Source of the DNA: Candidatus Micrarchaeota archaeon
GTDB taxonomy: Archaea; Micrarchaeota; Micrarchaeia; Norongarragalinales; SBBD01
Direction: 5' to 3'
Length of the DNA: 64,000 bases
Assembly (NCBI GenBank): GCA_018819225.1
Contig: JAHJQN010000008.1
Coordinates: 32,001-96,000, forward strand
Part shown: positions 1 through 64,000 of the stretch, one piece after another
Position numbering within the stretch: the first letter of the stretch is position 1
Layout of the letters: each line of letters begins with the position of its first letter
Notes under the pieces: model-generated
What the model saw: the letters and a program-made list of their open reading frames with translations, nothing else
Database searches by the model: none
Told to the model about the DNA's origin: nothing
Program-made: the position numbers and the translations under genes

Positions 1-68
1 GAAATGACCTTCATGCCAACCAAACTAGTAAAAAACAGATAATATAAACTTTTTGTTGATCAAGAGAC

Positions 69-620
69 TTATAACGCTTTGAGCAAGTCTGACTTCGTCA
101 CGATGCCGTACGGCTTGTCTTTCCTTAAAACGAGGACCGCTTGGGCGTCATGCAATAACGATGCCACCGCCGAAATGGGAGTCGACTCCGAAACCGACGG
201 AAACGGGTCATCCAACACCTCCGACACCACCATATGCTTCGAATCCAAGTTCCCACGCTCAAACGATTCCACGACTACGCGCTCGGAAAGGCTGCCCACG
301 ATCCGACCGAAAGCATCTTCCACCGGAAGCTGGGAAAACCCGTTGCGACGCATCTTCGAAACAGCCCGCGAAAGCAGATCCGTCGACTTCACCGAAATAA
401 TCGGGGAGTGCATCACGTCCCGCGCCTTCTTCTCCGCATGACGCTGCAAGTGATCCAACGTATCCATCACCTGCTTCGCCTTCGAATACGCCGGATCCAC
501 CCGACCCGCCTCAACCTTGGCCACCAACGACTGCGATACGCGAGACAAACGCGCCAACTCCGACTGCGTCAAACCCAAGCGGCGACGGATACGAAGAATG
601 GAAGAAAGTTCCGGCAGCAT
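69..620 (-). CDS. XRE-family HTH transcriptional regulator with tandem CBS domains
   Basis: N-terminal HTH (RRRLGLTQSELARLSRVSQSLVAKVEAG) followed by two CBS repeats (GFSQLPV, GIVTKSDLL). Confidence 0.9.
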   Translation of the reverse strand: MLPELSSILRIRRRLGLTQSELARLSRVSQSLVAKVEAGRVDPAYSKAKQVMDTLDHLQRHAEKKARDVMHSPIISVKSTDLLSRAVSKMRRNGFSQLPVEDAFGRIVGSLSERVVVESFERGNLDSKHMVVSEVLDDPFPSVSESTPISAVASLLHDAQAVLVLRKDKPYGIVTKSDLLKAL

Positions 621-742
621 ACCAATCCAAAGCCAACCGCCCTATAAAAATATTCCGAATGGAATAAATTAAGCATAAAATATTAATAACGCAAGGGTTC
701 AGATAGGGGTATACGGGACAATAGCTCATTGAGGGATACCGA

Positions 743-1933
743 ATGGATCGAAACATTAACGTAGAAAAAACACTGCACAAAGCCGTATACGGGGATACGG
801 AAATCGTCGAACGAAAAGGAATCGGGCACCCCGACAGCCTCTGCGATGGAATCGCCGAGCAAATATCCGTCGCGTTGTGCAAACACTACCAAAAAGAAAC
901 GGGAACCATATTGCATCACAATACGGATAAAGTGCTACTCAACGCGGGACAAGCGGAGGTACGATTCGGATACGGAAAAATCACGAAACCCATTCACATC
1001 GTACTCAGCGGGAATGCCACGTTTAAAACAGACCAGCACGAAATCGATGTCCCCCACGTGGCGACGAAGACCACGAAAGAATACCTCAATAACGTTTTAC
1101 GGTACTTGGACGTAAAAAACGACGTGGAAATCGACTGTCGGATTGCCAGTGGAAGCGTCGACCTCGCCGAAATATATAAAAGAAAGGGCAAGAAAAGCAG
1201 CAACGATACGAGCTTCGGATGCGGATACGCGCCGCTATCACCCCTCGAACAAAAAGTGTTGAGCATCGAAAGGCATTTGAACTCTAAAGAATTCAAGCAA
1301 CGCGTTCCCGCAAGCGGGGAAGACGTGAAGGTCATGGGCCTGCGAAAAAATAACCGATTGCGCGTCACCATCGCCGCAGCCGTCGTCGGAAGCCAAGTCG
1401 CCCATCTGGAAGCCTATCAGGACGTGATGGCAAGAGTCAAAGAAGAAGCTCATAAAATCGCCGGGGACGGAGATACCGAAATTGTGGTGAACACGGGCGA
1501 CGACTACGAAAAACAGTCCGTGTTCATTACCGCGACCGGTACCTCGGCAGAACACGGAGACCCCGGAGAAGTCGGCAGAGGCAATCGAGTCAATGGGCTC
1601 ATCACCCCGTTCAAACCCATGAGCCTGGAAGCCGCTGCCGGAAAAAATCCGGTGACGCATATCGGAAAAATCTACAATATTGCAAGCATGTTGCTCGCAA
1701 ACCAAATCGTGAAAGAAAATACGGAAGTCGAGTTCTGTGAAGTGTATTTGCTATCACAGATCGGAAGCCCCGTGGACCAACCCAAAGCAGCCGACGTGCA
1801 AATCCGCACGAAGCTCGAAGGCGCCGAATATGACACGCTGAAGAAACGCATCGGAGACCTCGTAGACCATCATCTCGAAACCATCGAAGAGACCACGACG
1901 CTCATCATCAATCAAAAGGTCAGCGTGTTCTAG
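743..1933 (+). CDS. mat: Archaeal-type S-adenosylmethionine synthetase
   Basis: Motifs EIVERKGIGHPDSLCD, HHNTDK, SNDTSFG, GEDVKVMG, GRGNRVNGLITP, AGKNPVTHIGKIYN. Confidence 0.95.
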   Translation: MDRNINVEKTLHKAVYGDTEIVERKGIGHPDSLCDGIAEQISVALCKHYQKETGTILHHNTDKVLLNAGQAEVRFGYGKITKPIHIVLSGNATFKTDQHEIDVPHVATKTTKEYLNNVLRYLDVKNDVEIDCRIASGSVDLAEIYKRKGKKSSNDTSFGCGYAPLSPLEQKVLSIERHLNSKEFKQRVPASGEDVKVMGLRKNNRLRVTIAAAVVGSQVAHLEAYQDVMARVKEEAHKIAGDGDTEIVVNTGDDYEKQSVFITATGTSAEHGDPGEVGRGNRVNGLITPFKPMSLEAAAGKNPVTHIGKIYNIASMLLANQIVKENTEVEFCEVYLLSQIGSPVDQPKAADVQIRTKLEGAEYDTLKKRIGDLVDHHLETIEETTTLIINQKVSVF

Positions 1934-1976
1934 ACCGGGCACCAACGCTTTTAAAAGAACCGCGCCTAATTCGCGA

Positions 1977-2435
1977 ATGGTTATTGAACAAATCGTTGCC
2001 CCATACGTTTGGCACATCAACTTGTTCATTGCCACCCTACTATCCGCAAGCATCGTCCCCCTGCCGTCCGAACCCGCCATCATCCTGACCATGAAATTCC
2101 TGGATCCCATCACCGTATTCATCATCGCCATGCTGGGCTCCACGCTCGGAAGCATCACGAACTACTACATCGGAGCCAAAGGCATCCGGAACATGATCAT
2201 CACGAGGCACGATGGTTACGAGAAACGAGCGCACGAACTCGTCGACCAATACGGGTTCACCATGCTCCTGATCTTCCCTTGGATTCCATTCGTCGGGGAC
2301 CCCATCCTCATCGTCGCCGGCGTACTGCGAATGAACTTCGAGCGATTCATGACCTGGATCATCATTGCGAGAGCCATTAAAATCATTGCCATCATCATGG
2401 TCGGCCCACCCATACTCGACTTTCTCGGCATCTGA
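1977..2435 (+). CDS. YqaA/DedA (VTT domain) membrane protein
   Basis: LSASIVPLPSE, GSTLGSITNYYIG and WIPFVGDPI motifs. Confidence 0.85.
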   Translation: MVIEQIVAPYVWHINLFIATLLSASIVPLPSEPAIILTMKFLDPITVFIIAMLGSTLGSITNYYIGAKGIRNMIITRHDGYEKRAHELVDQYGFTMLLIFPWIPFVGDPILIVAGVLRMNFERFMTWIIIARAIKIIAIIMVGPPILDFLGI

Positions 2436-2437
2436 CG

Positions 2438-3487
2438 CTATTCAAGAATACCGGTGCCGCGCTTCCGTGCGACATAAATATCCGCGTCCAGCATTTCCCC
2501 TTCTTTGAAAAAGTGATGCACAAAGTAAATATTGCCTTGCGCATCCAACGAAGGTTCTGCAGCAAACTGGGAAAGAATGAGCTCCGGATCCGACCACGAA
2601 CCGTTCACAAAAAGAGAGCGGTAAATAGAGGGCGCTCCCAAACGACGACGCGTAAACCACAATTCCTTTCCATCCTCGGAAAGAAAAGGCCAGCCCTCCA
2701 CTTCCACCGTATTCAAAGCAGTCAATTCCTCGGGCTCCTGCCACACCCCATTCAACAAACGGGACGAGTACAAATCATAACCGCCCTTACCACGGTTTCG
2801 AGGCGAATGGAAATACAACGTCTGGCCATCCGAAGAAAGATGCATTTCCCCAAGCTCGAAATGCTCGTTCAAACGCGGTCCGACATTCTCCCAAAGACCC
2901 CATTCTCCTTCAATGAATCGAGCCGTATACATGTCGACCTCGCGGTAGTTCCCAATACGCGCAGAACAAAACCACATCGTGTCCCCGTGAACGTAAGGAC
3001 AGCCATCCAACGACGCGTTATCCGGAAAATGCAAGAAAATACGCTGGGGGTCCTGCCATTCTCCTCCAGCATTGCGAGAAACATAGATGCCGGTCGCACC
3101 ATCCGTTAACTGTTGATGAGGAGGAACTGCGGGATCCGGAGTAAACCAAAAGTATAAAGTCTGGCCATCCGAAGTCACGAAAGCAGAATCTTCTGCTCCC
3201 GCCGTATTGATCACTGAAGAGAGAGGCTCGGGAGGCAGCCAACCCCCCGAATGAAGCAACGGAGGGTATTCATCGGTATCCGGAGACATCTTAATCGCGG
3301 AAGAAGGAATGGATTTCAGGCGCGGCACCACAAAATGCGAGGGAATAGGCGCGGGAGTCGGCGTGGGATCAATGAAAGGACGCGAAGGCGTAGGAGTCGA
3401 AGCGTACATGTTCCGTGCTTCCTCGAGCTGCGTGCAACCCGAAAGTAAAAGGGACGCAATGACCAACAAGCCAACCAAAAGACGCAT
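2438..3487 (-). CDS. Lipoprotein with PD40/TolB-like beta-propeller repeats
   Basis: Lipobox LLLSGC, Pro/Thr linker, repeated (S/T)SDGQTLYF and LSEDGKELWF units, GKGGYDLY. Confidence 0.8.
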   Translation of the reverse strand: MRLLVGLLVIASLLLSGCTQLEEARNMYASTPTPSRPFIDPTPTPAPIPSHFVVPRLKSIPSSAIKMSPDTDEYPPLLHSGGWLPPEPLSSVINTAGAEDSAFVTSDGQTLYFWFTPDPAVPPHQQLTDGATGIYVSRNAGGEWQDPQRIFLHFPDNASLDGCPYVHGDTMWFCSARIGNYREVDMYTARFIEGEWGLWENVGPRLNEHFELGEMHLSSDGQTLYFHSPRNRGKGGYDLYSSRLLNGVWQEPEELTALNTVEVEGWPFLSEDGKELWFTRRRLGAPSIYRSLFVNGSWSDPELILSQFAAEPSLDAQGNIYFVHHFFKEGEMLDADIYVARKRGTGILE

Positions 3488-3515
3488 AAGAAAAAAAATA
3501 ACTCATCAAATAATA

Positions 3516-3533
3516 AGCCTCCGGCGGGACTCG
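3516..3533 (-). repeat. Left copy of a tRNA-3'-end-like direct repeat (att-like)
   Basis: agcctccggcggga(c)tcg; matches 5412-5429 at 17/18; reverse complement resembles T-arm plus acceptor 3' strand ...CGAGTCCCGCCGGAGGCT. Confidence 0.6.
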
Positions 3534-3598
3534 GCCAAAAGGTGCAAAGCCCTCAGGTCACAATAGATAGTAACTAACATACGCATTGAAAGATTTTT

Positions 3599-5317
3599 CT
3601 AATTGAATTCCACATTACGGTTTTTGATTAATACTCTATTTACTTTGTACAAACGCCATTGGGATCCTATATCTTTGATAGGTTCAAGATTTACATGATA
3701 TGATTCGGGATTCTTGTACTGGAAATATACTTCCGCATGTTCTTCGAACGTATTACTTTTTCCAAGGTAATATTTTCCACAGCTAAAATCGTTCTCAAAA
3801 TGATACCCGTTGTACGGATTAACGATTCGACCACCTTCCTTGAGCATTTCGTGAGTTAACAATCCATCTATATAAACTTCTTTCGAAAGAAATATCCAAT
3901 CGTTATGGGTTTCTGCAATAACCTTATTTGCTATTTGATTCTTCTCCTCCGAATATGCAGGAATTTCTTGGGGAAAACTATTCATCATTATCGTAAATAT
4001 AAGCAAGCTGCCAAATAGGGATATCCCCGCAATAAATTTTGTTTTATTTAGGGAATTTGAAGTGAAAAATAAGTATATTGAGGTAACTACTACTGTAACG
4101 GCGAGAAATACGGTGCCTATTGATGGAAAAAGCTGGAGGCTGAAAATAAACATTACTGCAGCAAATTCAATTACCGCAAATGCGAATATGAACGAAATCG
4201 CGAAATCATGTTCTTTCTTTTTTATTAATGAATCCAGTCCACTAACCGCAAGTAAAATAAGGAATAGGTTCAACATGATGATTGCTCTCTCCATATCTGG
4301 GAAAAATCCCGTTAAACCAAAAGTCAGAATGATATCGTTTAGAATGTTTCCATATTCTTGAGAGTAAATGAGGAAAAAGAACATAGACAATACTGCCCAA
4401 TGCCATCTTAATGCGGTTACTCCAACAACTGCTAACGCCAAGATAATAAGACCTAAAGAAATGTATTCGGGACTTAATGGTCCGGGAACGTGGTGAACAA
4501 CTAATTCATATGGGTTGATTGTGCGTTCAACGACTTCAAGTACGGGTACTGCTCCCCTATGAACATTATTTCTAATCATTTCAATTTGATATATAAAAAT
4601 AGAGGCAATTTTCCATCCAATAATAATTAAAAATGAAATACTCAGCCCAATTATAGCTTTTAGATTTAGTGTTTTTCTTTTTCTAAAGTAAGAAAATCCC
4701 ATAATTATGAATGCGACAAATATACCCCAATAAATTGCGTACCAAGCTCCTGCAAGTCCTATAAGTCCTAATATCGTACCCGCTTTTATTCCCTCTTTCC
4801 AACTATTTTTTTCAATGCTTCTTGATAAAAAGTGCAGGAATAAGGGTAGCAATGCATACGCTGCAAACATGTCCATTGGCCCCCAACTAAGGAGCCATAA
4901 CGCGATGCCTGAACTTGAGTAAGTCAAAGATCCAAACAATCGAATATATTTATCTGAACTGAACGTTTTACTTAAAATCCAGAAAGATATCGCGGATAAG
5001 GCGACGTGAAACAATATGAATAATCGGTACGCGATTGATTCTGAAAATAGATTAAATATAATGAAAATAGGCGGATACCATATGCCAGATAGTGGTGAAA
5101 TGTATTCGGGATAGTTTCCGCAGTATATTTGATCATTATATATTGGCAGTTCACCCTGTCTTAGTTGTTGGATGTCGTGCTGTATCCAATTTAGGTAGGG
5201 ATATAGGTCGCCTCCTCCGAATGGAAGTGTATTCCAATCTGTAAGGAGGATTCCTGAATATGCGATGGTAAGAAATAGAAAAGTGAATATTATTAGTAAA
5301 TACGTTTTCTTATTCAA
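3599..5317 (-). CDS. Polytopic membrane protein, YfhO/GT-C glycosyltransferase-like; AT-rich
   Basis: Many TM segments, N-terminal GGGDLY...GELPIYNDQIYCG...WYPP pattern; visibly more AT-rich than flanks; TTG start. Confidence 0.65.
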   Translation of the reverse strand: MNKKTYLLIIFTFLFLTIAYSGILLTDWNTLPFGGGDLYPYLNWIQHDIQQLRQGELPIYNDQIYCGNYPEYISPLSGIWYPPIFIIFNLFSESIAYRLFILFHVALSAISFWILSKTFSSDKYIRLFGSLTYSSSGIALWLLSWGPMDMFAAYALLPLFLHFLSRSIEKNSWKEGIKAGTILGLIGLAGAWYAIYWGIFVAFIIMGFSYFRKRKTLNLKAIIGLSISFLIIIGWKIASIFIYQIEMIRNNVHRGAVPVLEVVERTINPYELVVHHVPGPLSPEYISLGLIILALAVVGVTALRWHWAVLSMFFFLIYSQEYGNILNDIILTFGLTGFFPDMERAIIMLNLFLILLAVSGLDSLIKKKEHDFAISFIFAFAVIEFAAVMFIFSLQLFPSIGTVFLAVTVVVTSIYLFFTSNSLNKTKFIAGISLFGSLLIFTIMMNSFPQEIPAYSEEKNQIANKVIAETHNDWIFLSKEVYIDGLLTHEMLKEGGRIVNPYNGYHFENDFSCGKYYLGKSNTFEEHAEVYFQYKNPESYHVNLEPIKDIGSQWRLYKVNRVLIKNRNVEFN

Positions 5318-5411
5318 TGCCTTTCCCTTACGTTCTTTAATTTTAACTATTTCGTATATGGATCAGGTTGGAATATTATAAAAAGGGATTCTTATCCTGG
5401 AAAATTAAAGG

Positions 5412-5469
5412 AGCCTCCGGCGGGAATCGTACCTTAGCATAACCGCACGATATAACAAGCAACCGGAGG
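5412..5469 (-). repeat. Right copy of the tRNA-3'-like repeat, inside a degenerate tRNA-like remnant
   Basis: agcctccggcggga(a)tcg at 5412-5429; ccggagg at 5463-5469 can close an acceptor-like stem; no recognisable anticodon arm. Confidence 0.5.
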
Positions 5470-5569
5470 ATACTCTAAAAGGGAAAAAGAATAAGGAAAA
5501 GAGTAATGGTGATAATAAAAAGACGGAGGGAAAAATAAGAAAAGAAGAAAAAAAAGAAAAAAAGAGAGC

Positions 5570-6649
5570 TCAGAAGCGCATGCGCTCGAGCTCCATGGCG
5601 GTTTCTCGCTTGGCCGACTTTTGCGGTTTCGTGCGACCCATCACGTGCGGAGACGATACGCCCGTGACCACAGCCGTCACCACCATTCGATCGCCCAACT
5701 CCGGATTAATGCGCGCGCCCCATTTCACGTACGCATTATTGTCGAACGCTTCCGTAATCCCTTCGCCGACCTTCACCGCCTCCCCGAGAGACAGTTGAGG
5801 CCCTCCGTGAATCAAGATTAACGCGCCCTTCGCGCCCGTATAATCCACTTCCAACAAGGGATGCTCCAACGTGCTCTTCACGGCTTGCTCCACGCGATTC
5901 GAGCCCGACGCTTCACCAATTGAAATCACGGAACTACCCGCATTACCCATAATCATGCGCAAGTCCGCGAAATCGATGTTCATCAACGAAGGCAGCATCA
6001 CCGTATCCGAAATGCCTTTGACCGCACGCGCCACTAATTGATCTGCAACGGCAAACGCCTGGTTCATCGGAAGATTCGGGACATAGCTAACCAATCGGTT
6101 ATTATCAATCAAAACCATGGAATCGCACTTCTCACGCAACGCCTCCATGCCCCAATCCGCCTTATCCAAACGCGCTCGCTCCAACGCGAACGGATACGTC
6201 ACCATAGCAACGGTAATGGCCCCCTGCTCCTTCGCAATCTCGGCAACCACTGGTGCAGCACCAGTACCCGTTCCACCACCCATACCCGCGGTAATGAAAA
6301 CGAGTTCCGCCTCACCAATAACTTCCTTCAGCTTCTCACGCGATTGCTCGGCCGCCTTCAGTCCCACTTCAGGAAATCCGCCTGCGCCTAAACCGCGCGT
6401 CATCGCCGCGCCCATCAACAACTTTCGATCGGCTTCGCAAAGCATCAAATGCTTCTTATCCGTATTCAACGCAATCGTTTCCGCGCTCTTAATGCCCATT
6501 TTCTTAAGCCGCGTGACACAATTCGTGCCTGCTCCTCCTACTCCAATGACTTTCACACGAATATCGCTTGGAGTCCAGTTCTTTGCAGCCTCTTCGGGAG
6601 TCTGCTGTCCGGCGCTGTGCTTAAGCGCGTCTGCAATCAAGGTGTCCAT
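5570..6649 (-). CDS. ftsZ: Cell division protein FtsZ (FtsZ2-like), downstream copy
   Basis: GVGGAG, tubulin signature GMGGGTGTG, DNNRLVSYVPNLP, T7 loop NIDFAD. Confidence 0.95.
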   Translation of the reverse strand: MDTLIADALKHSAGQQTPEEAAKNWTPSDIRVKVIGVGGAGTNCVTRLKKMGIKSAETIALNTDKKHLMLCEADRKLLMGAAMTRGLGAGGFPEVGLKAAEQSREKLKEVIGEAELVFITAGMGGGTGTGAAPVVAEIAKEQGAITVAMVTYPFALERARLDKADWGMEALREKCDSMVLIDNNRLVSYVPNLPMNQAFAVADQLVARAVKGISDTVMLPSLMNIDFADLRMIMGNAGSSVISIGEASGSNRVEQAVKSTLEHPLLEVDYTGAKGALILIHGGPQLSLGEAVKVGEGITEAFDNNAYVKWGARINPELGDRMVVTAVVTGVSSPHVMGRTKPQKSAKRETAMELERMRF

Positions 6650-6773
6650 ATCGTCTCATCTCGGGGGGGGTTTACACTCGAGGGGACCTAGAAAAAACAA
6701 CTGCTGCCTTAAGGCTGCTCTTGCCATTCACGATCCTCTGCGGGGTGGGTGGTTATTACGACGAAAGCGAGCT

Positions 6774-7838
6774 TCAGCCAATAATCTCGATATCGTAGCC
6801 CTTCTCTTTTACAGGCTCTTTATCGAAATGATGGACTTTCCCCACGATTTGAGGTGAAGTCACTCCCGTAATAATCGCAACAATTTCCAGGCGGCCGGCG
6901 TAGTCCTCCACTAGTCGCGCGCCCCACTTGACGCTTGCCCGCGGGTCCATTTGCTCCGTCAGCATCTCGCCCGCGCGAATCGCTTCTCCCAACGTGAGAT
7001 CGCCACCGCCCGCGATGTGGATTAACGCGCCCTTCGCGCCCACAAAATCAACATCCAGCAAACGGTTCTTCAATACTCCGTTAACGGCTTCATCCACCTT
7101 GTTCGCGCCCTTACCACTTCCAACAGCAATCATTCCAACGTCTCCCTGGCCCATGATCGCTCGAACGTCCGCAAAGTCAATGTTCACCAAAGAAGGCTGC
7201 GTTATCGTGAACACGAGTCCTCCGATCGCCTTCGCCAGAATTTCATCCGCGACCAAAAACGCTTGGTTCATCGGAAGATTCGGCACGATTTGAACCAGGC
7301 GGTTGTTATCCAAAATAATGACCGAATCAGAAACGTTCCTCAAGTTCTCGATTCCGGTATCCGCTTTCTTTACGCGAGCGCGTTCCAACGCAAACGGATA
7401 GGAGACCATGGATACGACGATGGCACCCATGCCCTTAGCAATTTCAGCAAAAACCGGGGCCGCACCGGTTCCCGTGCCGCCACCCATTCCAGCGCAAATG
7501 AAAACCAAATGAGCGCCCTCCAACTTCTTTTCAATGGCCGCACGATCCACTTCCGCGCACTTCGCACCCACTTCCGGATAGCCTCCGGCACCCAATCCTT
7601 TCGTGACCGATTTGCCAATCAACATTTTAGAAATGCCTTCCTCCATAATGTTCAAGTGCTGACGGTCCGTGTTAGCCGCAACCAACTCCGCGCCTTGAAC
7701 GCCCAAGCGCTTCAAGCGGTTCACCGTATTGTTCCCGCTTCCCCCGATTCCAATGACGGCAATTTTAATGCCATCGAAGTCATTCGAAGTCTGCTGCGTG
7801 CTTCTGGTTTGCAGAGCCGATTTGATGATGCTCTCCAT
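6774..7838 (-). CDS. ftsZ: Cell division protein FtsZ (FtsZ2-like), upstream copy; start reassigned to ATG 7838 (MESIIKS)
   Basis: GIGGSG, GMGGGTGTG, DNNRLVQIVPNLP, NIDFAD; GGAGG SD upstream of 7838. Confidence 0.95.
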   Translation of the reverse strand: MESIIKSALQTRSTQQTSNDFDGIKIAVIGIGGSGNNTVNRLKRLGVQGAELVAANTDRQHLNIMEEGISKMLIGKSVTKGLGAGGYPEVGAKCAEVDRAAIEKKLEGAHLVFICAGMGGGTGTGAAPVFAEIAKGMGAIVVSMVSYPFALERARVKKADTGIENLRNVSDSVIILDNNRLVQIVPNLPMNQAFLVADEILAKAIGGLVFTITQPSLVNIDFADVRAIMGQGDVGMIAVGSGKGANKVDEAVNGVLKNRLLDVDFVGAKGALIHIAGGGDLTLGEAIRAGEMLTEQMDPRASVKWGARLVEDYAGRLEIVAIITGVTSPQIVGKVHHFDKEPVKEKGYDIEIIG

Positions 7839-7898
7839 GTGATTTCGCCTCCGGTTGGTGGTTCTAATCAAGCGTATGTTTAACAAAACAGCCTCAGC

Positions 7899-7913
7899 TA
7901 TATAAATTTTTCG
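7899..7913 (-). promoter_or_regulatory. BRE + TATA promoter for the ftsZ pair
   Basis: Minus strand CGAAAAATTTATATA about 60 nt upstream of the ATG. Confidence 0.6.
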
Positions 7914-8032
7914 GCGATTTCAGCCAGAAACGGGCTGGAAAACCCCTAATCCGAACCGCAGCACCCTGAAAATCGCTCCAGCGCACAGAAAAAGGTCCCG
8001 AATGGGGTAAAAGAAGGCCGCTCAATGCTCCA

Positions 8033-9280
8033 TCAATTCTGCTTTACGATGCGGGGTTTCGCCTTGGACCCCCCATTTTTCGGCGCCGCATGCGAATCCT
8101 CGGCCTCATTCGAGCGCGCCGCGAAAATACCCGCCGTTGCAATCACGTTCGTTATCAAAATGATCAGCAACGCCGATTGCGCAAAATGCTGGATGTCCAA
8201 ACCGAATGTCAACGGATACGACGCAAGAACCGCCGCGGCGAGACCGCGCGGCATCATCGTCGTCAGCAACACCTTATGATCCTGCAGCTGCGGATTCATG
8301 CGCGAAATAATTTCCACTCCGATATAACGAGCGACAATAATTCCGACCAACGAAACCACGGCAATCAAAATCACGGCCGTATCGAGGGAAAACAAGTTGA
8401 AGAGCGTTCCCAAATACACGAAGAAAAAAGTGCGGACAAAAAACGTGATCTCCAACTGAAACTCGCGAAACGTTTTATCAATATGGAAATTCGCGTCCAT
8501 CTGCATGCGCTTCGCGACGGCTTGCGCATTCCCGATCACCAAGCCGAAAACCAGTACCGCAATGGCTCCGCTCGCCTGGACGGCTTCCACTAACGAATAC
8601 AAGAGGAACACGATCGCAAGAGAAAGCAAATACCCGTACGGCTTCTGGTAAAAATTGCGTAGAATGCCGACCCAAATCATGCCGACAATCAAGCCCACCA
8701 TCGCCGCAATCGAAAACGCGCCCAACAACGCATTACCAGCCGAAGAAAGATTGACCGCACTATTCACAATCAAACCCACCAACGTCACGGACACCACGAT
8801 ACAGAGCGCATCCGTCAAAGCCGATTCTAACGTCAGCAATGTTTTGACGCTCTCCGAAGTTTTAACGCGCGAAATCACCGTCAGCACGATCGATGACGAG
8901 GTACCGCCGATGACGGCTCCGAACAAGAGCCCGTAAGAAAACGGCCAGCCAAACGCAACCGTCATGGCAATTCCGACGGTAAAAATCGTGAAAATGAATG
9001 CGATGAAGGTGAACAAGGTCGCGTCCGACAACTCATTCAGTACCCTAAAGAAATTCAGATTGATGCCGCCATCGAATAACAGAATGATGAGCGCAATGGT
9101 TCCCACAAACGGTACGGCAGAAGAAAAGAGCGCGAGATCCACGAGATTCAAACCCGGGCCGATCACGATCCCGATGAACATGAGAATGAGCACGTCCGAA
9201 ATACCCGTGCGTTCAAACAAAATCGACGCAAAGAACCCGACGAGTATGATGACGCCTATCAGCATGAACTGTTCCAGCAT
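8033..9280 (-). CDS. Cation:proton antiporter (NhaP/CPA1-type)
   Basis: About 12-13 TM; LLFDGG, GGTSS, LESALTD, MPRGLAAAVLA motifs. Confidence 0.9.
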   Translation of the reverse strand: MLEQFMLIGVIILVGFFASILFERTGISDVLILMFIGIVIGPGLNLVDLALFSSAVPFVGTIALIILLFDGGINLNFFRVLNELSDATLFTFIAFIFTIFTVGIAMTVAFGWPFSYGLLFGAVIGGTSSSIVLTVISRVKTSESVKTLLTLESALTDALCIVVSVTLVGLIVNSAVNLSSAGNALLGAFSIAAMVGLIVGMIWVGILRNFYQKPYGYLLSLAIVFLLYSLVEAVQASGAIAVLVFGLVIGNAQAVAKRMQMDANFHIDKTFREFQLEITFFVRTFFFVYLGTLFNLFSLDTAVILIAVVSLVGIIVARYIGVEIISRMNPQLQDHKVLLTTMMPRGLAAAVLASYPLTFGLDIQHFAQSALLIILITNVIATAGIFAARSNEAEDSHAAPKNGGSKAKPRIVKQN

Positions 9281-9344
9281 AACGATCCCTTCGATCTCGA
9301 AACATTAAACCTGCAAACATTTAAAGCCTTTAGAAACGGGGGGT

Positions 9345-10298
9345 TTATCCGAACGGCATCCCGAACAAAGACGGGAACTCCAAGAACGTTTCCACGAGCA
9401 AGAATAGGCCGTATGCCACCAACAACATGAGCGCATGTTTCCGCTGAATCGTGACGTGACGACGCACGAAATACAACAGCAACGCGTTTATGGCGAACGC
9501 AAACACGATCAAACTGAAAAACGGGGTCAACTGAACCGCCAACGGATTAATGAGTGCCGCCAAACCCAATATCAACGTGAGATTCGTGAGCGCGCTCCCC
9601 AAAATGTTGCCGAGCGCCAAGGAAGAATGATGCGTGCGAATCGCCTGCAGGTTTACCGCCAGCTCAGGAACCGTCGTTCCCCACGCAATCACGGTGGCCC
9701 CAATAACCGATTTCGAAATGCTTAACATTCCCGCCAATAACACCGCCGAACGCACGACGAACTGCGCCGAAACCACTACGATCGCCAAACCCAACGAAAA
9801 CAAGAACGCGCTAAACACCGCGGAACGCGCGTCCACATGATGGCGGGAACTGGACGGCGAGCGTTTCTGCAGCGTCATGTAAGCGTACAGCAAGAAAATG
9901 CCGATTAAAATCAATCCGTAAAACGCGCTCAAGAAACCCGTCAACATAAACAAGGGGAGCAACGAGATAATGATCAGTAAAATGATGATGTCATTGACGT
10001 CCTGACGTCGAATCGTCACGGTTCCAACCAGCGCAGTTATACCAAGAACTAAAGCGACATCTGCAATGTTCGCGCCCAACACATTACCGACCGTAATGGC
10101 GACTTCGTCACTGAACGCGGAGGTTAACGCAATGGAAAGTTCCGGCAACGAAGTCGCAACCGAAAGCAAGAGAAATCCAACCGCGATTTCGGATAAATGA
10201 AAGAACGCGGCTAAACGTAAAGCGCTTTGAATCATCCACTCCGCCGCTTTCGCGAGCACGAGAACACTCAGAATCAGAATGAGCAACTGGTCAATCAT
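9345..10298 (-). CDS. Sodium:calcium antiporter (CaCA family)
   Basis: Two alpha repeats ATSLPE...GNVLGAN and GTTVPE...GNILGS. Confidence 0.9.
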   Translation of the reverse strand: MIDQLLILILSVLVLAKAAEWMIQSALRLAAFFHLSEIAVGFLLLSVATSLPELSIALTSAFSDEVAITVGNVLGANIADVALVLGITALVGTVTIRRQDVNDIIILLIIISLLPLFMLTGFLSAFYGLILIGIFLLYAYMTLQKRSPSSSRHHVDARSAVFSAFLFSLGLAIVVVSAQFVVRSAVLLAGMLSISKSVIGATVIAWGTTVPELAVNLQAIRTHHSSLALGNILGSALTNLTLILGLAALINPLAVQLTPFFSLIVFAFAINALLLYFVRRHVTIQRKHALMLLVAYGLFLLVETFLEFPSLFGMPFG

Positions 10299-10470
10299 GC
10301 ATAAAGGAAAGTGAACGTCATTTTAATGCTTTCGAAACCCGTTCGCTAAAGGACCGCTCGCAAAAAAATCGGGAAAAGGAATATAAATCCGATCCGCGTT
10401 ACAGAAACGTTCCTCACAGAACACGCACTCGATTCACGCAATGGGTTGAATAGGCTTTCGAAGTGAACGC

Positions 10471-10593
10471 ATGAACAAGGCAGACTTTACTGTATTCATA
10501 TTGCTGATGACCATCATCATCACGCTCAAAGTGCACTGGATCTTGGGCATCACGTTCTTCCTCGCCAGCTACAGCTTCATCGCAAAGGAATAG
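10471..10593 (+). CDS. Small 40-aa hydrophobic protein absent from the ORF track
   Basis: ATG..TAG reading MNKADFTVFILLMTIIITLKVHWILGITFFLASYSFIAKE; GTGA SD-like motif upstream; fills the intergenic gap. Confidence 0.55.
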   Translation: MNKADFTVFILLMTIIITLKVHWILGITFFLASYSFIAKE

Positions 10594-10642
10594 CGTGATA
10601 ATTTCCGAACCCTTTTTATTCCTGCAACGCCTGCAAGCCTTC

Positions 10643-13090
10643 ATGCACCACACGGCATTCCTACTGGATGTCAACTACGTCATGAAAGAGCAGCGCAGCA
10701 TGCTCCGGCTTCTCCTGAAAGACGAGAAAACCCAGAAAACCATTCGGGCATACGATGCGGATTACGCCCCCTACTTTTACTTGCACGCGAACGCCGAAAA
10801 AGAAACCGAAACAAAATTGGTGGAAGAACTCAAGCGGTTGAAGGTATACGGTCGCGAAGGCGAAGCGAAAATCATGGACGTGAAAATGGAAGAACGCCTG
10901 CTCCTCGGGAAAAAAACGAGGCTCTTGCGCATCACGTGCCAACACCCGTCACACGTACCCAAGCTGCGAGAAGAAGTCAAACGCTTCGGAACCACGTACG
11001 AGGACGCGATCCAATTCACGAAACGGTACATGATAGATAAAAAATTGTATCCGTGCCAGCTCGTCCAATTAAACGTGAATGAAAAAAAGGAGGCGACGGA
11101 ACTCGCGCCCCAAGAAACACCCGCCAATACCACGATGCCCATCGAAGTCACGGCGTTCGATATTGAAACGTATAATCCGCAGGGCATGCCAAGACCGGAA
11201 GTGGATCCGTGCCTCATGATCGGGTACGCGGACAAAACAGGCAGCCAATTGCTCACGTACTCCAAACCCATTGCCGTACCGAATGTGCACAATTACGGTA
11301 GCGAAAAAGACATGCTGGAAGCCTTTTCCAAACTGCTTAAACTAAAGAAAGCGGATCTCGTGTGCACGTATAATGGAGACTCGTTCGACTTACCGTACTT
11401 GAGAGAACGCGCAAAAAAAACGCATGCCGTCATGCACCTGGGACGGGATACCTCCCCCCCGAACAGTCGCCAAACGGGCTTGCGCGTGCGCACCTCGCTC
11501 ATCGGAAGAATTCATTTCGACGTCTTTCCCGTGGTTTCACTGCTCAGTTACATCGGCGCCTACAAAATGCAGCGCCTGACCCTCAAAGCCGTTTACAAGG
11601 AAATACTGGGAGGCAAAAAAGAAGATATCGAGAAATACGAGATCTGGAAAACATGGGATCAGGGAACCGAAGAAGAAATGAAGCACTTGTTCAAGTACTG
11701 CCGCGTCGACGCGGAAGCCGCGTACCAGCTCGCGGACCACCTGCTCCCCTTGGAGATTGAATTGTCGCGAATCACCGGAAACACGTTGTTTGAAACCGCG
11801 CGGGCCACTCCCGGACAACTCGTTGAATCCCTGCTCATGCGAAGAGCATTCGAAGGCGGCGAAATCATATTGAACAAGCCCGATTACGAAGAAGTCAAAC
11901 AACGCTCCGAGAATCCGGTGGAAGGCGCGTTCGTCCAATTGCCTTCCCCAGGCATCTACGACCACATCGCCGTACTGGACTTCCGGTCGCTGTATCCCAG
12001 CATCATCATCTCGCACAACATCGATCCCTCCACCATTAACTGCAGTTGCTGCACGGAAAAAGAAGCGTATCTATCGCCGAAAGGCCACCGGTTCTGCAAA
12101 AAACGAAAAGGCCTGATCCCGAAAACGCTTCAGCACGTCCTCGAAGCACGAATCGCCATCAAACAGCAAATGAAAACGCTCAAAAAAGAAGGAAAAACCG
12201 ATTCCACATTATTTAAGCAATTGGATGCACGACAAACCGCGCTCAAGATTCTGGCGAATAGCACGTACGGCTACTTGTTGTATGCGCGCTCACGATATTA
12301 CTCGCGCGAATGCGGGGAAAGCGTGACCGCATGGGGCCGCCATTACGTACAAGAAACTTTGAAAAAAGCCGGCGAAGCCGGATTGAAACCGTTGTACGCC
12401 GATACCGATAGTGCCTTTCTGCTCTACGGAAAACCGGAGAATGAAAATAAAGTCACGGCATTCCAAAAGCGCATCAACGCCGAACTGCCTGAAAGCATGG
12501 AACTCGAACTCGAAGACATTTACCCCAGAGGCATATTCGTCAGCAAAAAACAAGAGGAAAAAGGCGCGAAAAAGAAGTACGCCCTCATCAACCGCGAAGG
12601 AAAAATCAAGATCAGGGGCTTCGAACTCGTGCGAAGGGACTGGAGCCGCATCGCGAAAGAAACGCAGCGAGAAGTGATTCAGATATTGCTCGGGGAAGGA
12701 GACGTGGAGAAAGCGCGCCAAATCGTGCGCGAAGTCGTGGAGCGCCTGAAAGAAGGCAAGGTGCCCCTCGAAGAACTCGCGATTTACACGCAATTGAAAA
12801 AGAAAGCGAAAAGTTACGAAATCATGTCCCCGGAAGTCAGCGCGTTTCTGAAAGCGCAGAAAGCCGGCGTACGCATGGATGAGAAAAGCGTGATCGCGTA
12901 CGTGATTACCAAGAAAGGAAAAAGCATTTCCGACCGAGCGGAAATTCTGGAGAGAGCCAAAGACTACGACCCCGAGTATTACATTAACAATCAAGTGCTT
13001 CCCGCCGTATTGCGCATCATGGGCGCCATGGGCTTCGAGAAAGAAGACTTGAAAACCAAGGGGAGACAGAAAAGCCTGGGAGACTGGTAG
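10643..13090 (+). CDS. polB: Family B DNA polymerase (PolB3-type), likely start ATG 10643
   Basis: ExoI FDIET, ExoII YNGDSFDLPY, PolA DFRSLYPSII, PolB KILANSTYGY, PolC YADTDS; no intein. Confidence 0.95.
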   Translation: MHHTAFLLDVNYVMKEQRSMLRLLLKDEKTQKTIRAYDADYAPYFYLHANAEKETETKLVEELKRLKVYGREGEAKIMDVKMEERLLLGKKTRLLRITCQHPSHVPKLREEVKRFGTTYEDAIQFTKRYMIDKKLYPCQLVQLNVNEKKEATELAPQETPANTTMPIEVTAFDIETYNPQGMPRPEVDPCLMIGYADKTGSQLLTYSKPIAVPNVHNYGSEKDMLEAFSKLLKLKKADLVCTYNGDSFDLPYLRERAKKTHAVMHLGRDTSPPNSRQTGLRVRTSLIGRIHFDVFPVVSLLSYIGAYKMQRLTLKAVYKEILGGKKEDIEKYEIWKTWDQGTEEEMKHLFKYCRVDAEAAYQLADHLLPLEIELSRITGNTLFETARATPGQLVESLLMRRAFEGGEIILNKPDYEEVKQRSENPVEGAFVQLPSPGIYDHIAVLDFRSLYPSIIISHNIDPSTINCSCCTEKEAYLSPKGHRFCKKRKGLIPKTLQHVLEARIAIKQQMKTLKKEGKTDSTLFKQLDARQTALKILANSTYGYLLYARSRYYSRECGESVTAWGRHYVQETLKKAGEAGLKPLYADTDSAFLLYGKPENENKVTAFQKRINAELPESMELELEDIYPRGIFVSKKQEEKGAKKKYALINREGKIKIRGFELVRRDWSRIAKETQREVIQILLGEGDVEKARQIVREVVERLKEGKVPLEELAIYTQLKKKAKSYEIMSPEVSAFLKAQKAGVRMDEKSVIAYVITKKGKSISDRAEILERAKDYDPEYYINNQVLPAVLRIMGAMGFEKEDLKTKGRQKSLGDW

Positions 13091-13204
13091 TCGAAAGGAT
13101 CATGCATCAACCAGAAAACCATCGTCTGACCTTTTTTAATGACCGGAACGTTGAATACCGAAAGACTAAAAGGGAGACTATGCGTGAGCCTTTGGGGGTA
13201 AACC

Positions 13205-13849
13205 GTGACGCGACTCGCAGTCTTTGATTTGGATAGCACGCTCATACACGAGGAAATGATCAATGAGTTTGCGAGCGTCGCAGGGAAGCGTAAAACCATT
13301 GAACGCATGACGAGAAACGCGAACCTTCGGGCCGAACAGAAAGAAGCGTTGAAGAAACGCGTACGGTTATTGAAAGGAGCGCGCGTCGAAGACATCAAGG
13401 CGAAAGCCCGATCCTTGCGGTTTCGAAAGCATTTCCCCGAAATGGTGCAGTGGTTTGAATCCAGGGGATTCCGAATGGCGCTGATAACCGGTGCGTTCTG
13501 GATGGGCATTCAAGAACTCAAGCGAAAGCACAAGGAACTGGAACACTTCGATTACATTGAATGCAATCACTTGCAGATCCGTCAAGGAAAGTTGACTGGA
13601 AAAGTGCTATCCAATGTTTCGGGAAACAAGGAAAAACTCCTCTTGAAACTCCAGAAGAAAACGGGCGCCACGAAACAAAATACGCTCGTTATGGGAGACA
13701 GCATGTCCGACGCGCGAATGTTCAAGCATGCGAAAATAGGGATCGCTTTCCAGCCCGCGAATCCGCGAGTAAAAAAAGCGGCCTCCCACGTCATTGAAAG
13801 CGGGGACCTCCTCGACGTAATAAAAATCGCGGAGAAAGAATACGCATGA
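13205..13849 (+). CDS. serB: HAD hydrolase, phosphoserine phosphatase-like
   Basis: FDLDSTLI motif I, ITG motif II, GDSMSD motif IV. Confidence 0.75.
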   Translation: MTRLAVFDLDSTLIHEEMINEFASVAGKRKTIERMTRNANLRAEQKEALKKRVRLLKGARVEDIKAKARSLRFRKHFPEMVQWFESRGFRMALITGAFWMGIQELKRKHKELEHFDYIECNHLQIRQGKLTGKVLSNVSGNKEKLLLKLQKKTGATKQNTLVMGDSMSDARMFKHAKIGIAFQPANPRVKKAASHVIESGDLLDVIKIAEKEYA

Positions 13850-13927
13850 AAAAATCGTTCGATTACGCGAAGGGGTCGGCTATACATTAAGTAAATGGAA
13901 CGGACGAGTCGAATAAGGTGGGAAAGA

Positions 13928-14185
13928 TCACGCCAGGTTCCGGCGGTCCACGACCATGACATCCTTCACGTCTAGAACGGACGCGTACGGAATCGTGACG
14001 AGTCCGCCGCCTTCCTTCTTCGCCTTGACCGCCAACGCCGAATCCGGATTGGGTTCCACGAGAACGCCTTCCAACTTGCCGGTGAGCTCGTTGACAAACA
14101 AGTCGACCACGCGGCCCAACTCCTCCCCATCCGTGGTAATCACGCGTTTTCCAGCCAGTTGCTTAGCAATAGCATATTTGACCAT
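13928..14185 (-). CDS. PRC-barrel domain protein
   Basis: LAGKRVITTDGEELGRVVDL...TGKL...IPYASV..VKDVMVV; start at MVKYA. Confidence 0.9.
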   Translation of the reverse strand: MVKYAIAKQLAGKRVITTDGEELGRVVDLFVNELTGKLEGVLVEPNPDSALAVKAKKEGGGLVTIPYASVLDVKDVMVVDRRNLA

Positions 14186-14266
14186 GCGAATGTCACCCAA
14201 AAAACGATCCCTTTCGAGACTATTGAACTCGTTTGATTTAAATAGCTTTCGTTCTCTCGAGCCATC

Positions 14267-17200
14267 TCATTCGTTCAACTTAACTTCCACTAGCTTCGAT
14301 CCCTGACGGGTCATCGCCACTCCAATCAACGCCTCCGCATGCTGGTACACGGAAGGATTATGCGTGACCACAATGAATTGCGTCGTCTTACTGAGCTGAA
14401 TAAGCAGCTCGGCCAGCTTAAGCGAGTTTTGCTGGTCTAACGCGGCGTCCGCCTCATCCAATACATAGATGCTGGAAGGCGAATAACTTTGAATCGCGAA
14501 CAAGAATAAAACCGCAATCAAGGATTTCTCTCCGCCGGACATGAGCTCCAAATACTTAACGGACTTGCCCTCCAACTGCGCCTTAATCGTCAACCCCCCC
14601 TCGAACGGGTTGGAAGGGGTTTCCAAGACCAACGAGCCTTCACCCCTGAAAATCTGGGAAAAGAGTTTCCGGAAGGATTCGTTCACGTGATTGAATGATC
14701 GCATAAACGTCGCGATCTTCTTGCCTTCAATCTCCTGAATCATCGTAATAACCGCTTGCTTCTCATTCGAAAGCTGCCGTATCTTGTCCTGCTGTCGATC
14801 CAAGTCCTTCGCGCGCTCCTCGTACTCCTCCACCGCCTTCAAGTTCACGTTCCCTAAACCGCTCAACTCCTCCTCCGCTTTGTAACTTAAGAGCGTCAAC
14901 TTCGCCTTATCCTCCATTTTGAGCAGCTCCGTATCCTTGTACGGCTCGAATTCTGCCTTCAAATTCGAAAGATTCGTTTCCGAAACCGCCTTACCCACTT
15001 CCTTCTTCTGCAAATCCCCTGCAATCTTCTCGCGCTCGAACTCCAACTTTCCCTTCTGGTTCGCCAAATTGTATACCTTGCCCTCCAATTTCTCGCGCTC
15101 GCTCACCAAATCCTCCATCGCCGAAGACATCCCTTTCAGTTCCTGCGTCTTCTCCTTCAACAACTTTTGGTCCCTCGAAAGCGTTTCCTTGCACTCCTTC
15201 ATGACGCGCTTCGCTTCCCCTTCCTGCAGTTCCAACTCCTTCTCCGCCTTCGCAATCCCATCGTGCTCGCGCGAGTACGCCTTCAATTGAGCGGCCAAGC
15301 TGTCAAACTGATTCTTGTAATCACTCAACGAAAGCCGCAAATCGGAAACCTTTTTCTCCTTCTCCTTCAGCGAGACCCCGAATTTCTGCTCTTTTTCAAC
15401 ATCGATCTTGCCCTTGACCTCCAGCGATCTAATATTCAAATCCGAGAGCGAGCGAATCAAATCCGAACGCTCTTCCTCAATTTTTGCAGAACGCTCCTGA
15501 GATATATTGACTTCCTTCTTGAGCTCCGCCGCGGCCGCACGCACATTCTTGAACTTCTCCTCCTCCACATCCTGCGAATTCTTCAAATTCTGGATTTCAA
15601 GCTCGCACGCCTTCAACTGCACTTCCGCCTCCGCCTTTTTCTTCCGTGCTGACGACATGTCCTCCTGAATCGAGTACAAACGCTTTAACAAATCATCCTT
15701 GGTCTGTTTTGCTTTCTTCCAACGCGCGTCCCACTCGTCCAACTGCTCCTTCTCCTTCTTCACGTTAATGCGAGCTGAAAACGAGCCGCCCGTAATCAAT
15801 GCCGACTGCTCCACCAACTCCCCGTCCTCCGTCACCAAACGGGCTTTCCCCACCAACGTGGCCGCCTCACTCAGCCCTTTCACGAGCAACGTATTCTGGC
15901 AAACAAACTGAAACGCTTTCTGAAACCGGGTCTCGAACTCCAACAAGTGAACCAGAAAGTCAACGGCCGCCGGATGATCTTTCAACCTCAATTCATCGGG
16001 CTTGAACGCATGAGGACGGATGCGGTCCAACGGAATAAACGAGACGCGCCCCAACTTCCGCATCTTCAACTGACGCACCATCTTCTCCGCCGTATGAATG
16101 TTATTGACGACCAAGAAATTCAAGCGACCACCCAAAGCCACCTGCACGGGAACCGAATACATCGAATCGTATTGGCACAATTGCTCCACGGTACCGAAAA
16201 TGCCGGGGGTTTTCTCCTTCTGGCTCAACACGTACTCCACGCCTTGCGAAAGCTGGATTTCACGCAAGTTCTGCAAGCGCGTGGAAATCTCCACCGTCTT
16301 GATTTTAGCGGCAGTGGTCTCACTCTCCGCCAAAGAAAGCGCGCCATTCAAACGCTTTTCTTCCGCAAACAGCTTGCTCGCTACGTCATCCGCTTCCCTG
16401 ACTTTCTGCGTCCACTCCTTCAACCGCTTACTCGCGGAAGCCTGAGCGTCCTTGTGATCATTCCATTTTCCGCCCAACAAGCGATGCAACTCGCCTTCCT
16501 TCAGCCTCATCACTTCCGAAAGAGTTTTCTCCTCCGCCTGCAACTCGTTCAAATGCTCTTTCGCGGACATCATTTGCTGTTGAAGCTGTTCATACAATTT
16601 GCGTGCATCAAAGAACTGCGAAGAAAACTGCGTGCTCGCCTCCAAGACCTCATTCAACTTGCGTTGCTCTTCCTTCAACAACGTCTCAACGGCTTTCAAT
16701 TCGCGTTCCACATCCGAGGCGCGCGCACGAATGCCCTTCACTTCATCGCCCGCGCGCACGCGCTCCAACTTCAACTCCTTGGCCTTGCCCGTCAAACGCT
16801 CGAGCTCCGACTCCTTCTCTTTCGTCAGCGTCCGGCAACGCTCCATCTCCGCCTTCAATTCATCGGACTCTTTCTCCAACACCAATTGCTTTCCTTCACT
16901 GCGCTCCGAAATGCGTTTATTCACATCGTCTTTCTGCTTCTGAATCGCATCAATCTGATCCTGTAGATCGTTCGCCTTCCGATGCAACTGCTCGATCTTG
17001 GACGTTAAGTCCAGAACCGTATTCACCGAGTTCTCGAACTCCACTTCCAATTCGCGCAAATTCAAGTAAAGCAACGTCGCCTTCATCTGGTCGACTTCCT
17101 TCTTCAAACCCAGATAGCGCTCCGCATCCACCTTATCCTTCTTCAATTGATCCAGAAAACCCGCTTTTTCACCCAATTTCGCGGAATTCTCGCGAATCTT

Positions 17201-17716
17201 CTCATCCACGTGATCCAACTCCGAAAGAGCTTCCTTCTTCTTCTGCTCGTACTCGAGCACGTTCGCGATATTGTCAATCAAGGCCCGCCGATCCTTCGAA
17301 CTCATCTCGACAATGCGCTGCACTTCCCCTTGTTGAATGATATTGTACGTGCTGATCTGGTTCGCACGCAAGAAATCCTCGATCACGTAACGATGAGAGC
17401 GCTTGCCATTCATCGCATACTTCATTTTCCCGTCCCGGCGCAACGCCCGAGAAATCCACGTGCGCTCCTTCTCTTTTTCATTGCGGAGTTCCAGCTTCGC
17501 CTCCGCAATACGCGCGTCCTTATAGATCAAGTCAGGCGTCTTTTTTGCGCGCAACGAACGAATACGGCTTTCTCCCAAAGAGAATAGAAGAGCGTCCACA
17601 ATATTGGTTTTACCGCTTCCATTCGGGCCCACGATGGCATTAAACCCTTTGACGAAGCGTAAGTCGCACTCACGGAACGACTTGAAGTTTTTGAGACTCA
17701 GTTTTTCGACGAACAT
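14267..17716 (-). CDS. smc: Chromosome segregation protein SMC
   Basis: Walker A GPNGSGKT, coiled coils, hinge (GIFGTV...GRVSFIPL), signature MSGGE, Walker [10 protein letters not shown]. Confidence 0.96.
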
Positions 17717-17854
17717 GCGAATCCGGGAATAGAAACGAATGCGCTTAAGTACGAATGCAGCTTTTATAAACGATATGGAGGGAATGTCGACGCCGGGAAA
17801 TGCCCGTACGCTGAGACGAAGGCTTAAAAAATAACGAAACCCTCAAAAGCGTTC

Positions 17855-18859
17855 ATGATATTGGACGCGCCCACGTACAAGCTCGTGCTCACCCCCGAAG
17901 CCGCCATGGGCATCGTGCAGAAAGAGCTCGCGAGAAGGGGCTGGAGAAAATTCGAAATCGAGAACGTGCGCCTCGTGTACACGCCCTATTACACGTTCAG
18001 TTTTGACGTCAGCGCGGAAACCGCGGGCCCCATAACGGGCAAGGCGGCCTTGAACGCGTATACTGGAGACGTGGACGAGTTCGTACCCATGCTCCTCGAA
18101 CGCCCGCTAGACAAGCTCAAGAAAGCAGAAGACAATGCGGAAATCGAGGAAACCAGCGTTCCGAAAATTGAGGCAAAAGGAGCGGCACGCGACAAAATTG
18201 CAGTGCAAACAGCCGTAAAACGGGACCGCGTATCCGTATCCGCCATCAACAAAGTGTACATTCCGTATTACCGCATTTGGGTGAACCTGCCCACGCAACA
18301 ACTCCGCGCGCAAGTGGACGCGCTCGTTGGAAGCGTGGTGGGCCTGGAAGGCGTGCACGCAAAACCGAAAACGTTCGGGGAAAGCGCTCGCGACACCGTC
18401 AAAAAACTGGCGTCGCCGTCCGGAATCGCGGAGCTCGGAGGCAAGGCCGTGGGATCCATCGCAGGAGGAAAAGGCGGAGGCAGCAGCGGAAGCCCTTTTG
18501 AACGAAAAGAATTTCGTTGGGCCGGAATCGGACTCGTCATACTCGTTTTGTTGTACTTGACCACGATGCAGGGATCGCCGGACGCGGATTGTTCCGGAAC
18601 CATTACGCAAGTGGGCATGGAGTGCAAGCTGGAAGGCGAGTGCGGGTTCAATAACCCTAAAGCCGAGCAAGACTACGTGACGGCTCACATCACCATTTAC
18701 CAGAAAGGCATCGAACGCCCGGAATACGGAAGCATCGTCGGATTGCTCGTGGATTCCAAAGGAAAACCGGATGCGTGGAGGAAAACCTTTGAAGTGACGT
18801 GGGAATCCGAGGGACTCGATTGCGAAAAAGACTTCTCGTGGAAAGCCGGAAAAATCTAA
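17855..18859 (+). CDS. Hypothetical single-pass membrane protein with duplicated VYxPYY domain
   Basis: Internal repeat LVYTPYY...LNAYTG / KVYIPYY...VDALVG, one TM, Cys-containing C-terminal domain. Confidence 0.7.
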   Translation: MILDAPTYKLVLTPEAAMGIVQKELARRGWRKFEIENVRLVYTPYYTFSFDVSAETAGPITGKAALNAYTGDVDEFVPMLLERPLDKLKKAEDNAEIEETSVPKIEAKGAARDKIAVQTAVKRDRVSVSAINKVYIPYYRIWVNLPTQQLRAQVDALVGSVVGLEGVHAKPKTFGESARDTVKKLASPSGIAELGGKAVGSIAGGKGGGSSGSPFERKEFRWAGIGLVILVLLYLTTMQGSPDADCSGTITQVGMECKLEGECGFNNPKAEQDYVTAHITIYQKGIERPEYGSIVGLLVDSKGKPDAWRKTFEVTWESEGLDCEKDFSWKAGKI

Positions 18860-19032
18860 AGCGGTTCACCGGAAATCAGCCGCCCCGAACTTGTTATTAG
18901 CGAGTTCTGATTTCGCAAGGAATAGGGAAGAAAAGCCTTTCAAGCAAGCATGCGGGGTACCGACCCAAAGGAGGCTATCCTAAAAAAAACGGCTCCGCCG
19001 ATGCGGAAAGCGCTTTTTCTCTCCCGGCTTTT

Positions 19033-19905
19033 TTATTTAAACTTCATGTAAAAAGCGAGCAAGGAAACGAACGAGGCCTGCAAAACAATGCTGACTACCG
19101 CAGGCAAGCTGGCGAGGGGAGTAAAGAGCGCTAATGCGAAATAGAGAGCTAAACCGTTATTGCGAATGACGCTAAACAAATAAAGACTGGTTCGCTCTCG
19201 TCGATCCCAATGCGCCCATCTAGCATAAGCAACTGCTAATAGAAATGGAATGAGTATTCGAACCGCCATTAGCAGAGAGATGAATAAGATGAGCGAGGTT
19301 TGTCCAAGTAGTTCACCTTGGTTCGCGGAAATCGCGGCGTAAATGATGATGAAGAACGAGGAGACCACGAGACCGCGGCGAGGTGTTTTATCGAAACGCA
19401 TCCATCGAGAGAGCACGAACGGAACAAAAACGAATAAGGCCATGATTTCCACAATGTGAAGCAAATCAACCGAAGTGGAAAGAAAAACCGCTAGCAATAG
19501 AGGAACAATCGCAATGGCAAGTAAATGACCTAATGCGACTCCAAAAAAAGAAGAACGGACATCTCCTTTCAATAAAAAGGAGACTCCAATCACTGCAATT
19601 CCAGGAGGAACTGCAGCCACCAGAAGAAAACCGTTGAATAAATCGCCTTCCAAAAAAAGAAAAGCAAGTACAATAGCAATTAAGGTAGATAAAACGTAAC
19701 TGAAGAACAGAAAAATCAGCGTGATTCGTTTCTTCGCGCGAGCTACTTGTAAATCAAAGGAGTAATCTTTCAAGGAAAAGGTGAACGCCACGAGAAGTGC
19801 TGGGAGAACCAAGAGGTTCGCGATTTCGGAGTAGTGAGGGTAAATGAATCCCGTAGAGAGGGCGATTAAATAAATAAGAGCAGTTGAGCCCGCGCGGAAT
19901 TCCAT
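19033..19905 (-). CDS. Bile acid:sodium symporter (BASS/Acr3-like) transporter
   Basis: Hydrophobic; GFLLVAAVPPG and RNNGLAL motifs. Confidence 0.75.
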   Translation of the reverse strand: MEFRAGSTALIYLIALSTGFIYPHYSEIANLLVLPALLVAFTFSLKDYSFDLQVARAKKRITLIFLFFSYVLSTLIAIVLAFLFLEGDLFNGFLLVAAVPPGIAVIGVSFLLKGDVRSSFFGVALGHLLAIAIVPLLLAVFLSTSVDLLHIVEIMALFVFVPFVLSRWMRFDKTPRRGLVVSSFFIIIYAAISANQGELLGQTSLILFISLLMAVRILIPFLLAVAYARWAHWDRRERTSLYLFSVIRNNGLALYFALALFTPLASLPAVVSIVLQASFVSLLAFYMKFK

Positions 19906-19929
19906 TCACTATTCCTTAATAAACACGAG

Positions 19930-19957
19930 TTTTGATCGACCTTTTTGAAAAGGTCGG
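19930..19957. repeat. Palindromic mini-repeat TTTTGAT-CGACCTTTT-TG-AAAAGGTCG-G
   Basis: Identical to 59673-59700 and 59791-59818; variant at 34492-34521; directly 3' of tRNA-Val(CAC). Confidence 0.85.
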
Positions 19958-19959
19958 AA

Positions 19960-20114
19960 TGGGCCCGCGGAGAATCGAACTCCGGATCTTCAGTGTTTTC
20001 CCGGACGATAGTCCACGCAGACAAAAGCGTTTCTTTTTCTGGTGGAGCTCTTTTTCTTTACAAAGAAAAAGAGGTCCAGTGAGACTGACGTCTTAACCAC
20101 TCGACTACGGGCCC
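19960..20114 (-). tRNA. tRNA-Val(CAC) with 82-nt intron (19997-20078) at position 36/37
   Basis: Acceptor GGGCCCG/CGGGCCC-A, anticodon stem TCAGT/ACTGA with loop CT-CAC-[intron]-AC, T arm CGGAG-TTCGATT-CTCCG; same acceptor and T arm as tRNA-Val(GAC). Confidence 0.9.
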
Positions 20115-20304
20115 TGGATAATTATTAGACAACAGTATTTTAAAAATCATTATCGGGGGTAGAGGCGACATGCGTAGGGGGCAGAGCCCCCTGAAGGTGC
20201 CCTTGACTTCGGGTCCCCATAAATGGAGAGGAAATCAACCTAAAAAACGTTCATAAGAAGGGGAGGGTTCTGCCGGAACCAGGAGAATACTTCCCCGACT
20301 AGGG

Positions 20305-20625
20305 TTAATCGTACCGGGGTTGTCCGTGCGAACGCCGCGTGTGGGCACCCGTACTCGGATCCAAGGGACGGTAACCACCAAAGCGCTTCTTTTCGCGTGC
20401 GCGCTCCGCCATCTTCTTCTTTTTATCGAAGACGCGCAAGTGCTTTCCGCACGAAATGCAGTAGCAGACTTCACGCGTGATGCGCGGTACCCACTGGTCG
20501 TCGTACGCGTCCTGGCGTTCAACGGGGTTCTGAATCATGACCTTCTCGATGAAAACCGCTTTGTCTTTGCGCACGGCTCGGCCGCATTTGCTGCAATGAA
20601 CGAGCCGTTCTCTTCCTCTACCCAT
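20305..20625 (-). CDS. rps26e: 30S ribosomal protein S26e
   Basis: GRERLVHCSKCGRAVRKDKA...YCISCGKH zinc-binding pattern. Confidence 0.85.
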   Translation of the reverse strand: MGRGRERLVHCSKCGRAVRKDKAVFIEKVMIQNPVERQDAYDDQWVPRITREVCYCISCGKHLRVFDKKKKMAERAREKKRFGGYRPLDPSTGAHTRRSHGQPRYD

Positions 20626-20694
20626 AAAATAACCCTTTCAAATCAGAAGAAGAAGTATTCACTTAAAACGCTTATAAATGTTTCACTCGGGAGG

Positions 20695-22074
20695 CTAGTG
20701 CGAGTTATTGAGGAGTTCCAAGCGGATCTTGGAGAGCAACCGCTGTTTTTTCTGGCCCGGCTTTAATGCATGTTTGAGCACGTCATGCCAGGTACGCACG
20801 GGAATGATTTCCACTTGCTTCCGTTGCTGATCATCCAACACCAGGTCCCCAACCGTAGTTTCCGGTACGATAACGCGTTTGATGCCTGCTTCAATACACG
20901 CCTCCACTTTCTGCGTGACGCCTCCGATGGGAAGCACTTCCCCGCGAACGGAAAGAGAGCCGGTCATGCCCACGCTCTGATCAATCGGCACTTCCTCTAA
21001 AGCGGAAATGACGGCCGTTGCAACGGAGATGCTGGCGCTATCCCCTTCCACGCCTTCATACGTCTGCAAGAATTGAACGTGAATATCGTAACGGGAAATA
21101 TCCTTTCCAATATGCTTCTTGATTAACGCCGAAACATTTTCGACGGCTTCTTTCGCGATGTCTCCCAGCTTACCCGTGGCAATAATGCGCCCTTCCTCTC
21201 GGGAAGACGACGGAGCAACCTCCGCTACAATAGGCAATATAATACCGGAATCACCCATGACCGCCAGACCATTCACGCGGCCGACCTCATAGCCGTTCAC
21301 GAGAAACACGCGATAATCCTTTTTCACGTCGATGAATTGTTGCGCGCCCTGTTGTTCGAGCGTGCGCGCCAAGCGCCTCGCATCCTTCACTTGTTGACCG
21401 GAAACCATTTTGCTGTCTTGCTCGCGAGCCAAATCCCCGGCTGCGCGCACCAAACCCCCCAGGTCCCGCAGCTTAAGCGTCAACCGGTTTTTCCGACCGG
21501 CACGCTTGCGGGCCTCGTAAATGATTTCTTGAATCGCGTCTTGATCAAAATGAGGAATCTTGCCGTCCTTGCGAACCTCTTGAGCAATGAATTGAACGAT
21601 CTTGAACTGGTTCTCTGGCGTATCCGGAACGCTCTCCTCCATATATACTTCATAACCGTACCCGCGAATACGAGAACGCAACGCGGGATGCATGCGACGC
21701 AAATCCCGGTAATTACCCGCTGCAATCAAAACGAAATCGCACGGAACCGGATCCGTCTTGACTTGAGCACCAGAGGACATCTCGCTTTGACCCGTAATGC
21801 TGAATTTCTTCTCCTGAATGGCGGTCAATAGTTCCTGCTGCGCTTTCGGTCGAAGCATCGACACTTCATCAATAAAGAGAACGCCTTTGTTCGCACGGTG
21901 AATCGCTCCCGCCTCAATGCGCAAGTGCGCGGGAGTCCCTAAACCACCCGAATTGTGCATTAAGATGCCATTCGCGAAATAGTTGCCCGTAGACGTCGTC
22001 GCATTGTATACAAAACCATCGAATCGCCTGGACTGCTTGGATTCCACGCGAACGGATTGGACCTTTCGAGGCAT
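20695..22074 (-). CDS. lonB: C-terminal half of archaeal LonB protease preceded by a split-intein C-fragment (aa 1-41)
   Basis: aa 22-41 [20 protein letters not shown] (intein blocks F/G), then [24 protein letters not shown] (Walker B), GVEGDSAS (catalytic Ser), GGVTQK (catalytic Lys); no Walker A or TM region. Confidence 0.92.
21952..22074 (-). mobile_element. Intein C-fragment (IntC, 41 aa)
   Basis: Ends His-Asn followed by a Ser +1 nucleophile; block F VYN...NYFANG; net basic. Confidence 0.85.
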
Positions 22075-22085
22075 AACGCAGAGAA

Positions 22086-22122
22086 CACCTTACTAGAAAC
22101 TGACGCCAAACAGATTTATAAA
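22086..22122 (-). promoter_or_regulatory. TATA box and SD for the IntC-LonC gene
   Basis: TTTATAAA at 22115-22122 (palindromic, may also serve the divergent gene); AAGGTG about 11 nt upstream of ATG 22074. Confidence 0.55.
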
Positions 22123-22152
22123 GCGGCGCAGTAAAGGTTAAAGGAAAAGCTT

Positions 22153-22533
22153 ATGGCTATTGTCATTGAGGCGGGAATCCCGTTCGATTTCCTATTCTCC
22201 GTGTTATCGTTCGCGTTCTTCGGCATACTATCATTGTACTCGCTGCGCACCTATATATTCTTTAAAGAAAGCAGTCTCGCGCACCACCTGAAAATCATGT
22301 CCATAGGGCTCGCGTTGTTTACCTTCGCTAAAGCCGTGGAATTCAGCGAGTACATTTGGGGGGTATACCATTTACAGATCGTGAACGTGGTGTGGATGCT
22401 GGGCGCGCTCGTCATGTTATTCGGAATACTGGACTTCCGGAGAGAATTCCTGCGCTTCAAGTGGTTGAAGGAAATCCAGGACGAAATTGCGGTTGAAAAG
22501 AAGCGCTGGAGAAAAAACGAGAAAACCGACTAA
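22153..22533 (+). CDS. Hypothetical membrane protein (3 TM)
   Basis: Three hydrophobic segments, charged C-terminal tail. Confidence 0.7.
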   Translation: MAIVIEAGIPFDFLFSVLSFAFFGILSLYSLRTYIFFKESSLAHHLKIMSIGLALFTFAKAVEFSEYIWGVYHLQIVNVVWMLGALVMLFGILDFRREFLRFKWLKEIQDEIAVEKKRWRKNEKTD

Positions 22534-22608
22534 CCGCTTTTCCTTGAACAGGTGTGTCGGATCACGGATATATCGAATAAAGATACGGGTCGGCAAGACG
22601 AGACCGGT

Positions 22609-23499
22609 TCAGATCAAGATTTCCTTGCCCGCCTCGGCAATATCCACATTCGGAAACACTTCCTTCGCTTCGGCCAGCAACACGCTGAGATCCGCATACC
22701 GGTTGCTGAAATGCGTCAGTAAGAGCGCCTTCACTTTGGCCTTGCGTGCAGACTCGGCCGCCTGGCGGGCCGTCGAATGATATTTCTTTTTCGCCAACGA
22801 CTGGGAATCATCCGCAAACGTCGAATCGTGCACCAACAATTCCGCATCCTTTGCCGCGCGCTCAATCGCAGAACATGGAAGCGAATCCCCGGTGTAGACG
22901 ACGCGCTTGCCTTTTTTGACGTACGTCACATCCTCCAGCTTGATTTTCTTGCGGCCGATTTTCACGAATCCGTTATCCTGGATTTCCCGGAATAACTTCC
23001 CTTTGATGCCCAAGTCCTTGGCCTTCTTCTCATAAAACTTGTTGATCGGCTGTTCCTCAATGACGTAACCGAGCGCCTCGACCTTGTGATCGACTTTGAA
23101 AGCGGATACGCGAATCAGTTTATCCTCGAACACGCGCTTGCTCGAAGTCACTTCCACGATGCGGACCGGAAACTTCGGACGCAAATACCGCAGGGAAAGC
23201 ACGGTTCCCATCAATTCCTTGATCCCGTGCGGTCCGAACAGCAGCAATTCGTCGGTACGGTCATGCAAGTTCATCGTCTGAATGAGCCCAAAAATGCCCA
23301 GAATGTGATCGGCGTGCAAATGGGAAAAGAAAATAGCATTCACTTTCGCATACGAAATGCGGTACTTCATCATTTGACGTTGCGCGCCCTCACAACAGTC
23401 AAACAAGAACGTATTCCCACTCTTGATCGCAAAACACGAAGGCACCCGGCCCGGAGCCGGTACCGCACCCGAGTTTCCAAGAACCACCAAACGAAGCAT
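22609..23499 (-). CDS. rnz: Ribonuclease Z
   Basis: LFDCCEGAQRQ, SHLHADHILG, YTGDS, HDSTF, HST, THFSNRY. Confidence 0.93.
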   Translation of the reverse strand: MLRLVVLGNSGAVPAPGRVPSCFAIKSGNTFLFDCCEGAQRQMMKYRISYAKVNAIFFSHLHADHILGIFGLIQTMNLHDRTDELLLFGPHGIKELMGTVLSLRYLRPKFPVRIVEVTSSKRVFEDKLIRVSAFKVDHKVEALGYVIEEQPINKFYEKKAKDLGIKGKLFREIQDNGFVKIGRKKIKLEDVTYVKKGKRVVYTGDSLPCSAIERAAKDAELLVHDSTFADDSQSLAKKKYHSTARQAAESARKAKVKALLLTHFSNRYADLSVLLAEAKEVFPNVDIAEAGKEILI

Positions 23500-23510
23500 A
23501 TGCAAAAACC

Positions 23511-24794
23511 TCAAGCGATTCCGATCACGATGTCACACGCATTGGTACCCGTAGGACCCGTCACGATCACGTCCCCGGTTTTCTTCAAGAATGAGTGGGA
23601 GTCATTGTTCTTTAAATACTTGGCGGGTTTCAAGCGCTTTTTAGAGGCGCGGTCATTCGTGGAAGAATCCACGATGGCTCCGGCTGACGGACTCGATCCA
23701 TCTATTCCATCGGTTCCGGCACTTAATAGCACGCCGTTTTTCAACCAGGAGAGCGCGCTCAGGCAAAGCTCTTGATTCCGACCGCCGATCCCGTTTCCGG
23801 ACACCGTCACCGTCGTTTCACCGCCCGCAACAAACGTCAAGTTACGGTTGAGTAAATTCGCAAAGCGCTTTCCATGATCGCGGGCATCCCCAGTCAAACC
23901 GCGAAACACCCATGGACGCATGCCCTGCCGACGCAAAAAAGATGACGCCGCATCAATCACCGTATTATTGTCGCCGAGAACAAACGAGTGCGAGGAAACG
24001 CGAACGGATTGTTTGGAAGGAAAGCGCATTAATGTTTTCATGATGGGATCATTCGAGGAAAGATGCAAATAGCGTTTCAATAATAATCGCGCGCGCTGAT
24101 AATGATGCGTGCTGGAAACCGTGGGACCTGACGCGATATCCGCCAGAGAACCATGGACGACATCCGAAAGCACGAGATTCACTATCTTCGCGTTTTTGAA
24201 CGCCAGACCCAATTGACCGCCCTTGACTTGAGACAAACAGCGGCGCACTTCATTCAATTCGGATATCGAGGCGCCGCCACGCATTAATCCCTCGGAAATC
24301 CGTTGAACATCTTTCAATGAAAGGCCTTCCCGGGGAAGGGTCAACAAAGAGGAACCGCCTCCCGAAATTAAACAGACCACCACATCCTCTTTGGTTACTT
24401 CCGATGCAAGCGCAAGAATCTTTTGCGTCGCCGACACATTTTCTTTCGAAGGAAACGGGTGCGTACCCTCCAACAATTGAATTTTTTTCGTGCGAAAACG
24501 TTTTCGAGTTCCTTTTGGAACGATCACGATACCGGAAGTCACCGGCACCAATCGTTCAAAGGTTTCCGCCATGGCCCCCGATGCTTTCCCGAAACCGATC
24601 ACGAACACGCGCCCAACCGGAAACGGGTGGCCACGCACGACGAATTCGTTTCGCTTGAATTGAACAGAGGAACGCATCAATTGATCCGGCGAAATGCTTT
24701 CGAGACCAAGCTCAAAAGCCCTCAAAGCCAATTCCCGTCGCTTTCGATCGCCGTGCAATAGGGTTCCGCGAGAGCGGATGCTCATAATCTTCAC
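23511..24794 (-). CDS. Glycerate 2-kinase (DUF4147/MOFRL)
   Basis: GFGKAS, LISGGGSSL, SDV, IASGPT, GGETTV, GGRNQE, GTDGIDG, TGPTGTN. Confidence 0.92.
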   Translation of the reverse strand: MKIMSIRSRGTLLHGDRKRRELALRAFELGLESISPDQLMRSSVQFKRNEFVVRGHPFPVGRVFVIGFGKASGAMAETFERLVPVTSGIVIVPKGTRKRFRTKKIQLLEGTHPFPSKENVSATQKILALASEVTKEDVVVCLISGGGSSLLTLPREGLSLKDVQRISEGLMRGGASISELNEVRRCLSQVKGGQLGLAFKNAKIVNLVLSDVVHGSLADIASGPTVSSTHHYQRARLLLKRYLHLSSNDPIMKTLMRFPSKQSVRVSSHSFVLGDNNTVIDAASSFLRRQGMRPWVFRGLTGDARDHGKRFANLLNRNLTFVAGGETTVTVSGNGIGGRNQELCLSALSWLKNGVLLSAGTDGIDGSSPSAGAIVDSSTNDRASKKRLKPAKYLKNNDSHSFLKKTGDVIVTGPTGTNACDIVIGIA

Positions 24795-24796
24795 GA

Positions 24797-25402
24797 TTAC
24801 GCATGTTGAATGCTTTTCAACGTGATGTCAAATATCAACGACTTTCCGGCCAAACGGTGATTAAAATCGATCGTGACGGACGTGTCGTTAACGGACGTTA
24901 TCACGCCCGATAAACCATTCGCCGCACGGACCGTCAAACCCACCTCGGCAGGCGCGCCAATGCCTTCCAGCTCGGATAACGGGAACGCGCGAATTAATCC
25001 GTCATTGTATTCGCCGTACGCCTCCTCGGGAGGAAGTTCGACGGTTTTAGTTTCCCCGACACGCATGCCTACGAGAGCACGGTCAAAACCAGCAATCATT
25101 TGACCCGCTCCCACTTGAAACTGAAGGGGCTCGTAAGCAGGGCGCGACATGCCGGCTTTCTCCGCCTCTTCCTTAATATTCGTGTCAAAAACCGTTCCGT
25201 TCTCTAGACGACCTAAATAGTCAACTGAAACGACATCGCCGGCTTTCACGAGAGGCTCTCCAGAATCCATATCGCTGGGAACCGATGAAACCGGAACATC
25301 CGTTGGCATCGGCGTTGGCGTCTCCGTGGCACCACCGCCCATTTGAAGACAACCGAATAGCATAAACGCAAGGATAACCACGAAGGCACTGTCCAAGTTC
25401 AA
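24797..25402 (-). CDS. FKBP-type peptidyl-prolyl isomerase (SlyD-like) with lipoprotein signal
   Basis: GDVVSVDYLGRLENGTVFDT, PPEEAYG, IDFNHRLAGKSL; lipobox LFGC. Confidence 0.9.
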   Translation of the reverse strand: MNLDSAFVVILAFMLFGCLQMGGGATETPTPMPTDVPVSSVPSDMDSGEPLVKAGDVVSVDYLGRLENGTVFDTNIKEEAEKAGMSRPAYEPLQFQVGAGQMIAGFDRALVGMRVGETKTVELPPEEAYGEYNDGLIRAFPLSELEGIGAPAEVGLTVRAANGLSGVITSVNDTSVTIDFNHRLAGKSLIFDITLKSIQHA

Positions 25403-25551
25403 GAATCCCCACCCCTCAAATAGAACCAGTAAAGGTGTTCGAGAGTTAAAACGAGTTGCAAGTATAAAAAGGATGCGGTCAGGTGTAACAAAGAAAATAA
25501 TCCACCAAATAGGAAAAGGATTTTAATGCAGTATACGAAAGAAGAAAGAAT

Positions 25552-26091
25552 ATGGGCGTAAAACCACTTGAAGAACTGCGGATAGGCGTCTACCACTTGA
25601 GATGGGGGGAAAAAAGTATTAGACCCAACGAACACGCTATATCGTTCTCCGTTGCACGTTCCCGAAACGCTTTTAAAAAAACCGAAGGAGCTAAACGCAT
25701 CGATATTAGACGCGTCCCCCCTGCCTTGAGATCTGCCGTATTAATTCGATTATCTGAACGGAATGATCATGAGGAACCATTGGGACAGATATGGTTTTCA
25801 CGAAAGGGTAACCATGTCGAAACCGATGGTTTGAGGTTATCGGCCGTAAAAAGCACTCGAAATAGGCCGCGCTCAATACGACCAGATGCCTCGACCGAAT
25901 GGCGGCTTCGGAATCTTCTACACGGTATCGCGGCGCACTACCTGCAAACTCGTGAAGGAGTCACGCATATTGGTACCAGTAATAAACCGAAAGCGGGATG
26001 GACCAGAGAACTTAACGAATTGGGCCTACCCGCCAAACAAAAAGTGGAGATCGCCGAATGGAAGAAAAAGATCTTGAAGGGGATGCGGTGA
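25552..26091 (+). CDS. Hypothetical basic protein
   Basis: 179-aa ORF filling the gap before tldD; no recognisable motif. Confidence 0.6.
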   Translation: MGVKPLEELRIGVYHLRWGEKSIRPNEHAISFSVARSRNAFKKTEGAKRIDIRRVPPALRSAVLIRLSERNDHEEPLGQIWFSRKGNHVETDGLRLSAVKSTRNRPRSIRPDASTEWRLRNLLHGIAAHYLQTREGVTHIGTSNKPKAGWTRELNELGLPAKQKVEIAEWKKKILKGMR

Positions 26092-26122
26092 CAAGGGAAT
26101 ACAGAATGAAGGAAATAGTAAT

Positions 26123-27457
26123 ATGAAATCCATCCATAAGCTGCTGGATCCATACCGGTATGCCGATGCCCGCATTACGCGAAGCCGTTATTCAAGAGCC
26201 GTACTCAAAGACAAGGAATTTGACTCCGTGAGGCAAGGAACCACCGAAAGCGTAGCGTGCCGTGTTCTCGTCAACGGAGCCATGGGATTCGCATCCAGCA
26301 ACCGGGTCAACGAGCTCCCGCTCCTCTTGAAAGAAGCGGAAAAACTGGCGCGCGTCCAGCCCGGAAAAATGATGCTCGCAGAGCCGGAGGTTCATCAAGC
26401 GCGATCGATAGGACCTGGCAAGAAATCACCTGAAAATATTGACATCGAAGAAAAACTGAGCCGACTGAAAGCGTACGAAAAACGAGCCCGGAAAAAAAAG
26501 ATTCACCGCGTCCAAGTGAATTATGCCGATGGAACGTATGATAGCGAATTGTATGGTTCGACGGGAGCGCACGTCATCGATCACGAACACCGCGTCCTCA
26601 CACAAATATTCGTTTACGCCAAGGAGAACGGAAGAACCGAACATTCCTTCGATCAAGTCAAGGCCCGAGGCGGAATGGAAGCACTCAAAGGAATGCATGA
26701 GAAAATTGACCGCGCAGTGAACGAAGCGTTGTTGATGTTGAAAGCCGAGCACGGACCAAAAGGAAAGATGAACGTGATTCTCGATCCTGAAATTGCAGGC
26801 GTGTTAGCCCATGAAGCCGTAGGGCATGCGTGCGAAGCCGACGAAATTCAATCCGGAGGATCCTGTTTGCAAGGAAAACTCGGAAATCGCATTGGAAGTG
26901 AAACGGTCAACATTTCCGATTCTCCTGTTTATGACGATGCGTTGTGGGGATCGTATGCATACGATGACGAAGGAACGAAAACCAAGAAAACGGAACTCGT
27001 AAAAAAAGGAGTTCTAAACAACTACCTCACCTCGCTATCGACCGCAAAACAAAACCTGGGACGGTTAAGCGGAAACGCCAGGGGGGAAAGCGACTCCCGG
27101 CCCATTGTACGAATGAGCAACACGTACTTTGAAAAAGGAAGCGAAAAAAAGGAAGCGTTATTTAGCGAGTTAAAGAACGGAGTTTATTTAGTGGGATGCA
27201 AGGAAGGCCAAGTGTCACCCAAAACCGGGAATTTCACGTTCGCGGCACGGTATGGATACGTCGTGAAGAATGGGAAACAAACGAAACGGATGAAAAACTG
27301 CAGTATCAACGGAAATATTCTGGAAGCGCTTCATCACATAAAGCAGGTGGCAAACGACATGGCATTTACCCCCGGAACATGCGGGAAATACGCGCAGGAA
27401 GCGCCCGTGACCACGGGAAGTCCGCATCTGATCATTAACGACATTCTCGTGGGATGA
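26123..27457 (+). CDS. tldD: TldD/PmbA family metalloprotease (TldD-type)
   Basis: HEAVGHACEAD, DDEGT, GNAR, RMSNTY, TCGK. Confidence 0.9.
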   Translation: MKSIHKLLDPYRYADARITRSRYSRAVLKDKEFDSVRQGTTESVACRVLVNGAMGFASSNRVNELPLLLKEAEKLARVQPGKMMLAEPEVHQARSIGPGKKSPENIDIEEKLSRLKAYEKRARKKKIHRVQVNYADGTYDSELYGSTGAHVIDHEHRVLTQIFVYAKENGRTEHSFDQVKARGGMEALKGMHEKIDRAVNEALLMLKAEHGPKGKMNVILDPEIAGVLAHEAVGHACEADEIQSGGSCLQGKLGNRIGSETVNISDSPVYDDALWGSYAYDDEGTKTKKTELVKKGVLNNYLTSLSTAKQNLGRLSGNARGESDSRPIVRMSNTYFEKGSEKKEALFSELKNGVYLVGCKEGQVSPKTGNFTFAARYGYVVKNGKQTKRMKNCSINGNILEALHHIKQVANDMAFTPGTCGKYAQEAPVTTGSPHLIINDILVG

Positions 27458-27488
27458 ACAGGAGCGTTATAGAGACATCGCGCCCGAG

Positions 27489-28895
27489 TTAAGGATGCAT
27501 GCGAATGGAACCGGTTTTTCCATCCATTATTAGCGTTCTCCCTTGAATCAACGACGAAATATTATGCGTTTGAACAATGCAGGGAATTCGGAGTTCACGA
27601 GCAATGATCGCTGAATGCGAGAGAGCTCCCCCGGTTTCACTCACGACGCCGACGGCATCCTTGAATAACGTCGAAAGACGCGGGGAAAACGAATGCGATA
27701 CGATGATCTTTCCATTAACGTTCTTCTCGTAATCCGAATCCTCGTTAACGAAAACGCATTCGGCCGTTACCGAAAAAGGAGCGCCTGCGGGCTTGCCACT
27801 CACCACCCCATCAGAATGCGGCAAATCAAACCATTTTTTATCTGAAAAAACGAGTACAGCCGGAGTGGATTGCCAAGAGTGAGCGTCAAATCGCTTTTTT
27901 CGCTCGGCTAATACGTCAGACCACTTACTTGAATCACCGAGGATTAGCGGGAGTTCAGAAATACGCGCGTGGAAAACGGGGGTTCCGACACCCGTCCGAT
28001 GGCTCACTTCAATATAGGTGTTTCGAAGCACGCTTAAATAGCGTGAGCAAACCATTTTCGCATTCTCACGCCAGCGAGCATATTTATCCTTGGGAGCCGG
28101 CTGCATCAATCGCATAGCAGAAGCCGGATTTTCTTGAAAACGGGGAATCGAAACGTCATAAGGAGATTCGGAATGAAAACCAAACCGTTCAACCGCTTCA
28201 TCCACCTTATTTTCAGAAAGAAGAGCGTACAATTGCTCGGCCTCACAAGATTGCCAAGCGGATGAAGTAACGAGAGGGGTCTTGAATGCGGAGGCCAGCG
28301 AAGAAACAAAAGAATATTGCATGGAACGAACGGCTCCCTCTTGAGCGGCTTCCGAAACGGCCACCGGATTCGATATGCGTCCGGCATGTTCTGAAACGAA
28401 ATGAGTCGCTTGTTGAGAAAAGGAAGGAAATGCGCGCAGCTTTTGTTCCGCGTACAAGGCGAATAACGCCATGTCGATTGCCTGACCAACGGCATCAAAG
28501 GGAAAGCTGGCCATCAATAAAAGATTTTCAATCGACAACGGACTCGTTTCGACCAAACCGTTTTTAGAATGCCAAGAAAACGTTTTTTCAATTCCGGGAT
28601 TGCGCATGAAGCGCTTTTCAACGTTACGAGAAAAATACATGCGGCCGGCCACAAAATGAACGTGCTTTGAATTAAAAGGCCGAACCCCCATCCGTGTTTC
28701 ATCGTACGTGCGCCACAATGGTCCGTTCGCGTCAAAAACGTTTTCGAAAAACTCTTGCGAGCATTCCTTGGAAAGCGGCAGCAAATCCGAGTTTTCATTG
28801 CGGGCAATGACGAGAGTCTGACCCGAAAACAAGGGCTGGGAGTGCACTACTGAAACCAGATCCCTTTCAAGAAAAAGCGGAAGATCCATAATCAA
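27489..28895 (-). CDS. Protein with C-terminal PEP-utilising mobile (phosphohistidine) domain
   Basis: ETGGALSHSAIIARELRIPC. Confidence 0.8.
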   Translation of the reverse strand: MIMDLPLFLERDLVSVVHSQPLFSGQTLVIARNENSDLLPLSKECSQEFFENVFDANGPLWRTYDETRMGVRPFNSKHVHFVAGRMYFSRNVEKRFMRNPGIEKTFSWHSKNGLVETSPLSIENLLLMASFPFDAVGQAIDMALFALYAEQKLRAFPSFSQQATHFVSEHAGRISNPVAVSEAAQEGAVRSMQYSFVSSLASAFKTPLVTSSAWQSCEAEQLYALLSENKVDEAVERFGFHSESPYDVSIPRFQENPASAMRLMQPAPKDKYARWRENAKMVCSRYLSVLRNTYIEVSHRTGVGTPVFHARISELPLILGDSSKWSDVLAERKKRFDAHSWQSTPAVLVFSDKKWFDLPHSDGVVSGKPAGAPFSVTAECVFVNEDSDYEKNVNGKIIVSHSFSPRLSTLFKDAVGVVSETGGALSHSAIIARELRIPCIVQTHNISSLIQGRTLIMDGKTGSIRMHP

Positions 28896-29837
28896 TCACG
28901 AGGAAATGCGTTCAAAACCGGTATCTGAAATAAAAACGGTTCCACGATCCGAACAAGATCCCGAAGCTACAAACGCAACGGAACCGCGAACAGTCAATTC
29001 GTCGGAAGATACAGAAACAGGGCAGAAAATGCGTTTTCGCGCGCCGTCTTCCTCCGATTGACAAGCGAATAAGGGATGGATGGTTTTTTCTAATGCGCCG
29101 ACGCGAATACGACATTCTCCATCCGATGACGGTTGGAACCACATCCGAGTAAAAGCAGTCGTAATCACGTCCATTTTCGCTTCGGCCAATGCATCGTCTT
29201 CTCGACCCAGAATCTCTGAAGGCTCAGACGGCGCTTGAGCCATGCCTTTTGAAGCGTCTAAGTCAGGCAACCATCCATCTGGAATCAAAGAATTGGGCGA
29301 GGATTCTTGATAGGCCGAAACATATTCAATGCGTTCATCCGTATTCACTACGATCACATCCATTGCGAGCACGGACGAGACCCCCGTAGCGAATGCAATA
29401 AAGAGGGCCAGCAGTACCCATGAGCTCACTAAAGAGGTTTTCGTATGCGAGGGAACGTTCCGGTAAGCACGGAACGCGGAAACCCATTTTAAAATCAAGA
29501 AAAGAACTCCAGCTGATAACGCGGATAGGGCTGCGGATTCATAATCTAAAGGGTAAATCAAGAACGCGGAGACGAGCATGGCCGACAATGCGAGAAAAGC
29601 CGTTCCCAACGCGGAAACCCCCGAACTCAATAAATGAAAAACGCTTTTTCCGAAATAAGTTCGGTTCGTAAAACCTTTTAATGCTCCAAACAACAGCAAG
29701 GAAACAACCGCATTGACAAGAAAAGAGCTAATGGAAAGCGTGAGGAAAAAAACAGTCGGCGGAACGACAACCAATGCATGAGCCCATGAGAACAAAAAAA
29801 CGAAAAAAACCAATGCGCGTCTCATGAACGAATCCAC
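28896..29837 (-). CDS. Hypothetical membrane protein with Cys-containing extracellular domain
   Basis: Signal plus about 4 TM, C-terminal domain with 4 Cys. Confidence 0.7.
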   Translation of the reverse strand: MDSFMRRALVFFVFLFSWAHALVVVPPTVFFLTLSISSFLVNAVVSLLLFGALKGFTNRTYFGKSVFHLLSSGVSALGTAFLALSAMLVSAFLIYPLDYESAALSALSAGVLFLILKWVSAFRAYRNVPSHTKTSLVSSWVLLALFIAFATGVSSVLAMDVIVVNTDERIEYVSAYQESSPNSLIPDGWLPDLDASKGMAQAPSEPSEILGREDDALAEAKMDVITTAFTRMWFQPSSDGECRIRVGALEKTIHPLFACQSEEDGARKRIFCPVSVSSDELTVRGSVAFVASGSCSDRGTVFISDTGFERISS

Positions 29838-30631
29838 TCTAGCAATTGGGTATACGCACGATCTGCCGGCGAGTCTCCTTTACCGCACGTATTAATTTCG
29901 GCGTATTGCTCGCCGTCACTGGCTTCGATATAAGAATAAACGTATCCGTCGCGAGAGCAATCATCAAAATCAACGGATGAATCAAAAAATCCGTCCAGTA
30001 ACAAAGGCAACGGTTCGGGATCTATTCGGAATACATGGGCTTCCAACAATTCCCCATCCAAGTCGCCGAACGCTTCATAGACGACGGTGCCATCCTCAAA
30101 TAAATGGTAATCGATCGCGGGCTGGCCGCGTTTTCGATAAATTAAGTGAATGAAGAAAGGAGTTTGAGAAACCGCGCCATCATATAGCGCCATCGTGCGT
30201 TCTTGAATACCGAGAACGACCGCATACGAATGATAAGCCGACGGCTTATCGACTTGCACGGCCAAATAATTCGTCTCGTTTTCATCGTGGTAAAACGCGT
30301 GGTAAACGGAGCACTCCGCACAATTCACATCCCGGCCTTGAACCAATTGCTCTTTAACGTATGCGAGCTCGGCAACGACGAGCGCTCGGTCCACTTTTCG
30401 AAGCGTAATAGACGGCGTTTTTCGCGTCGGAGCATTAAACGATTTGCGGAGAATCAAACCGTTGTCAACGACCAAATACTCAATAAAGCACGGCTTGGGA
30501 CCGGAATCACATTGCGGCGTTTGCTCGGTAATCTCATAATAGGATCCTTCCGACGGATCGGAAGCAGGCAAAGTCGTACAACCGATCAGTAGGATAAAAG
30601 CGAACGCAATGAATGAAACCCACTTTTCCAT
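29822..30631 (-). CDS. Hypothetical Cys-rich lipoprotein (start reassigned to MEKWV)
   Basis: Lipobox LLIGC; paired cysteines; TATA-like element upstream. Confidence 0.7.
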   Translation of the reverse strand: MEKWVSFIAFAFILLIGCTTLPASDPSEGSYYEITEQTPQCDSGPKPCFIEYLVVDNGLILRKSFNAPTRKTPSITLRKVDRALVVAELAYVKEQLVQGRDVNCAECSVYHAFYHDENETNYLAVQVDKPSAYHSYAVVLGIQERTMALYDGAVSQTPFFIHLIYRKRGQPAIDYHLFEDGTVVYEAFGDLDGELLEAHVFRIDPEPLPLLLDGFFDSSVDFDDCSRDGYVYSYIEASDGEQYAEINTCGKGDSPADRAYTQLLEWIRS

Positions 30632-31035
30632 ATGGCAGTATAACGATTCCAGGCTATATAAAAACAAGGGAATCATTAAGTGAAAAAAAGCCGCGAACCT
30701 GAATGCACTAAAACGGGCGAGAAACGAATATAAACGTTTGTTGCATAATGGGCCCACACCACTTTCAAGAGGGGATCCGAGGAAAAAAATTAAGTACACG
30801 TTAGTTATCAGTCGTACAAATAATGCGCCCGTTGCCTTCCGAAAACCGCTTTCGCCTCATGGGGAGCACATTCTAATCCTTACGCATTAGGGTTTGCCGC
30901 CTACTCGAAGGAATCGAATCCGTTATCCGTCAGGCGATCAAAGGATTCGCAGATGGGTAATCTGCAATGGTAGGGTCTAGCGAAAGCTCGAACCCATGGA
31001 ATCAATGCGCGCAAAAAACCGAGGTGCCAAAACGA

Positions 31036-31476
31036 ATGAACGAAAAAATCAGGTATGCAATCGTGGGTTTCAAAGCCGGAGTCTGGGAAAAAAAGGGGGA
31101 GTTGGAACAACTCGTTGAGAAGCCGAGCATAAAAAGAACAGTGATCGCATTCTCGGGATATGCGGCAACGGCTGCACTCGTCATGGGATACCATATGGCT
31201 CAAACGGCTATGCTGGAGCGTAGTCTCACGCTGCCTATTCACTTGGGGGCAGCCGTAGCCACACCCATTATCCTGTTCGCATATGCCGCGCATACGAGTT
31301 ACTATCTACAAAACCGCTTGAATGTCGCATCCATCGCCGGATTGATCGGGCGATCTTCCCCGTATTTCGTTCTCGCCATTGCAATGGGAGGCGAAATATT
31401 GTTGGGATTGAACTTCGCGTTGGCCGCCCAAACGGCGAGCGAACTCGTGTTCCTCAAACTGCATCGCATGATCTAA
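31036..31476 (+). CDS. Hypothetical membrane protein (start at MNEKI)
   Basis: GAGGTG SD at 31021-31026; several TM segments. Confidence 0.65.
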   Translation: MNEKIRYAIVGFKAGVWEKKGELEQLVEKPSIKRTVIAFSGYAATAALVMGYHMAQTAMLERSLTLPIHLGAAVATPIILFAYAAHTSYYLQNRLNVASIAGLIGRSSPYFVLAIAMGGEILLGLNFALAAQTASELVFLKLHRMI

Positions 31477-31580
31477 GTCTCAAGAGACATGGGCGAAAAC
31501 GATGTCAGGGATATTAGTGCAAACTTGGAACAAGGGGGTATCCCGGTGGAAAGATAGAGGGTATAACCCTTGCTGCAAGC

Positions 31581-32207
31581 CTATTTCTTTTCCTTGAATA
31601 CCTCCCGTATTTCTTTCCCGAGATGATTGAAAAAGTCCTCGACTTCGTCACCCCATGCTTCCATTCGCTCTTCAAACGATGAATGGCTGGAGGAACGCGA
31701 ACGACGAGACCCATGGCGTTGCTTGTTACGAAAATGGGTTTTATCGCTTGAAACCCCATGCGGATGGATCGCACGATAAAAAATCGCGGCATACCCCACG
31801 AGTAGAATGATCAAGAAAACAGCTAAAATGGCCCATTCCATAAACGGCAATAAACGGTGCATGAATACACGATTCGAAAGCGACTCGGCCAACCCCATAA
31901 TGTTGAAAACGAAATAAACGAATAGGGCACCGCCTAACGCGTGAAACAACGGGGAAGGCAAGTTGAAAGGAAACGGAAACACGCCAAACAATTCCCCCAA
32001 GTATAACAAAAAGGAAAAGCCCAACAACAACAGCAAATTCTGGTTCAGGAACCAAATGATTTGAAGGAACAACGGATGCGGAAACGAAGGCGCACGCCAG
32101 TTGGCGATGGCCAGAAGAATCAAGAATACCAGTAACCCACCCAAACGTTCCAACGTAACCGATAACGCCGTGCGAGAATGAACCATATCCGCTGTCAATA
32201 CCCGCAT
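31581..32207 (-). CDS. Hypothetical membrane protein
   Basis: 4 TM with FPFNLPSPLF motif; charged tail WGDEVEDFF. Confidence 0.7.
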   Translation of the reverse strand: MRVLTADMVHSRTALSVTLERLGGLLVFLILLAIANWRAPSFPHPLFLQIIWFLNQNLLLLLGFSFLLYLGELFGVFPFPFNLPSPLFHALGGALFVYFVFNIMGLAESLSNRVFMHRLLPFMEWAILAVFLIILLVGYAAIFYRAIHPHGVSSDKTHFRNKQRHGSRRSRSSSHSSFEERMEAWGDEVEDFFNHLGKEIREVFKEKK

Positions 32208-32392
32208 TCGATATCCAATATAAACGCTTGCTCCAAAATGCCAGGCAAAGCGATCACCCGGCAGCTCGAAAATCCATGGAGCAAATCAAGGATACGCTTC
32301 AAACTTATTTTGGAAAAAAACCAGCAGGCGGTGTCTCGTACGAATAATCTCTAGAATGCAGGTTAATAAGAGATAGACGGTAAGCAGTTCTG

Positions 32393-33112
32393 GTGAAGCA
32401 GTTGAATAGCTACGGAATCGCGATCATCATTGCGCTAACGATCATGCTCGTAGGATGCACGCAACAAAGCCCGCAGCCCAATCCCACTCTGCCCCTGACT
32501 CCAACTTCTACCTTCGAACCAACGGAAGTTCCAACCATTGCCGCGACCATTGAACCGTCACCAACCGGACAGCCCACCGTAGCAGCAACCGAAACGCCGA
32601 CGCCTACGAAAGCACCTACATCGACTCCAACGGAAACGCCGACGCCCACTCCCACTCTAAAAGGACCCGTACTCGAAGCCTTCGAATGCGACGGCTGCGA
32701 TGAAGAAGAAGGCATTAACTTTAGCGCCAAAGGAGGAACGCCCACCGTACGCATCAACCTCACCAACCACGGCCCTGGAATGATTCGATCCATTACGTAC
32801 GGATTCGTATGCTACAAAAACGAAAATATCCAGATCCCGTACTTCGCTCCGTCGATAAGCCATTGGGGAGCCGTCAGTCCAACGGAAGGAACGTTCATCG
32901 TCGGATCCCTATCCATAGACGCAAAGCAATACACTCATCTTCAACACATCGACTTGAAAGAAGGGGATATTCTCCCCCTGTTCATCAAGCGTTTTCCAGG
33001 AGGAGTCAACAGACATTATGATTGCACGCTCTACATTACTAACCAAGTTAATTTTCTGAAAGATAAAATCAATCTCAACCAATCGTTCAGCATCGCGTTC
33101 AGCCCCCCGTAA
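32393..33112 (+). CDS. Lipoprotein with Pro/Thr-rich linker
   Basis: Lipobox MLVGC, TPTPT repeats, beta-rich C-terminal domain. Confidence 0.75.
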   Translation: MKQLNSYGIAIIIALTIMLVGCTQQSPQPNPTLPLTPTSTFEPTEVPTIAATIEPSPTGQPTVAATETPTPTKAPTSTPTETPTPTPTLKGPVLEAFECDGCDEEEGINFSAKGGTPTVRINLTNHGPGMIRSITYGFVCYKNENIQIPYFAPSISHWGAVSPTEGTFIVGSLSIDAKQYTHLQHIDLKEGDILPLFIKRFPGGVNRHYDCTLYITNQVNFLKDKINLNQSFSIAFSPP

Positions 33113-33299
33113 ACCGTGAAATGCAGGTAGGATTGTTAAAACAGGTGAGTCGACGATATCGAATAGGAGGATACCGGGAATCACCTTATTCGTCGTCAGG
33201 AGAGTCCCTTCACAGAAAAAAGATGGTTGACTTGCGATCGGAAAACCGTATAGACATGCGTTAATAAGCGATTTAAGTGTTAAATTCAGGGCGGTTAAC

Positions 33300-33460
33300 A
33301 TGAAAAAAAGGGGAAAAATAAGGATGCAAGAAAAATCTTGATTCCAGCTGGATTGTTCGTGGGACTCGGCGTTGGATTATGGCCGGGTAACGTTGGCGCA
33401 TTCGCACTCATTGGATTCGGACTCGGATTTCTAGCGTCGTACATGTTATCAAAGAAATAA
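33300..33460 (+). pseudogene. Small Gly-rich membrane protein frameshifted in an A7 run after the ATG
   Basis: One extra A gives MKKKGKNKDARKILIPAGLFVGLGVGLWPGNVGAFALIGFGLGFLASYMLSKK*. Confidence 0.5.
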
Positions 33461-33569
33461 CTGGCTTGAACAAGAAAAGCCGATGAATCGCGGCGAAAGA
33501 TTTAATGATTTGCGAAACGAATGAACATACCGAAACGGCTGCATCCGAATTTGCAGCATCATAAAAAAA

Positions 33570-34475
33570 CTACTTCATGTGCAGTTCTAAAATGTCTCGG
33601 TCATGCACGACGTAATCGCTGCTGACTTGTTGCCCAGGAAACTTCGCCGACCCCCATACTTTTGCATACTTCAAGTTCTGGTAAAACTCCTTGTGAATCT
33701 GTTTCGCCACGTCTTGAACCGTGGCCCCCCGACGGATCACGAACGGCTTGTTATTGTCGATTCCGCTCCGCGGAGACTTCGTAAAAATGCGGATCAAGTC
33801 CAGCTTCTGAACCAGCATTCTCTTAAACGGAAGCACCGACGAATGCGATAACGCGTCATAAGAGTAAAGCGAGGAATCTTGAAGCACTTCCGACTCCGGA
33901 GACAGCAAGGTTTTCTTGGATATCACGTACCACGCGTTCTCCGCATCACCGAAAAACGTCTTTTGCTGTTCCACCGACTGAAACGGATCAATGATCACGA
34001 GATTCAAATCGGCATTGCGTGCGAAACTCAAGAGTTTAGCGCGGTTGTTGTCCGTTGCCGAAGGCAAATCCAGTATCTGTAAGTCGATGCCTTCGAACAT
34101 GATCATGCCGGGAATCGCTTTCTGCGTCTCGAACGGGACGGGAGTTGACGGCGTCTTCAGGCTAGTCAATGCGTTGAACAAGGCCGTCTTGCCCGCGTTC
34201 GCGAAACCCAAGAGACAGATTTGAGCGGCGCCTTGCTTGCGAATGAAGTCGCCGTGCCCTTTCTTCGAAGCTTTCACGCGTTTTTCGACGAGTTGTTCTT
34301 TGCGAAGCTTGGAAAGCTTACCCTTAATTTCCAACAAAATGCTTTCCGACGACTTGTGTTTGGGGCACAAGCGCAGCATTTCCTGAAGGGCGATCAGCTT
34401 ATCCTCCGTCGTTTTAGCCTGGCGGTACTTCTCCTCCGCCGCGTAATACTCCGGACCGGCATTTAACGAAGCCAT
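33570..34475 (-). CDS. OBG/DRG-family GTPase with C-terminal TGS domain
   Basis: G1 GFANAGKT, IRKQGAAQ, TGS domain ATVQDVAKQIH...AKVWGSAKFPGQ. Confidence 0.85.
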   Translation of the reverse strand: MASLNAGPEYYAAEEKYRQAKTTEDKLIALQEMLRLCPKHKSSESILLEIKGKLSKLRKEQLVEKRVKASKKGHGDFIRKQGAAQICLLGFANAGKTALFNALTSLKTPSTPVPFETQKAIPGMIMFEGIDLQILDLPSATDNNRAKLLSFARNADLNLVIIDPFQSVEQQKTFFGDAENAWYVISKKTLLSPESEVLQDSSLYSYDALSHSSVLPFKRMLVQKLDLIRIFTKSPRSGIDNNKPFVIRRGATVQDVAKQIHKEFYQNLKYAKVWGSAKFPGQQVSSDYVVHDRDILELHMK

Positions 34476-34491
34476 TCAAATACCTAATGCG

Positions 34492-34521
34492 TTTTGATCG
34501 ACCTTTTATAAAATAGGTCGG
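34492..34521. repeat. Variant palindromic mini-repeat between duplicated gene-start segments
   Basis: TTTTGATCGACCTTTTATAAAATAGGTCGG; flanked by 34441-34473 and 34521-34553 (28/33 identical). Confidence 0.75.
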
Positions 34522-34605
34522 CGTACCAATCCGGACCCGCGTTTAACGAAGCCGGTACGTCAGTCAACCCCCCGAGAAAAGAAGGGAACGAATATTTTTA
34601 TTCGC

Positions 34606-35469
34606 TTATCCGACGGCTAGGAGAGCGGTCCCCGCGACCACGATAAGAATTCCGAGCCATTGATTGAATTCCAGGCGTTCGCGGAAGAAAAAGTAGCCCA
34701 ATGCAACGGCCACGAGCGGAAATGTCGCTGCCACGGGCATCACAAGTGAAGCCAAGTGCATGCGGACGCCGCTAACGTAACTGAAATTCGCGAGGCCGTA
34801 TAAAAACGAGGAAAGTACAACCAGTTTGAAAGGGGTTCCCGTCATGTCAACGCCTTTTTCGTTCCGGAACCAAAAAAACAAGGGAATCAAGCTGAACGAG
34901 TAGATTAGAAAAAGGGCTCCCAACGTACCGATTTGTTGGGACAACGGCTTGAGCAGGAATAGCGCGACGCCGTACGCCCCCGCAGAAAACAGGGAATGAA
35001 TGGCGCCTTGAACCGGTTTGGCGTGCGCACCAAATTTCTTAAAGTGCGAGTATTTCGTGGAAACGAGAACAACGCCTAAAATGATAAAGAAGACGAGGAG
35101 GCCTTGAAAGAAAGAAATGGATTCTCCCAAGAGAAAAACGGAGAGAATGACGACGAGAAGCGCATCCGACGCGTTAACGGGAACGACGATGGAAAGCGCG
35201 CCGGACTCCAATGCCTTGAAAAAGAAATAACTTCCCGCAGCCCATAACAATCCCGTGAACAAAGCGAGAACCGGGGGGTCATACGATGAGAGAACCACCT
35301 CGGCAGAGGAAAACAGGGCTACGGCAAAGAACGCGGCGAGAAAAAGATGGGTATAGAAGGCAACGGAACGAAAACTGATTTTTTGAAGAGCGCGCTTGCC
35401 GAAAAAATCCCCTAACCCCCAGAATAAGGCAGCGGCCAAACCGAAAGTGAGTTCCGGTATCATGAGCAT
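34606..35469 (-). CDS. DMT/EamA family transporter
   Basis: AALFWG start, two 5-TM repeats, LSVFLLGE and FFFRERL. Confidence 0.9.
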   Translation of the reverse strand: MLMIPELTFGLAAALFWGLGDFFGKRALQKISFRSVAFYTHLFLAAFFAVALFSSAEVVLSSYDPPVLALFTGLLWAAGSYFFFKALESGALSIVVPVNASDALLVVILSVFLLGESISFFQGLLVFFIILGVVLVSTKYSHFKKFGAHAKPVQGAIHSLFSAGAYGVALFLLKPLSQQIGTLGALFLIYSFSLIPLFFWFRNEKGVDMTGTPFKLVVLSSFLYGLANFSYVSGVRMHLASLVMPVAATFPLVAVALGYFFFRERLEFNQWLGILIVVAGTALLAVG

Positions 35470-35475
35470 CCCAGA

Positions 35476-36105
35476 TTACTTGCGGCGCTCGGCTTTGATC
35501 GCCACGAGCTCCTCGAAGAAAAAGCGCTCGCGCGCGTGAATGCGAGGATGAAAACCTTGAGAGCGGAGCATGGAAAGCGTTTTCTCGTACTTCGCCAGCG
35601 AAGAATCCGTCATCAACAACACGCCGGTTTTGGAAAGATGGGTGGAAAATTGTTTGAGAAACGGATCCGTGAACTTGCGGCCGTCCGCACCCCCATCCCA
35701 GGCATGACCAATCGGACCATCCACGATCTCATCATGATTCGTCGGCAGGTACGGCGGATTGAAGCAGATGGTGTCAAACATTTGACCTTCCAAACTCGAA
35801 AACAGGTCGGTTTCAAGAAAATGAACGGGTTTCATTGGAAGAGCCAGCTCGTTCACGTTCACTTTCACGTTCTCCAATGCGTACTGATTGCGATCGGCGA
35901 AAACGACTTCCGATACGTCGGGACGGCGTAATGCGACCAAGCCCTGCAAACCGGATCCGCAACCCAAATCCAGAAAACGGCCTTTCGCAAAGCGCTTGAC
36001 CAGCATCGCCAAGAGAACGGAGTCGTCGCGCGGCGTATACACGTTCGGGTGAATCTTAAGCGTTAAGTCCTCAAACCGGAACTCGGAATGCGCGAGGTTG
36101 GTCAT
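35476..36105 (-). CDS. HemK2/PrmC-related methyltransferase
   Basis: VYTPRDDS, LDLGCGSG, FNPPYLP, WDGGADGR. Confidence 0.9.
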   Translation of the reverse strand: MTNLAHSEFRFEDLTLKIHPNVYTPRDDSVLLAMLVKRFAKGRFLDLGCGSGLQGLVALRRPDVSEVVFADRNQYALENVKVNVNELALPMKPVHFLETDLFSSLEGQMFDTICFNPPYLPTNHDEIVDGPIGHAWDGGADGRKFTDPFLKQFSTHLSKTGVLLMTDSSLAKYEKTLSMLRSQGFHPRIHARERFFFEELVAIKAERRK

Positions 36106-36628
36106 AGTAATACCACAGGATGTAATAGGTAACAAGGAAAAGTACTAAAGACAATCGGAAGAGCACGTCATGGAATAAGATGGAGGCGGTAAGCTGATTG
36201 TTCGCGAAAAAGTGAACCGTTAACGCGATGCGGAACGCGTTAAAAATAAAAATGGCGAGAAGGCCTGCAAGAAAACCTTTAACGCGATAGGAGAGAGATT
36301 TCTCAAACGTGGCCATCAGGATACCAAGCAATACGGCAATTTCCACTTTCGCAGCACATAAGTCAATGATCTCGACCATGAAAGTCGACATACCGATTAT
36401 CGGATACGGATTTGAAGGAAGAACGTGAGCGGGTAGATGGAATACCGTGGAAAGCAAGAACGCGGAAGAATACGCCGCGATTAAATTCAACAACGAAAGG
36501 TTTTGAAGCAAAAGAAATGCGGGAATGGAGAGGACTAAGAACAACGCAATGAATTTAAAGGCGTCTTGCAAAGGATTATTTCTCTGTTTGCGCGCCTTCC
36601 TTTGTTTACGGGAAGCCTGCGAAGCCAT
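36071..36628 (-). CDS. Archaeosortase/exosortase family protein
   Basis: VEIIDLC (Cys), FNAFRI (Arg), FHDVLFR (His/Arg) in a multi-TM protein. Confidence 0.7.
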   Translation of the reverse strand: MASQASRKQRKARKQRNNPLQDAFKFIALFLVLSIPAFLLLQNLSLLNLIAAYSSAFLLSTVFHLPAHVLPSNPYPIIGMSTFMVEIIDLCAAKVEIAVLLGILMATFEKSLSYRVKGFLAGLLAIFIFNAFRIALTVHFFANNQLTASILFHDVLFRLSLVLFLVTYYILWYYYDQPRAFRVPV

Positions 36629-36732
36629 GAAACATAAACCCGATCGATAAGGGGGATATGGAGGCATAAAGGAAGGAATGACTTAAATACGCGCGCGTTG
36701 TACGGAAGGCACTAGATCAGGCACGAGATAAA

Positions 36733-38112
36733 ATGAAGAAGAAAAAGAAAAGCGAAGGATTCGACTGGAGCAAGCGAAAACGCTTATCTGGAAGTGAAAA
36801 AGTGCGGTTAGGCCTGTTCGTTGTACTTGCGCTCGCTGCATTCTTCTATTTGGCGACATCCACATTCAATAATTGGATCAAAGCAGGAAGCATCATCGTA
36901 TTGCTGAGCGGCTCCGGCATGATCATCCAGCGGCTGGCGCGCATCGAAGGATACTATGGGCTGTTAATATTGCGCGGAACCCGCGGATTCGGGGCCATGG
37001 AATACTTCTCCAAACATTTCGGGAAAACGGCCAGAGACTTGGCGGATTTTGGATTGAGCCTGAGCTTCGGAGCCCTATACTCTTACTGGTTATTTGGACG
37101 CACGAGTAAGAAAAAGTTTTTCGCCCACCTCATTGCGCTCGGAGCGTTCTTTTTGATACTGCAAACCGGGATCGCGCTTCAATTCGGTGAAATCGCTCCG
37201 GCCGTGTTCCTCCTCAATATGTCATTCGGACTACTCGCGCTTGGAACCCAAAGCCTCCTTTTTCAAGGCGCGCGCATTCTGACCTCGCCCGAATCTGCGG
37301 CGGGGGTCACATTAATTGTACCCGGCGTCACCGTGCCATGGGAAGGCATCATCGCGATCATTATCGCGGCCGGAGTTCACGAAATCGCCCACGGCATTTT
37401 ATGCCGCGTCGAGAAACTGGAAGTCAAGAACTCGGGAGCGATATTCCTGGGCGTGCTACCCATTGGAGCGTTCGTTGAACCCAACGAAGAAAAAATGAAG
37501 CGCATTGATGTGCATAAGAAACGACGCATTCTGGTAGCGGGAACCACGAGCAATTTTTTCCTGTTCCTCATCTTCACGTTGCTGACCCAAATCGTGGCAT
37601 TCGGACTTATTGGAATGACCAATCACATTCAAGTCGTAGGAGTCGCTGAAGAAGGAAGTGCGTTCGGCATCCTGGAAGAAAACGAAGTGATTGTCGCCAT
37701 CCAAGGGATACCCGTAAAAAGCTCGAACGAACTCGTTAATGAAGTACAGAAATTTGAAGCCGGCGCATTCGTACCATTAACCACGAACCTAGGAGAAAAA
37801 CACGTCCGGTTAATGGAAGGAAAGAAGATGGGCATCTTTCTGCAGGACGCGCCCTCACCCTCCAACGCGTTCGTGTTCGGCTTGCTCATGTTCGTATTCA
37901 TCGTATTCAATTTAACGGCGCTCATCAACTTCGCTCTCGCCGTAATCAACATCCTTCCCATCTTTCTCACCGACGGATATCGCATGGTATATGAAGAATC
38001 GCGCATCGCGTTCCCCAGCCCGGGTGACCAGAAAGCCCAGCGAATTGCCGTAGCCGTCGGAATCATTTCCGTATTGCTGCTGCTCATCAACTTCATTCCC
38101 TCGTTTCGATAG
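36733..38112 (+). CDS. Site-2 protease (M50) with PDZ-like insert
   Basis: HEIAH, GAFVEP, AG..SN, NILPIFLTDG. Confidence 0.92.
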   Translation: MKKKKKSEGFDWSKRKRLSGSEKVRLGLFVVLALAAFFYLATSTFNNWIKAGSIIVLLSGSGMIIQRLARIEGYYGLLILRGTRGFGAMEYFSKHFGKTARDLADFGLSLSFGALYSYWLFGRTSKKKFFAHLIALGAFFLILQTGIALQFGEIAPAVFLLNMSFGLLALGTQSLLFQGARILTSPESAAGVTLIVPGVTVPWEGIIAIIIAAGVHEIAHGILCRVEKLEVKNSGAIFLGVLPIGAFVEPNEEKMKRIDVHKKRRILVAGTTSNFFLFLIFTLLTQIVAFGLIGMTNHIQVVGVAEEGSAFGILEENEVIVAIQGIPVKSSNELVNEVQKFEAGAFVPLTTNLGEKHVRLMEGKKMGIFLQDAPSPSNAFVFGLLMFVFIVFNLTALINFALAVINILPIFLTDGYRMVYEESRIAFPSPGDQKAQRIAVAVGIISVLLLLINFIPSFR

Positions 38113-38127
38113 AACAGGTGATAGGAA

Positions 38128-38304
38128 ATGAAATTCGTTCACCAACACGTCAACAAAGTTTACCGGAAAAACCGAAACCGCTTGCGACAGCGAATGAGTC
38201 CAAAACAGCGCGAAGCATTCCTGAGAAAAGTGATCCGGGAAGCCGTGCGGGAAGGGATCCACCACGGAACCACCACGACCATAAAAAAACGGAAGACGTC
38301 CTGA
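38128..38304 (+). CDS. Small 58-aa highly basic protein absent from the ORF track
   Basis: AGGTGA SD upstream; MKFVHQHVNKVYRKNRNRLRQRMSPKQREAFLRKVIREAVREGIHHGTTTTIKKRKTS; fits between the flanking genes. Confidence 0.55.
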   Translation: MKFVHQHVNKVYRKNRNRLRQRMSPKQREAFLRKVIREAVREGIHHGTTTTIKKRKTS

Positions 38305-38305
38305 A

Positions 38306-39307
38306 TCAAGCGAACTCGAGCAGAGACTGAGCCGGACGATTATGAAGCTCGGCCGCCGGAATCGCATGGAATCCCCTTCGTTTCAGCTGGCGCGCGAAAC
38401 GCGCGTTGTATCCGTGCATGCACACGATACGACGAGGATGCGCGCGCTCCACGTAATCGACCAATTCCTTGAAATCCGCGTGATCCGACAGACAAAACGA
38501 GGCATGCGCATTCGGAGTCATGCCCACCAAATCCCAACCGGACGCGACCGCGCATTTTACCTTTCGACGGTATAAATTGGAAAGGGAAGAAGCCAGTGAA
38601 AGGTTAACGGACTGATACGGAAAAACGGCCACGAATTGTTTCTTGAGCATGGACGCGCCCTCCAACGAGTTTTCACTCAACGCATGCAAGGTCACGCCAT
38701 GTCGGGTATACACTTGATTGACCGCGTGAATCGTTGAATCAACCACTGGAACCGTATCCAGGTACTCGTTAACGAATGCCACGAGTTCCTGCGCCTTACC
38801 CAAAGAATAGCCCCCAAAAACGAGTGAATGACCTTGCCGCAACTCCGATTTCGCCCAAGAGGCCATCTTCTCGCATACGTCTCGAAAATCCGGAAAATCG
38901 TATTGAGGCAACCCGTACGTGCATTCAATGGCCAGCGTATCCACCTCGCGAACCTCCGCCGCCTTGTTCGTCAAAGAGTCCCGGAGCTTGAAATCCCCCG
39001 TATACGTGAACGAGAATCCGTCCGACAAATGCAATTGCGTGGAGCCGAGAATATGGCCCGCATTCAATAATTCCATTTTAAGATCCGATGGAAACCGTTT
39101 TTTCAAGTGAATATCGGGTTTCGCGTACTTGCGAACTCGAAGTAAATCAAAGGTGGCATCCGAAGCAATCAAACCCTTTGCCGAACGAACGCCTGAAACG
39201 TGATCCGAGTGAGCGTGAGAGCAGAAACCGAGTTCGCCGCGGCAGTCCAATGCGATTTGATGAATGCCAGCGTGCACATAGACCTTTTTTTGTGAAGCAG
39301 TGAGCAT
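38306..39307 (-). CDS. Metallo-beta-lactamase/beta-CASP nuclease
   Basis: SHAHSDH, AGHILGS, YTGD, ECTYG, SDHAD, HG. Confidence 0.88.
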   Translation of the reverse strand: MLTASQKKVYVHAGIHQIALDCRGELGFCSHAHSDHVSGVRSAKGLIASDATFDLLRVRKYAKPDIHLKKRFPSDLKMELLNAGHILGSTQLHLSDGFSFTYTGDFKLRDSLTNKAAEVREVDTLAIECTYGLPQYDFPDFRDVCEKMASWAKSELRQGHSLVFGGYSLGKAQELVAFVNEYLDTVPVVDSTIHAVNQVYTRHGVTLHALSENSLEGASMLKKQFVAVFPYQSVNLSLASSLSNLYRRKVKCAVASGWDLVGMTPNAHASFCLSDHADFKELVDYVERAHPRRIVCMHGYNARFARQLKRRGFHAIPAAELHNRPAQSLLEFA

Positions 39308-39421
39308 GACAGCAATACGGCAAACGCATTAAAAAACGGAAGCAAGCGCCGTTCCAGTGAATAAGCGTTTCAAATCCATAAAATCGTTCAGCTTAAAAAG
39401 CTGTAAAGTGTTTCTCAAGAC

Positions 39422-40315
39422 ATGGTCATTGAGTCGATGGTGAGTCCATTGAAAGCGGAAAAGAACCCGCCGGCCATCATGTTGCTGGGATTCACCTTCG
39501 TAACGCTCGCCGTATGGCTTGCGACCGCCGTACTGGAAATCGAGCCGAAAAGCATGATGATGCTGGTATTCGTCGTCATTCCGAGTATTCCGTTCATATT
39601 AAAATTGTTTGAATCCGATGAAATGGCACTCGAAGAAGGACGCGTGCTCGGAAGCCGAACGCTTGCCAAACACTTTTCAGTGATTTTGGTCCTCATCGCA
39701 TACTTCCTTGGAATGACCATTGGATTCACGTTCTGGTACGTGTATTTGCCGGAGGAATTAGCTCATGATGTCTTCTCGATTCAAATTGAGGAACTCAAAG
39801 GCATCAAAGCCATTGGCGCCAACTTGAGCGGGGCGTTCTTGTTCACGCTTACGGGATTAACGCAAAGCGCAGAAACCGGAGCGGCTACCAGTGAAAAATT
39901 CGCCCCCACATTCGAAATCATATTCCTGCATAATTTATGGGTGTTATTTCTTATCATCGCATTTTCGGTGATATACGGTGCAGGGTCCGTATTTATCCTG
40001 GTCTGGAACGCAAGCGTTGTCGGCGTATTCCTAGCGAATTTCGCGCGACAATTCGTATTTCACGAAAGCACGTATACGCTCGCGTCCGGCGTCGGCGTCG
40101 GATTACTTGGATTGATTCCGCACGGATCGTTCGAGTTGTTGAGCTATTTGATCGGCGCGATGGCTGGAGGCGTGTTAAGCGCGGCTATCGTCCGCGGAAG
40201 GTTTTCGCAAGGACGCTTCTGGGAAATCATGCGAGACGTTGCCAAAATGATGGCGTGGGCCATCGTCCTACTCGCATTGGGCGCGTTAGTCGAAAGCGGT
40301 GCCATCGTTTTCTGA
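39422..40315 (+). CDS. SpoIIM-family membrane protein
   Basis: IFLHNL, WNASVVG, LIPHGSFELLSY, GALVES. Confidence 0.85.
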   Translation: MVIESMVSPLKAEKNPPAIMLLGFTFVTLAVWLATAVLEIEPKSMMMLVFVVIPSIPFILKLFESDEMALEEGRVLGSRTLAKHFSVILVLIAYFLGMTIGFTFWYVYLPEELAHDVFSIQIEELKGIKAIGANLSGAFLFTLTGLTQSAETGAATSEKFAPTFEIIFLHNLWVLFLIIAFSVIYGAGSVFILVWNASVVGVFLANFARQFVFHESTYTLASGVGVGLLGLIPHGSFELLSYLIGAMAGGVLSAAIVRGRFSQGRFWEIMRDVAKMMAWAIVLLALGALVESGAIVF

Positions 40316-40398
40316 AAACGAAGTTGGAAAAAATAAAAGAAGGCTTTAAAAGGGCGATATCCCAAAGTGTTTGCCAGTCTCATGTTGGTGGCTCGTTC

Positions 40399-41082
40399 AT
40401 GGCATTGAAAAGTCTTGCGATCATTCCGGATGGGAACCGCCGTTTTGCAAAATCAAATCGTTTCGGTTACCGGAAGGCTTATGCGAAAGGATTCGAGAAA
40501 GTCGAAGAGTTGCTGGAATGGGCCGAGCCTACGAAAATCGAGCGCATCGGGTTCTGGGCGCTCTCCCTCGAAAACTACCAGCAACGCAGCCAACGGGAAC
40601 TCACCATCCTGTTCTCCTTAATGAAACGGCACTTGCGCAAGGCGATCGCCGATAAGAAATACAAGAAAAAAGGCGTGCGCGTCGAGTTCTTCGGAAAACT
40701 CGAGTTATTGCCGAAACACTTGCGCCAATTAATGAAAGAGCTTGAGCATCAAACGCAAAACGGAAAACGCGTGTTAAGCATCGCCGTCGCGTACTCGGGA
40801 CGAGAAGAACTTTTACGAGCCGCCAAACTCATTGCCGTCCATTTTGGCGATAGAGCCGGACAAGCGAAAGAAAGCGATTTCACGAAATACTTGTATATGC
40901 AGCATTCACCCGACTTGATCATTCGCACCGGAGACGTGTCGCGGTTAAGCGGATTCATGCCGTGGCAAACCGCGTACTCCGAACTCTATTTCTCGAAAAA
41001 ATTGTGGCCGTCGTTCACCAAAGACGATTTTCGGGATGCGATGGCGTTCTTCGACGAAACCCAACGACGCTTCGGACGTTGA
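40399..41082 (+). CDS. uppS: cis-Prenyltransferase (undecaprenyl diphosphate synthase family)
   Basis: AIIPDGNRRFA, ALSLEN, YSGREE, PDLIIRTG, RLSGFMPWQ; start at ATG 40399. Confidence 0.93.
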   Translation: MALKSLAIIPDGNRRFAKSNRFGYRKAYAKGFEKVEELLEWAEPTKIERIGFWALSLENYQQRSQRELTILFSLMKRHLRKAIADKKYKKKGVRVEFFGKLELLPKHLRQLMKELEHQTQNGKRVLSIAVAYSGREELLRAAKLIAVHFGDRAGQAKESDFTKYLYMQHSPDLIIRTGDVSRLSGFMPWQTAYSELYFSKKLWPSFTKDDFRDAMAFFDETQRRFGR

Positions 41083-41109
41083 ACGACTGATCGTCAACGT
41101 CGTTATTCA

Positions 41110-42033
41110 ATGGATAGAGGGAACGGCATGGAACCACCCGAAGAAAAAAGCGAGGAAGAGTTTCTGAAAACGTACAAAAAAGTCAGCCGTATTGGAAAGC
41201 AAGTCAAGAAGTATGCCCAAGAACAATGCGAAAAAGAGAGCTCGCTCCTTAAACTCGCGGAACTCGTGGAAAAAAAGACGATCGAATTGGGAGCGAACCC
41301 CGCTTTTCCAGCGAACTTGTCACGAGACGAACAAGCCGCCCATTACACGCCGACGGCCAACGACGATGCGACTTCCGAAACATCCGTGCTCAAAATCGAT
41401 TTGGGCGCGCACATCGACGGATTAGCCGTTGATTTTGCGTTCACGAAGGATTTCGGCGGAGAACACGGAAAACTCGTTGAGGCGGCCGACGAAGCCCTCC
41501 AAAACGCGTTATCCGTCATGAAAGCAGGAGCGACGAATCGCGACGTCGGAAAAGAAATCGAGCGAACCATTAAAGCGAAAGGATTCAAGCCCATCGAAAA
41601 CTTGTGCGGGCACTCGATCGACGTATACGACTTGCATGCCGGCGAAGAAGTCCCCAACGTGGAACGTGGAGGGTATACATTCAAGGAAGGCGATGTTTTC
41701 GCGGTCGAGCCGTTCGCGAGCACCGGCGCCGGACGCATTACCGAAGGAGATTTCCTGCAGATCTATCAACTCATTCCATCGACCGGAATGAAAATACGAT
41801 TACCGAGAAGCCGCGAACTGTTATCCAAAGTGTTGGCAGACCGGTTGACGCTGCCATTTGCACTGCGTTGGTATAAGGAGATGCCCATGTTGAATCTAAC
41901 GATACGGGATCTCGACAAAAACGGGGTTCTGGAAGCGTTTCCAGTACTCAAGGAAATCGAGAAGAATGCGTTCATCGCACAAGCCGAAACAACGGTACGC
42001 ATTGAAAAAGACGGAGTCGACGTGCTCGTGTGA
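41110..42033 (+). CDS. map: Type II methionine aminopeptidase
   Basis: AFP, AAHYTP, KIDLGAHIDG, NLCGH, AVEPF, AQAETT. Confidence 0.93.
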   Translation: MDRGNGMEPPEEKSEEEFLKTYKKVSRIGKQVKKYAQEQCEKESSLLKLAELVEKKTIELGANPAFPANLSRDEQAAHYTPTANDDATSETSVLKIDLGAHIDGLAVDFAFTKDFGGEHGKLVEAADEALQNALSVMKAGATNRDVGKEIERTIKAKGFKPIENLCGHSIDVYDLHAGEEVPNVERGGYTFKEGDVFAVEPFASTGAGRITEGDFLQIYQLIPSTGMKIRLPRSRELLSKVLADRLTLPFALRWYKEMPMLNLTIRDLDKNGVLEAFPVLKEIEKNAFIAQAETTVRIEKDGVDVLV

Positions 42034-42075
42034 AAAGGGGAAAACGTAATATATTCAGTTATTCTGGAATAGCGT

Positions 42076-42639
42076 ATGCCAGAGCGAATGCAGGTAACTA
42101 TTCGAGAAGCCACTCGCGAAGACTACCCCGCCTTAGCAGAAATCAAGGCAAGAACATTCAATGAAGGACCTTGGAAAGCCGGAGTGACTGCTGAAAAATA
42201 TGTCGCGGGATACCGTAAAGGCGAGCGGAGGAGCACGCGCATGCGACTCGTCGCCGAACAGGACGGAAAAATCGTAGGATTGCTGGAAGGATTTCTATCG
42301 CGAAGAATCGTATTGGAACTACCGCCTCACAAGAGAAAGGATTTGCCGACGCGCGTATTCCATCTCTCCAATTTTATGGTGAACCCCGAAGTTCCGGTTC
42401 GTCAAAGGAATCAGGTATCCTATCCCTTGTGGAGACAATTCCTTAGGAAATTAGAAGGACATCGCGGAATACAAATGCGAACCCTCATGGCAAAAACTCA
42501 TCCGGAAAACTTGCCTGCTCTCCAAATATTTCTGCATAAAGACCCCAAAAGACCCCCGCGATTTCATCACGTTTATACCGGACCCAAGTGGCCGAATCGG
42601 AGGGGAACAAATGTAGCATACTTTGTTCGAGTAGTTTGA
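42076..42639 (+). CDS. GNAT-fold acetyltransferase-like protein
   Basis: IREATREDY, LVAEQDGKIVG, N..AL pattern. Confidence 0.65.
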   Translation: MPERMQVTIREATREDYPALAEIKARTFNEGPWKAGVTAEKYVAGYRKGERRSTRMRLVAEQDGKIVGLLEGFLSRRIVLELPPHKRKDLPTRVFHLSNFMVNPEVPVRQRNQVSYPLWRQFLRKLEGHRGIQMRTLMAKTHPENLPALQIFLHKDPKRPPRFHHVYTGPKWPNRRGTNVAYFVRVV

Positions 42640-42832
42640 TGCATCACGTGATGCATCTCTTGCCAAACACTCAACCCCTAAATCCCAAGAATATCTATTC
42701 GACGTTTGTCTAAATTAAGTTCCCAGTTACTCCGATACAATGTTTCCAGCATTCTCCAACCTCATATGCCCATAAAATGGCTAAATCAACCCAAGTTACT
42801 AACTACAATAATAAAATGTTACTACCGATAAG

Positions 42833-42840
42833 TTTATATA
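42833..42840 (+). promoter_or_regulatory. TATA box for the five-gene membrane-protein operon
   Basis: TTTATATA about 43 nt upstream of ATG 42883, preceded by three GTTACT repeats. Confidence 0.55.
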
Positions 42841-42882
42841 TCAGGATTACCATATTATGATGTAAGGCGAAACGTGAGAGTT

Positions 42883-43257
42883 ATGACCAAAGTATCATTG
42901 CAGCAACTAAAAAGTATGGCGTCTAGTCTCCAACAGGAGCCCGAAAAGAAAAGAGACTACCAAATGTTGCCCATGTTTCTTCCCGCAGATATCAGCGACA
43001 AAAAGGGAACGGGAGTCGTCAAAGTCGTAACACGTCAAGGATTCATGAACGAAACCATTGAGAACTGGGTGTTATACAACACGTACCGCGGAGCCACCGT
43101 ATCGCTTGGCGTGCTAGCCTTGATGACGTTCCCGGTCAACGTATACTTAAGCGCGTTATTCGGCATTGGCGCGGGATTCGCGTACGGAAAATTCAAGTTC
43201 AAGGACTTTATTATCAACAAGCAGCTCCGCCACAGGTGGCTGCTCGAAGGAACGTAG
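42883..43257 (+). CDS. Unknown small membrane protein A (paralogue of 43966-44505)
   Basis: LPMFLP...KVVTR...YR plus hydrophobic hairpin. Confidence 0.75.
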   Translation: MTKVSLQQLKSMASSLQQEPEKKRDYQMLPMFLPADISDKKGTGVVKVVTRQGFMNETIENWVLYNTYRGATVSLGVLALMTFPVNVYLSALFGIGAGFAYGKFKFKDFIINKQLRHRWLLEGT

Positions 43258-43271
43258 AAAGGTAAGTACCA

Positions 43272-43655
43272 ATGAACGTCAAGCCACCCTTTCATCAAGA
43301 AACACGGGACACGGAACTCGTCGGCCTGAAAAGCGTTCAGGGCGGTAGTCCGAACCAGCAAGTCCCCATGAAGACCATGACCTACCTTCAGGTCGACCCG
43401 GAAGTCCGGGCCAACATGAGGGGCTCGACGCGTTGGGACTACGTATCCGAGTATATCGGCTACTGGATTGACAACAAACGTTTCTGGGTGCTCGCCGTAT
43501 TGTTTGTGGTAGCGGGAGTGCTGTTATTAGACGTATTCGCACCCGTTGCGTTACTCATGATCGCCGTCGGCGCCAAATACCGAAACATTGCATGGATGGA
43601 CAACTTCATTTACTCGAAGTTCGGAGAATACAGATCGCTCGTATTGGTGGACTAG
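43272..43655 (+). CDS. Unknown small membrane protein B (paralogue of 44544-44852)
   Basis: STRWDYVSEY..YW...RF plus hydrophobic hairpin; AGGT SD. Confidence 0.75.
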   Translation: MNVKPPFHQETRDTELVGLKSVQGGSPNQQVPMKTMTYLQVDPEVRANMRGSTRWDYVSEYIGYWIDNKRFWVLAVLFVVAGVLLLDVFAPVALLMIAVGAKYRNIAWMDNFIYSKFGEYRSLVLVD

Positions 43656-43667
43656 AGGTAGAAAACA

Positions 43668-43961
43668 ATGACCACGATTTGGACTGGAATAAAGGACCCG
43701 AAACCCCGAAGCTGGGTGGGCGGTGAACCCGTCTTGACGACGGATGCCTACGCCCGCGGCGGACCCGTACGGGATTCCAGTTGGATCGTGCAGTTCATGA
43801 GCCTCCTTGAAGATTTCACGCCCATCAAACCCGTACGCGGAGACTTGAACAGCTTCGAGGACGCGATGTTTCGGGTAGGCGTATTCGGTTTGTCTCAGCG
43901 CCAAACCTTCCTGCTCATCACCATCGGACTCGTATACGCGTTATTCGTGATCCTCAGGTAA
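43668..43961 (+). CDS. Unknown tail-anchored small protein C
   Basis: GAGGT SD; single C-terminal TM. Confidence 0.7.
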   Translation: MTTIWTGIKDPKPRSWVGGEPVLTTDAYARGGPVRDSSWIVQFMSLLEDFTPIKPVRGDLNSFEDAMFRVGVFGLSQRQTFLLITIGLVYALFVILR

Positions 43962-43965
43962 TCGC

Positions 43966-44505
43966 ATGAAAAACCCAACGCGCATGCACAGTTTGCAAGC
44001 CATTCGCAACGCAGTGCTCGATGGCAAGGCGCATCCGCATAGTGGACACAAGCACGACCCCTTTTACGGCAGCAAAGATCCCCTTCCGCATGTGGAAGGT
44101 TGTAACCCGCTCATGGACGATTACTTGCGTCCCTCGAGTACTCAGGCCGCAGACAAGATGCCCGAACAAGAAGGAAAACGCTTAATGCCCATGTACTTAC
44201 CCGTTTCTGCGAACAACATTCAAGGAGACGGAACGCCCGTCGAATCCGCGAAGCTGTGGACCAGGGGAAAGCTCATGGACGACGTCGTTAATGAAGACTA
44301 TAAGAACGGGTCAGTGGGAGCCATTTACCGCTCGTACTTCATGGCGTGGGTATGCGTCGGATTAACATTACTCGGCTTGACCATTAGTCCCTACCTGGCT
44401 GCTCCGTTCGCGTACATGGCCGGACAATACTGGAGCGACAAGGACTTGAGCGTCGGCTGGAGTATCCAGTGGTGGAAAGGAAAGACGATTACATACACGG
44501 TATAG
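43966..44505 (+). CDS. Unknown small membrane protein A' with His-rich N-terminal insert
   Basis: MPMYLP...KLWTR...YR plus hydrophobic hairpin; HPHSGHKH. Confidence 0.75.
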   Translation: MKNPTRMHSLQAIRNAVLDGKAHPHSGHKHDPFYGSKDPLPHVEGCNPLMDDYLRPSSTQAADKMPEQEGKRLMPMYLPVSANNIQGDGTPVESAKLWTRGKLMDDVVNEDYKNGSVGAIYRSYFMAWVCVGLTLLGLTISPYLAAPFAYMAGQYWSDKDLSVGWSIQWWKGKTITYTV

Positions 44506-44543
44506 GGATAACGGTGAAAAATACAAGATAGTGGTGAATCAAT

Positions 44544-44852
44544 ATGACGGACAAAAACTACGTGGACCATGTACCGCCCGTGCAAATGACGTCGGTACTG
44601 GCCGACACGAAACAACCGTTCTTGAACATGTCGACGAGGTGGAACTACATCTCGCGCTATCTCGAGATCTGGAAGGAAGGCATCCGGTTCCGCGGGTTCG
44701 CCGTCGTCTCGTTCCTAGCCGGCCTCGTGCTCATCCTATCCATTCCGCTCATGGGCATTCTCGCGTTTGCGGCGGCCGCGTACTTCTGGGAGCTATACAA
44801 GTTCCGACGCCACCGTCTCGAAAGCCAGAGGTCCATCATGATCGGACACTAG
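44544..44852 (+). CDS. Unknown small membrane protein B'
   Basis: STRWNYISRY..IW...RF plus hydrophobic hairpin; GGTGA SD. Confidence 0.75.
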   Translation: MTDKNYVDHVPPVQMTSVLADTKQPFLNMSTRWNYISRYLEIWKEGIRFRGFAVVSFLAGLVLILSIPLMGILAFAAAAYFWELYKFRRHRLESQRSIMIGH

Positions 44853-44952
44853 TCCGAACTCTTTTCTTTTTTCCAGAACAAGGGGGAGCGTACGCTGGTT
44901 CCCGAAACCGGCTCTCACGATTCGCCTCGGCGCTCCCTCCCCATTTTTTTCA

Positions 44953-45773
44953 TTAGATATCCCGAATGTCGTATAATTCCACAAAAGACGGGCGACGCTT
45001 GTAAGTAACAAAACGAAAGGTCATGGCACCCAAACGATTCCTGATCAAATCGCTATTCTTAACGTTTTGAATGAACCGAGTCGCATTACGGATGATGCGG
45101 ATAACTTCCGGAGATTTTCGCAACCTTGTTCTCAGTTCTCTTGAAAGGAATTGCACACGCATTCGTCCCCCCTCGTCAAATACAGGCAACATAAGACCTT
45201 CGATAGGTAAATCTGACTTCGATGGCTTACTCAATTTGATAAAGAATCTCAATGATGAATCTAGCTGAGGTGGCGCATCAATGATTATTTCACCATCAAC
45301 CAATTTATCTTCATCCGCCGGTGTCGGGTGCATGATGGCGATCACATGTTGCGGGTTACCTTCTTCGAGTTCACGCATCCCTTTCCGGAGTACGGCTCGA
45401 ACCAGTTGTTGTACTCGCGCATCCCGTGAGGTTCGCAGACGCAGGGAATCGGATCGTTCTCGTGTTTCCCGACGACTGGCCAAACCTTTCGGTGTCAGAC
45501 GTTGTTCCAAATCACGCAAAACAACTGTCGGTCGCGGCATGGTGGCCCAGTCAAATCGTCGGTAGTGTTTCGGTGCGGCTTCATCCAGTCTAAATAGAAG
45601 TCGCGGTTGTCCCTCGGCATGTTTCAAATTAAATTCTCGGGGTGGTGGTATACCCTATAGGGGGATATCCCATAACCTTTACCGTTCGCCGTCAGTTCTT
45701 CTAATTGATGCAATGCCCACAATTTGGTGACGTGCGGACGTTCCCGATTGAATTCCATGGGCTGCTTAGGCAT
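44953..45773 (-). CDS. Hypothetical Arg-rich protein; frame interrupted near 45647-45663 (candidate BHB intron or pseudogenising insertion)
   Basis: GGAGG SD before ATG 45773; the 49-codon frame joins the 44953-45627 frame if 17 nt are removed (267 aa). Confidence 0.55.
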
Positions 45774-45787
45774 GTTCCTCCTTCCCG

Positions 45788-46306
45788 CTAAAGTTGTTTA
45801 CGCCACCATTTAAAGTAAGCAACGAAATCCGGCGTCCAACGCGAAGGATCATTGCGAATCGATTGCTCGATTTCCTTCACAACCCGAAATGCTCCAGACT
45901 TGCACTCTTCCTTACTCAAACAAATTTCGCCGTGTCTCTTCTTTTTGTAATGCAATGAATACAATACGGCGAACTCCATCCAATTGTAATCCACGGGATC
46001 AAACATGTGAAGTTCCTGAAGCTCGTTTTCCTCAGCGGTTATGCCCAGTTCCTCTTTCAGCTCTCTCACCGCGGCTTGACGATACGTTTCCCCGATATCC
46101 ACATGCCCTCCCATACTGCTTCCAAAGCGCAACGGATGCGTGTCTTTGGATGCGGAACGCTGTTGAACAAACAACTCGCCGTTTTCATTGAACAAGAACA
46201 CGTGAACCGCTCGATGCCGTAGCAATTCCCGATGGGCGTCCTTGCGTGAAACACGTCCAATAACTTCATCCTTCTCGTTAACCAGCTCGAACATCTCTTC
46301 AACCAT
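45788..46306 (-). CDS. NUDIX hydrolase (IDI/YfcD-like)
   Basis: HRAVHVFLFN, QQRS, GGHVDIGETYRQAAVRELKEELGI. Confidence 0.9.
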   Translation of the reverse strand: MVEEMFELVNEKDEVIGRVSRKDAHRELLRHRAVHVFLFNENGELFVQQRSASKDTHPLRFGSSMGGHVDIGETYRQAAVRELKEELGITAEENELQELHMFDPVDYNWMEFAVLYSLHYKKKRHGEICLSKEECKSGAFRVVKEIEQSIRNDPSRWTPDFVAYFKWWRKQL

Positions 46307-46312
46307 ACCGCA

Positions 46313-47365
46313 TCAGTTTAGGAGTTTTACGTCCAAAACCACGTGATCCACGTGCGGCGCGTAGGTCTTTACTACGCGCTGGAAATCAATGCGATAGTCG
46401 CGATAATTGCGATTACATGCTTCATGCACTAAACGATGGGCCTCCTTGAACGCATCCATTTGTTTCGGAGGAATGAAATAGAAGTGAACCACACCTCCCT
46501 TACGCGTTGCAAGCAGTGTCGCATCCAAGAACTCGAAAGCGGAATGCGGCAACGGCATGATAACGCGATCGGCAAACCGATGAAAACGCTTCTTTTTCAA
46601 TACGCGATTCACATCCCCTTCCAAAACTTCAATTTTCTTTTCCATCCTATTTAGGAAAACATTGGCTTTCATTTGTTTTACTGCATCTGGATTCAACTCA
46701 ATGGCAACGACTCGTTTAGCAAAAGGCTGTTTCTTTACAAGAACAATGGGAAAGAAACCGGCTCCAGCAAATAAGGTAAGAACATTTTCCCCAGGCTTCG
46801 CTAGTTCGGCAACACGCAATCGCTCGAAAGAAAGACGGGATGAAAAGAAAATATTCGATAAATCTATATCAAACGCACAACCATTTTCTTTATAACGCGT
46901 TTTCAACCGCTTCTTTCCCGCAATCACTTTCACTTCCCGAACGCGATACTTGCCTATCGTAGCCGTGGTTTTCTTCGCAACCGTCTTCACGTGAGGATAC
47001 AACTCCAGTAGCGCTTTCGCGATGCGCTTCTCTTTTTTCACGAGCTCGGGCATGATCTCGAGAACCGCGATATCGCCTGCAATATCAAACGAGGAAACGA
47101 AGTGCTTTTCGACCTCTTGCGGAGTCAGCGTTCGATCCAACAGGAGTTTGTCCGTTAGGCTTAATGCCGCTTGTTTTTTCTGGAGCGTCTTATTCACAAA
47201 TGAGTGAGGGAACGGAAGTTCCGCTTTCTTTTTTACTGGAAAATAGAGATGATCCGCGTCCTTACCGATCCCGTACCCTTCCTCGAACAAGGAGTGCTTC
47301 TTGAGATATTGCTTAGCTTCTTCCGCGTGCCTGAATCTTACTTGAAGAACGAGCATAGATACCAT
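46313..47365 (-). CDS. trm5: Trm5/TYW2 (Met-10+) tRNA methyltransferase
   Basis: SFDIAGDIA, KENGC, FFSSRLSFER, LFAGAG, ELNPDA, DRVIMPLP. Confidence 0.85.
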   Translation of the reverse strand: MVSMLVLQVRFRHAEEAKQYLKKHSLFEEGYGIGKDADHLYFPVKKKAELPFPHSFVNKTLQKKQAALSLTDKLLLDRTLTPQEVEKHFVSSFDIAGDIAVLEIMPELVKKEKRIAKALLELYPHVKTVAKKTTATIGKYRVREVKVIAGKKRLKTRYKENGCAFDIDLSNIFFSSRLSFERLRVAELAKPGENVLTLFAGAGFFPIVLVKKQPFAKRVVAIELNPDAVKQMKANVFLNRMEKKIEVLEGDVNRVLKKKRFHRFADRVIMPLPHSAFEFLDATLLATRKGGVVHFYFIPPKQMDAFKEAHRLVHEACNRNYRDYRIDFQRVVKTYAPHVDHVVLDVKLLN

Positions 47366-47444
47366 GAACCCAACGTATAACCCATAAATCGGATAGTCAA
47401 ATTACAACGCTACGCTTATAAATTCTCTTTCCTTTACCCGCGTC

Positions 47445-48305
47445 ATGGCGAACTTCATCGACGAGTTCTTCTTGAATCCGATCCGTTACCCAGAGATTTA
47501 CGCCCCCTACAATATTGTGAACACCGCGGTTTACGCGATCATTGCGCTCGCAGCCGTATGGATTATCTACAAGGGACTCGAGCGCATGAAAATTAAGATC
47601 GACAGGCACTTTTTCTACAGCATCCTTGCGTTCGTCGTGTTCGGAGGTTTTCTGAGAGTAACCGAAGACGCTGACATTCTGCCGCGAACCGTTGAAATAG
47701 CGGGATTGCAGTTGCATCCGTTTGTGACACCCGGAATCTACGTACTCGTATTCCTGACGCTCGTTGCCGCCTTCCTGATCTTGAAAGCGTTGAAGACGCC
47801 GAAAGAAACGCTCTACCGAAGAATCGGGTTCGTGGGATGGGCGCTCGCCGCCATCACAATCGTATGGCTTTTGCGAACACTTGGCGGAAACGTATCCAGC
47901 GAACAAATCGCGTTCATGGTCTACATTTTATTATTAGCGGCGATTCCCGTACTCGTATTCGAGCTGATCAAGCGATGGGCGTACAACAAGCGCGCGCAAC
48001 CGGACATGAAGCGCATGGAACAAACCACGGTAGCCGGACAAGCACTGGACGGAGCCGCCACGTTCGTTGGAGTCAGCCTGGCCGGATACGGAGAACAGCA
48101 TTTGGTGGCCAACACGATTTTCGAGGCGTTTGGAACCCCGTTTGCATTTTATTTCCTGAAAATGGTTTTCGTCATCGGCGTCATCTTCGTTTTAAGGAAG
48201 GAAGTGCCGAGAAAAGAGGAACATGTTTACTTGCTCCTCCTGATTACGCTGTTGGGTTTGGCTCCCGGCATCCGGGACGCGATCCGCATCTTCTTCCAGG
48301 TGTAG
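47445..48305 (+). CDS. DUF63 family membrane protein
   Basis: YNIVNT, GGFLRVTED, TPGIY, LDGAAT, YGEQH, LGLAPGIRD. Confidence 0.85.
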   Translation: MANFIDEFFLNPIRYPEIYAPYNIVNTAVYAIIALAAVWIIYKGLERMKIKIDRHFFYSILAFVVFGGFLRVTEDADILPRTVEIAGLQLHPFVTPGIYVLVFLTLVAAFLILKALKTPKETLYRRIGFVGWALAAITIVWLLRTLGGNVSSEQIAFMVYILLLAAIPVLVFELIKRWAYNKRAQPDMKRMEQTTVAGQALDGAATFVGVSLAGYGEQHLVANTIFEAFGTPFAFYFLKMVFVIGVIFVLRKEVPRKEEHVYLLLLITLLGLAPGIRDAIRIFFQV

Positions 48306-48308
48306 TGG

Positions 48309-48752
48309 ATGGAAATCCCCGTGCAAGTAACGGAAGCCTTGGAAGAAAAACCCGAAGAGAAAAAACGTACAGGTAAAACACGTGAGCATTACAATAAACA
48401 AAAAAGCCAAGCGTATTCCTATTTCCGTATTCGCTCGGAAGACGCGGAAAAAATGCAGAACGCCCAGTTTACCATTTTTGATTTTATCACGAACTCGTTT
48501 GCATTCTCTCAAACTAAAAAGGAACTCACGGTACACGTCCTCGAGTCGCTAAAAAAACAGCCCATGACCTTCATTGAATTGCAGCGTTCCTTGAACGCGA
48601 AGAAAAGCACGTTGTACATGCTCGTGCTCGCGCTGCAACGCTCCGGCTTGGTTTCTCGAGCGGAGAAGAACGAGCCGTTGAAGCTCTCGAACGAGTTCGC
48701 GGACACGGTTCGAAAGTACGCGCAGTGGTGGGACGGCTGGCTCGAGCACTAA
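48309..48752 (+). CDS. Winged-helix DNA-binding protein
   Basis: PMTFIELQRSLNAKKSTLY...LQRSGLV. Confidence 0.7.
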   Translation: MEIPVQVTEALEEKPEEKKRTGKTREHYNKQKSQAYSYFRIRSEDAEKMQNAQFTIFDFITNSFAFSQTKKELTVHVLESLKKQPMTFIELQRSLNAKKSTLYMLVLALQRSGLVSRAEKNEPLKLSNEFADTVRKYAQWWDGWLEH

Positions 48753-48758
48753 ATTCGC

Positions 48759-50477
48759 CTATCGCTTGAAGAACACTTTTCCCCGTGTGAGCGGCCCGCG
48801 ATGATCATTGCGAATATCCAGAATAATCCAAAGCACGATACCGATGACGAGCGCGAACACCACTTGAGGAATAAACGCCTCCAGCTCCAACACCGCCACG
48901 ACGAACGGAAGCGACATGATGATGAGAAGCGTGCCAACGATGCGCGCCATACGCAAAATCGCGCTTTGCATCTTGCCCAACCCCATATGTCTAAGTGAAC
49001 GCGAGTGAACAAACGTCTTAAACTCGTATAATAACTCCACTAAAAGACGGTATCCTCCAAAGACGAGCAAAATGAGTGCAAACAGTTCTACGAGTCCAAA
49101 CAAGGGAATCGAGCTTCCGAAGAAATCGATAACATCGGACCCGAAAAGAAGCCATCCGAATGCCGCCAAACCAATGACCACGCTCAAAAATGCAATGTGA
49201 GGAAGCGTGCGTTCAAACATGCGTTCCATTCGCATGAACAACGGACCGCCGGGCTCGAAGAACTCGCACACCGCACATAAGTAATGTGAAATCACGCGAC
49301 CCGTCTTGCGGACCGGACGCGGCATGATACGATCGATCACGCGATGAACCGTGGAAACGCGGTCCAACGTAAAGGACGTCGAAAGGGAAGACAAGAAAAT
49401 GATCACGGACGTCACGCCCACCAGATCAAACGCACTCACGAGCGTAGAGCCTTCCTTCGCAATCAATAACGAGAACTCTCCCACGGAAAGCATGGCCATA
49501 CCCGAAAAAACCGCGGAACGGGCCGGAAAACCAAATAAGTACGAGCTCGTGCTCATGCCCACGAACTTAAACAAGAGATTTCCGAGCAATAAAATCGCGA
49601 TGATCCACAAGTCATTGTAAACGTTCGTGAAATTGACGAGCATACCCATGGAAATAAAGAATAAGGACGTAAACAGCACGGCAAACGGCGAAACGGCTTT
49701 CTCTAATATATCGCCGCGAGGAAGCGACGCGACCAAACTGCCTGCGAGAAAGGCTCCGGTAGCGGAATTGAGTCCGACCAGCTCGGCAATATAGCTTAAT
49801 CCGACCCCCAAACTTAATGCAGCGAACACCATGGATTCTTCTGCCCGATACGAAGTCAACCACTCGAATATCGGTTTCAATACACGGAGAAGAACGAGAT
49901 AGGCAATACCGAGAATGGCGAGCGAAAAAAGAATCGAGGCGAATAATTTAAGCGGAGTAAACGCGCCCGCACTTTTCACGCTTGAAACCACGGCCAGAAC
50001 GAATATCGCGAAAACGTCCTCGAAGATGAGCGTGGCGACGAGTATGGGAACCTCCTGCTTATTTATGAGCGATTTTTGTTCGAGAATACGTACCACGAAC
50101 GCGGTACTCGTGATAGCCAGAATCACGCCGACGAGAAGCGCCGTAAGCGTTTGGAGGCCCAACGCCAACGCCAACCAATAACTTAAGAAGAACACCATGG
50201 CCAGCTTGAACATGGCGATCAGCAAGACCTTGATGCCTAAACGCATGAGTTTCGAGACGCTGAATTGAACGCCGATGGTGAACAGGAGCAGCACGGCTCC
50301 TATCTCAGCGAAAAGATTCACGGTCTCCGATTGTGAAATGATGCCCATGGTATTGGGTCCGACCAACGCACCGATAAGCAGCAGACCCAACACGGCGGGT
50401 TGGCGAAACCGAATCGCCAGCATTCCTCCAATGGCCGCAAATAATATGAGTAAACCAATTTCCAGAAACGTACTCAT
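48759..50477 (-). CDS. Cation:proton antiporter (CPA2/KefB-like)
   Basis: EIGAVLLLFTIG, TSTA, LIFED, GAFLAG, GEFSL; start MSTFLE. Confidence 0.9.
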   Translation of the reverse strand: MSTFLEIGLLILFAAIGGMLAIRFRQPAVLGLLLIGALVGPNTMGIISQSETVNLFAEIGAVLLLFTIGVQFSVSKLMRLGIKVLLIAMFKLAMVFFLSYWLALALGLQTLTALLVGVILAITSTAFVVRILEQKSLINKQEVPILVATLIFEDVFAIFVLAVVSSVKSAGAFTPLKLFASILFSLAILGIAYLVLLRVLKPIFEWLTSYRAEESMVFAALSLGVGLSYIAELVGLNSATGAFLAGSLVASLPRGDILEKAVSPFAVLFTSLFFISMGMLVNFTNVYNDLWIIAILLLGNLLFKFVGMSTSSYLFGFPARSAVFSGMAMLSVGEFSLLIAKEGSTLVSAFDLVGVTSVIIFLSSLSTSFTLDRVSTVHRVIDRIMPRPVRKTGRVISHYLCAVCEFFEPGGPLFMRMERMFERTLPHIAFLSVVIGLAAFGWLLFGSDVIDFFGSSIPLFGLVELFALILLVFGGYRLLVELLYEFKTFVHSRSLRHMGLGKMQSAILRMARIVGTLLIIMSLPFVVAVLELEAFIPQVVFALVIGIVLWIILDIRNDHRGPLTRGKVFFKR

Positions 50478-50587
50478 GAATAAGCGCCTGACAAGAGGTA
50501 GGCTCCCATCGTATAAATAGTTATTCTCGAAACAGTGAAAGGCTTTTATACGTCCTCCAAGTAAAAGAAAAAAAGGTGTTTCCATTC

Positions 50588-50995
50588 ATGGCCAATAAAA
50601 AAACAAAGCTCACCAGGAGAACGCCTTCGAGCGCGTTTTCCGAAAAACAGAGAAATTCGAATTTATTGGGTGCGTTGGCTTACGTGCTGGGTGCCATTAC
50701 CGGCATCATCATGTATTTCGTCAGAAACAACGATCCGTTCGTACGCTTTCACGCCATTCAATCCATCATGTTCAGCGTCGCGGTCCTCATCCTGCACGTC
50801 GCGACCACCATGATATTGGGCGTCCTCACCATTCTCACGCTAGGCATCGGAATCATTCTCATCCCCATCATGTTCATCATCATCGGATTCGGTTCCTTCG
50901 TGGTCTGGATTTACGTGATGTACAAAGCCATACTCGGAGAAAAATACCGATTGCCCATTATTGGAGAGCTGGCGGACCGATATTCGGGCTCTTAA
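50588..50995 (+). CDS. DUF4870/Tic20-like membrane protein
   Basis: GALAY, DPFVRFHAIQS, YKAILGEKYRLPIIG. Confidence 0.85.
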   Translation: MANKKTKLTRRTPSSAFSEKQRNSNLLGALAYVLGAITGIIMYFVRNNDPFVRFHAIQSIMFSVAVLILHVATTMILGVLTILTLGIGIILIPIMFIIIGFGSFVVWIYVMYKAILGEKYRLPIIGELADRYSGS

Positions 50996-51037
50996 CGCCT
51001 CCAAGGATTTTTTAACCTCGGCCATTCATATTCCCAT

Positions 51038-52774
51038 ATGGAATTCGTTAAGCTGGCCGACGTATTCGAGAAGATGGAGCAGACCGCTTCCCGACTCCAG
51101 ATGACCGCCGACCTCGCCGAGCTGTTTAAAGAAACCCAACCAAAAGACATCGCGCACATCACCTACCTGTGCCAAGGCATTATCGCTCCCGAATTCACCG
51201 GCATTGAACTTGGAATGGGTGACAAGCTCACCGAACAAGCCATTGCACACGTCTCCGGAAAAAGCGTGAAAGAAATTGAAAAAGAGTACAAAAAACAAGG
51301 CGATTTGGGCATCACCGCGGAGCGAATGCTGGAAAAAAAAGCGCAGCAATTCCTGTCCAACCAATCACTCACAACGGAAAAAGTGCGCCAAAACGTGTAC
51401 CGCATTGCGACCACCGCGGGATCCGGTTCCCAGGATTTGAAAGTCAAACTATTAGCTGAATTACTAGCGAACGCGAAACCCCGCGAAGCGAAAGTGCTCG
51501 TGCGTTTCGTTCAAGGTCGGCTGCGACTCGGTATCGGAACCCCCACCATACTCGACGCGCTATCCGTGTACGCCGCTCATGATAAGAGCCTCCGGTCCAT
51601 TCTCGAACGCGCGTACAACATGCGTTCCGATCTCGGACTCGTCGCGCAACTCCTTTTCCAAAAGAAAATGAAAGAAATTGAATCCATGACTCCGCAAGTA
51701 TTTTCACCGATTCGACCCGCGCTCGCGGAACGACTGACGGACGCGGAACAAATCATTGAAAAAATCGGTTCCTGCCGCGTGGAAGGCAAGTACGACGGAT
51801 TTCGTTTGCAAGTTCACGTCAAAGGAAAGGACGTGAAACTGTTTTCCAGAAAACAGGAACCCATGACACCGATGTTTCCCGATATAGTGCAAGCCGTTCA
51901 ACACGAATTACACGTTAAAGAAGCCATCATCGAAGGAGAAGCGATTGCATACGATGAAGAACGACAGCGCTTCCTTCCATTTCAAGTCACGATTCAAAGG
52001 AGACGGAAGCACGGCATCAGTGAAAAAAGCCGGCAAATTCCTTTGAAACTTTTTGCTTTCGAACTGTTGTACGCGGATGGAATCGACTACACCATTGAAC
52101 CGTACGAAAAGCGGCATTTGGAACTGACTCGACGCATTCATTCCAACGCGAAAACCGTGCGCGTCGCCGAATCCAAGACCGTACACAACGCCCGCGAATT
52201 AAACTCGTTTTTTGAAAAATCCGTTGGCGACGGACTTGAAGGCGTTATGGCCAAAGATCCGAAGGCGCCGTACATTGCAGGGGCTCGAAAGTTCGCGTGG
52301 ATCAAACTAAAGAAATCGTACGGAAAACTGACCGATACGTTTGACCTCGTAGTCGTTGGATATTATAAAGGGAAAGGGAAACGCACGCCATTCGAGTTCG
52401 GGGGTTTGCTGGCGGCCGCTTACGACGACCAGAACAAGCGCTTCCGAACGCTGGCCCGCATCGGCACCGGATTCTCGGAAGAACAAATGAAGCAATTGCA
52501 TCACGAACTCGAAAAGAAGAAAACGAAATCAAGGCCCAACACAGTCGACTCAAACATCGAGCCCGACGTATGGGTTCAACCATCCATGGTCGTCGAAATA
52601 AATGCGGATGAAATCTCGCAGTCCCCCATGCATACCTGCGGAAAAAGCGGTTCAGGAGAAGGACTCGCGCTGCGTTTCCCGAGACTCGTTCAAATCCGAA
52701 AGGACAAGGAACCCGAAGATGCGACCACCGAAAGCGAAGTATTGGAAATGTTTGAAATGCAGCAACAACGGTGA
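51038..52774 (+). CDS. lig: ATP-dependent DNA ligase
   Basis: Motif I EGKYDGFR, EGE, FELLY, EGVMAK, WIKLK, LRFPR. Confidence 0.96.
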   Translation: MEFVKLADVFEKMEQTASRLQMTADLAELFKETQPKDIAHITYLCQGIIAPEFTGIELGMGDKLTEQAIAHVSGKSVKEIEKEYKKQGDLGITAERMLEKKAQQFLSNQSLTTEKVRQNVYRIATTAGSGSQDLKVKLLAELLANAKPREAKVLVRFVQGRLRLGIGTPTILDALSVYAAHDKSLRSILERAYNMRSDLGLVAQLLFQKKMKEIESMTPQVFSPIRPALAERLTDAEQIIEKIGSCRVEGKYDGFRLQVHVKGKDVKLFSRKQEPMTPMFPDIVQAVQHELHVKEAIIEGEAIAYDEERQRFLPFQVTIQRRRKHGISEKSRQIPLKLFAFELLYADGIDYTIEPYEKRHLELTRRIHSNAKTVRVAESKTVHNARELNSFFEKSVGDGLEGVMAKDPKAPYIAGARKFAWIKLKKSYGKLTDTFDLVVVGYYKGKGKRTPFEFGGLLAAAYDDQNKRFRTLARIGTGFSEEQMKQLHHELEKKKTKSRPNTVDSNIEPDVWVQPSMVVEINADEISQSPMHTCGKSGSGEGLALRFPRLVQIRKDKEPEDATTESEVLEMFEMQQQR

Positions 52775-53229
52775 AAATCATGCCGGAACAACTCCAACTC
52801 AAGTGGAAAGGGATTCGCTGGCCAAAGAAAGCGAGTTGGGGAACCTTCGATGTAGCTCTTGAAAATCCGCGAGGAGAAGTTCGGGCAAAATACACGATTC
52901 CCCTACCATCCGTCGAAGAAGGACGCATTCGATTTTTGGATCGCGAAGCGTCTTGGGGGCATATTCAATCCTTTCCTCCAAGGCAGGGGCATGGAAGGGC
53001 GTTGATGAGTCGAATGAGGCGCGTTTTTGAACAACTCGCTCACGAACATAGCGCAACAGTAGAGCATCTTCCCACAGGATCCCGAAAAATTTTCATGAGA
53101 ATGGCAGATTATCCTATAAGGGGTCCAAAAGAGTATTATCCCCGCGTACATCCGTTAACAAATACCGAGCGCTTCATCGTGCAACAGCTCCGGGAACACC
53201 TCCGAAAACAACTCGACAAGGCCGCGTAA
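52771..53229 (+). CDS. Hypothetical protein, possible GNAT-like fold
   Basis: RQGHGRALM resembles the acetyl-CoA-binding motif; start overlaps the ligase stop. Confidence 0.5.
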   Translation: MKIMPEQLQLKWKGIRWPKKASWGTFDVALENPRGEVRAKYTIPLPSVEEGRIRFLDREASWGHIQSFPPRQGHGRALMSRMRRVFEQLAHEHSATVEHLPTGSRKIFMRMADYPIRGPKEYYPRVHPLTNTERFIVQQLREHLRKQLDKAA

Positions 53230-53430
53230 CTATTTCTTAAATAGTTTGTGGACGAGCCACGACACCAACGCGAAGAACAATACGACGACCAAAGCGATGT
53301 TTTGCCTAACCACGTCCGGATAATACGCTCCCACCGCAAGACCGAACAGGATGCTCGACCACTTTAAAACGGCAAGATCCCAGAAGTTCAGTTTCTTCAC
53401 TCGTCCAATATACCATTTCATGAATCCCAT
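53230..53430 (-). CDS. Small 2-TM membrane protein
   Basis: KKLNFWDLAVLKWS...GAYYP; GGGGTGA SD before MGFMKW. Confidence 0.7.
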   Translation of the reverse strand: MGFMKWYIGRVKKLNFWDLAVLKWSSILFGLAVGAYYPDVVRQNIALVVVLFFALVSWLVHKLFKK

Positions 53431-53437
53431 TGTTCCA

Positions 53438-54208
53438 TCACCCCTTTTCCACAACCATTAACCTATAGGCTTCAAGAACATCGCTGACCTCCGTCACTTT
53501 CATCCCCGTCTCCGATGCCACATCAATAACGACGCGTTGAGTCGTACACGTTTGATAATACGTGTCATCAATGACCTCATTTTGACACACCTGCTTGTTT
53601 TGGGGCTGCAATTTTTCTCCTACAGGAACCAGAATCTCTGAAAACCCCGATTCCCGAGCAACCAGCGCCTTCTCCAGGATGCGCCCGACACGTCCAATGG
53701 AACCATCCGGGGAAACCGACCCCGTAATCAACACGTCATCGCGCAACGATTCCCCGCGAAACAACGCCAGCGTGCCAACAGCCATGGCCGCTCCCGCAGA
53801 TTCCCCTCCGACCACCTCCGAATCCGCAGACAAAGAAAAATACAAGTCGTACGATGAGATGGCGCTCACGCCCGAAAGCTGTTTTCCGACGTCTAACGCG
53901 GTTCGCAAAGAATACTGAGTATCCGGATTCGTCAACGGATTTCGTTCATCAAACTGGTAATACACATTGCCTTCCCCGTTCGTCAAGCGCAGTTCCAGGA
54001 CAGCCAGCGCCCCAACCCCGCTTCGCGACACCGCTGGAAGCGGCATGCGCACAAACGAAATCGGTTCGGGTGAAGGCGCGGGTTCATTCGAATTAAAGAG
54101 AACCGGCCCGCCATCCGTTCTTTGCAAGAATGCACCAGCCATCTCGTAACCGACCAGCATGGCCAACAACACGCTCGCGACCAGCACAAGTGCAGCCACG
54201 TGTTTCAT
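53438..54208 (-). CDS. Membrane-anchored S16 (Lon-C-like) serine protease without ATPase domain
   Basis: VGGESAGAA (Ser), ITGSVSPDGSIGRVGRILEK (Lys). Confidence 0.88.
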   Translation of the reverse strand: MKHVAALVLVASVLLAMLVGYEMAGAFLQRTDGGPVLFNSNEPAPSPEPISFVRMPLPAVSRSGVGALAVLELRLTNGEGNVYYQFDERNPLTNPDTQYSLRTALDVGKQLSGVSAISSYDLYFSLSADSEVVGGESAGAAMAVGTLALFRGESLRDDVLITGSVSPDGSIGRVGRILEKALVARESGFSEILVPVGEKLQPQNKQVCQNEVIDDTYYQTCTTQRVVIDVASETGMKVTEVSDVLEAYRLMVVEKG

Positions 54209-54338
54209 AAGTCACCAAAGGCCGAAGCGCTTTATATCTATTCCGCCGAATCCTCAAAGAACATCCGCATCAAATGAAAGCGCTTGAGACGGAACAGAGA
54301 AGCGGCTAAAAATCAATGGATCGTCGATTTCATTGGCA

Positions 54339-54746
54339 TTAGAGCTTTCCTAAAAAGACGCAGTACCATAGTCCGAGCACGAGCGCGGAATCAATGAACC
54401 ACAACGATACGTGAACGATTTCAAAATACGGGAACACGTAAAAGAACACCAGAATGGTCAGCCATAAACGCGCCAAATTGAAAAGCAACAGAAACGGGGT
54501 TAAGAGAACAAGCGCTTTCCAGCGTTTACGTTCCGGAATCGGAGTCGACCATAACAAGGCCGCGAGCAAAATCACCATCACGAAACCCGAGCATTCCGCA
54601 ACGATGTGCACCACGTAATGACCGAACTGCAACGACGAACCGTCTTGCGTGACATAGGTACCCACGTGCCCGAGCATATCGCGCTGGATGGAAGCAATCG
54701 CTTGCGTGAGAAACGATAAGTCTAATGCAATCAGAACAAGGAACAA
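54339..54746 (-). CDS. Archaeosortase/exosortase family protein (true start uncertain, probably further upstream)
   Basis: IVAECSG (Cys), FNLARL (Arg), IVH (His); frame stays open upstream (…RPDEKKFFVNFLAIFFA) without an ATG. Confidence 0.75.
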   Translation of the reverse strand: MFLVLIALDLSFLTQAIASIQRDMLGHVGTYVTQDGSSLQFGHYVVHIVAECSGFVMVILLAALLWSTPIPERKRWKALVLLTPFLLLFNLARLWLTILVFFYVFPYFEIVHVSLWFIDSALVLGLWYCVFLGKL

Positions 54747-54819
54747 TGCGAAAAAAATCGCCAGAAAATTAACGAAAAACTTCTTTTCATCCGGGCGAAT
54801 GAACGGAATCAGAAGCGCA

Positions 54820-55332
54820 TCACCAAGGAACGCGTTTCAAGTTCAATCGATGCGCCAGAATATTCAATAACACATGCAAAATGAACGTCAACAGGAACAA
54901 GTAAATGATTTCCGAATAAGATGGAATAAACACGAGGGAAGAAAACGCGAGTGCCATCACTAAAAACAGCAGTTGATCCGTGAGGAAGAAGGGCTCGCCG
55001 GGCTTCAAGTTCATGCGGCGCTTGATAAAGCTGCCGAGCAAGTCCCCGAACAAGGTCCCGGAAGCCAGTAGAAAAGCCACCCAAATTTTCAGTCGAAAGG
55101 ACAAAAAAGGGAGAAACATATTCGGCAGTAAGTAGGCGAGTAAGACGCCAGCGAACATCCCAGCGGCCAAACCCGCGCCTAACCCGCGCAACGTCTTGCT
55201 ATTCCCCAGCAAACGATTTCCGTCAGGCAAATGTCGTTTAAAATCAATGGGTGCGCCCCCTCCAAACAATACGGGCGCACTATTGGCCACGTACGCAGGA
55301 AAGATATACAGGATTAGGGAAACCAGATCCAT
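54820..55332 (-). CDS. carS: CDP-archaeol synthase
   Basis: PAYVANSAPV, PIDF, GNSKTLRG, GDLLGSFIKRR, DQL, LKRVPW. Confidence 0.93.
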   Translation of the reverse strand: MDLVSLILYIFPAYVANSAPVLFGGGAPIDFKRHLPDGNRLLGNSKTLRGLGAGLAAGMFAGVLLAYLLPNMFLPFLSFRLKIWVAFLLASGTLFGDLLGSFIKRRMNLKPGEPFFLTDQLLFLVMALAFSSLVFIPSYSEIIYLFLLTFILHVLLNILAHRLNLKRVPW

Positions 55333-55418
55333 CTCGACTCCTCAAAAAATACGCGTCCTCCTTCACGCGATATAGCGAACAGAAAGCTATATTAAAACGT
55401 TTTCGCATACCCGCATAC

Positions 55419-57548
55419 ATGAATGCTCGCCTGAAGGTTCCGGGACTCGCCAGTCTCCTCATCCTACTCTTATTTTCGACTCCCGCATTCGCAACGTGCA
55501 CGTTCCTTGAAGTCGACGCCATTACCTCGTTAGCGGTTCAACAAGGCGTGCAAGCCGTATTTCCAATCACGATCCGGCACAACGGCGCCAACCAACAACC
55601 CGTATATATTTCAGCCCAAAACCCTGACCGACTCCCCCTCCAATTCGACGAAAGCGCTTATGTACTCACACCCGGTGAAGAAAAAACATTTAACCTCATC
55701 ATCGAAACGGAAACCGTCGGAGTCGGAGAATATGAAATCCCTATTGAAATTTCCGCCGATGAAGGATACGGATCATGCTATGAATACGAAACCATTCAAC
55801 TCGCTGTTGAAACGAGCTCGACGCCGACTCCCGAACCCCTTGATTCCGTGGCCATGTCCATTGATCCCAAGGAAGCTCGCCAAGTTTTCCCAGGAGAAAT
55901 CCTTTCCTACGATATTCGCGTACACAATAATTACAATGAAGAAATCATCGTCGAACTCGATGCGCCGGATAATCCATTCTCGTCGAGCACATCGTTCGCC
56001 GAGAAAGTCTTCCGGATCCCCGCCCGATCCAGTAAAGTGGTCCGGGTACGCGTCACGATTCCACCCGGAACCCCCGGTAGCATCTACGACCTCGTTTTTA
56101 GAGCCGAAGTGAACACGGCGTGTTGCATCCAAGAACTCATTGTTCCTGCGAGCATCAGCGTGTTCGGAGAAAATGCACGACTGTCAGTATTCCGCGAACC
56201 TTACGGATGCGTATCCGTGAAACAAGGCGAAACGTACAACATGGAGCTCGGAATCCAAAACGATGGCGGAGTGCGGGGGCCGTACACGATGGAAGTTCTC
56301 GGAGAACCCGAAAGCACTCGAAACGTGCAACTCCAGGTCCGACGCTTTGAATTGATGGAAGGGGAGCGTACCTACGTGAACGTCAGTATACGGCCTCCCG
56401 AGAACGAGCCTCAAGAAATCAAATTCTTTACGCTTCGAATCCGATACCTGGACTTCTCCATGTACGAAACCGCATTCTGTTACCGCGTTCAAGGAACCAA
56501 AGACATCGAAATCGAAAAACCCGTTGAAATCAACGCGAAAAGATGTTCCACGGAAAGCTTCGAATTCTCATTAAAAAACATTGGTTCGCTCGAGGACACG
56601 TACGCCATTGAAACCCGACCCATGCGAGGAGCCTCCGTATTCGTCGACCCTCAAACATTTACGTTACGTCCCAGTGAACGTCAACGGGCTAGCGTTGTAC
56701 TCGGCGTATCTTGTCTCGCACCCTTGGGATTGCAGAATCTGGAAGCCCGCATCATTGGAAGCGAGTTTACTCGAAGTGAACTATTCGAAGTCCGCATCGC
56801 GCCCAACGAGACGCGTCAATTGTTCCTCAAACTAACGGCTCCCAAAACCGTCCGTGTTGTGGAAGGTATTCCCACCGAGTTCACGGTCTCCGTGTTCAAC
56901 ACGCTCAGTGTTCCGGTGGACGGAACGTTCATTTCTATCGAAGGCATTCCAGATGAATGGGTGGAGATTGAAGGCGCTAAAACCATTCGAAGCGCCTCGA
57001 CCGCACAGTATAAAGTACGCGTCCACACCGAAATTACAGGGGACTTCCCCATTTCCATTATCGCAGCCAGTGGACTCGAGAAAAGCCGCGTTTCCTCAAC
57101 GCTGCTGATTGAACCGCAAGTCCAACAACTCGACTACGCGTACCAGACTGATTTCGCGGAACTCGACGGAGAAGTACAAGAAGTTCGCGTGTTCCTCACG
57201 GTAACCAATCTAGGTAACGTCGTACTCAACGATATTCTCGTATCCACTTCCGCGGAAGACGTGAACGTCATCCCCATCGAAAACATTGCATCTTTGGCTC
57301 CCGGAGAAAGCCGGAGCATTAACGCCGTCGTCCGCCCATTACAGGATACGAGCGAGAAACTGATTCCATTACGTTTGAAGAGTACGGAAGGCGCCGTTCA
57401 AACGAAGAGTATTGCGCTTCCTGCGCTCCGACGCGCAGACGAAACGACGCCATTCGATTTCCCGTGGAAAATCGTTGCCATCATCGTAGTCCTCGTACTC
57501 ATTTTCGCTGTTCTCGCGAAAAGCGATGACGGCGCCGTGCAAGTATAA
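55419..57548 (+). CDS. Large secreted surface protein with tandem Ig-like (CARDB/NPCBM-associated-like) modules and C-terminal TM anchor
   Basis: Signal peptide ending PAFA; repeats such as LTPGEEK, LRPSERQ, LAPGESR, N.G; C-terminal TM. Confidence 0.8.
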   Translation: MNARLKVPGLASLLILLLFSTPAFATCTFLEVDAITSLAVQQGVQAVFPITIRHNGANQQPVYISAQNPDRLPLQFDESAYVLTPGEEKTFNLIIETETVGVGEYEIPIEISADEGYGSCYEYETIQLAVETSSTPTPEPLDSVAMSIDPKEARQVFPGEILSYDIRVHNNYNEEIIVELDAPDNPFSSSTSFAEKVFRIPARSSKVVRVRVTIPPGTPGSIYDLVFRAEVNTACCIQELIVPASISVFGENARLSVFREPYGCVSVKQGETYNMELGIQNDGGVRGPYTMEVLGEPESTRNVQLQVRRFELMEGERTYVNVSIRPPENEPQEIKFFTLRIRYLDFSMYETAFCYRVQGTKDIEIEKPVEINAKRCSTESFEFSLKNIGSLEDTYAIETRPMRGASVFVDPQTFTLRPSERQRASVVLGVSCLAPLGLQNLEARIIGSEFTRSELFEVRIAPNETRQLFLKLTAPKTVRVVEGIPTEFTVSVFNTLSVPVDGTFISIEGIPDEWVEIEGAKTIRSASTAQYKVRVHTEITGDFPISIIAASGLEKSRVSSTLLIEPQVQQLDYAYQTDFAELDGEVQEVRVFLTVTNLGNVVLNDILVSTSAEDVNVIPIENIASLAPGESRSINAVVRPLQDTSEKLIPLRLKSTEGAVQTKSIALPALRRADETTPFDFPWKIVAIIVVLVLIFAVLAKSDDGAVQV

Positions 57549-57667
57549 ATAAAACCATCGTTTTCAAGCGATGAACGTATTAACGTTAAAATCCCTGAGG
57601 CGCACGGGAGGCATGCTCAGGGCTATTACATCGCATTCGAATCAACGGATGAAACCATTTGGCGTCA

Positions 57668-58729
57668 TTATATTTTACGAACGACACCGTTGTTCGCGTC
57701 CACTTCCACGCGATCCCCATTCTTGAAAAAAGTCGTTGCTTTTTCCGTACCCGTAATGCATGGTATTCGCAGCTCGCGCGCAACAATGGCGGCATGGCAA
57801 AGCATGCCTCCCGCATCCGTGACAATCGCCGATGCTTTTTTCATGAGCATCAGAAAACTCGGACGCGTCATCCCCGTAATCAATACATCGCCTTCCTTGA
57901 AACCCGTCGCTTGACTCGGATCGAGAACGATCGAGACCCGTCCTTGCGCAACCCCTTTGTATGCGGGCGTACCCGCCAACTCATCCACGTTCCCCGAATG
58001 GCTCAGAATCGCCTGCTCCAGCAAATCCACTTCCGGGCCGGAAACGACTTCATAACGACCCTTCTTGAAAAGCAATGCCGATCCCTTAAAGCGTTCCTCG
58101 AGGAGCGAAGAAGAAGGAAGCGAATGGTTTTCAAAATAGGTTTCCAGTTCGTCTTTCGTCAGACATAAAATGAGATGCAGCGGCACGCGCTCGTTACGTG
58201 CGATCGATTGAACAAACGATTGCATATACTGCTCCGTTTCCGCGTAGACGCTCTCCGAATGCTTCCGGGCATCCTCAAACAAAGAAAAGGCCTTATGAAG
58301 TTCCACAGGAGGCAGAAAATCGACGGTTCGCTTAACGGCTAAATGCGGGCCCACGTACGCATAAAATAGATTCAAGAAATCGTGAAATGCATCCGGAGAG
58401 ATCGTTGAAGCGTCCTGAGATTGCATGAATTCGCGAATGCGATCCGTTTCCTTTTTCAAGTCCCTGCACACCGCTTGAACCAAGGATTCGTTCGAACGAA
58501 TCATGGACGCCAGCGACTCGCCAAACACCCTCAACTCATTCTTCTCAATATAACAATAACTGTAGCCGTCCCGCGAAATGAACACCGCCTGATTCAGACG
58601 CGTTCCCGCCGGATTGATCATGGTTTCAGTATACTGATGCCCAAAATAAGAGCAGGTCCAAAGGCTCCAACTGCCCGCCCAATGCTTAACCCATTGAGAA
58701 GACGCTAAATCAGCGATGGAAATGGTCAT
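57668..58729 (-). CDS. Protein with C-terminal PEP-utilising mobile domain
   Basis: GDVLITGMTRP, TDAGGMLCHAAIVARELRIPC, GDRVEVDANNG. Confidence 0.85.
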   Translation of the reverse strand: MTISIADLASSQWVKHWAGSWSLWTCSYFGHQYTETMINPAGTRLNQAVFISRDGYSYCYIEKNELRVFGESLASMIRSNESLVQAVCRDLKKETDRIREFMQSQDASTISPDAFHDFLNLFYAYVGPHLAVKRTVDFLPPVELHKAFSLFEDARKHSESVYAETEQYMQSFVQSIARNERVPLHLILCLTKDELETYFENHSLPSSSLLEERFKGSALLFKKGRYEVVSGPEVDLLEQAILSHSGNVDELAGTPAYKGVAQGRVSIVLDPSQATGFKEGDVLITGMTRPSFLMLMKKASAIVTDAGGMLCHAAIVARELRIPCITGTEKATTFFKNGDRVEVDANNGVVRKI

Positions 58730-58782
58730 GCAATTAAAAGGACCGCAGGAAATAAAAAAGAATAAGGAAAAAACAAAAAAGG

Positions 58783-59001
58783 TTATTTACTTTTCTCAGC
58801 GACTTTCCCGATCCAAATGATCGCAAAGACGGCGATAACGGTCACTACGACGGCGTATATGAACATCGGAACCAGCGAATCCGCCTTCCCGAAAACCTCG
58901 GCAAACAATGCTTGAATGGCCCCATTCCATGCGAGTGCAGCGACCAGTCCAAACGCAGCCGTCATCAAGGCGGCAATCTTCTCAACCACTTCTTTCTGCA
59001 T
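58783..59001 (-). CDS. DUF5654-like small membrane protein
   Basis: LMTAAFGLVAALAWNGAI...YAVVVT; GGGGTGA SD. Confidence 0.8.
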   Translation of the reverse strand: MQKEVVEKIAALMTAAFGLVAALAWNGAIQALFAEVFGKADSLVPMFIYAVVVTVIAVFAIIWIGKVAEKSK

Positions 59002-59086
59002 CCCATCACCCCCACCGTATTCGCAGTTCGTATTACCCGTGCGATTACAAATGCACGAGTTGGAAACGCGTTTATTCTCGGTTCAC

Positions 59087-59590
59087 GTGATTCAATCATG
59101 CAAATTAATTTTCGTAACGGGTGGAACCATTGATAAATCACGATTGGGTTCTCCCACGGTTGGTTACAACGAACAACGCTCGTTCATACTAGATAGGTTG
59201 AATCAAGCATTCGTCACTATACCTCTTTCCATCGAGAACTTAATGAATAAAAGCAGTCGATTAATGACTTCGAAAGATCGCACGTACATCGCGAATAAAT
59301 GCAAAGAAACACCCGAACACCGCATTCTGATCACGCACGGTACCGTAACGATGTCGGACACGGCGAAATTTCTTTGTCGAAAAGTCAAAGGGAAAACGAT
59401 AGTGATGACCGGATCGTTTGTACCATTCAAGATTCAAGGATCCGATGCCCTATTTAATTTAGGTGCCGCGCTGATTGCCGTGCAATCGTTGCCCTCCGGG
59501 GTTTACGTTTGCATGAAAGGAGAGATTTACCAATACAATTTCAAGTATTACCACCACGAAGACCACTATAAGACAAAAAAAGTCTACTAG
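59087..59590 (+). CDS. Short asparaginase-domain protein
   Basis: VTGGTIDK, ITHGTVTM, TGS..P, SDALFNLG, GVYV; start at GTG 59087 or ATG 59051. Confidence 0.8.
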   Translation: MIQSCKLIFVTGGTIDKSRLGSPTVGYNEQRSFILDRLNQAFVTIPLSIENLMNKSSRLMTSKDRTYIANKCKETPEHRILITHGTVTMSDTAKFLCRKVKGKTIVMTGSFVPFKIQGSDALFNLGAALIAVQSLPSGVYVCMKGEIYQYNFKYYHHEDHYKTKKVY

Positions 59591-59606
59591 AAAGACGCGA
59601 CGTGTG

Positions 59607-59818
59607 GCCGACTTTTCTATTATAGAAAAATTAGCCAAAGCGTTCGAGCTCAGATCGTAAAAGTATAGCGACTTTTGATCGACCTTTTTGAAAAGGTCGG
59701 AATGGGCCCGCGGATAACGACCTTTCTTGAAAAGAAAGCTCGACCAAAGAACGGGAGCCAAGAGAGTTCGGATCGAAATCGAGTTACGAATTTTGATCGA
59801 CCTTTTTGAAAAGGTCGG
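59607..59818. repeat. Cluster of palindromic mini-repeats with a duplicated tRNA-Val 3' end
   Basis: 42-bp direct repeat 59673-59714 and 59791-59832 (palindrome plus tRNA 3' end); inverted variants at about 59607-59640 and 59718-59752. Confidence 0.8.
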
Positions 59819-59820
59819 AA

Positions 59821-59892
59821 TGGGCCCGCGGAGAATCGAACTCCGGATCTTTCCCACGTCAAGGGAACGTCTTACCACTCGACTACGGGCCC
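59821..59892 (-). tRNA. tRNA-Val(GAC)
   Basis: GGGCCCG...TTCCC-TT-GAC-GT-GGGAA...CGGAG-TTCGATT-CTCCG-CGGGCCC-A; no intron. Confidence 0.95.
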
Positions 59893-59898
59893 TTTCAA

Positions 59899-60006
59899 TG
59901 GACTCGCCGGGAATACCGCTCCTTTTCTTAAACCATAAGAAAAAGAGAATCGAACCCGGAGTCTCCCCCACGCCAAGGGGGTGTGTTACCGTTACACTAC
60001 GAGCCC
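59899..60006 (-). tRNA. tRNA-Ala(GGC) with 36-nt T-loop intron (59913-59948) at position 59/60
   Basis: Acceptor GGGCTCG/CGAGTCC-A with G3:U70; CCCCC-TT-GGC-GT-GGGGG; T-loop interrupted, with two ATT bulges. Confidence 0.9.
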
Positions 60007-60065
60007 ATGCTTTAAGCTGTGGAAGTGCGTATTCGTTATTTACGGGAAAGCCGAAGAATAAAAGC

Positions 60066-60326
<261 letters not shown>

Positions 60327-61115
60327 TTATTTTTTCTTGCGAAAGATTCCCCCGATTGAATCGAGAATACGTTGCAAGAAACCCTTTTTAACCCTTGGCG
60401 CCTCTGAAACCGGATCGCCCGTCAACCGAGCCGCTAAAACCCGAATGGCTTGAGCGGATTTCGCACTCGGTTTGCGAACGATTAACGGAGACTGAGCAAT
60501 CGTGGATTTGCGCATTTCCACATCCTCCGGAATCACGACCAATACGCGGGCTGAAAGCAACGTTTCCAGATCGCTGGACTTGATCTCGCCCTTATCCCCT
60601 AAGCTCATGTTGACCACAATGCCTGAAATGGAAATATTATTTCTTCCAGCAAAATTGATGACTTTCAATGCGTCGGCTAAACTGGCGGGATCGGGAGTGA
60701 CCACCAATAAAATCTCTCGCGCCGCCATAATCGCATACTCCGAATCCTTGTTCAGGCCCGGCGGCGAGTCGATCAAAACGAAATCCGCGATCGGTTCCAA
60801 ATCCTCGATGGCACTCTTCAATCGATCAAACACGAGCTTATTCACGCGTTCCACCGACAGTGAAGAAGGCACGTACTTGAGCTTGAACGGACCCTCATAC
60901 ACCGAATCGCGAATATTGGTTTCCCCCATGAGCACGTTGTGCAAGCTAATGGGCGCGCGTTCGATACCCAGCATGATGCCCACGTTGGCCATCGACACGT
61001 CCGCATCGACAACGACCACGCGCTTTCCTTGTTGAGATAATATGAGCCCCAAATTAATCGCAATACTCGTTTTTCCCACACCGCCCTTGCCCGATGCCAA
61101 CACGATGCTGCGCAT
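60327..61115 (-). CDS. minD: MinD/ParA-family ATPase
   Basis: SGKGGVGKT, VDAD, LIDSPPG, VVTPD, IPED. Confidence 0.9.
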   Translation of the reverse strand: MRSIVLASGKGGVGKTSIAINLGLILSQQGKRVVVVDADVSMANVGIMLGIERAPISLHNVLMGETNIRDSVYEGPFKLKYVPSSLSVERVNKLVFDRLKSAIEDLEPIADFVLIDSPPGLNKDSEYAIMAAREILLVVTPDPASLADALKVINFAGRNNISISGIVVNMSLGDKGEIKSSDLETLLSARVLVVIPEDVEMRKSTIAQSPLIVRKPSAKSAQAIRVLAARLTGDPVSEAPRVKKGFLQRILDSIGGIFRKKK

Positions 61116-61116
61116 A

Positions 61117-61698
61117 TCATCTCCTTTTTTGAGGCTTCGGCAAGCCCTTCAGTAAATCCTCCTCGAACGGGAGGGGGGATGAAATATCCGAGTGCGAAGT
61201 ATCTGGAGGTGATTCCATTGAAATATCCGCTAACTTATACTTTCGAAGCAACGAATCCTTGTTCTCCACCAAAAGACTGCCGACGGCCTGGACCTCCAAC
61301 TCCTCAGAAAACGAGGGAAACTGAAGCTTGCGCAAGTCGTTCTCCGAAGGAAGACAAATCGCATTTTCATTAAATGCGAGAATTAATTGCACTTGATCGT
61401 TCGACAATTGATAGATATCGATCAACCCCGTCCGCGCCATGGACGCGTTCACCACGCGAATAAACGCGGCGTCGCCGACCATATCCTTGTGATGCATTAA
61501 ATACTCGTAAAATGCCGCAACAATTTTACCGGAATCAAATACGAGCGATCCATCCTCCAACCCGTTCTTTCCTTGAATGGAAATACAGATGTATCCGTTA
61601 AACAGTTTTTGCTTGAGTTCGTGCAGCAACGCCCGAAAATCTATGGCGGCAACGTCGACACCCGTCTTTACCACGGTTCCAGCCGGCAAATTAATCAT
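61117..61698 (-). CDS. DUF2226-like protein, translationally coupled to minD
   Basis: NLPAG, FNGYI, G.L.F..GKIVAA, IDIYQLS, LLRKYKL. Confidence 0.7.
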   Translation of the reverse strand: MINLPAGTVVKTGVDVAAIDFRALLHELKQKLFNGYICISIQGKNGLEDGSLVFDSGKIVAAFYEYLMHHKDMVGDAAFIRVVNASMARTGLIDIYQLSNDQVQLILAFNENAICLPSENDLRKLQFPSFSEELEVQAVGSLLVENKDSLLRKYKLADISMESPPDTSHSDISSPLPFEEDLLKGLPKPQKRR

Positions 61699-61769
61699 GT
61701 CAAGTCCTCCTTCATCATCAATTGTATTCAACGTAGAGTGTAATCAAAGGCATAATAATAAACTACCTT

Positions 61770-63041
61770 TTAAGCCTCTTCCTCTTGCTGCTCCGTTTGC
61801 CGCTTTTGATAAAAGCGGAATGCCAGGAACGCCACCACCGCCAGGAATATGACAAGCAATACGTTACCGTACGGATTGGATTCCTCGGGTTTGGGCGTGG
61901 GGGTGGGCGTCGAGCCCTGCAAACAACGCTCCAGCTGGTCCGCCAAACTATCGGCGAGTGCCACGGATTCGGCGATCTGAAGAGGAACCCGCGAGTACTC
62001 TTCCGCGCTCACGGACGATGCGCTCATCAATTGCTTGATCGGTAACCATTTCTCCTTCAAGGAATTCCGATCCACCTGACAGGCCGCAAAATCCGTTTTA
62101 TATTGATCGGAAAGCAAAGCATCAGGAGAACGCGATAACGCCATAGCCTGGTCATACGCTTGCACGGCTTCCACGTTCGCCTTGCGGAAATAGAAACTCG
62201 TCAACGAGTCATTGACTTGCACGTCCTTGCGAGCCAAACGCGTTTCAAATTCACGTCTTCGAGGCTCCAAGAAGCTCAAGAACGACGCATCGATACCCAC
62301 ATCCCGAACGCTTTCCAACGATGTGGATAAGGTCGAAGCGATTTCACGATCCAAACCCGCTTTCGATACCTCGTTCTGTTTTTCGTCGAGCTTTTGGTGA
62401 TACCGATCCGCGGTTTCCGCTAATTGCTCCAGCGAATTAAACGAGGGAGCGTATTGCTCGTGCGCCAGAATCAAGTCATCCGCAAAAAAACTCTGAGTGA
62501 ACGCATTTTGCGAGGATGCGCCCTCCGCCAGACGATCGCTCGCCAACAGCGCGTAATCTTCCACATCGGACAACGCGAGTTCCAAATCCTCAAATTCGAG
62601 CTCAGGGTAGCTGGCCTGTTGCGCCGTTATCCGATCCAAACCCACCCGTGCATTCGAACGAATCTTTACGATAACGGATTGCGCCACTTGATCCAGCGCA
62701 TCGAATGAGGCTTGACGGTCGTTCAACAATTTCATGAGGTCCAAATGGAAATCCAGCTCGTACGCGTCCATGAGAACGGTTTCACGCGTTTCCAAAACGC
62801 CGGTACCACCCATATCATGAACGACCACGATCAAGTTCTTGGAATCCTTCTGGTCCTGAGGCGAAAAATAGAGGAGCCAGTAGCGTTCACCGGCAAATTC
62901 AATGGGATTAAAGGGGCCGACCACTACGACCTCCCCTTTCAATAAGTATTGAGCCGCAATCGATTTCGCCTGTTCCGACGATATTCCGTGCACGGACAGC
63001 GATAACGCCAAGCACGCGAATAGAAATAGCCGTTTGTCCAT
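61770..63041 (-). CDS. Hypothetical secreted helical protein with PT linker and C-terminal TM
   Basis: Signal peptide, acidic helical body, TPTPTP, TM followed by basic residues. Confidence 0.75.
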   Translation of the reverse strand: MDKRLFLFACLALSLSVHGISSEQAKSIAAQYLLKGEVVVVGPFNPIEFAGERYWLLYFSPQDQKDSKNLIVVVHDMGGTGVLETRETVLMDAYELDFHLDLMKLLNDRQASFDALDQVAQSVIVKIRSNARVGLDRITAQQASYPELEFEDLELALSDVEDYALLASDRLAEGASSQNAFTQSFFADDLILAHEQYAPSFNSLEQLAETADRYHQKLDEKQNEVSKAGLDREIASTLSTSLESVRDVGIDASFLSFLEPRRREFETRLARKDVQVNDSLTSFYFRKANVEAVQAYDQAMALSRSPDALLSDQYKTDFAACQVDRNSLKEKWLPIKQLMSASSVSAEEYSRVPLQIAESVALADSLADQLERCLQGSTPTPTPKPEESNPYGNVLLVIFLAVVAFLAFRFYQKRQTEQQEEEA

Positions 63042-63109
63042 TAAACGAACCCTTTTTATTATTCGAAACGTTTTTGGTTAAAAGCTAGTGAACGCACGCC
63101 CGTATTTAA

Positions 63110-63904
63110 ATGGTTTTGGAAAAGGTAAAAATACCCATGATTCGCATCGTGCTCGTGGAACCCCTTTACCCCGTGAATTTAGGCAGTGTCGCCCGCGTGA
63201 TGGCCAACTTCGGCTGCACCCAGTTATACCTCGTCCGCCCGAAGGTCATCGCGAACGCGGAAGCCATCAAATATGCGAAGCACGCCCGCTCCATTCTGAA
63301 ACGCGCACGAACCGTTGAACACCTTGAGGAGGCGCTCCACGGAATGGATTGGGTGGTGGCGACAACCGGCGTTCCGGCGCGCTACCGTCGAAAACTGAAA
63401 AATTGCTGGACCCCCAAAGAATTCGCGGACCACCGTACAAAAAAAGAGCGCATCGCTCTGGTGTTCGGCAGCGAAGGAACGGGTTTGTCGAAAAGCGATT
63501 TTGATGCCTGCGACGGCGTGGTCAGTATTCCAACGAACCGACGCTACCGCGTCCTGAATTTATCGCACGCCGTGGCCGTCATGCTATACGAACTGTCGTG
63601 CGGCCGAGGAATGCGTACGTACTATAAAACCGCACCCCGGCATAAAATCCGTTTCCTGGAAGGATTATTTGATGAAATCACGTGCGCCATGCCGTCCGTC
63701 AGAGACAAGCAAAAAGTGGCTTCCGCGTTCCGGCAAGTGATTCGACGATCCCGTGTGGCGGATGACGAGATACAAAGTCTATTTGCGGTGTTCGGATCCG
63801 TGAGAAAACGCGTCTCGCCATTGCGTCATAAACGAAATACCATGGTCTGCGCCATGAATTTGTTACCGGAATGGAGTCCCAAGCCAACGAAAAAGAAAAA
63901 ATAG
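63110..63904 (+). CDS. trmJ: TrmJ/TrmH (SPOUT) RNA methyltransferase
   Basis: IVLVEP...NLGSVARVMANFG, LVFGSEGTGL, LNLSHAV. Confidence 0.88.
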   Translation: MVLEKVKIPMIRIVLVEPLYPVNLGSVARVMANFGCTQLYLVRPKVIANAEAIKYAKHARSILKRARTVEHLEEALHGMDWVVATTGVPARYRRKLKNCWTPKEFADHRTKKERIALVFGSEGTGLSKSDFDACDGVVSIPTNRRYRVLNLSHAVAVMLYELSCGRGMRTYYKTAPRHKIRFLEGLFDEITCAMPSVRDKQKVASAFRQVIRRSRVADDEIQSLFAVFGSVRKRVSPLRHKRNTMVCAMNLLPEWSPKPTKKKK

Positions 63905-64000
63905 TTAGGCGGGTGATGGCGTCGTGGCAGAATCCTCCGCTTTCGCCTCGCTATCGTTCGCATCCGTCGGGCCATCCGGAGTGCTTTCCTTGGACTCCAC
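63905..64000 (-). CDS. 3' end of a CDS running off the window
   Basis: Open frame ...PTDANDSEAKAEDSATTPSPA* ending at TAA 63905-63907. Confidence 0.4.
   Translation of the reverse strand: MESKESTPDGPTDANDSEAKAEDSATTPSPA

Follow-up and report, generated by a model that had tools for sequence, protein, structure and literature searches.

The locus analyzed here raises the question of how a small, uncultured DPANN archaeon of the Micrarchaeota makes LonB when the gene at hand begins with the C-terminal part of an intein (IntC) and continues with the second part of the protease (LonC). The window, i.e., the whole stretch of 64,000 nucleotides that was analyzed, corresponds to G000:C7:32001-96000 of a metagenome-assembled draft genome of 1.37 Mb (8 contigs, estimated completeness 90%). 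An earlier reading of its letters (hereafter, the sequence-only reading) had described an ORF that starts with intein blocks F and G ending in His-Asn, followed by Ser and by the remainder of LonB with its Ser-Lys protease domain, and had predicted that a separate gene for the N-half of LonB (LonN), fused to the N-terminal part of the intein (IntN), lies elsewhere in the genome. The start of the ORF was confirmed both on the sequence and with the Pfam Intein_splicing model, and intein-containing models also matched residues 6-44, though weakly, in a profile search. Residues 39-451 aligned with positions 194-607 of the 608-position NCBIfam model for LonB (TIGR00764) at 664 bits (cut-off, 516.6 bits), both protease motifs, GDSAS and GGVTQK, were present, and the Pfam families Lon_C (residues 262-438), LonB_AAA-LID and AAA_32 were matched. 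Walker A, the membrane hairpin and any intein N-part are lacking in this ORF, just as the sequence-only reading had claimed, and no Walker A region was among the Pfam matches; the extein begins with Ser-Gly-Gly-Leu-Gly-Thr-Pro directly after Asn41, the last residue of IntC. The gene has its own ATG, with the AAGGTG and TTTATAAA elements that had been reported upstream of it (cf. Table 1), and its divergent neighbor, described as unrelated, is a membrane-protein ORF that is kept in three relatives (G001, G002, and G004). Each point that the sequence-only reading had observed at this locus thus proved correct.

Table 1. Coordinates of the two LonB genes and of their surroundings. Positions are those of the window unless a contig is given.
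Feature	Location	Strand	Basis
LonN-IntN gene, 361 aa from ATG	G000:C7:143364-144449 (L003:1375-2460), outside window	+	LonB profile search of genome
IntC-LonC gene, 459 aa; begins with IntC and continues as LonB, pore loop-1 through C terminus	20695-22074	-	ORF
IntC, 41 residues, blocks F and G, His-Asn end	21952..22074	-	Conserved positions; homologous contiguous intein aligns with solved inteins
C-extein start SGGLGTP, Ser42 = +1 nucleophile	21931..21951	-	Same junction in relatives and in Pyrococcus abyssi
Walker B GVLFIDE, residues 64-70	21865..21885	-	Read from sequence
GDSAS, residues 344-348, catalytic Ser motif of Lon protease domain	21031..21045	-	Motif
GGVTQK, residues 384-389, catalytic Lys motif	20908..20925	-	Motif; Pfam Lon_C
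AAGGTG, Shine-Dalgarno-like, 11 nt before ATG of IntC-LonC	22086..22091	-	Sequence
TTTATAAA, TATA-like box, 40 nt before ATG of IntC-LonC	22115..22122	-	Sequence
In-frame TAA, five codons upstream of IntC-LonC ATG; closes frame	22090..22092	-	Sequence
Divergent 126-aa membrane-protein ORF, outside the system; marks rearranged junction	22153..22533	+	ORF
RNase Z-like gene, synteny marker	22609..23514	-	Neighborhood comparison

A search of the genome with the LonB profile located the predicted partner gene. Within a 381-codon open frame, C7:143490-144110 (+) matched model positions 4-202, and the encoded protein contains the Walker A motif GTPGTGKS, two hydrophobic helices and an extein that ends in ...GDVKHDPFQ. 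It is followed by an IntN of 119 aa, which starts with Ser-Leu-Pro-Pro-Glu, contains an N-R-R-x-Y segment and block B with Thr-Pro-Glu-His, and terminates at a stop codon after about 25 further residues. The two genes are separated by 89 kb and oriented oppositely, both well inside one 709-kb contig. Together, they cover positions 4-202 and 194-607 of the LonB model, and only in combination do they provide the features of an archaeal LonB, i.e., Walker A and Walker B with the membrane hairpin between them, and the Ser-Lys protease domain. The matches to the Pfam Intein_splicing model are complementary as well (the N-half covers positions 21-92, the first 41 residues of the C-half cover 117-155), and a scan of the genome with this model detected these two as the only orphan intein pieces, next to two contiguous inteins on contig C5. 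The pair has sequence features that are expected of a naturally split intein: (i) two genes, one closed by a stop codon and the other with its own start, (ii) Ser1 together with T-P-E-H, and (iii) a terminal Asn followed by Ser+1. An intact lonB elsewhere, which had been named beforehand as the finding that would count against a split, was not detected with the LonB model in this 90%-complete genome. The only other strong match was a 479-aa LonB-like AAA paralog on contig C5, which we rejected as a LonB replacement: it has no protease domain, and it is no substitute for LonB, since it was found in all 40 relatives searched, whether their LonB is split or not. The only membrane Lon protease found in the source genome is encoded by two genes.

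The sequence-only reading had pointed to related genomes as a place to look for the same split, and the split recurs there. LonB was sought in 40 other genomes of the same order. Within the family of the source genome (f1), all 10 other members carry an N-half ending in IntN; in nine of them, an intact LonN-IntN gene ends next to aIF5A, and the contig of the tenth (G004) reaches neither the gene start nor aIF5A. The C-half was recovered in eight of these ten genomes, always at a separate place, and in five f1 relatives, it is preceded by the RNase Z-like gene. Outside f1, split LonB is present in families f11 (G020, G028, G032, and G036) and f9 (G031 and G039), and a contiguous LonB intein is found in G021, G026, G034, and probably G030; in all other genomes, LonB lacks an intein and measures 630-720 aa. 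The junctions were the same in all extracted ORFs, namely HDP(F/L/Y)Q followed by Ser (once Thr) on one side and Asn followed by SGGLGTP on the other, and in the intein-less LonB of relatives, SGGLGTP comes directly after HDP(F/L)Q. IntN of the relatives comprises 111-163 residues (111-124 in all but two), and the ATG of their C-half genes gives an IntC of 30-50 residues.

Since the flanking genes are shared within f1, its arrangement must be older than the radiation of the family. In f9 and f11, the N-half has the RNase Z-like gene as its divergent neighbor, a layout that seems to be the older one as judged from gene order, and the f11 halves are dispersed in a different way from those of f1. 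A single inversion was considered as the origin of the f1 layout and rejected, because RNase Z stands beside the C-half in f1 but next to the N-half in f9 and f11, so that more than one rearrangement is needed. Beyond this order, metagenome-assembled genomes of Woesearchaeota/Nanoarchaeia contain split LonB in adjacent, fractured and dispersed versions, with Ser, Thr or Cys at position 1. Among 1.84 billion cluster representatives, at least 16 clusters (50% identity) comprise 335-415-aa proteins that can be aligned along all of LonN-IntN and have IntN as their C-terminal end. Split LonB is thus fixed in this Micrarchaeota family, common in related tiny archaea and widespread in DPANN. In a midpoint-rooted tree of the intein core, the split forms of Micrarchaeota grouped with the mini-intein of G034 (support 90/97), and the Woesearchaeota/Nanoarchaeia forms made up a separate clade; most forks of this tree are weak, and it appears compatible with one or with several splitting events.

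The relatives also provide forms that resemble steps on the way to the dispersed genes. At the same LonB site, the intein is contiguous in both G034, where it is a mini-intein of about 165 aa, and G021, where it contains an insert of about 350 aa; both align with the split intein on both sides of the break, which coincides with the endonuclease-insertion loop. In G020, both halves are on one strand with a free-standing 344-aa ORF between them, and this ORF shares 35% identity with the insert of the G021 intein (E 2e-53). A free-standing ORF likewise separates the halves in G041, and G039 has only a 70-aa remnant of it, plus an unrelated Cys-rich ORF. Searches with the G020 ORF gave no Pfam match up to E 10 and no similar solved structure; what marks it as endonuclease-like is that it is homologous to a contiguous-intein insert and has LAGLIDADG-like motifs recognized by eye, and we take it for a putative homing endonuclease. 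With one query, no homolog of this ORF was found in the 90%-complete source genome; the intein there appears to have lost its homing endonuclease and hence to be fixed rather than mobile. As judged from these sequences, the relatives preserve a series consisting of a contiguous intein with its endonuclease-like insert, a fractured gene, an endonuclease remnant and dispersed halves.

Conservation of the intein residues was assessed with 16 IntN and 16 IntC sequences of relatives. Position 1 of IntN is Ser in 15 sequences and Thr in one, Thr and His of block B are found in all 16, and N-R of the N-R-R-P-Y segment is invariant. On the other half, the terminal Asn and Ser+1 are present in 16/16, and Y23, N24, T26, T27, G30, N31, and N41 do not vary, while the penultimate position holds His in 12 sequences, Ser in two, and Arg or Lys in one each. 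Neither intein half of the source genome contains cysteine. The sequence-only reading had counted six K/R against two D/E in IntC, which is correct. In f1, the net charge is +14 to +18 for IntN and +1 to +4 for IntC, so both halves are basic and the DnaE-type charge complementarity is absent; two f11 genomes have an acidic IntN. Block F:4 is Asn in the LonB split inteins, a position that is Asp in most inteins (PMC4031507). The single His of IntN is located in block B, and the NX-motif His, suggested to be characteristic of Ser1 inteins (PMC10189870), is not evident in IntN, where the N-R-R-P-Y segment is found in the corresponding region. The penultimate His and F:4 are assisting positions, F:4 being the less conserved one (PMC4031507), and Asn at F:4 and a non-His penultimate residue lose weight as counter-evidence because the contiguous Lon intein of Pyrococcus abyssi (Pab) shares them (Y-N and K-N). 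The atypical charge and residues suggest that there is room for an association mechanism unlike the textbook case, and they are not a strong argument against splicing.

To view the two halves together, IntN with 11 extein residues was modeled with IntC and 12 extein residues, using a 16-row alignment for each. The complex received a score of 0.84 versus 0.00 for the best of three controls, a result that may reflect likeness to solved split-intein complexes; scores at this mark were obtained for 58 of 80 solved complexes and for 2 of 110 mismatched pairs. The runs agreed in at least 84% of contacts, with a partner pLDDT of at least 73, and the closest contacts were predicted between the invariant N-R-R segment of IntN and the invariant Y-N-x-T-T strand of IntC. 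The model supports binding of IntN to IntC without proving it. As for the place of the junction in the protease, the alignment of the N-half with LonB of Thermococcus onnurineus (TonLonB; chain 4zpx_A) extends to HDPFQS, which occupies index 213-218, so that the splice junction falls at index 217/218. Pore loop-1 of TonLonB comprises residues 209-232 (PMC9569914). If the chain index equals the residue number, the junction would lie inside the substrate-translocating pore loop-1, between Walker A with the membrane hairpin and Walker B, and unjoined halves would then be left without an intact translocation loop. Accordingly, neither unjoined halves nor a protein retaining the intein should make a working unfoldase.

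These findings led us to propose, with a probability of roughly 0.87, that the locus encodes one part of a naturally split class-1 intein, broken at the canonical split site and placed in pore loop-1 of LonB, and that the two-gene LonB is joined by protein trans-splicing. Judging by the sequences of both genes, LonB of this archaeon is very probably joined after translation. One gene would provide a membrane-anchored LonN (Walker A and the two-helix hairpin) fused to the 119-aa IntN, and the other the 41-aa IntC fused to LonC, comprising the rest of pore loop-1, Walker B, the lid and the Ser-Lys protease. IntN and IntC would fold together into one HINT domain, where Ser1 would undergo an N-O acyl shift and the N-extein would then be passed to Ser+1; cyclization of the terminal Asn would release the intein, and an O-N shift would create the peptide bond restoring ...HDPFQ-SGGLGTP.... 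The product would be a full-length LonB of about 660 aa, able to form hexamers. The sequences establish the two genes with their motifs, their homology to contiguous Lon inteins at this site and the long-term conservation of both halves; association and splicing in the cell are what we infer.

The same two genes could also be read as a two-subunit LonB that is never spliced, in which the intein halves serve as a non-covalent clamp and the protease is a heteromer. The strong IntN-IntC interface predicted by the model would suit such a clamp, as would Asn at F:4, the variable penultimate His and the NX His that was not found, and AAA+ fragments could complement each other. A clamp, however, would not need Ser/Thr1, Thr and His of block B or the terminal Asn, which have stayed invariant over saturated divergence; an unremoved domain of 160 aa would occupy pore loop-1; and the contiguous Pab Lon intein, a studied splicer, has the same atypical residues. 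We therefore consider the clamp quite improbable.

Two further explanations deny that the pair is functional or real. The distance of 89 kb and the opposite strands could indicate a decaying relic, i.e., a lonB broken inside its intein by a rearrangement, with both pieces being non-functional pseudogenes, and the JGI gene call of the C-half begins at Met39 and leaves IntC out. Yet conservation among relatives extends to the upstream ATG and the IntC sequence and not to Met39, no other protease-bearing LonB was found in the genome, and a TATA-like box precedes the majority of dispersed C-half genes by 30-50 nt. Every copy recovered (11 f1 genomes and other families) has both frames intact despite a dS that is saturated in every f1 pair; dN/dS of IntN was 0.09-0.47 where computable, ratios that are rough owing to this saturation. 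A 115-codon frame with catalytic residues would not be expected to stay open over such divergence if unused, and a relic is highly improbable. Misassembly had been named by the sequence-only reading as a finding that would overturn it, and a metagenome-assembled draft in 8 contigs might indeed contain a mis-joined or wrongly binned lonB with a contiguous intein. No record was found of another contig that encodes the JGI version of the C-half. A misassembly is contradicted, however, by at least 16 relatives, assembled independently, in which IntN is likewise closed by a stop codon and IntC opened by an ATG, and by the f1 flanks, where aIF5A is conserved behind the N-half and RNase Z ahead of the C-half; moreover, both halves of the source genome are far from the ends of their contig. 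An artefact is thus hardly credible, and trans-splicing of two genuine genes remains our preferred reading.

Comparison with known inteins places this system among several described groups. Nanoarchaeum equitans, also a DPANN archaeon, has a split PolB intein that divides an essential enzyme between two distant genes and uses Ser1 oxyester chemistry with a hydroxyl residue at +1. The LonB split resembles it in the DPANN host, the essential enzyme, the two distant genes and Ser1 with a hydroxyl +1; unlike it, the enzyme is not a DNA polymerase, and the split spans several families and two DPANN lineages, while the PolB case is known from one species. In the cyanobacterial DnaE split inteins (Ssp/Npu), IntN measures about 100-120 aa and IntC about 35-40 aa. 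The Neq Pol split intein is mentioned in PMC10189870, and for DnaE it has been described that the halves lie far apart, that the split site is the canonical one of endonuclease insertion and that the split is fixed across the whole clade (PMC4760082). The LonB split shares with DnaE the distant halves, the canonical split site, the long IntN with a short IntC and the clade-wide fixation, but DnaE has Cys1/Cys+1 with an acidic IntN and a basic IntC, whereas the LonB split has Ser1/Ser+1 and, in f1, two basic halves. Fractured genes have been reported mainly from phage loci, in enzymes of DNA synthesis and repair (Dassa et al. 2009; PMC2677866). The layout of G020 and G041, with N-half, free-standing endonuclease-like ORF and C-half, is alike, while LonB of the source genome differs as a cellular protease with halves 89 kb apart and an endonuclease gene that was not found.

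Contiguous LonB inteins offer the closest comparison. The sequence-only reading had named SGGLGTP as the C-extein of the intein site of Thermococcales Lon, and this holds in LonB of Pyrococcus abyssi (981 aa), where a 333-aa intein lies at HDPFQ|Cys...Lys-Asn|SGGLGTP, the identical insertion site. Splicing is established for the Pab Lon intein (used in PMC3906313), the mechanism of which has been studied biochemically (O'Brien 2010, as cited in PMC4031507). A search for long relatives yielded 150 proteins of at least 805 aa, including Pyrococcus abyssi LonB, and of 103 contiguous LonB intein forms, 89 have Cys at position 1, 10 have Thr and four have Ser. The Thermococcales inteins share with the split intein the block F/G pattern ..Y-N-.-T-T-..-G-N-...-N with Asn at F:4, and often have no penultimate His; in contrast, each of them is made as one polypeptide, has Cys1 and carries an endonuclease insert, while the source intein is encoded by two genes, has Ser1, and is Cys-less and endonuclease-less. 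Two solved inteins were matched by that of G034 in an alignment that includes blocks B, F, and G: Pho RadA (4e2u, E 2.9e-6) and NrdJ-1, which is naturally split (8ubs, E 2.2e-5). Protein engineering makes use of Cys-less split inteins such as split PolB16 OarG (fully Cys-less by mutation) and Aes123 PolB1 (PMC10189870, PMC11923092). The source copy resembles them in having Ser1 with Ser/Thr+1 and no cysteine in either half, and is unlike Cys-less Ser1 inteins in that the NX-motif His is not evident in the LonB IntN. Novikova et al. listed 10 LonB inteins, all from Euryarchaeota and none described as split (PMC4760082), and we found no description of a split-intein Lon in the full-text literature searched, which took in few subscription journals; the sequence-only reading had likewise known of none.

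Split inteins have been described in enzymes of DNA replication and repair, many of them from phage (PMC2677866, PMC4760082). The present system adds a new host protein, a core proteostasis enzyme that is the genome's only LonB and appears to depend on protein trans-splicing, and in reduced DPANN genomes this apparent dependence has persisted on a family-level evolutionary timescale. The stages seen in relatives offer the gene-breaking model of how split inteins arise a series from nature. Few cysteine-less split inteins are efficient, and such inteins are in demand (PMC12707363); the dozens of diverged Ser1/Ser+1 pairs in the LonB family may be of use as tools. It is also conceivable, though rather unlikely, that trans-splicing serves as conditional assembly of a membrane protease. 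Since both f1 halves are basic, their association may not be self-driven, and it could need docking of soluble LonC to membrane-anchored LonN, AAA+ complementation, or acidic lipids. If so, the amount of active LonB would be tunable via separate expression of the two genes. Independently of this, the LonB inteins would make up a natural family of Cys-less Ser1/Ser+1 split inteins, with many diverged, possibly orthogonal pairs at hand for protein ligation under oxidizing conditions; regulatory control of LonB by splicing is speculation. Finally, the one N-half homolog that we checked bears the database name "ATP-binding protein," JGI calls the C-half from Met39, and the arrangement goes unrecognized in current annotation.

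The JGI gene call of the IntC-LonC gene begins at an internal methionine codon (Met39 of the longer open reading frame) and consequently yields a protein of 421 amino acids. Judged by sequence comparison, Met39 is unlikely to be the genuine start of this gene, since the corresponding position is occupied by valine or cysteine in every relative. The adjacency of the IntC-LonC gene and the S26e-like gene is kept in three relatives (G001, G002, and G004).

Features of the window, the source genome (G000), and relative G039
Feature	Location	Strand	Remarks
Internal ATG (Met39)	window 21958-21960	-	two codons before the splice junction
Ribosomal protein S26e-like gene	window 20305-20625	-	directly downstream of the IntC-LonC gene
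Cysteine-rich ORF, 124 aa	L034:3117-3491 (G039)	-	
LonB-like AAA+ paralog, 479 aa	G000:C5:80996-82435 (L002:841-2280)	+	Walker A, Walker B, LonB lid
Contiguous intein-containing gene, open frame 1657 aa	G000:C5:93065-95821	+	
Contiguous intein-containing gene, open frame 1392 aa	G000:C5:11212-12543	-	

Two metagenome-assembled genomes carry two differing IntC-LonC genes each, G010 on contigs C49 and C54, and G031 on C47 and C41. One of the two G010 proteins, that of the second copy, matches the IntC-LonC protein of G009 at every residue, which suggests mixed strains or contigs shared between bins rather than a true duplication.

The LonB-like AAA+ paralog lacks both the membrane hairpin, the position of which is taken by a Cys-x2-Cys...Cys-x2-Cys insert, and the protease domain. 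A paralog of this type was found in all 40 relatives searched, frequently close to the RNase Z/LonB locus.

In G039, the cysteine-rich ORF lies between the LonB halves, that is, in the place of the free-standing endonuclease ORF of other genomes, and a Pfam comparison of its product returned no match.

What the first reader, a model, noticed from the sequence alone, without database searches (positions are those of the whole stretch)
42883..44852. Five-gene operon of unknown small membrane proteins in an A-B-C-A'-B' paralogue pattern
Seen: five co-oriented, tightly spaced genes, most with an SD, behind one TATA box. Genes 1 and 4 align (SLQQLKS/SLQAIRN; MLPMFLP/LMPMYLP; KVVTRQGFMNE/KLWTRGKLMDD; TYRG/IYRS; YLSA/YLAA). 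Genes 2 and 5 align (VPMKTMT/VPPVQMT; STRWDYVSEYIGYW...RF/STRWNYISRYLEIW...RF; VAGVLL/LAGLVL). All four share a soluble N-terminus, a TR motif, an aromatic amphipathic helix, a tight hydrophobic hairpin and an aromatic/basic tail, with no signal peptide. Gene 3 is tail-anchored and gene 4 has a His-rich insert. I recognise no family. Inference: a hetero-oligomeric membrane complex from one ancestral subunit, such as a ring, pore or curvature scaffold, possibly relevant to host contact or envelope shaping in a small-celled archaeon.
Basis: partly seen in the sequence, partly recalled or inferred. Interest (0 to 1): 0.78.

Follow-up and report, generated by a model that had tools for sequence, protein, structure and literature searches.

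The report
Order-specific five-gene membrane hairpin operon
One order of tiny Micrarchaeota archaea carries a strictly conserved five-gene operon for four related two-helix membrane proteins plus one small acidic partner; these proteins match no known family and probably form a new membrane complex of unknown function.

Summary
Five tightly spaced genes (42883-44852, + strand) lie between a TTTATATA box and a hairpin followed by a T-run.

- **Paralogy.** Genes 1/4 and 2/5 are paralogues (BLASTP E 5e-8 and 2e-9). Family profiles give 1e-16 and 3e-18, and link all four into one superfamily (A~B 1e-8).
- **Conservation.** The order A-B-C-A'-B' is kept in all 28 loci fetched from the same GTDB order of Micrarchaeia.
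- **Distribution.** The B family was found in 24 of 25 sampled genomes of that order and in 0 of 176 from the rest of the phylum. Among 1.84 billion protein representatives only 88 matched.
- **No known relative.** Pfam, NCBIfam, PHROGs, PADLOC, PDB sequences and viral collections gave nothing. Fold searches returned only generic helical hairpins.
- **Evolution.** A tree groups A with A' (support 99), so an ancestral A-B pair was duplicated before the order radiated.

Charge and hydropathy place both termini in the cytoplasm, with a 3-5-residue outer turn. Invariant residues sit next to the membrane on the cytoplasmic side. I read this as a new cytoplasm-facing hetero-oligomeric membrane complex, not a surface or host-contact device. 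Physical assembly is untested: the complex prediction gave no answer. The "amphipathic helix" claim and the T4SS reading failed my tests.

The parts
42833..42840 (+). Archaeal TATA box (TTTATATA), about 43 nt upstream of the gene 1 ATG
   Evidence: Read directly. A TATA-like box lies at a similar offset upstream of gene A in 24 of 27 related loci.
42883..43257 (+). Gene 1 = subunit A (124 aa). It has an N-terminal short helix, a PMFLP motif, the TR motif, a helical hairpin with a glycine zipper in helix 2, and a basic tail ending LLEGT.
   Evidence: Orthologues were found in every locus examined.
43272..43655 (+). Gene 2 = subunit B (127 aa). It has the TRWDY..EY motif, a strongly hydrophobic hairpin, and a tail of the form KFG..RSLVLVD.
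   Evidence: Matches in 39 of 41 genomes of the order with the single protein and in 24 of 25 with the profile.
43668..43961 (+). Gene 3 = subunit C (97 aa). It has a conserved acidic core (SLLED ... FEDAM) and a C-terminal hydrophobic helix.
   Evidence: Found between B and A' in all 28 loci. In the order 18 of 18 genomes matched; outside it there were only two weak hits inside large ORFs.
43966..44505 (+). Gene 4 = subunit A' (179 aa; public gene calls start at Met7, position 43984). It has a His-rich variable N-terminus, a PMYLP motif, TR, the hairpin and a Trp-rich tail.
44544..44852 (+). Gene 5 = subunit B' (102 aa). It has the TRW.Y motif, the hairpin, and a basic tail ending MIGH.
44842..44875 (+). 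Terminator-like hairpin overlapping the gene 5 stop codon, followed by a T-rich run

Best explanation
The five genes form one transcription unit. It encodes a hetero-oligomeric integral-membrane complex of a protein superfamily found, so far, only in one order of Micrarchaeia.

Proposed anatomy:
- A, B, A' and B' each insert as an N-in/C-in helical hairpin with a 3-5-residue outer turn.
- The two helices extend about 15 residues into the cytoplasm.
- Small-residue (Gly/Ala) faces allow tight helix packing.
- The conserved elements all lie at the cytoplasmic face. These are a hydrophobic-Pro motif, the invariant Arg that caps helix 1, aromatic residues at the membrane border, and a second invariant Arg/Lys followed by a short hydrophobic tail.
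- There they probably interlock the subunits and bind the small acidic subunit C.

The likely stoichiometric core is two A-B-type pairs (A.B and A'.B') plus C. Its most likely role is a cytoplasm-facing membrane platform, either structural or docking an unknown soluble partner. A surface organelle or pilus is less likely.

Shown: genes, paralogy, synteny, distribution, hairpin fold, absence of known homologues.
Inferred: topology, assembly, stoichiometry, role.
For: - The operon order is conserved in 28 of 28 loci across more than 10 GTDB families, with C always present.
- Gaps are tight, down to 1 nt in L016. There is one TATA box and one terminator.
- All four hairpin families belong to one superfamily. 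The A+A' clade has SH-aLRT 99 and each family forms one clade, so the duplication is old and both copies were kept everywhere. This retention is typical of obligate hetero-oligomers.
- Invariant residues cluster at the cytoplasmic membrane border: B has R54, Y57, E60, G118, R121; A has P34, R51, W62, G102, R118; A' has P79, R100, Y121, W165, W169; B' has R32, R96.
- Basic residues flank both ends of each hairpin and none lie in the turn.
- AF2 hairpins have pLDDT above 90.
- Flanking genes are housekeeping and vary between loci (pyrG, KaiC-like, RadA, Hjc, uppS, MetAP), so the module is self-contained.
- No member is fused to another domain among 1.84 billion representatives.
Against: - There is no direct evidence that the proteins bind one another.
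- No RNA or protein data were found.
- No partner protein has been identified.
- The N-terminal 30-50 residues are modelled with low confidence.
- Topology rests on the positive-inside rule only.
- Retention of paralogues in one operon is also compatible with separate but co-regulated functions.
Confidence: 0.45

Rival explanations
1. It is a hetero-oligomeric 2-TM channel or pore. In outline it would resemble CorA/ZntB or MscL: a cytoplasmic N-terminus, a stalk helix running into TM1, a very short outer turn, TM2 and a basic tail. The weakly hydrophobic, Gly/Ala-zipper helices of A and A' would line the conduit and B/B' would face the lipid. The His-rich N-termini of A' would bind a metal.
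For: - A and A' hairpins are much less hydrophobic than those of B and B' (maximum KD15 1.9-2.1 against 2.8-3.0).
- There is a conserved G/A-xxx-G/A-xxx-G pattern in helix 2 of A and A'.
- Asn is frequent at the outer turn of A and A'.
- His-rich inserts occur in 8 of 24 A' rows, against 4 of 72 background ORFs.
- The A profile gave a weak hit to the CTR1 copper channel (E 0.031).
Against: - No polar or charged residue is conserved inside the membrane span. The invariant residues are at the membrane border, not in the core.
- There is no GxN motif and no CorA or MscL Pfam match.
- The His-rich inserts are lineage-specific.
- The CTR1 hit is within chance for a transmembrane profile.
Confidence: 0.17
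2. It is a membrane-shaping scaffold. The wedge-like hairpins would oligomerise to bend the cytoplasmic membrane, as reticulon/REEP, Mic10 or magnetosome MamI/MamL-type proteins do.
For: - The hairpins are tight, with almost no mass in the outer leaflet and bulky aromatic/basic segments at the inner border.
- Gly-rich packing motifs resemble those of Mic10 (the comparison is from my own knowledge).
Against: - The segments flanking the hairpins have helical hydrophobic moments no higher than shuffled sequence, so the classical amphipathic wedge helix is missing.
- Each helix is long enough to span the bilayer.
- There is no Mic10 or reticulon Pfam match.
Confidence: 0.12
3. It is part of a type IV secretion or Ced-like DNA-transfer apparatus, with the hairpin proteins as VirB2/CedA1-like pilins and gene 3 as a VirB3/PrgI-like protein. 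This lead comes from another first-reader note.
For: - VirB2-type pilins are helical hairpins.
- The ESM Atlas structure search listed a T4SS_pilin cluster first, at TM 0.49.
Against: - No T4SS_pilin, TrbC, VirB3 or TcpE Pfam match was found for any of 46 + 24 family members.
- There is no leader or signal peptide.
- No VirB4-, VirB6- or coupling-protein-like neighbour was found in the loci whose flanks were clustered.
- The VirB4 N-terminal domain was not found in this 90%-complete genome.
- The predicted topology is opposite: the termini are inside the cell.
- A TM score of 0.49 on a two-helix hairpin is not specific.
Confidence: 0.03
4. There is no joint complex. The five genes would be co-regulated but independent small membrane proteins, for example stress-responsive or holin-like, and the paralogues would be redundant.
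For: - Small 2-TM N-in/C-in proteins with basic tails also describe class II holins (my own knowledge).
- A second, sporadic two-gene paralogous locus sits next to a TrmB-like regulator in some genomes of the order.
Against: - Redundant paralogues are usually lost in reduced genomes. Here all five are kept in fixed order in every locus, across genomes of 0.7-1.6 Mb.
- There is no PHROGs hit at E below 0.1, only chance-level PADLOC matches to a 32-residue stretch of gene 2 (E about 1e-3), and no phage hit.
- The genomic context is housekeeping.
Confidence: 0.15

Closest known systems
Lineage-specific, co-localised hypothetical protein families of archaea (Meheust et al. 2022, BMC Biol, PMC9258230; only the abstract was seen)
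   Same: It is a conserved, clade-restricted set of proteins with no functional annotation, encoded side by side and rich in membrane helices.
   Different: That is a category, not a system. The search listing showed no occurrence of the word Micrarchaeota in that paper. I found no paper describing this operon.
CorA/ZntB 2-TM-GxN cation channels and MscL (analogy in outline only)
   Same: They share a cytoplasmic N-terminus, a long helix running into TM1, a very short outer turn, TM2 and a basic C-terminal tail. They are oligomers of 2-TM subunits.
   Different: There is no GxN motif, no large cytoplasmic domain and no Pfam match. The subunits here are four diverged paralogues plus a fifth protein, not one repeated chain.
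VirB2/TrbC/CedA1 pilins with VirB3 (type IV secretion, archaeal Ced system)
   Same: They are small helical-hairpin proteins encoded with another small membrane protein.
   Different: There is no leader peptide, the predicted topology is opposite, no ATPase or VirB6-like partner is present, and there is no HMM match.
C-terminal TM hairpin of polyisoprenyl-phosphate glycosyltransferases (ArnC, GtrB), and by analogy the DPM2/DPM3 anchors of DPM1
   Same: These were the best Foldseek rows for subunit B (ArnC, E 0.58, 90 columns, TM-score 0.44 by query length). They also have a juxtamembrane helix plus an N-in/C-in hairpin. The genome encodes a TM-less 231-aa GT2 elsewhere.
   Different: The match is not significant. 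No glycosyltransferase domain is fused or adjacent. There is no evidence linking the operon to that GT2.
Mic10 (MICOS) and reticulon/REEP hairpin proteins
   Same: They are small hairpin membrane proteins with Gly-rich packing motifs that oligomerise.
   Different: There is no sequence match. The flanking helices are not amphipathic. Those are eukaryotic organelle proteins.

Membership tests
VirB2/TrbC/T4SS_pilin (and CedA1-like) pilins | Match to the family HMMs (PF04956, PF18895) | tested here: not met
   No Pfam hit at E up to 1 for the five proteins. None of these families appeared among 46 B/B' members at E up to 0.1.
VirB2/TrbC/T4SS_pilin (and CedA1-like) pilins | Cleavable N-terminal leader or signal peptide | tested here: not met
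   The only hydrophobic stretches are the hairpins. The N-termini are hydrophilic.
VirB2/TrbC/T4SS_pilin (and CedA1-like) pilins | Encoded with a VirB4/CedB ATPase and a VirB6/CedA-like protein | tested here: not met
   The recurrent flanking genes are pyrG, KaiC-like, RadA, Hjc and similar. PF03135 was not found in G000, which is 90% complete.
VirB2/TrbC/T4SS_pilin (and CedA1-like) pilins | Two-helix hairpin fold | tested here: inconclusive
   A hairpin is present. The Atlas row for T4SS_pilin has TM 0.49, which is not specific for a two-helix fold.
VirB3/PrgI/TcpE (proposed for gene 3) | Match to the family HMMs | tested here: not met
   No Pfam family was found for any of 24 C-family members at E up to 0.1.
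CorA/ZntB 2-TM-GxN channels | GxN motif at the end of TM1, and a match to PF01544 | tested here: not met
   Asn is common at the turn of A and A', but no conserved Gly-x-Asn is present. There is no Pfam hit.
Mic10 (MICOS) | GxGxGxG motif in TM2, and a match to the family HMM | tested here: not met
   The consensus of helix 2 in A is AGxxAGxxYG, a GxxxG-type zipper rather than GxGxGxG. There is no Pfam hit.
Reticulon/REEP-type wedge hairpins | Amphipathic helix flanking the hairpin | tested here: not met
   Helical hydrophobic moments are 0.02-0.38 and none is above shuffled sequence.
Class II holins | Small 2-TM N-in/C-in protein with a basic tail, encoded in a lysis cassette of a virus or prophage | tested here: not met
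   The architecture is similar. However, there is no PHROGs hit, no phage or viral relative, and the context is housekeeping and conserved across an order.
Polyisoprenyl-phosphate glycosyltransferase (ArnC/GtrB) membrane module | Significant structural match, and an attached GT-A domain | tested here: inconclusive
   The best Foldseek E-value is 0.58. No GT domain is present in any member, all of which are 53-165 aa.

The most novel reading that the evidence does not exclude
The operon encodes a previously unknown kind of archaeal membrane machine. It would be a pseudo-symmetric ring or bundle of four diverged helical-hairpin subunits (A.B.A'.B') closed or regulated by the acidic subunit C. 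It would act as a conduit or as the core of an intracellular membrane structure, and would have been invented in one order of Micrarchaeota.
Probability: 0.15. Interest if true: 0.8.

Novelty: categorically new. Interest (0 to 1): 0.55.

Why it matters
DPANN archaea have very small genomes, yet every sampled member of this order but one or two keeps five small genes of no known family in fixed order. Genes retained that strictly in reduced genomes are usually important for the cell.

The module is small (629 residues in all), self-contained and has a clear duplication history. That makes it a tractable target for co-expression, cryo-EM and liposome assays. A result would assign a function to a block of archaeal 'dark matter'. 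It could also reveal a new way of building a membrane complex from helical hairpins.

It does not at present bear on host contact, because almost nothing of these proteins is predicted to be exposed outside the cell.

Tried and rejected
- **Complex prediction.** A + B + A' + B' with family alignments, B' as partner, gave no answer (ipSAE 0.01, mark 0.32). This is neither support nor evidence against. Subunit C was not included.
- **Fold searches.** These returned only generic helical hairpins.
  - Foldseek PDB: best hit ArnC at E 0.58.
  - VIA-align wide: Snf7, PspA and designed hairpins at Z 8-9, under the level meaningful for helical folds.
  - ESM Atlas by shape: TM 0.50 or less against the query.
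  - BFVD viral: best E 0.2.
- **Sequence libraries.** Pfam, NCBIfam, PHROGs and PADLOC gave nothing credible. The PADLOC E of about 1e-3 covered a 32-residue stretch and is at chance level. PDB profile searches gave nothing, apart from a CTR1 hit at E 0.031 for A.
- **Fused forms.** No longer or fused forms were found (also the lengths). One 533-aa hit was a spurious repeat.
- **Virus collections.** IMG/VR and the phage collection gave no relative.
- **Expression.** No RNA holder was listed among sequencing runs. The only full holder is a groundwater metagenome that may be the source of this DNA.
- **Link to lipid synthesis.** uppS lies nearby in this window, and thiolase/DUF35 lie next to the two-gene variant in G015. 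However, HMG-CoA reductase is found in 110 of 151 genomes across the phylum and does not track the operon.
- **Named organisms.** The order therefore could not be named from organism titles.
- **Literature.** I found no description of the operon.
Full report
**1. What is there**

The window carries five + strand ORFs:
- gene 1: 42883-43257 (124 aa)
- gene 2: 43272-43655 (127 aa)
- gene 3: 43668-43961 (97 aa)
- gene 4: 43966-44505 (179 aa)
- gene 5: 44544-44852 (102 aa)

The gaps between them are 14, 12, 4 and 38 nt. Read directly from the sequence, AGGT, GAGGT and GGTGA Shine-Dalgarno-like sites lie about 10 nt before genes 2, 3 and 5. A consensus archaeal TATA box (TTTATATA, 42833-42840) precedes gene 1. 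A GC hairpin overlaps the gene 5 stop codon and is followed by a T-run. A TATA-like box at a comparable offset precedes the gene A orthologue in 24 of 27 related loci. Names attached to close homologues place the organism in the Micrarchaeota. The genome is 1.37 Mb in 8 contigs and 90% complete. The only full sequencing-run holder is a groundwater metagenome.

**2. Paralogy**

- BLASTP: gene 1 vs gene 4 gives E 5e-8, and gene 2 vs gene 5 gives E 2e-9.
- I built family alignments from 24-30 orthologues each: A1 = B, A2 = B', A3 = A, A4 = A'.
- Profile-profile comparison gives B~B' 2.6e-18, A~A' 1.3e-16, A~B 1.2e-8 (95.6% probability) and B'~A' 2.7e-7.
- All four are therefore one superfamily. 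Membrane helices can inflate such scores, but the alignments are anchored on the shared TR motif.
- A maximum-likelihood tree of 105 sequences makes each family one clade. It joins A with A' with SH-aLRT support 99.
- The simplest history is an ancestral A-B pair that duplicated in tandem, with C between the copies, before the order radiated.

**3. Conservation and distribution**

- Gene 2 alone finds a match in 39 of 41 sampled genomes of the same GTDB order, usually with the B' copy about 1.1-1.3 kb downstream.
- In all 28 loci fetched, from at least 10 GTDB families, the order is A-B-C-A'-B'. An HMM of C finds it between B and A' in every one.
- Five loci, four of them from one family (L015, L018, L026, L027) plus L021, carry one extra B'-like gene.
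- The B profile was found in 24 of 25 genomes of the order and in 0 of 176 from other orders of the phylum.
- The C profile was found in 18 of 18 in-order genomes. Outside the order there were only two weak hits inside large ORFs.
- A B+B' profile run against 1.84 billion protein representatives matched 88 proteins. All are 53-165 aa, except one spurious 533-aa repeat.
- A' homologues in the 5.8-billion collection are all unnamed or 'hypothetical protein, Candidatus Micrarchaeota', with no Pfam domain.
- Of the two in-order genomes without the operon, G019 (89% complete) gave nothing. G015 (79% complete) has a divergent two-gene version, whose first protein matches the B/B' profile at 95.8% probability.
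- That two-gene form also occurs as a second locus in several operon-bearing genomes, next to a TrmB-like regulator.

**4. Anatomy of the proteins**

- *Hydrophobic segments.* The only hydrophobic segments are the hairpins, and no signal peptide is present.
- *Fold.* AlphaFold2 with the family alignments gives helices 54-84 and 90-117 in B. In A it gives 51-81 and 87-115, plus a short N-terminal helix. pLDDT is above 90 in the hairpins and low in the N-terminal 30-50 residues.
- *Topology.* Basic residues flank both ends of each hairpin and the 3-5-residue turn has none. The positive-inside rule therefore puts both termini in the cytoplasm.
- *Conserved positions.* Invariant or near-invariant positions lie at the cytoplasmic membrane border:
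  - a hydrophobic-Pro motif (PMFLP in A, PMYVP in A');
  - the Arg of TR in all four families;
  - aromatic residues after the TR motif;
  - one Gly in or after the hairpin;
  - a second Arg/Lys followed by a 5-6-residue hydrophobic tail that ends the protein (LLEGT, SLVLVD, VMIGH, the K-G-K tail of A').
- *Helix 2.* In A and A' it carries a G/A-xxx-G/A-xxx-G zipper. Their hairpins are much less hydrophobic than those of B and B'.
- *Subunit C.* It has an acidic conserved core (SLLED, FEDAM; E48 is invariant) and a C-terminal hydrophobic helix. In distant orthologues this helix contains Lys/Asn, so it may pack against the others rather than span the membrane alone.
- *His-rich inserts.* The insert of gene 4 is real but lineage-specific.
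- *Pre-membrane helices.* They are aromatic-rich, but their helical hydrophobic moments are not above shuffled sequence.

**5. Search for known relatives**

- No credible hit was found in Pfam, NCBIfam, PHROGs or PADLOC, for the five proteins or for 46 + 24 family members.
- Family profiles found no PDB sequence, apart from a CTR1 hit at E 0.031 for A, which is within chance.
- Fold searches returned only generic helical hairpins.
- No viral or phage relatives were found.
- No fused forms were found.
- Flanking genes are housekeeping and change between loci: uppS, MetAP, NUDIX and Trm5 here; pyrG, a KaiC-like ATPase, RadA and Hjc elsewhere.
- The T4SS/VirB3 lead from another first-reader note failed every test that I could run.

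**6. Interpretation**

Firmly shown: this is a real, strictly conserved, order-restricted operon. It encodes four paralogous helical-hairpin membrane proteins and one small acidic protein of a family with no known relative.

Inferred:
- N-in/C-in topology.
- Assembly into one hetero-oligomer, because both duplicated copies are kept in fixed order even in 0.7-Mb genomes.
- A core of two A-B-type pairs plus C.
- Function at the cytoplasmic face, because that is where the invariant residues lie.

I commit to a cytoplasm-facing hetero-oligomeric membrane platform at about 45%. The alternatives are a 2-TM channel (about 17%), co-regulated but independent proteins (about 15%), a curvature scaffold (about 12%) and a T4SS-like system (about 3%). 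The one complex prediction gave no answer and counts for nothing either way. A link to lipid synthesis suggested by some neighbours is not supported, because HMG-CoA reductase is widespread in the phylum.

**7. Novelty**

I found no paper describing the operon. A 2025 study of Micrarchaeota orders gives genome-size ranges compatible with Anstonellales or Norongarragalinales (PMC12892359). The tools did not let me name the order. The system cannot be filed under any known kind, and its function is open.

Noticed in passing
L030:743-1685 (-) in G015; also L031-L038: This is a second, more divergent two-gene member of the same superfamily. The two proteins are about 150 aa each, with tails of the form DYE.DPV and NWQEFE.RP. 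It usually lies next to a divergently transcribed TrmB-like HTH gene. It occurs in several genomes of the order that also have the five-gene operon, and it is the only form found in G015. It was not found in G000 with that query.
   Followed up: partly
L015:3984-4280, L018:3617-3949, L026:3684-3971, L027:4011-4292, L021:3563-3847: Five loci carry one extra B'-like gene. In four of them, from one GTDB family, it lies between C and A'. In L021 it lies after A'. In the tree these short-branched copies sit near the centre.
   Followed up: partly
window 44017-44100 (gene 4 residues 18-45) and orthologues: Variable His/Gly-rich low-complexity inserts occur in the cytoplasmic N-terminus of A': 8 of 24 rows, up to 8 His in 25 residues. 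Occasionally they also occur in A or B of other lineages. They may bind metal.
   Followed up: partly
G000:C1:133199-133918 (L041:1471-2190 +): This is a 231-239-aa GT2 glycosyltransferase without any membrane segment, in the DPM1 style. I noted it only because the best, non-significant, Foldseek rows for subunit B were the membrane hairpins of ArnC/GtrB.
   Followed up: no
window 44953-45627 (-) and 45624-45773 (-): A 224-aa ORF with no Pfam or PADLOC match converges on the operon's terminator, and a 49-aa ORF lies directly upstream of it. Another first-reader note proposes a small BHB intron here. I did not examine this.
   Followed up: no
window 39937-41082 (+): The longest ORF for the cis-prenyltransferase (uppS-like) is 381 aa, but the Pfam domain covers only residues 163-380. 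The true start is probably the Met near residue 155, and the N-terminal part is likely not coding.
   Followed up: no
window 42076-42639 (+): This 187-aa ORF lies just upstream of the operon's promoter and has no Pfam or PADLOC match.
   Followed up: no
window 44531-44956 (+): This 141-aa GTG ORF overlaps gene 5 in another frame. The conserved frame in relatives is that of gene 5, so this ORF is probably spurious.
   Followed up: partly
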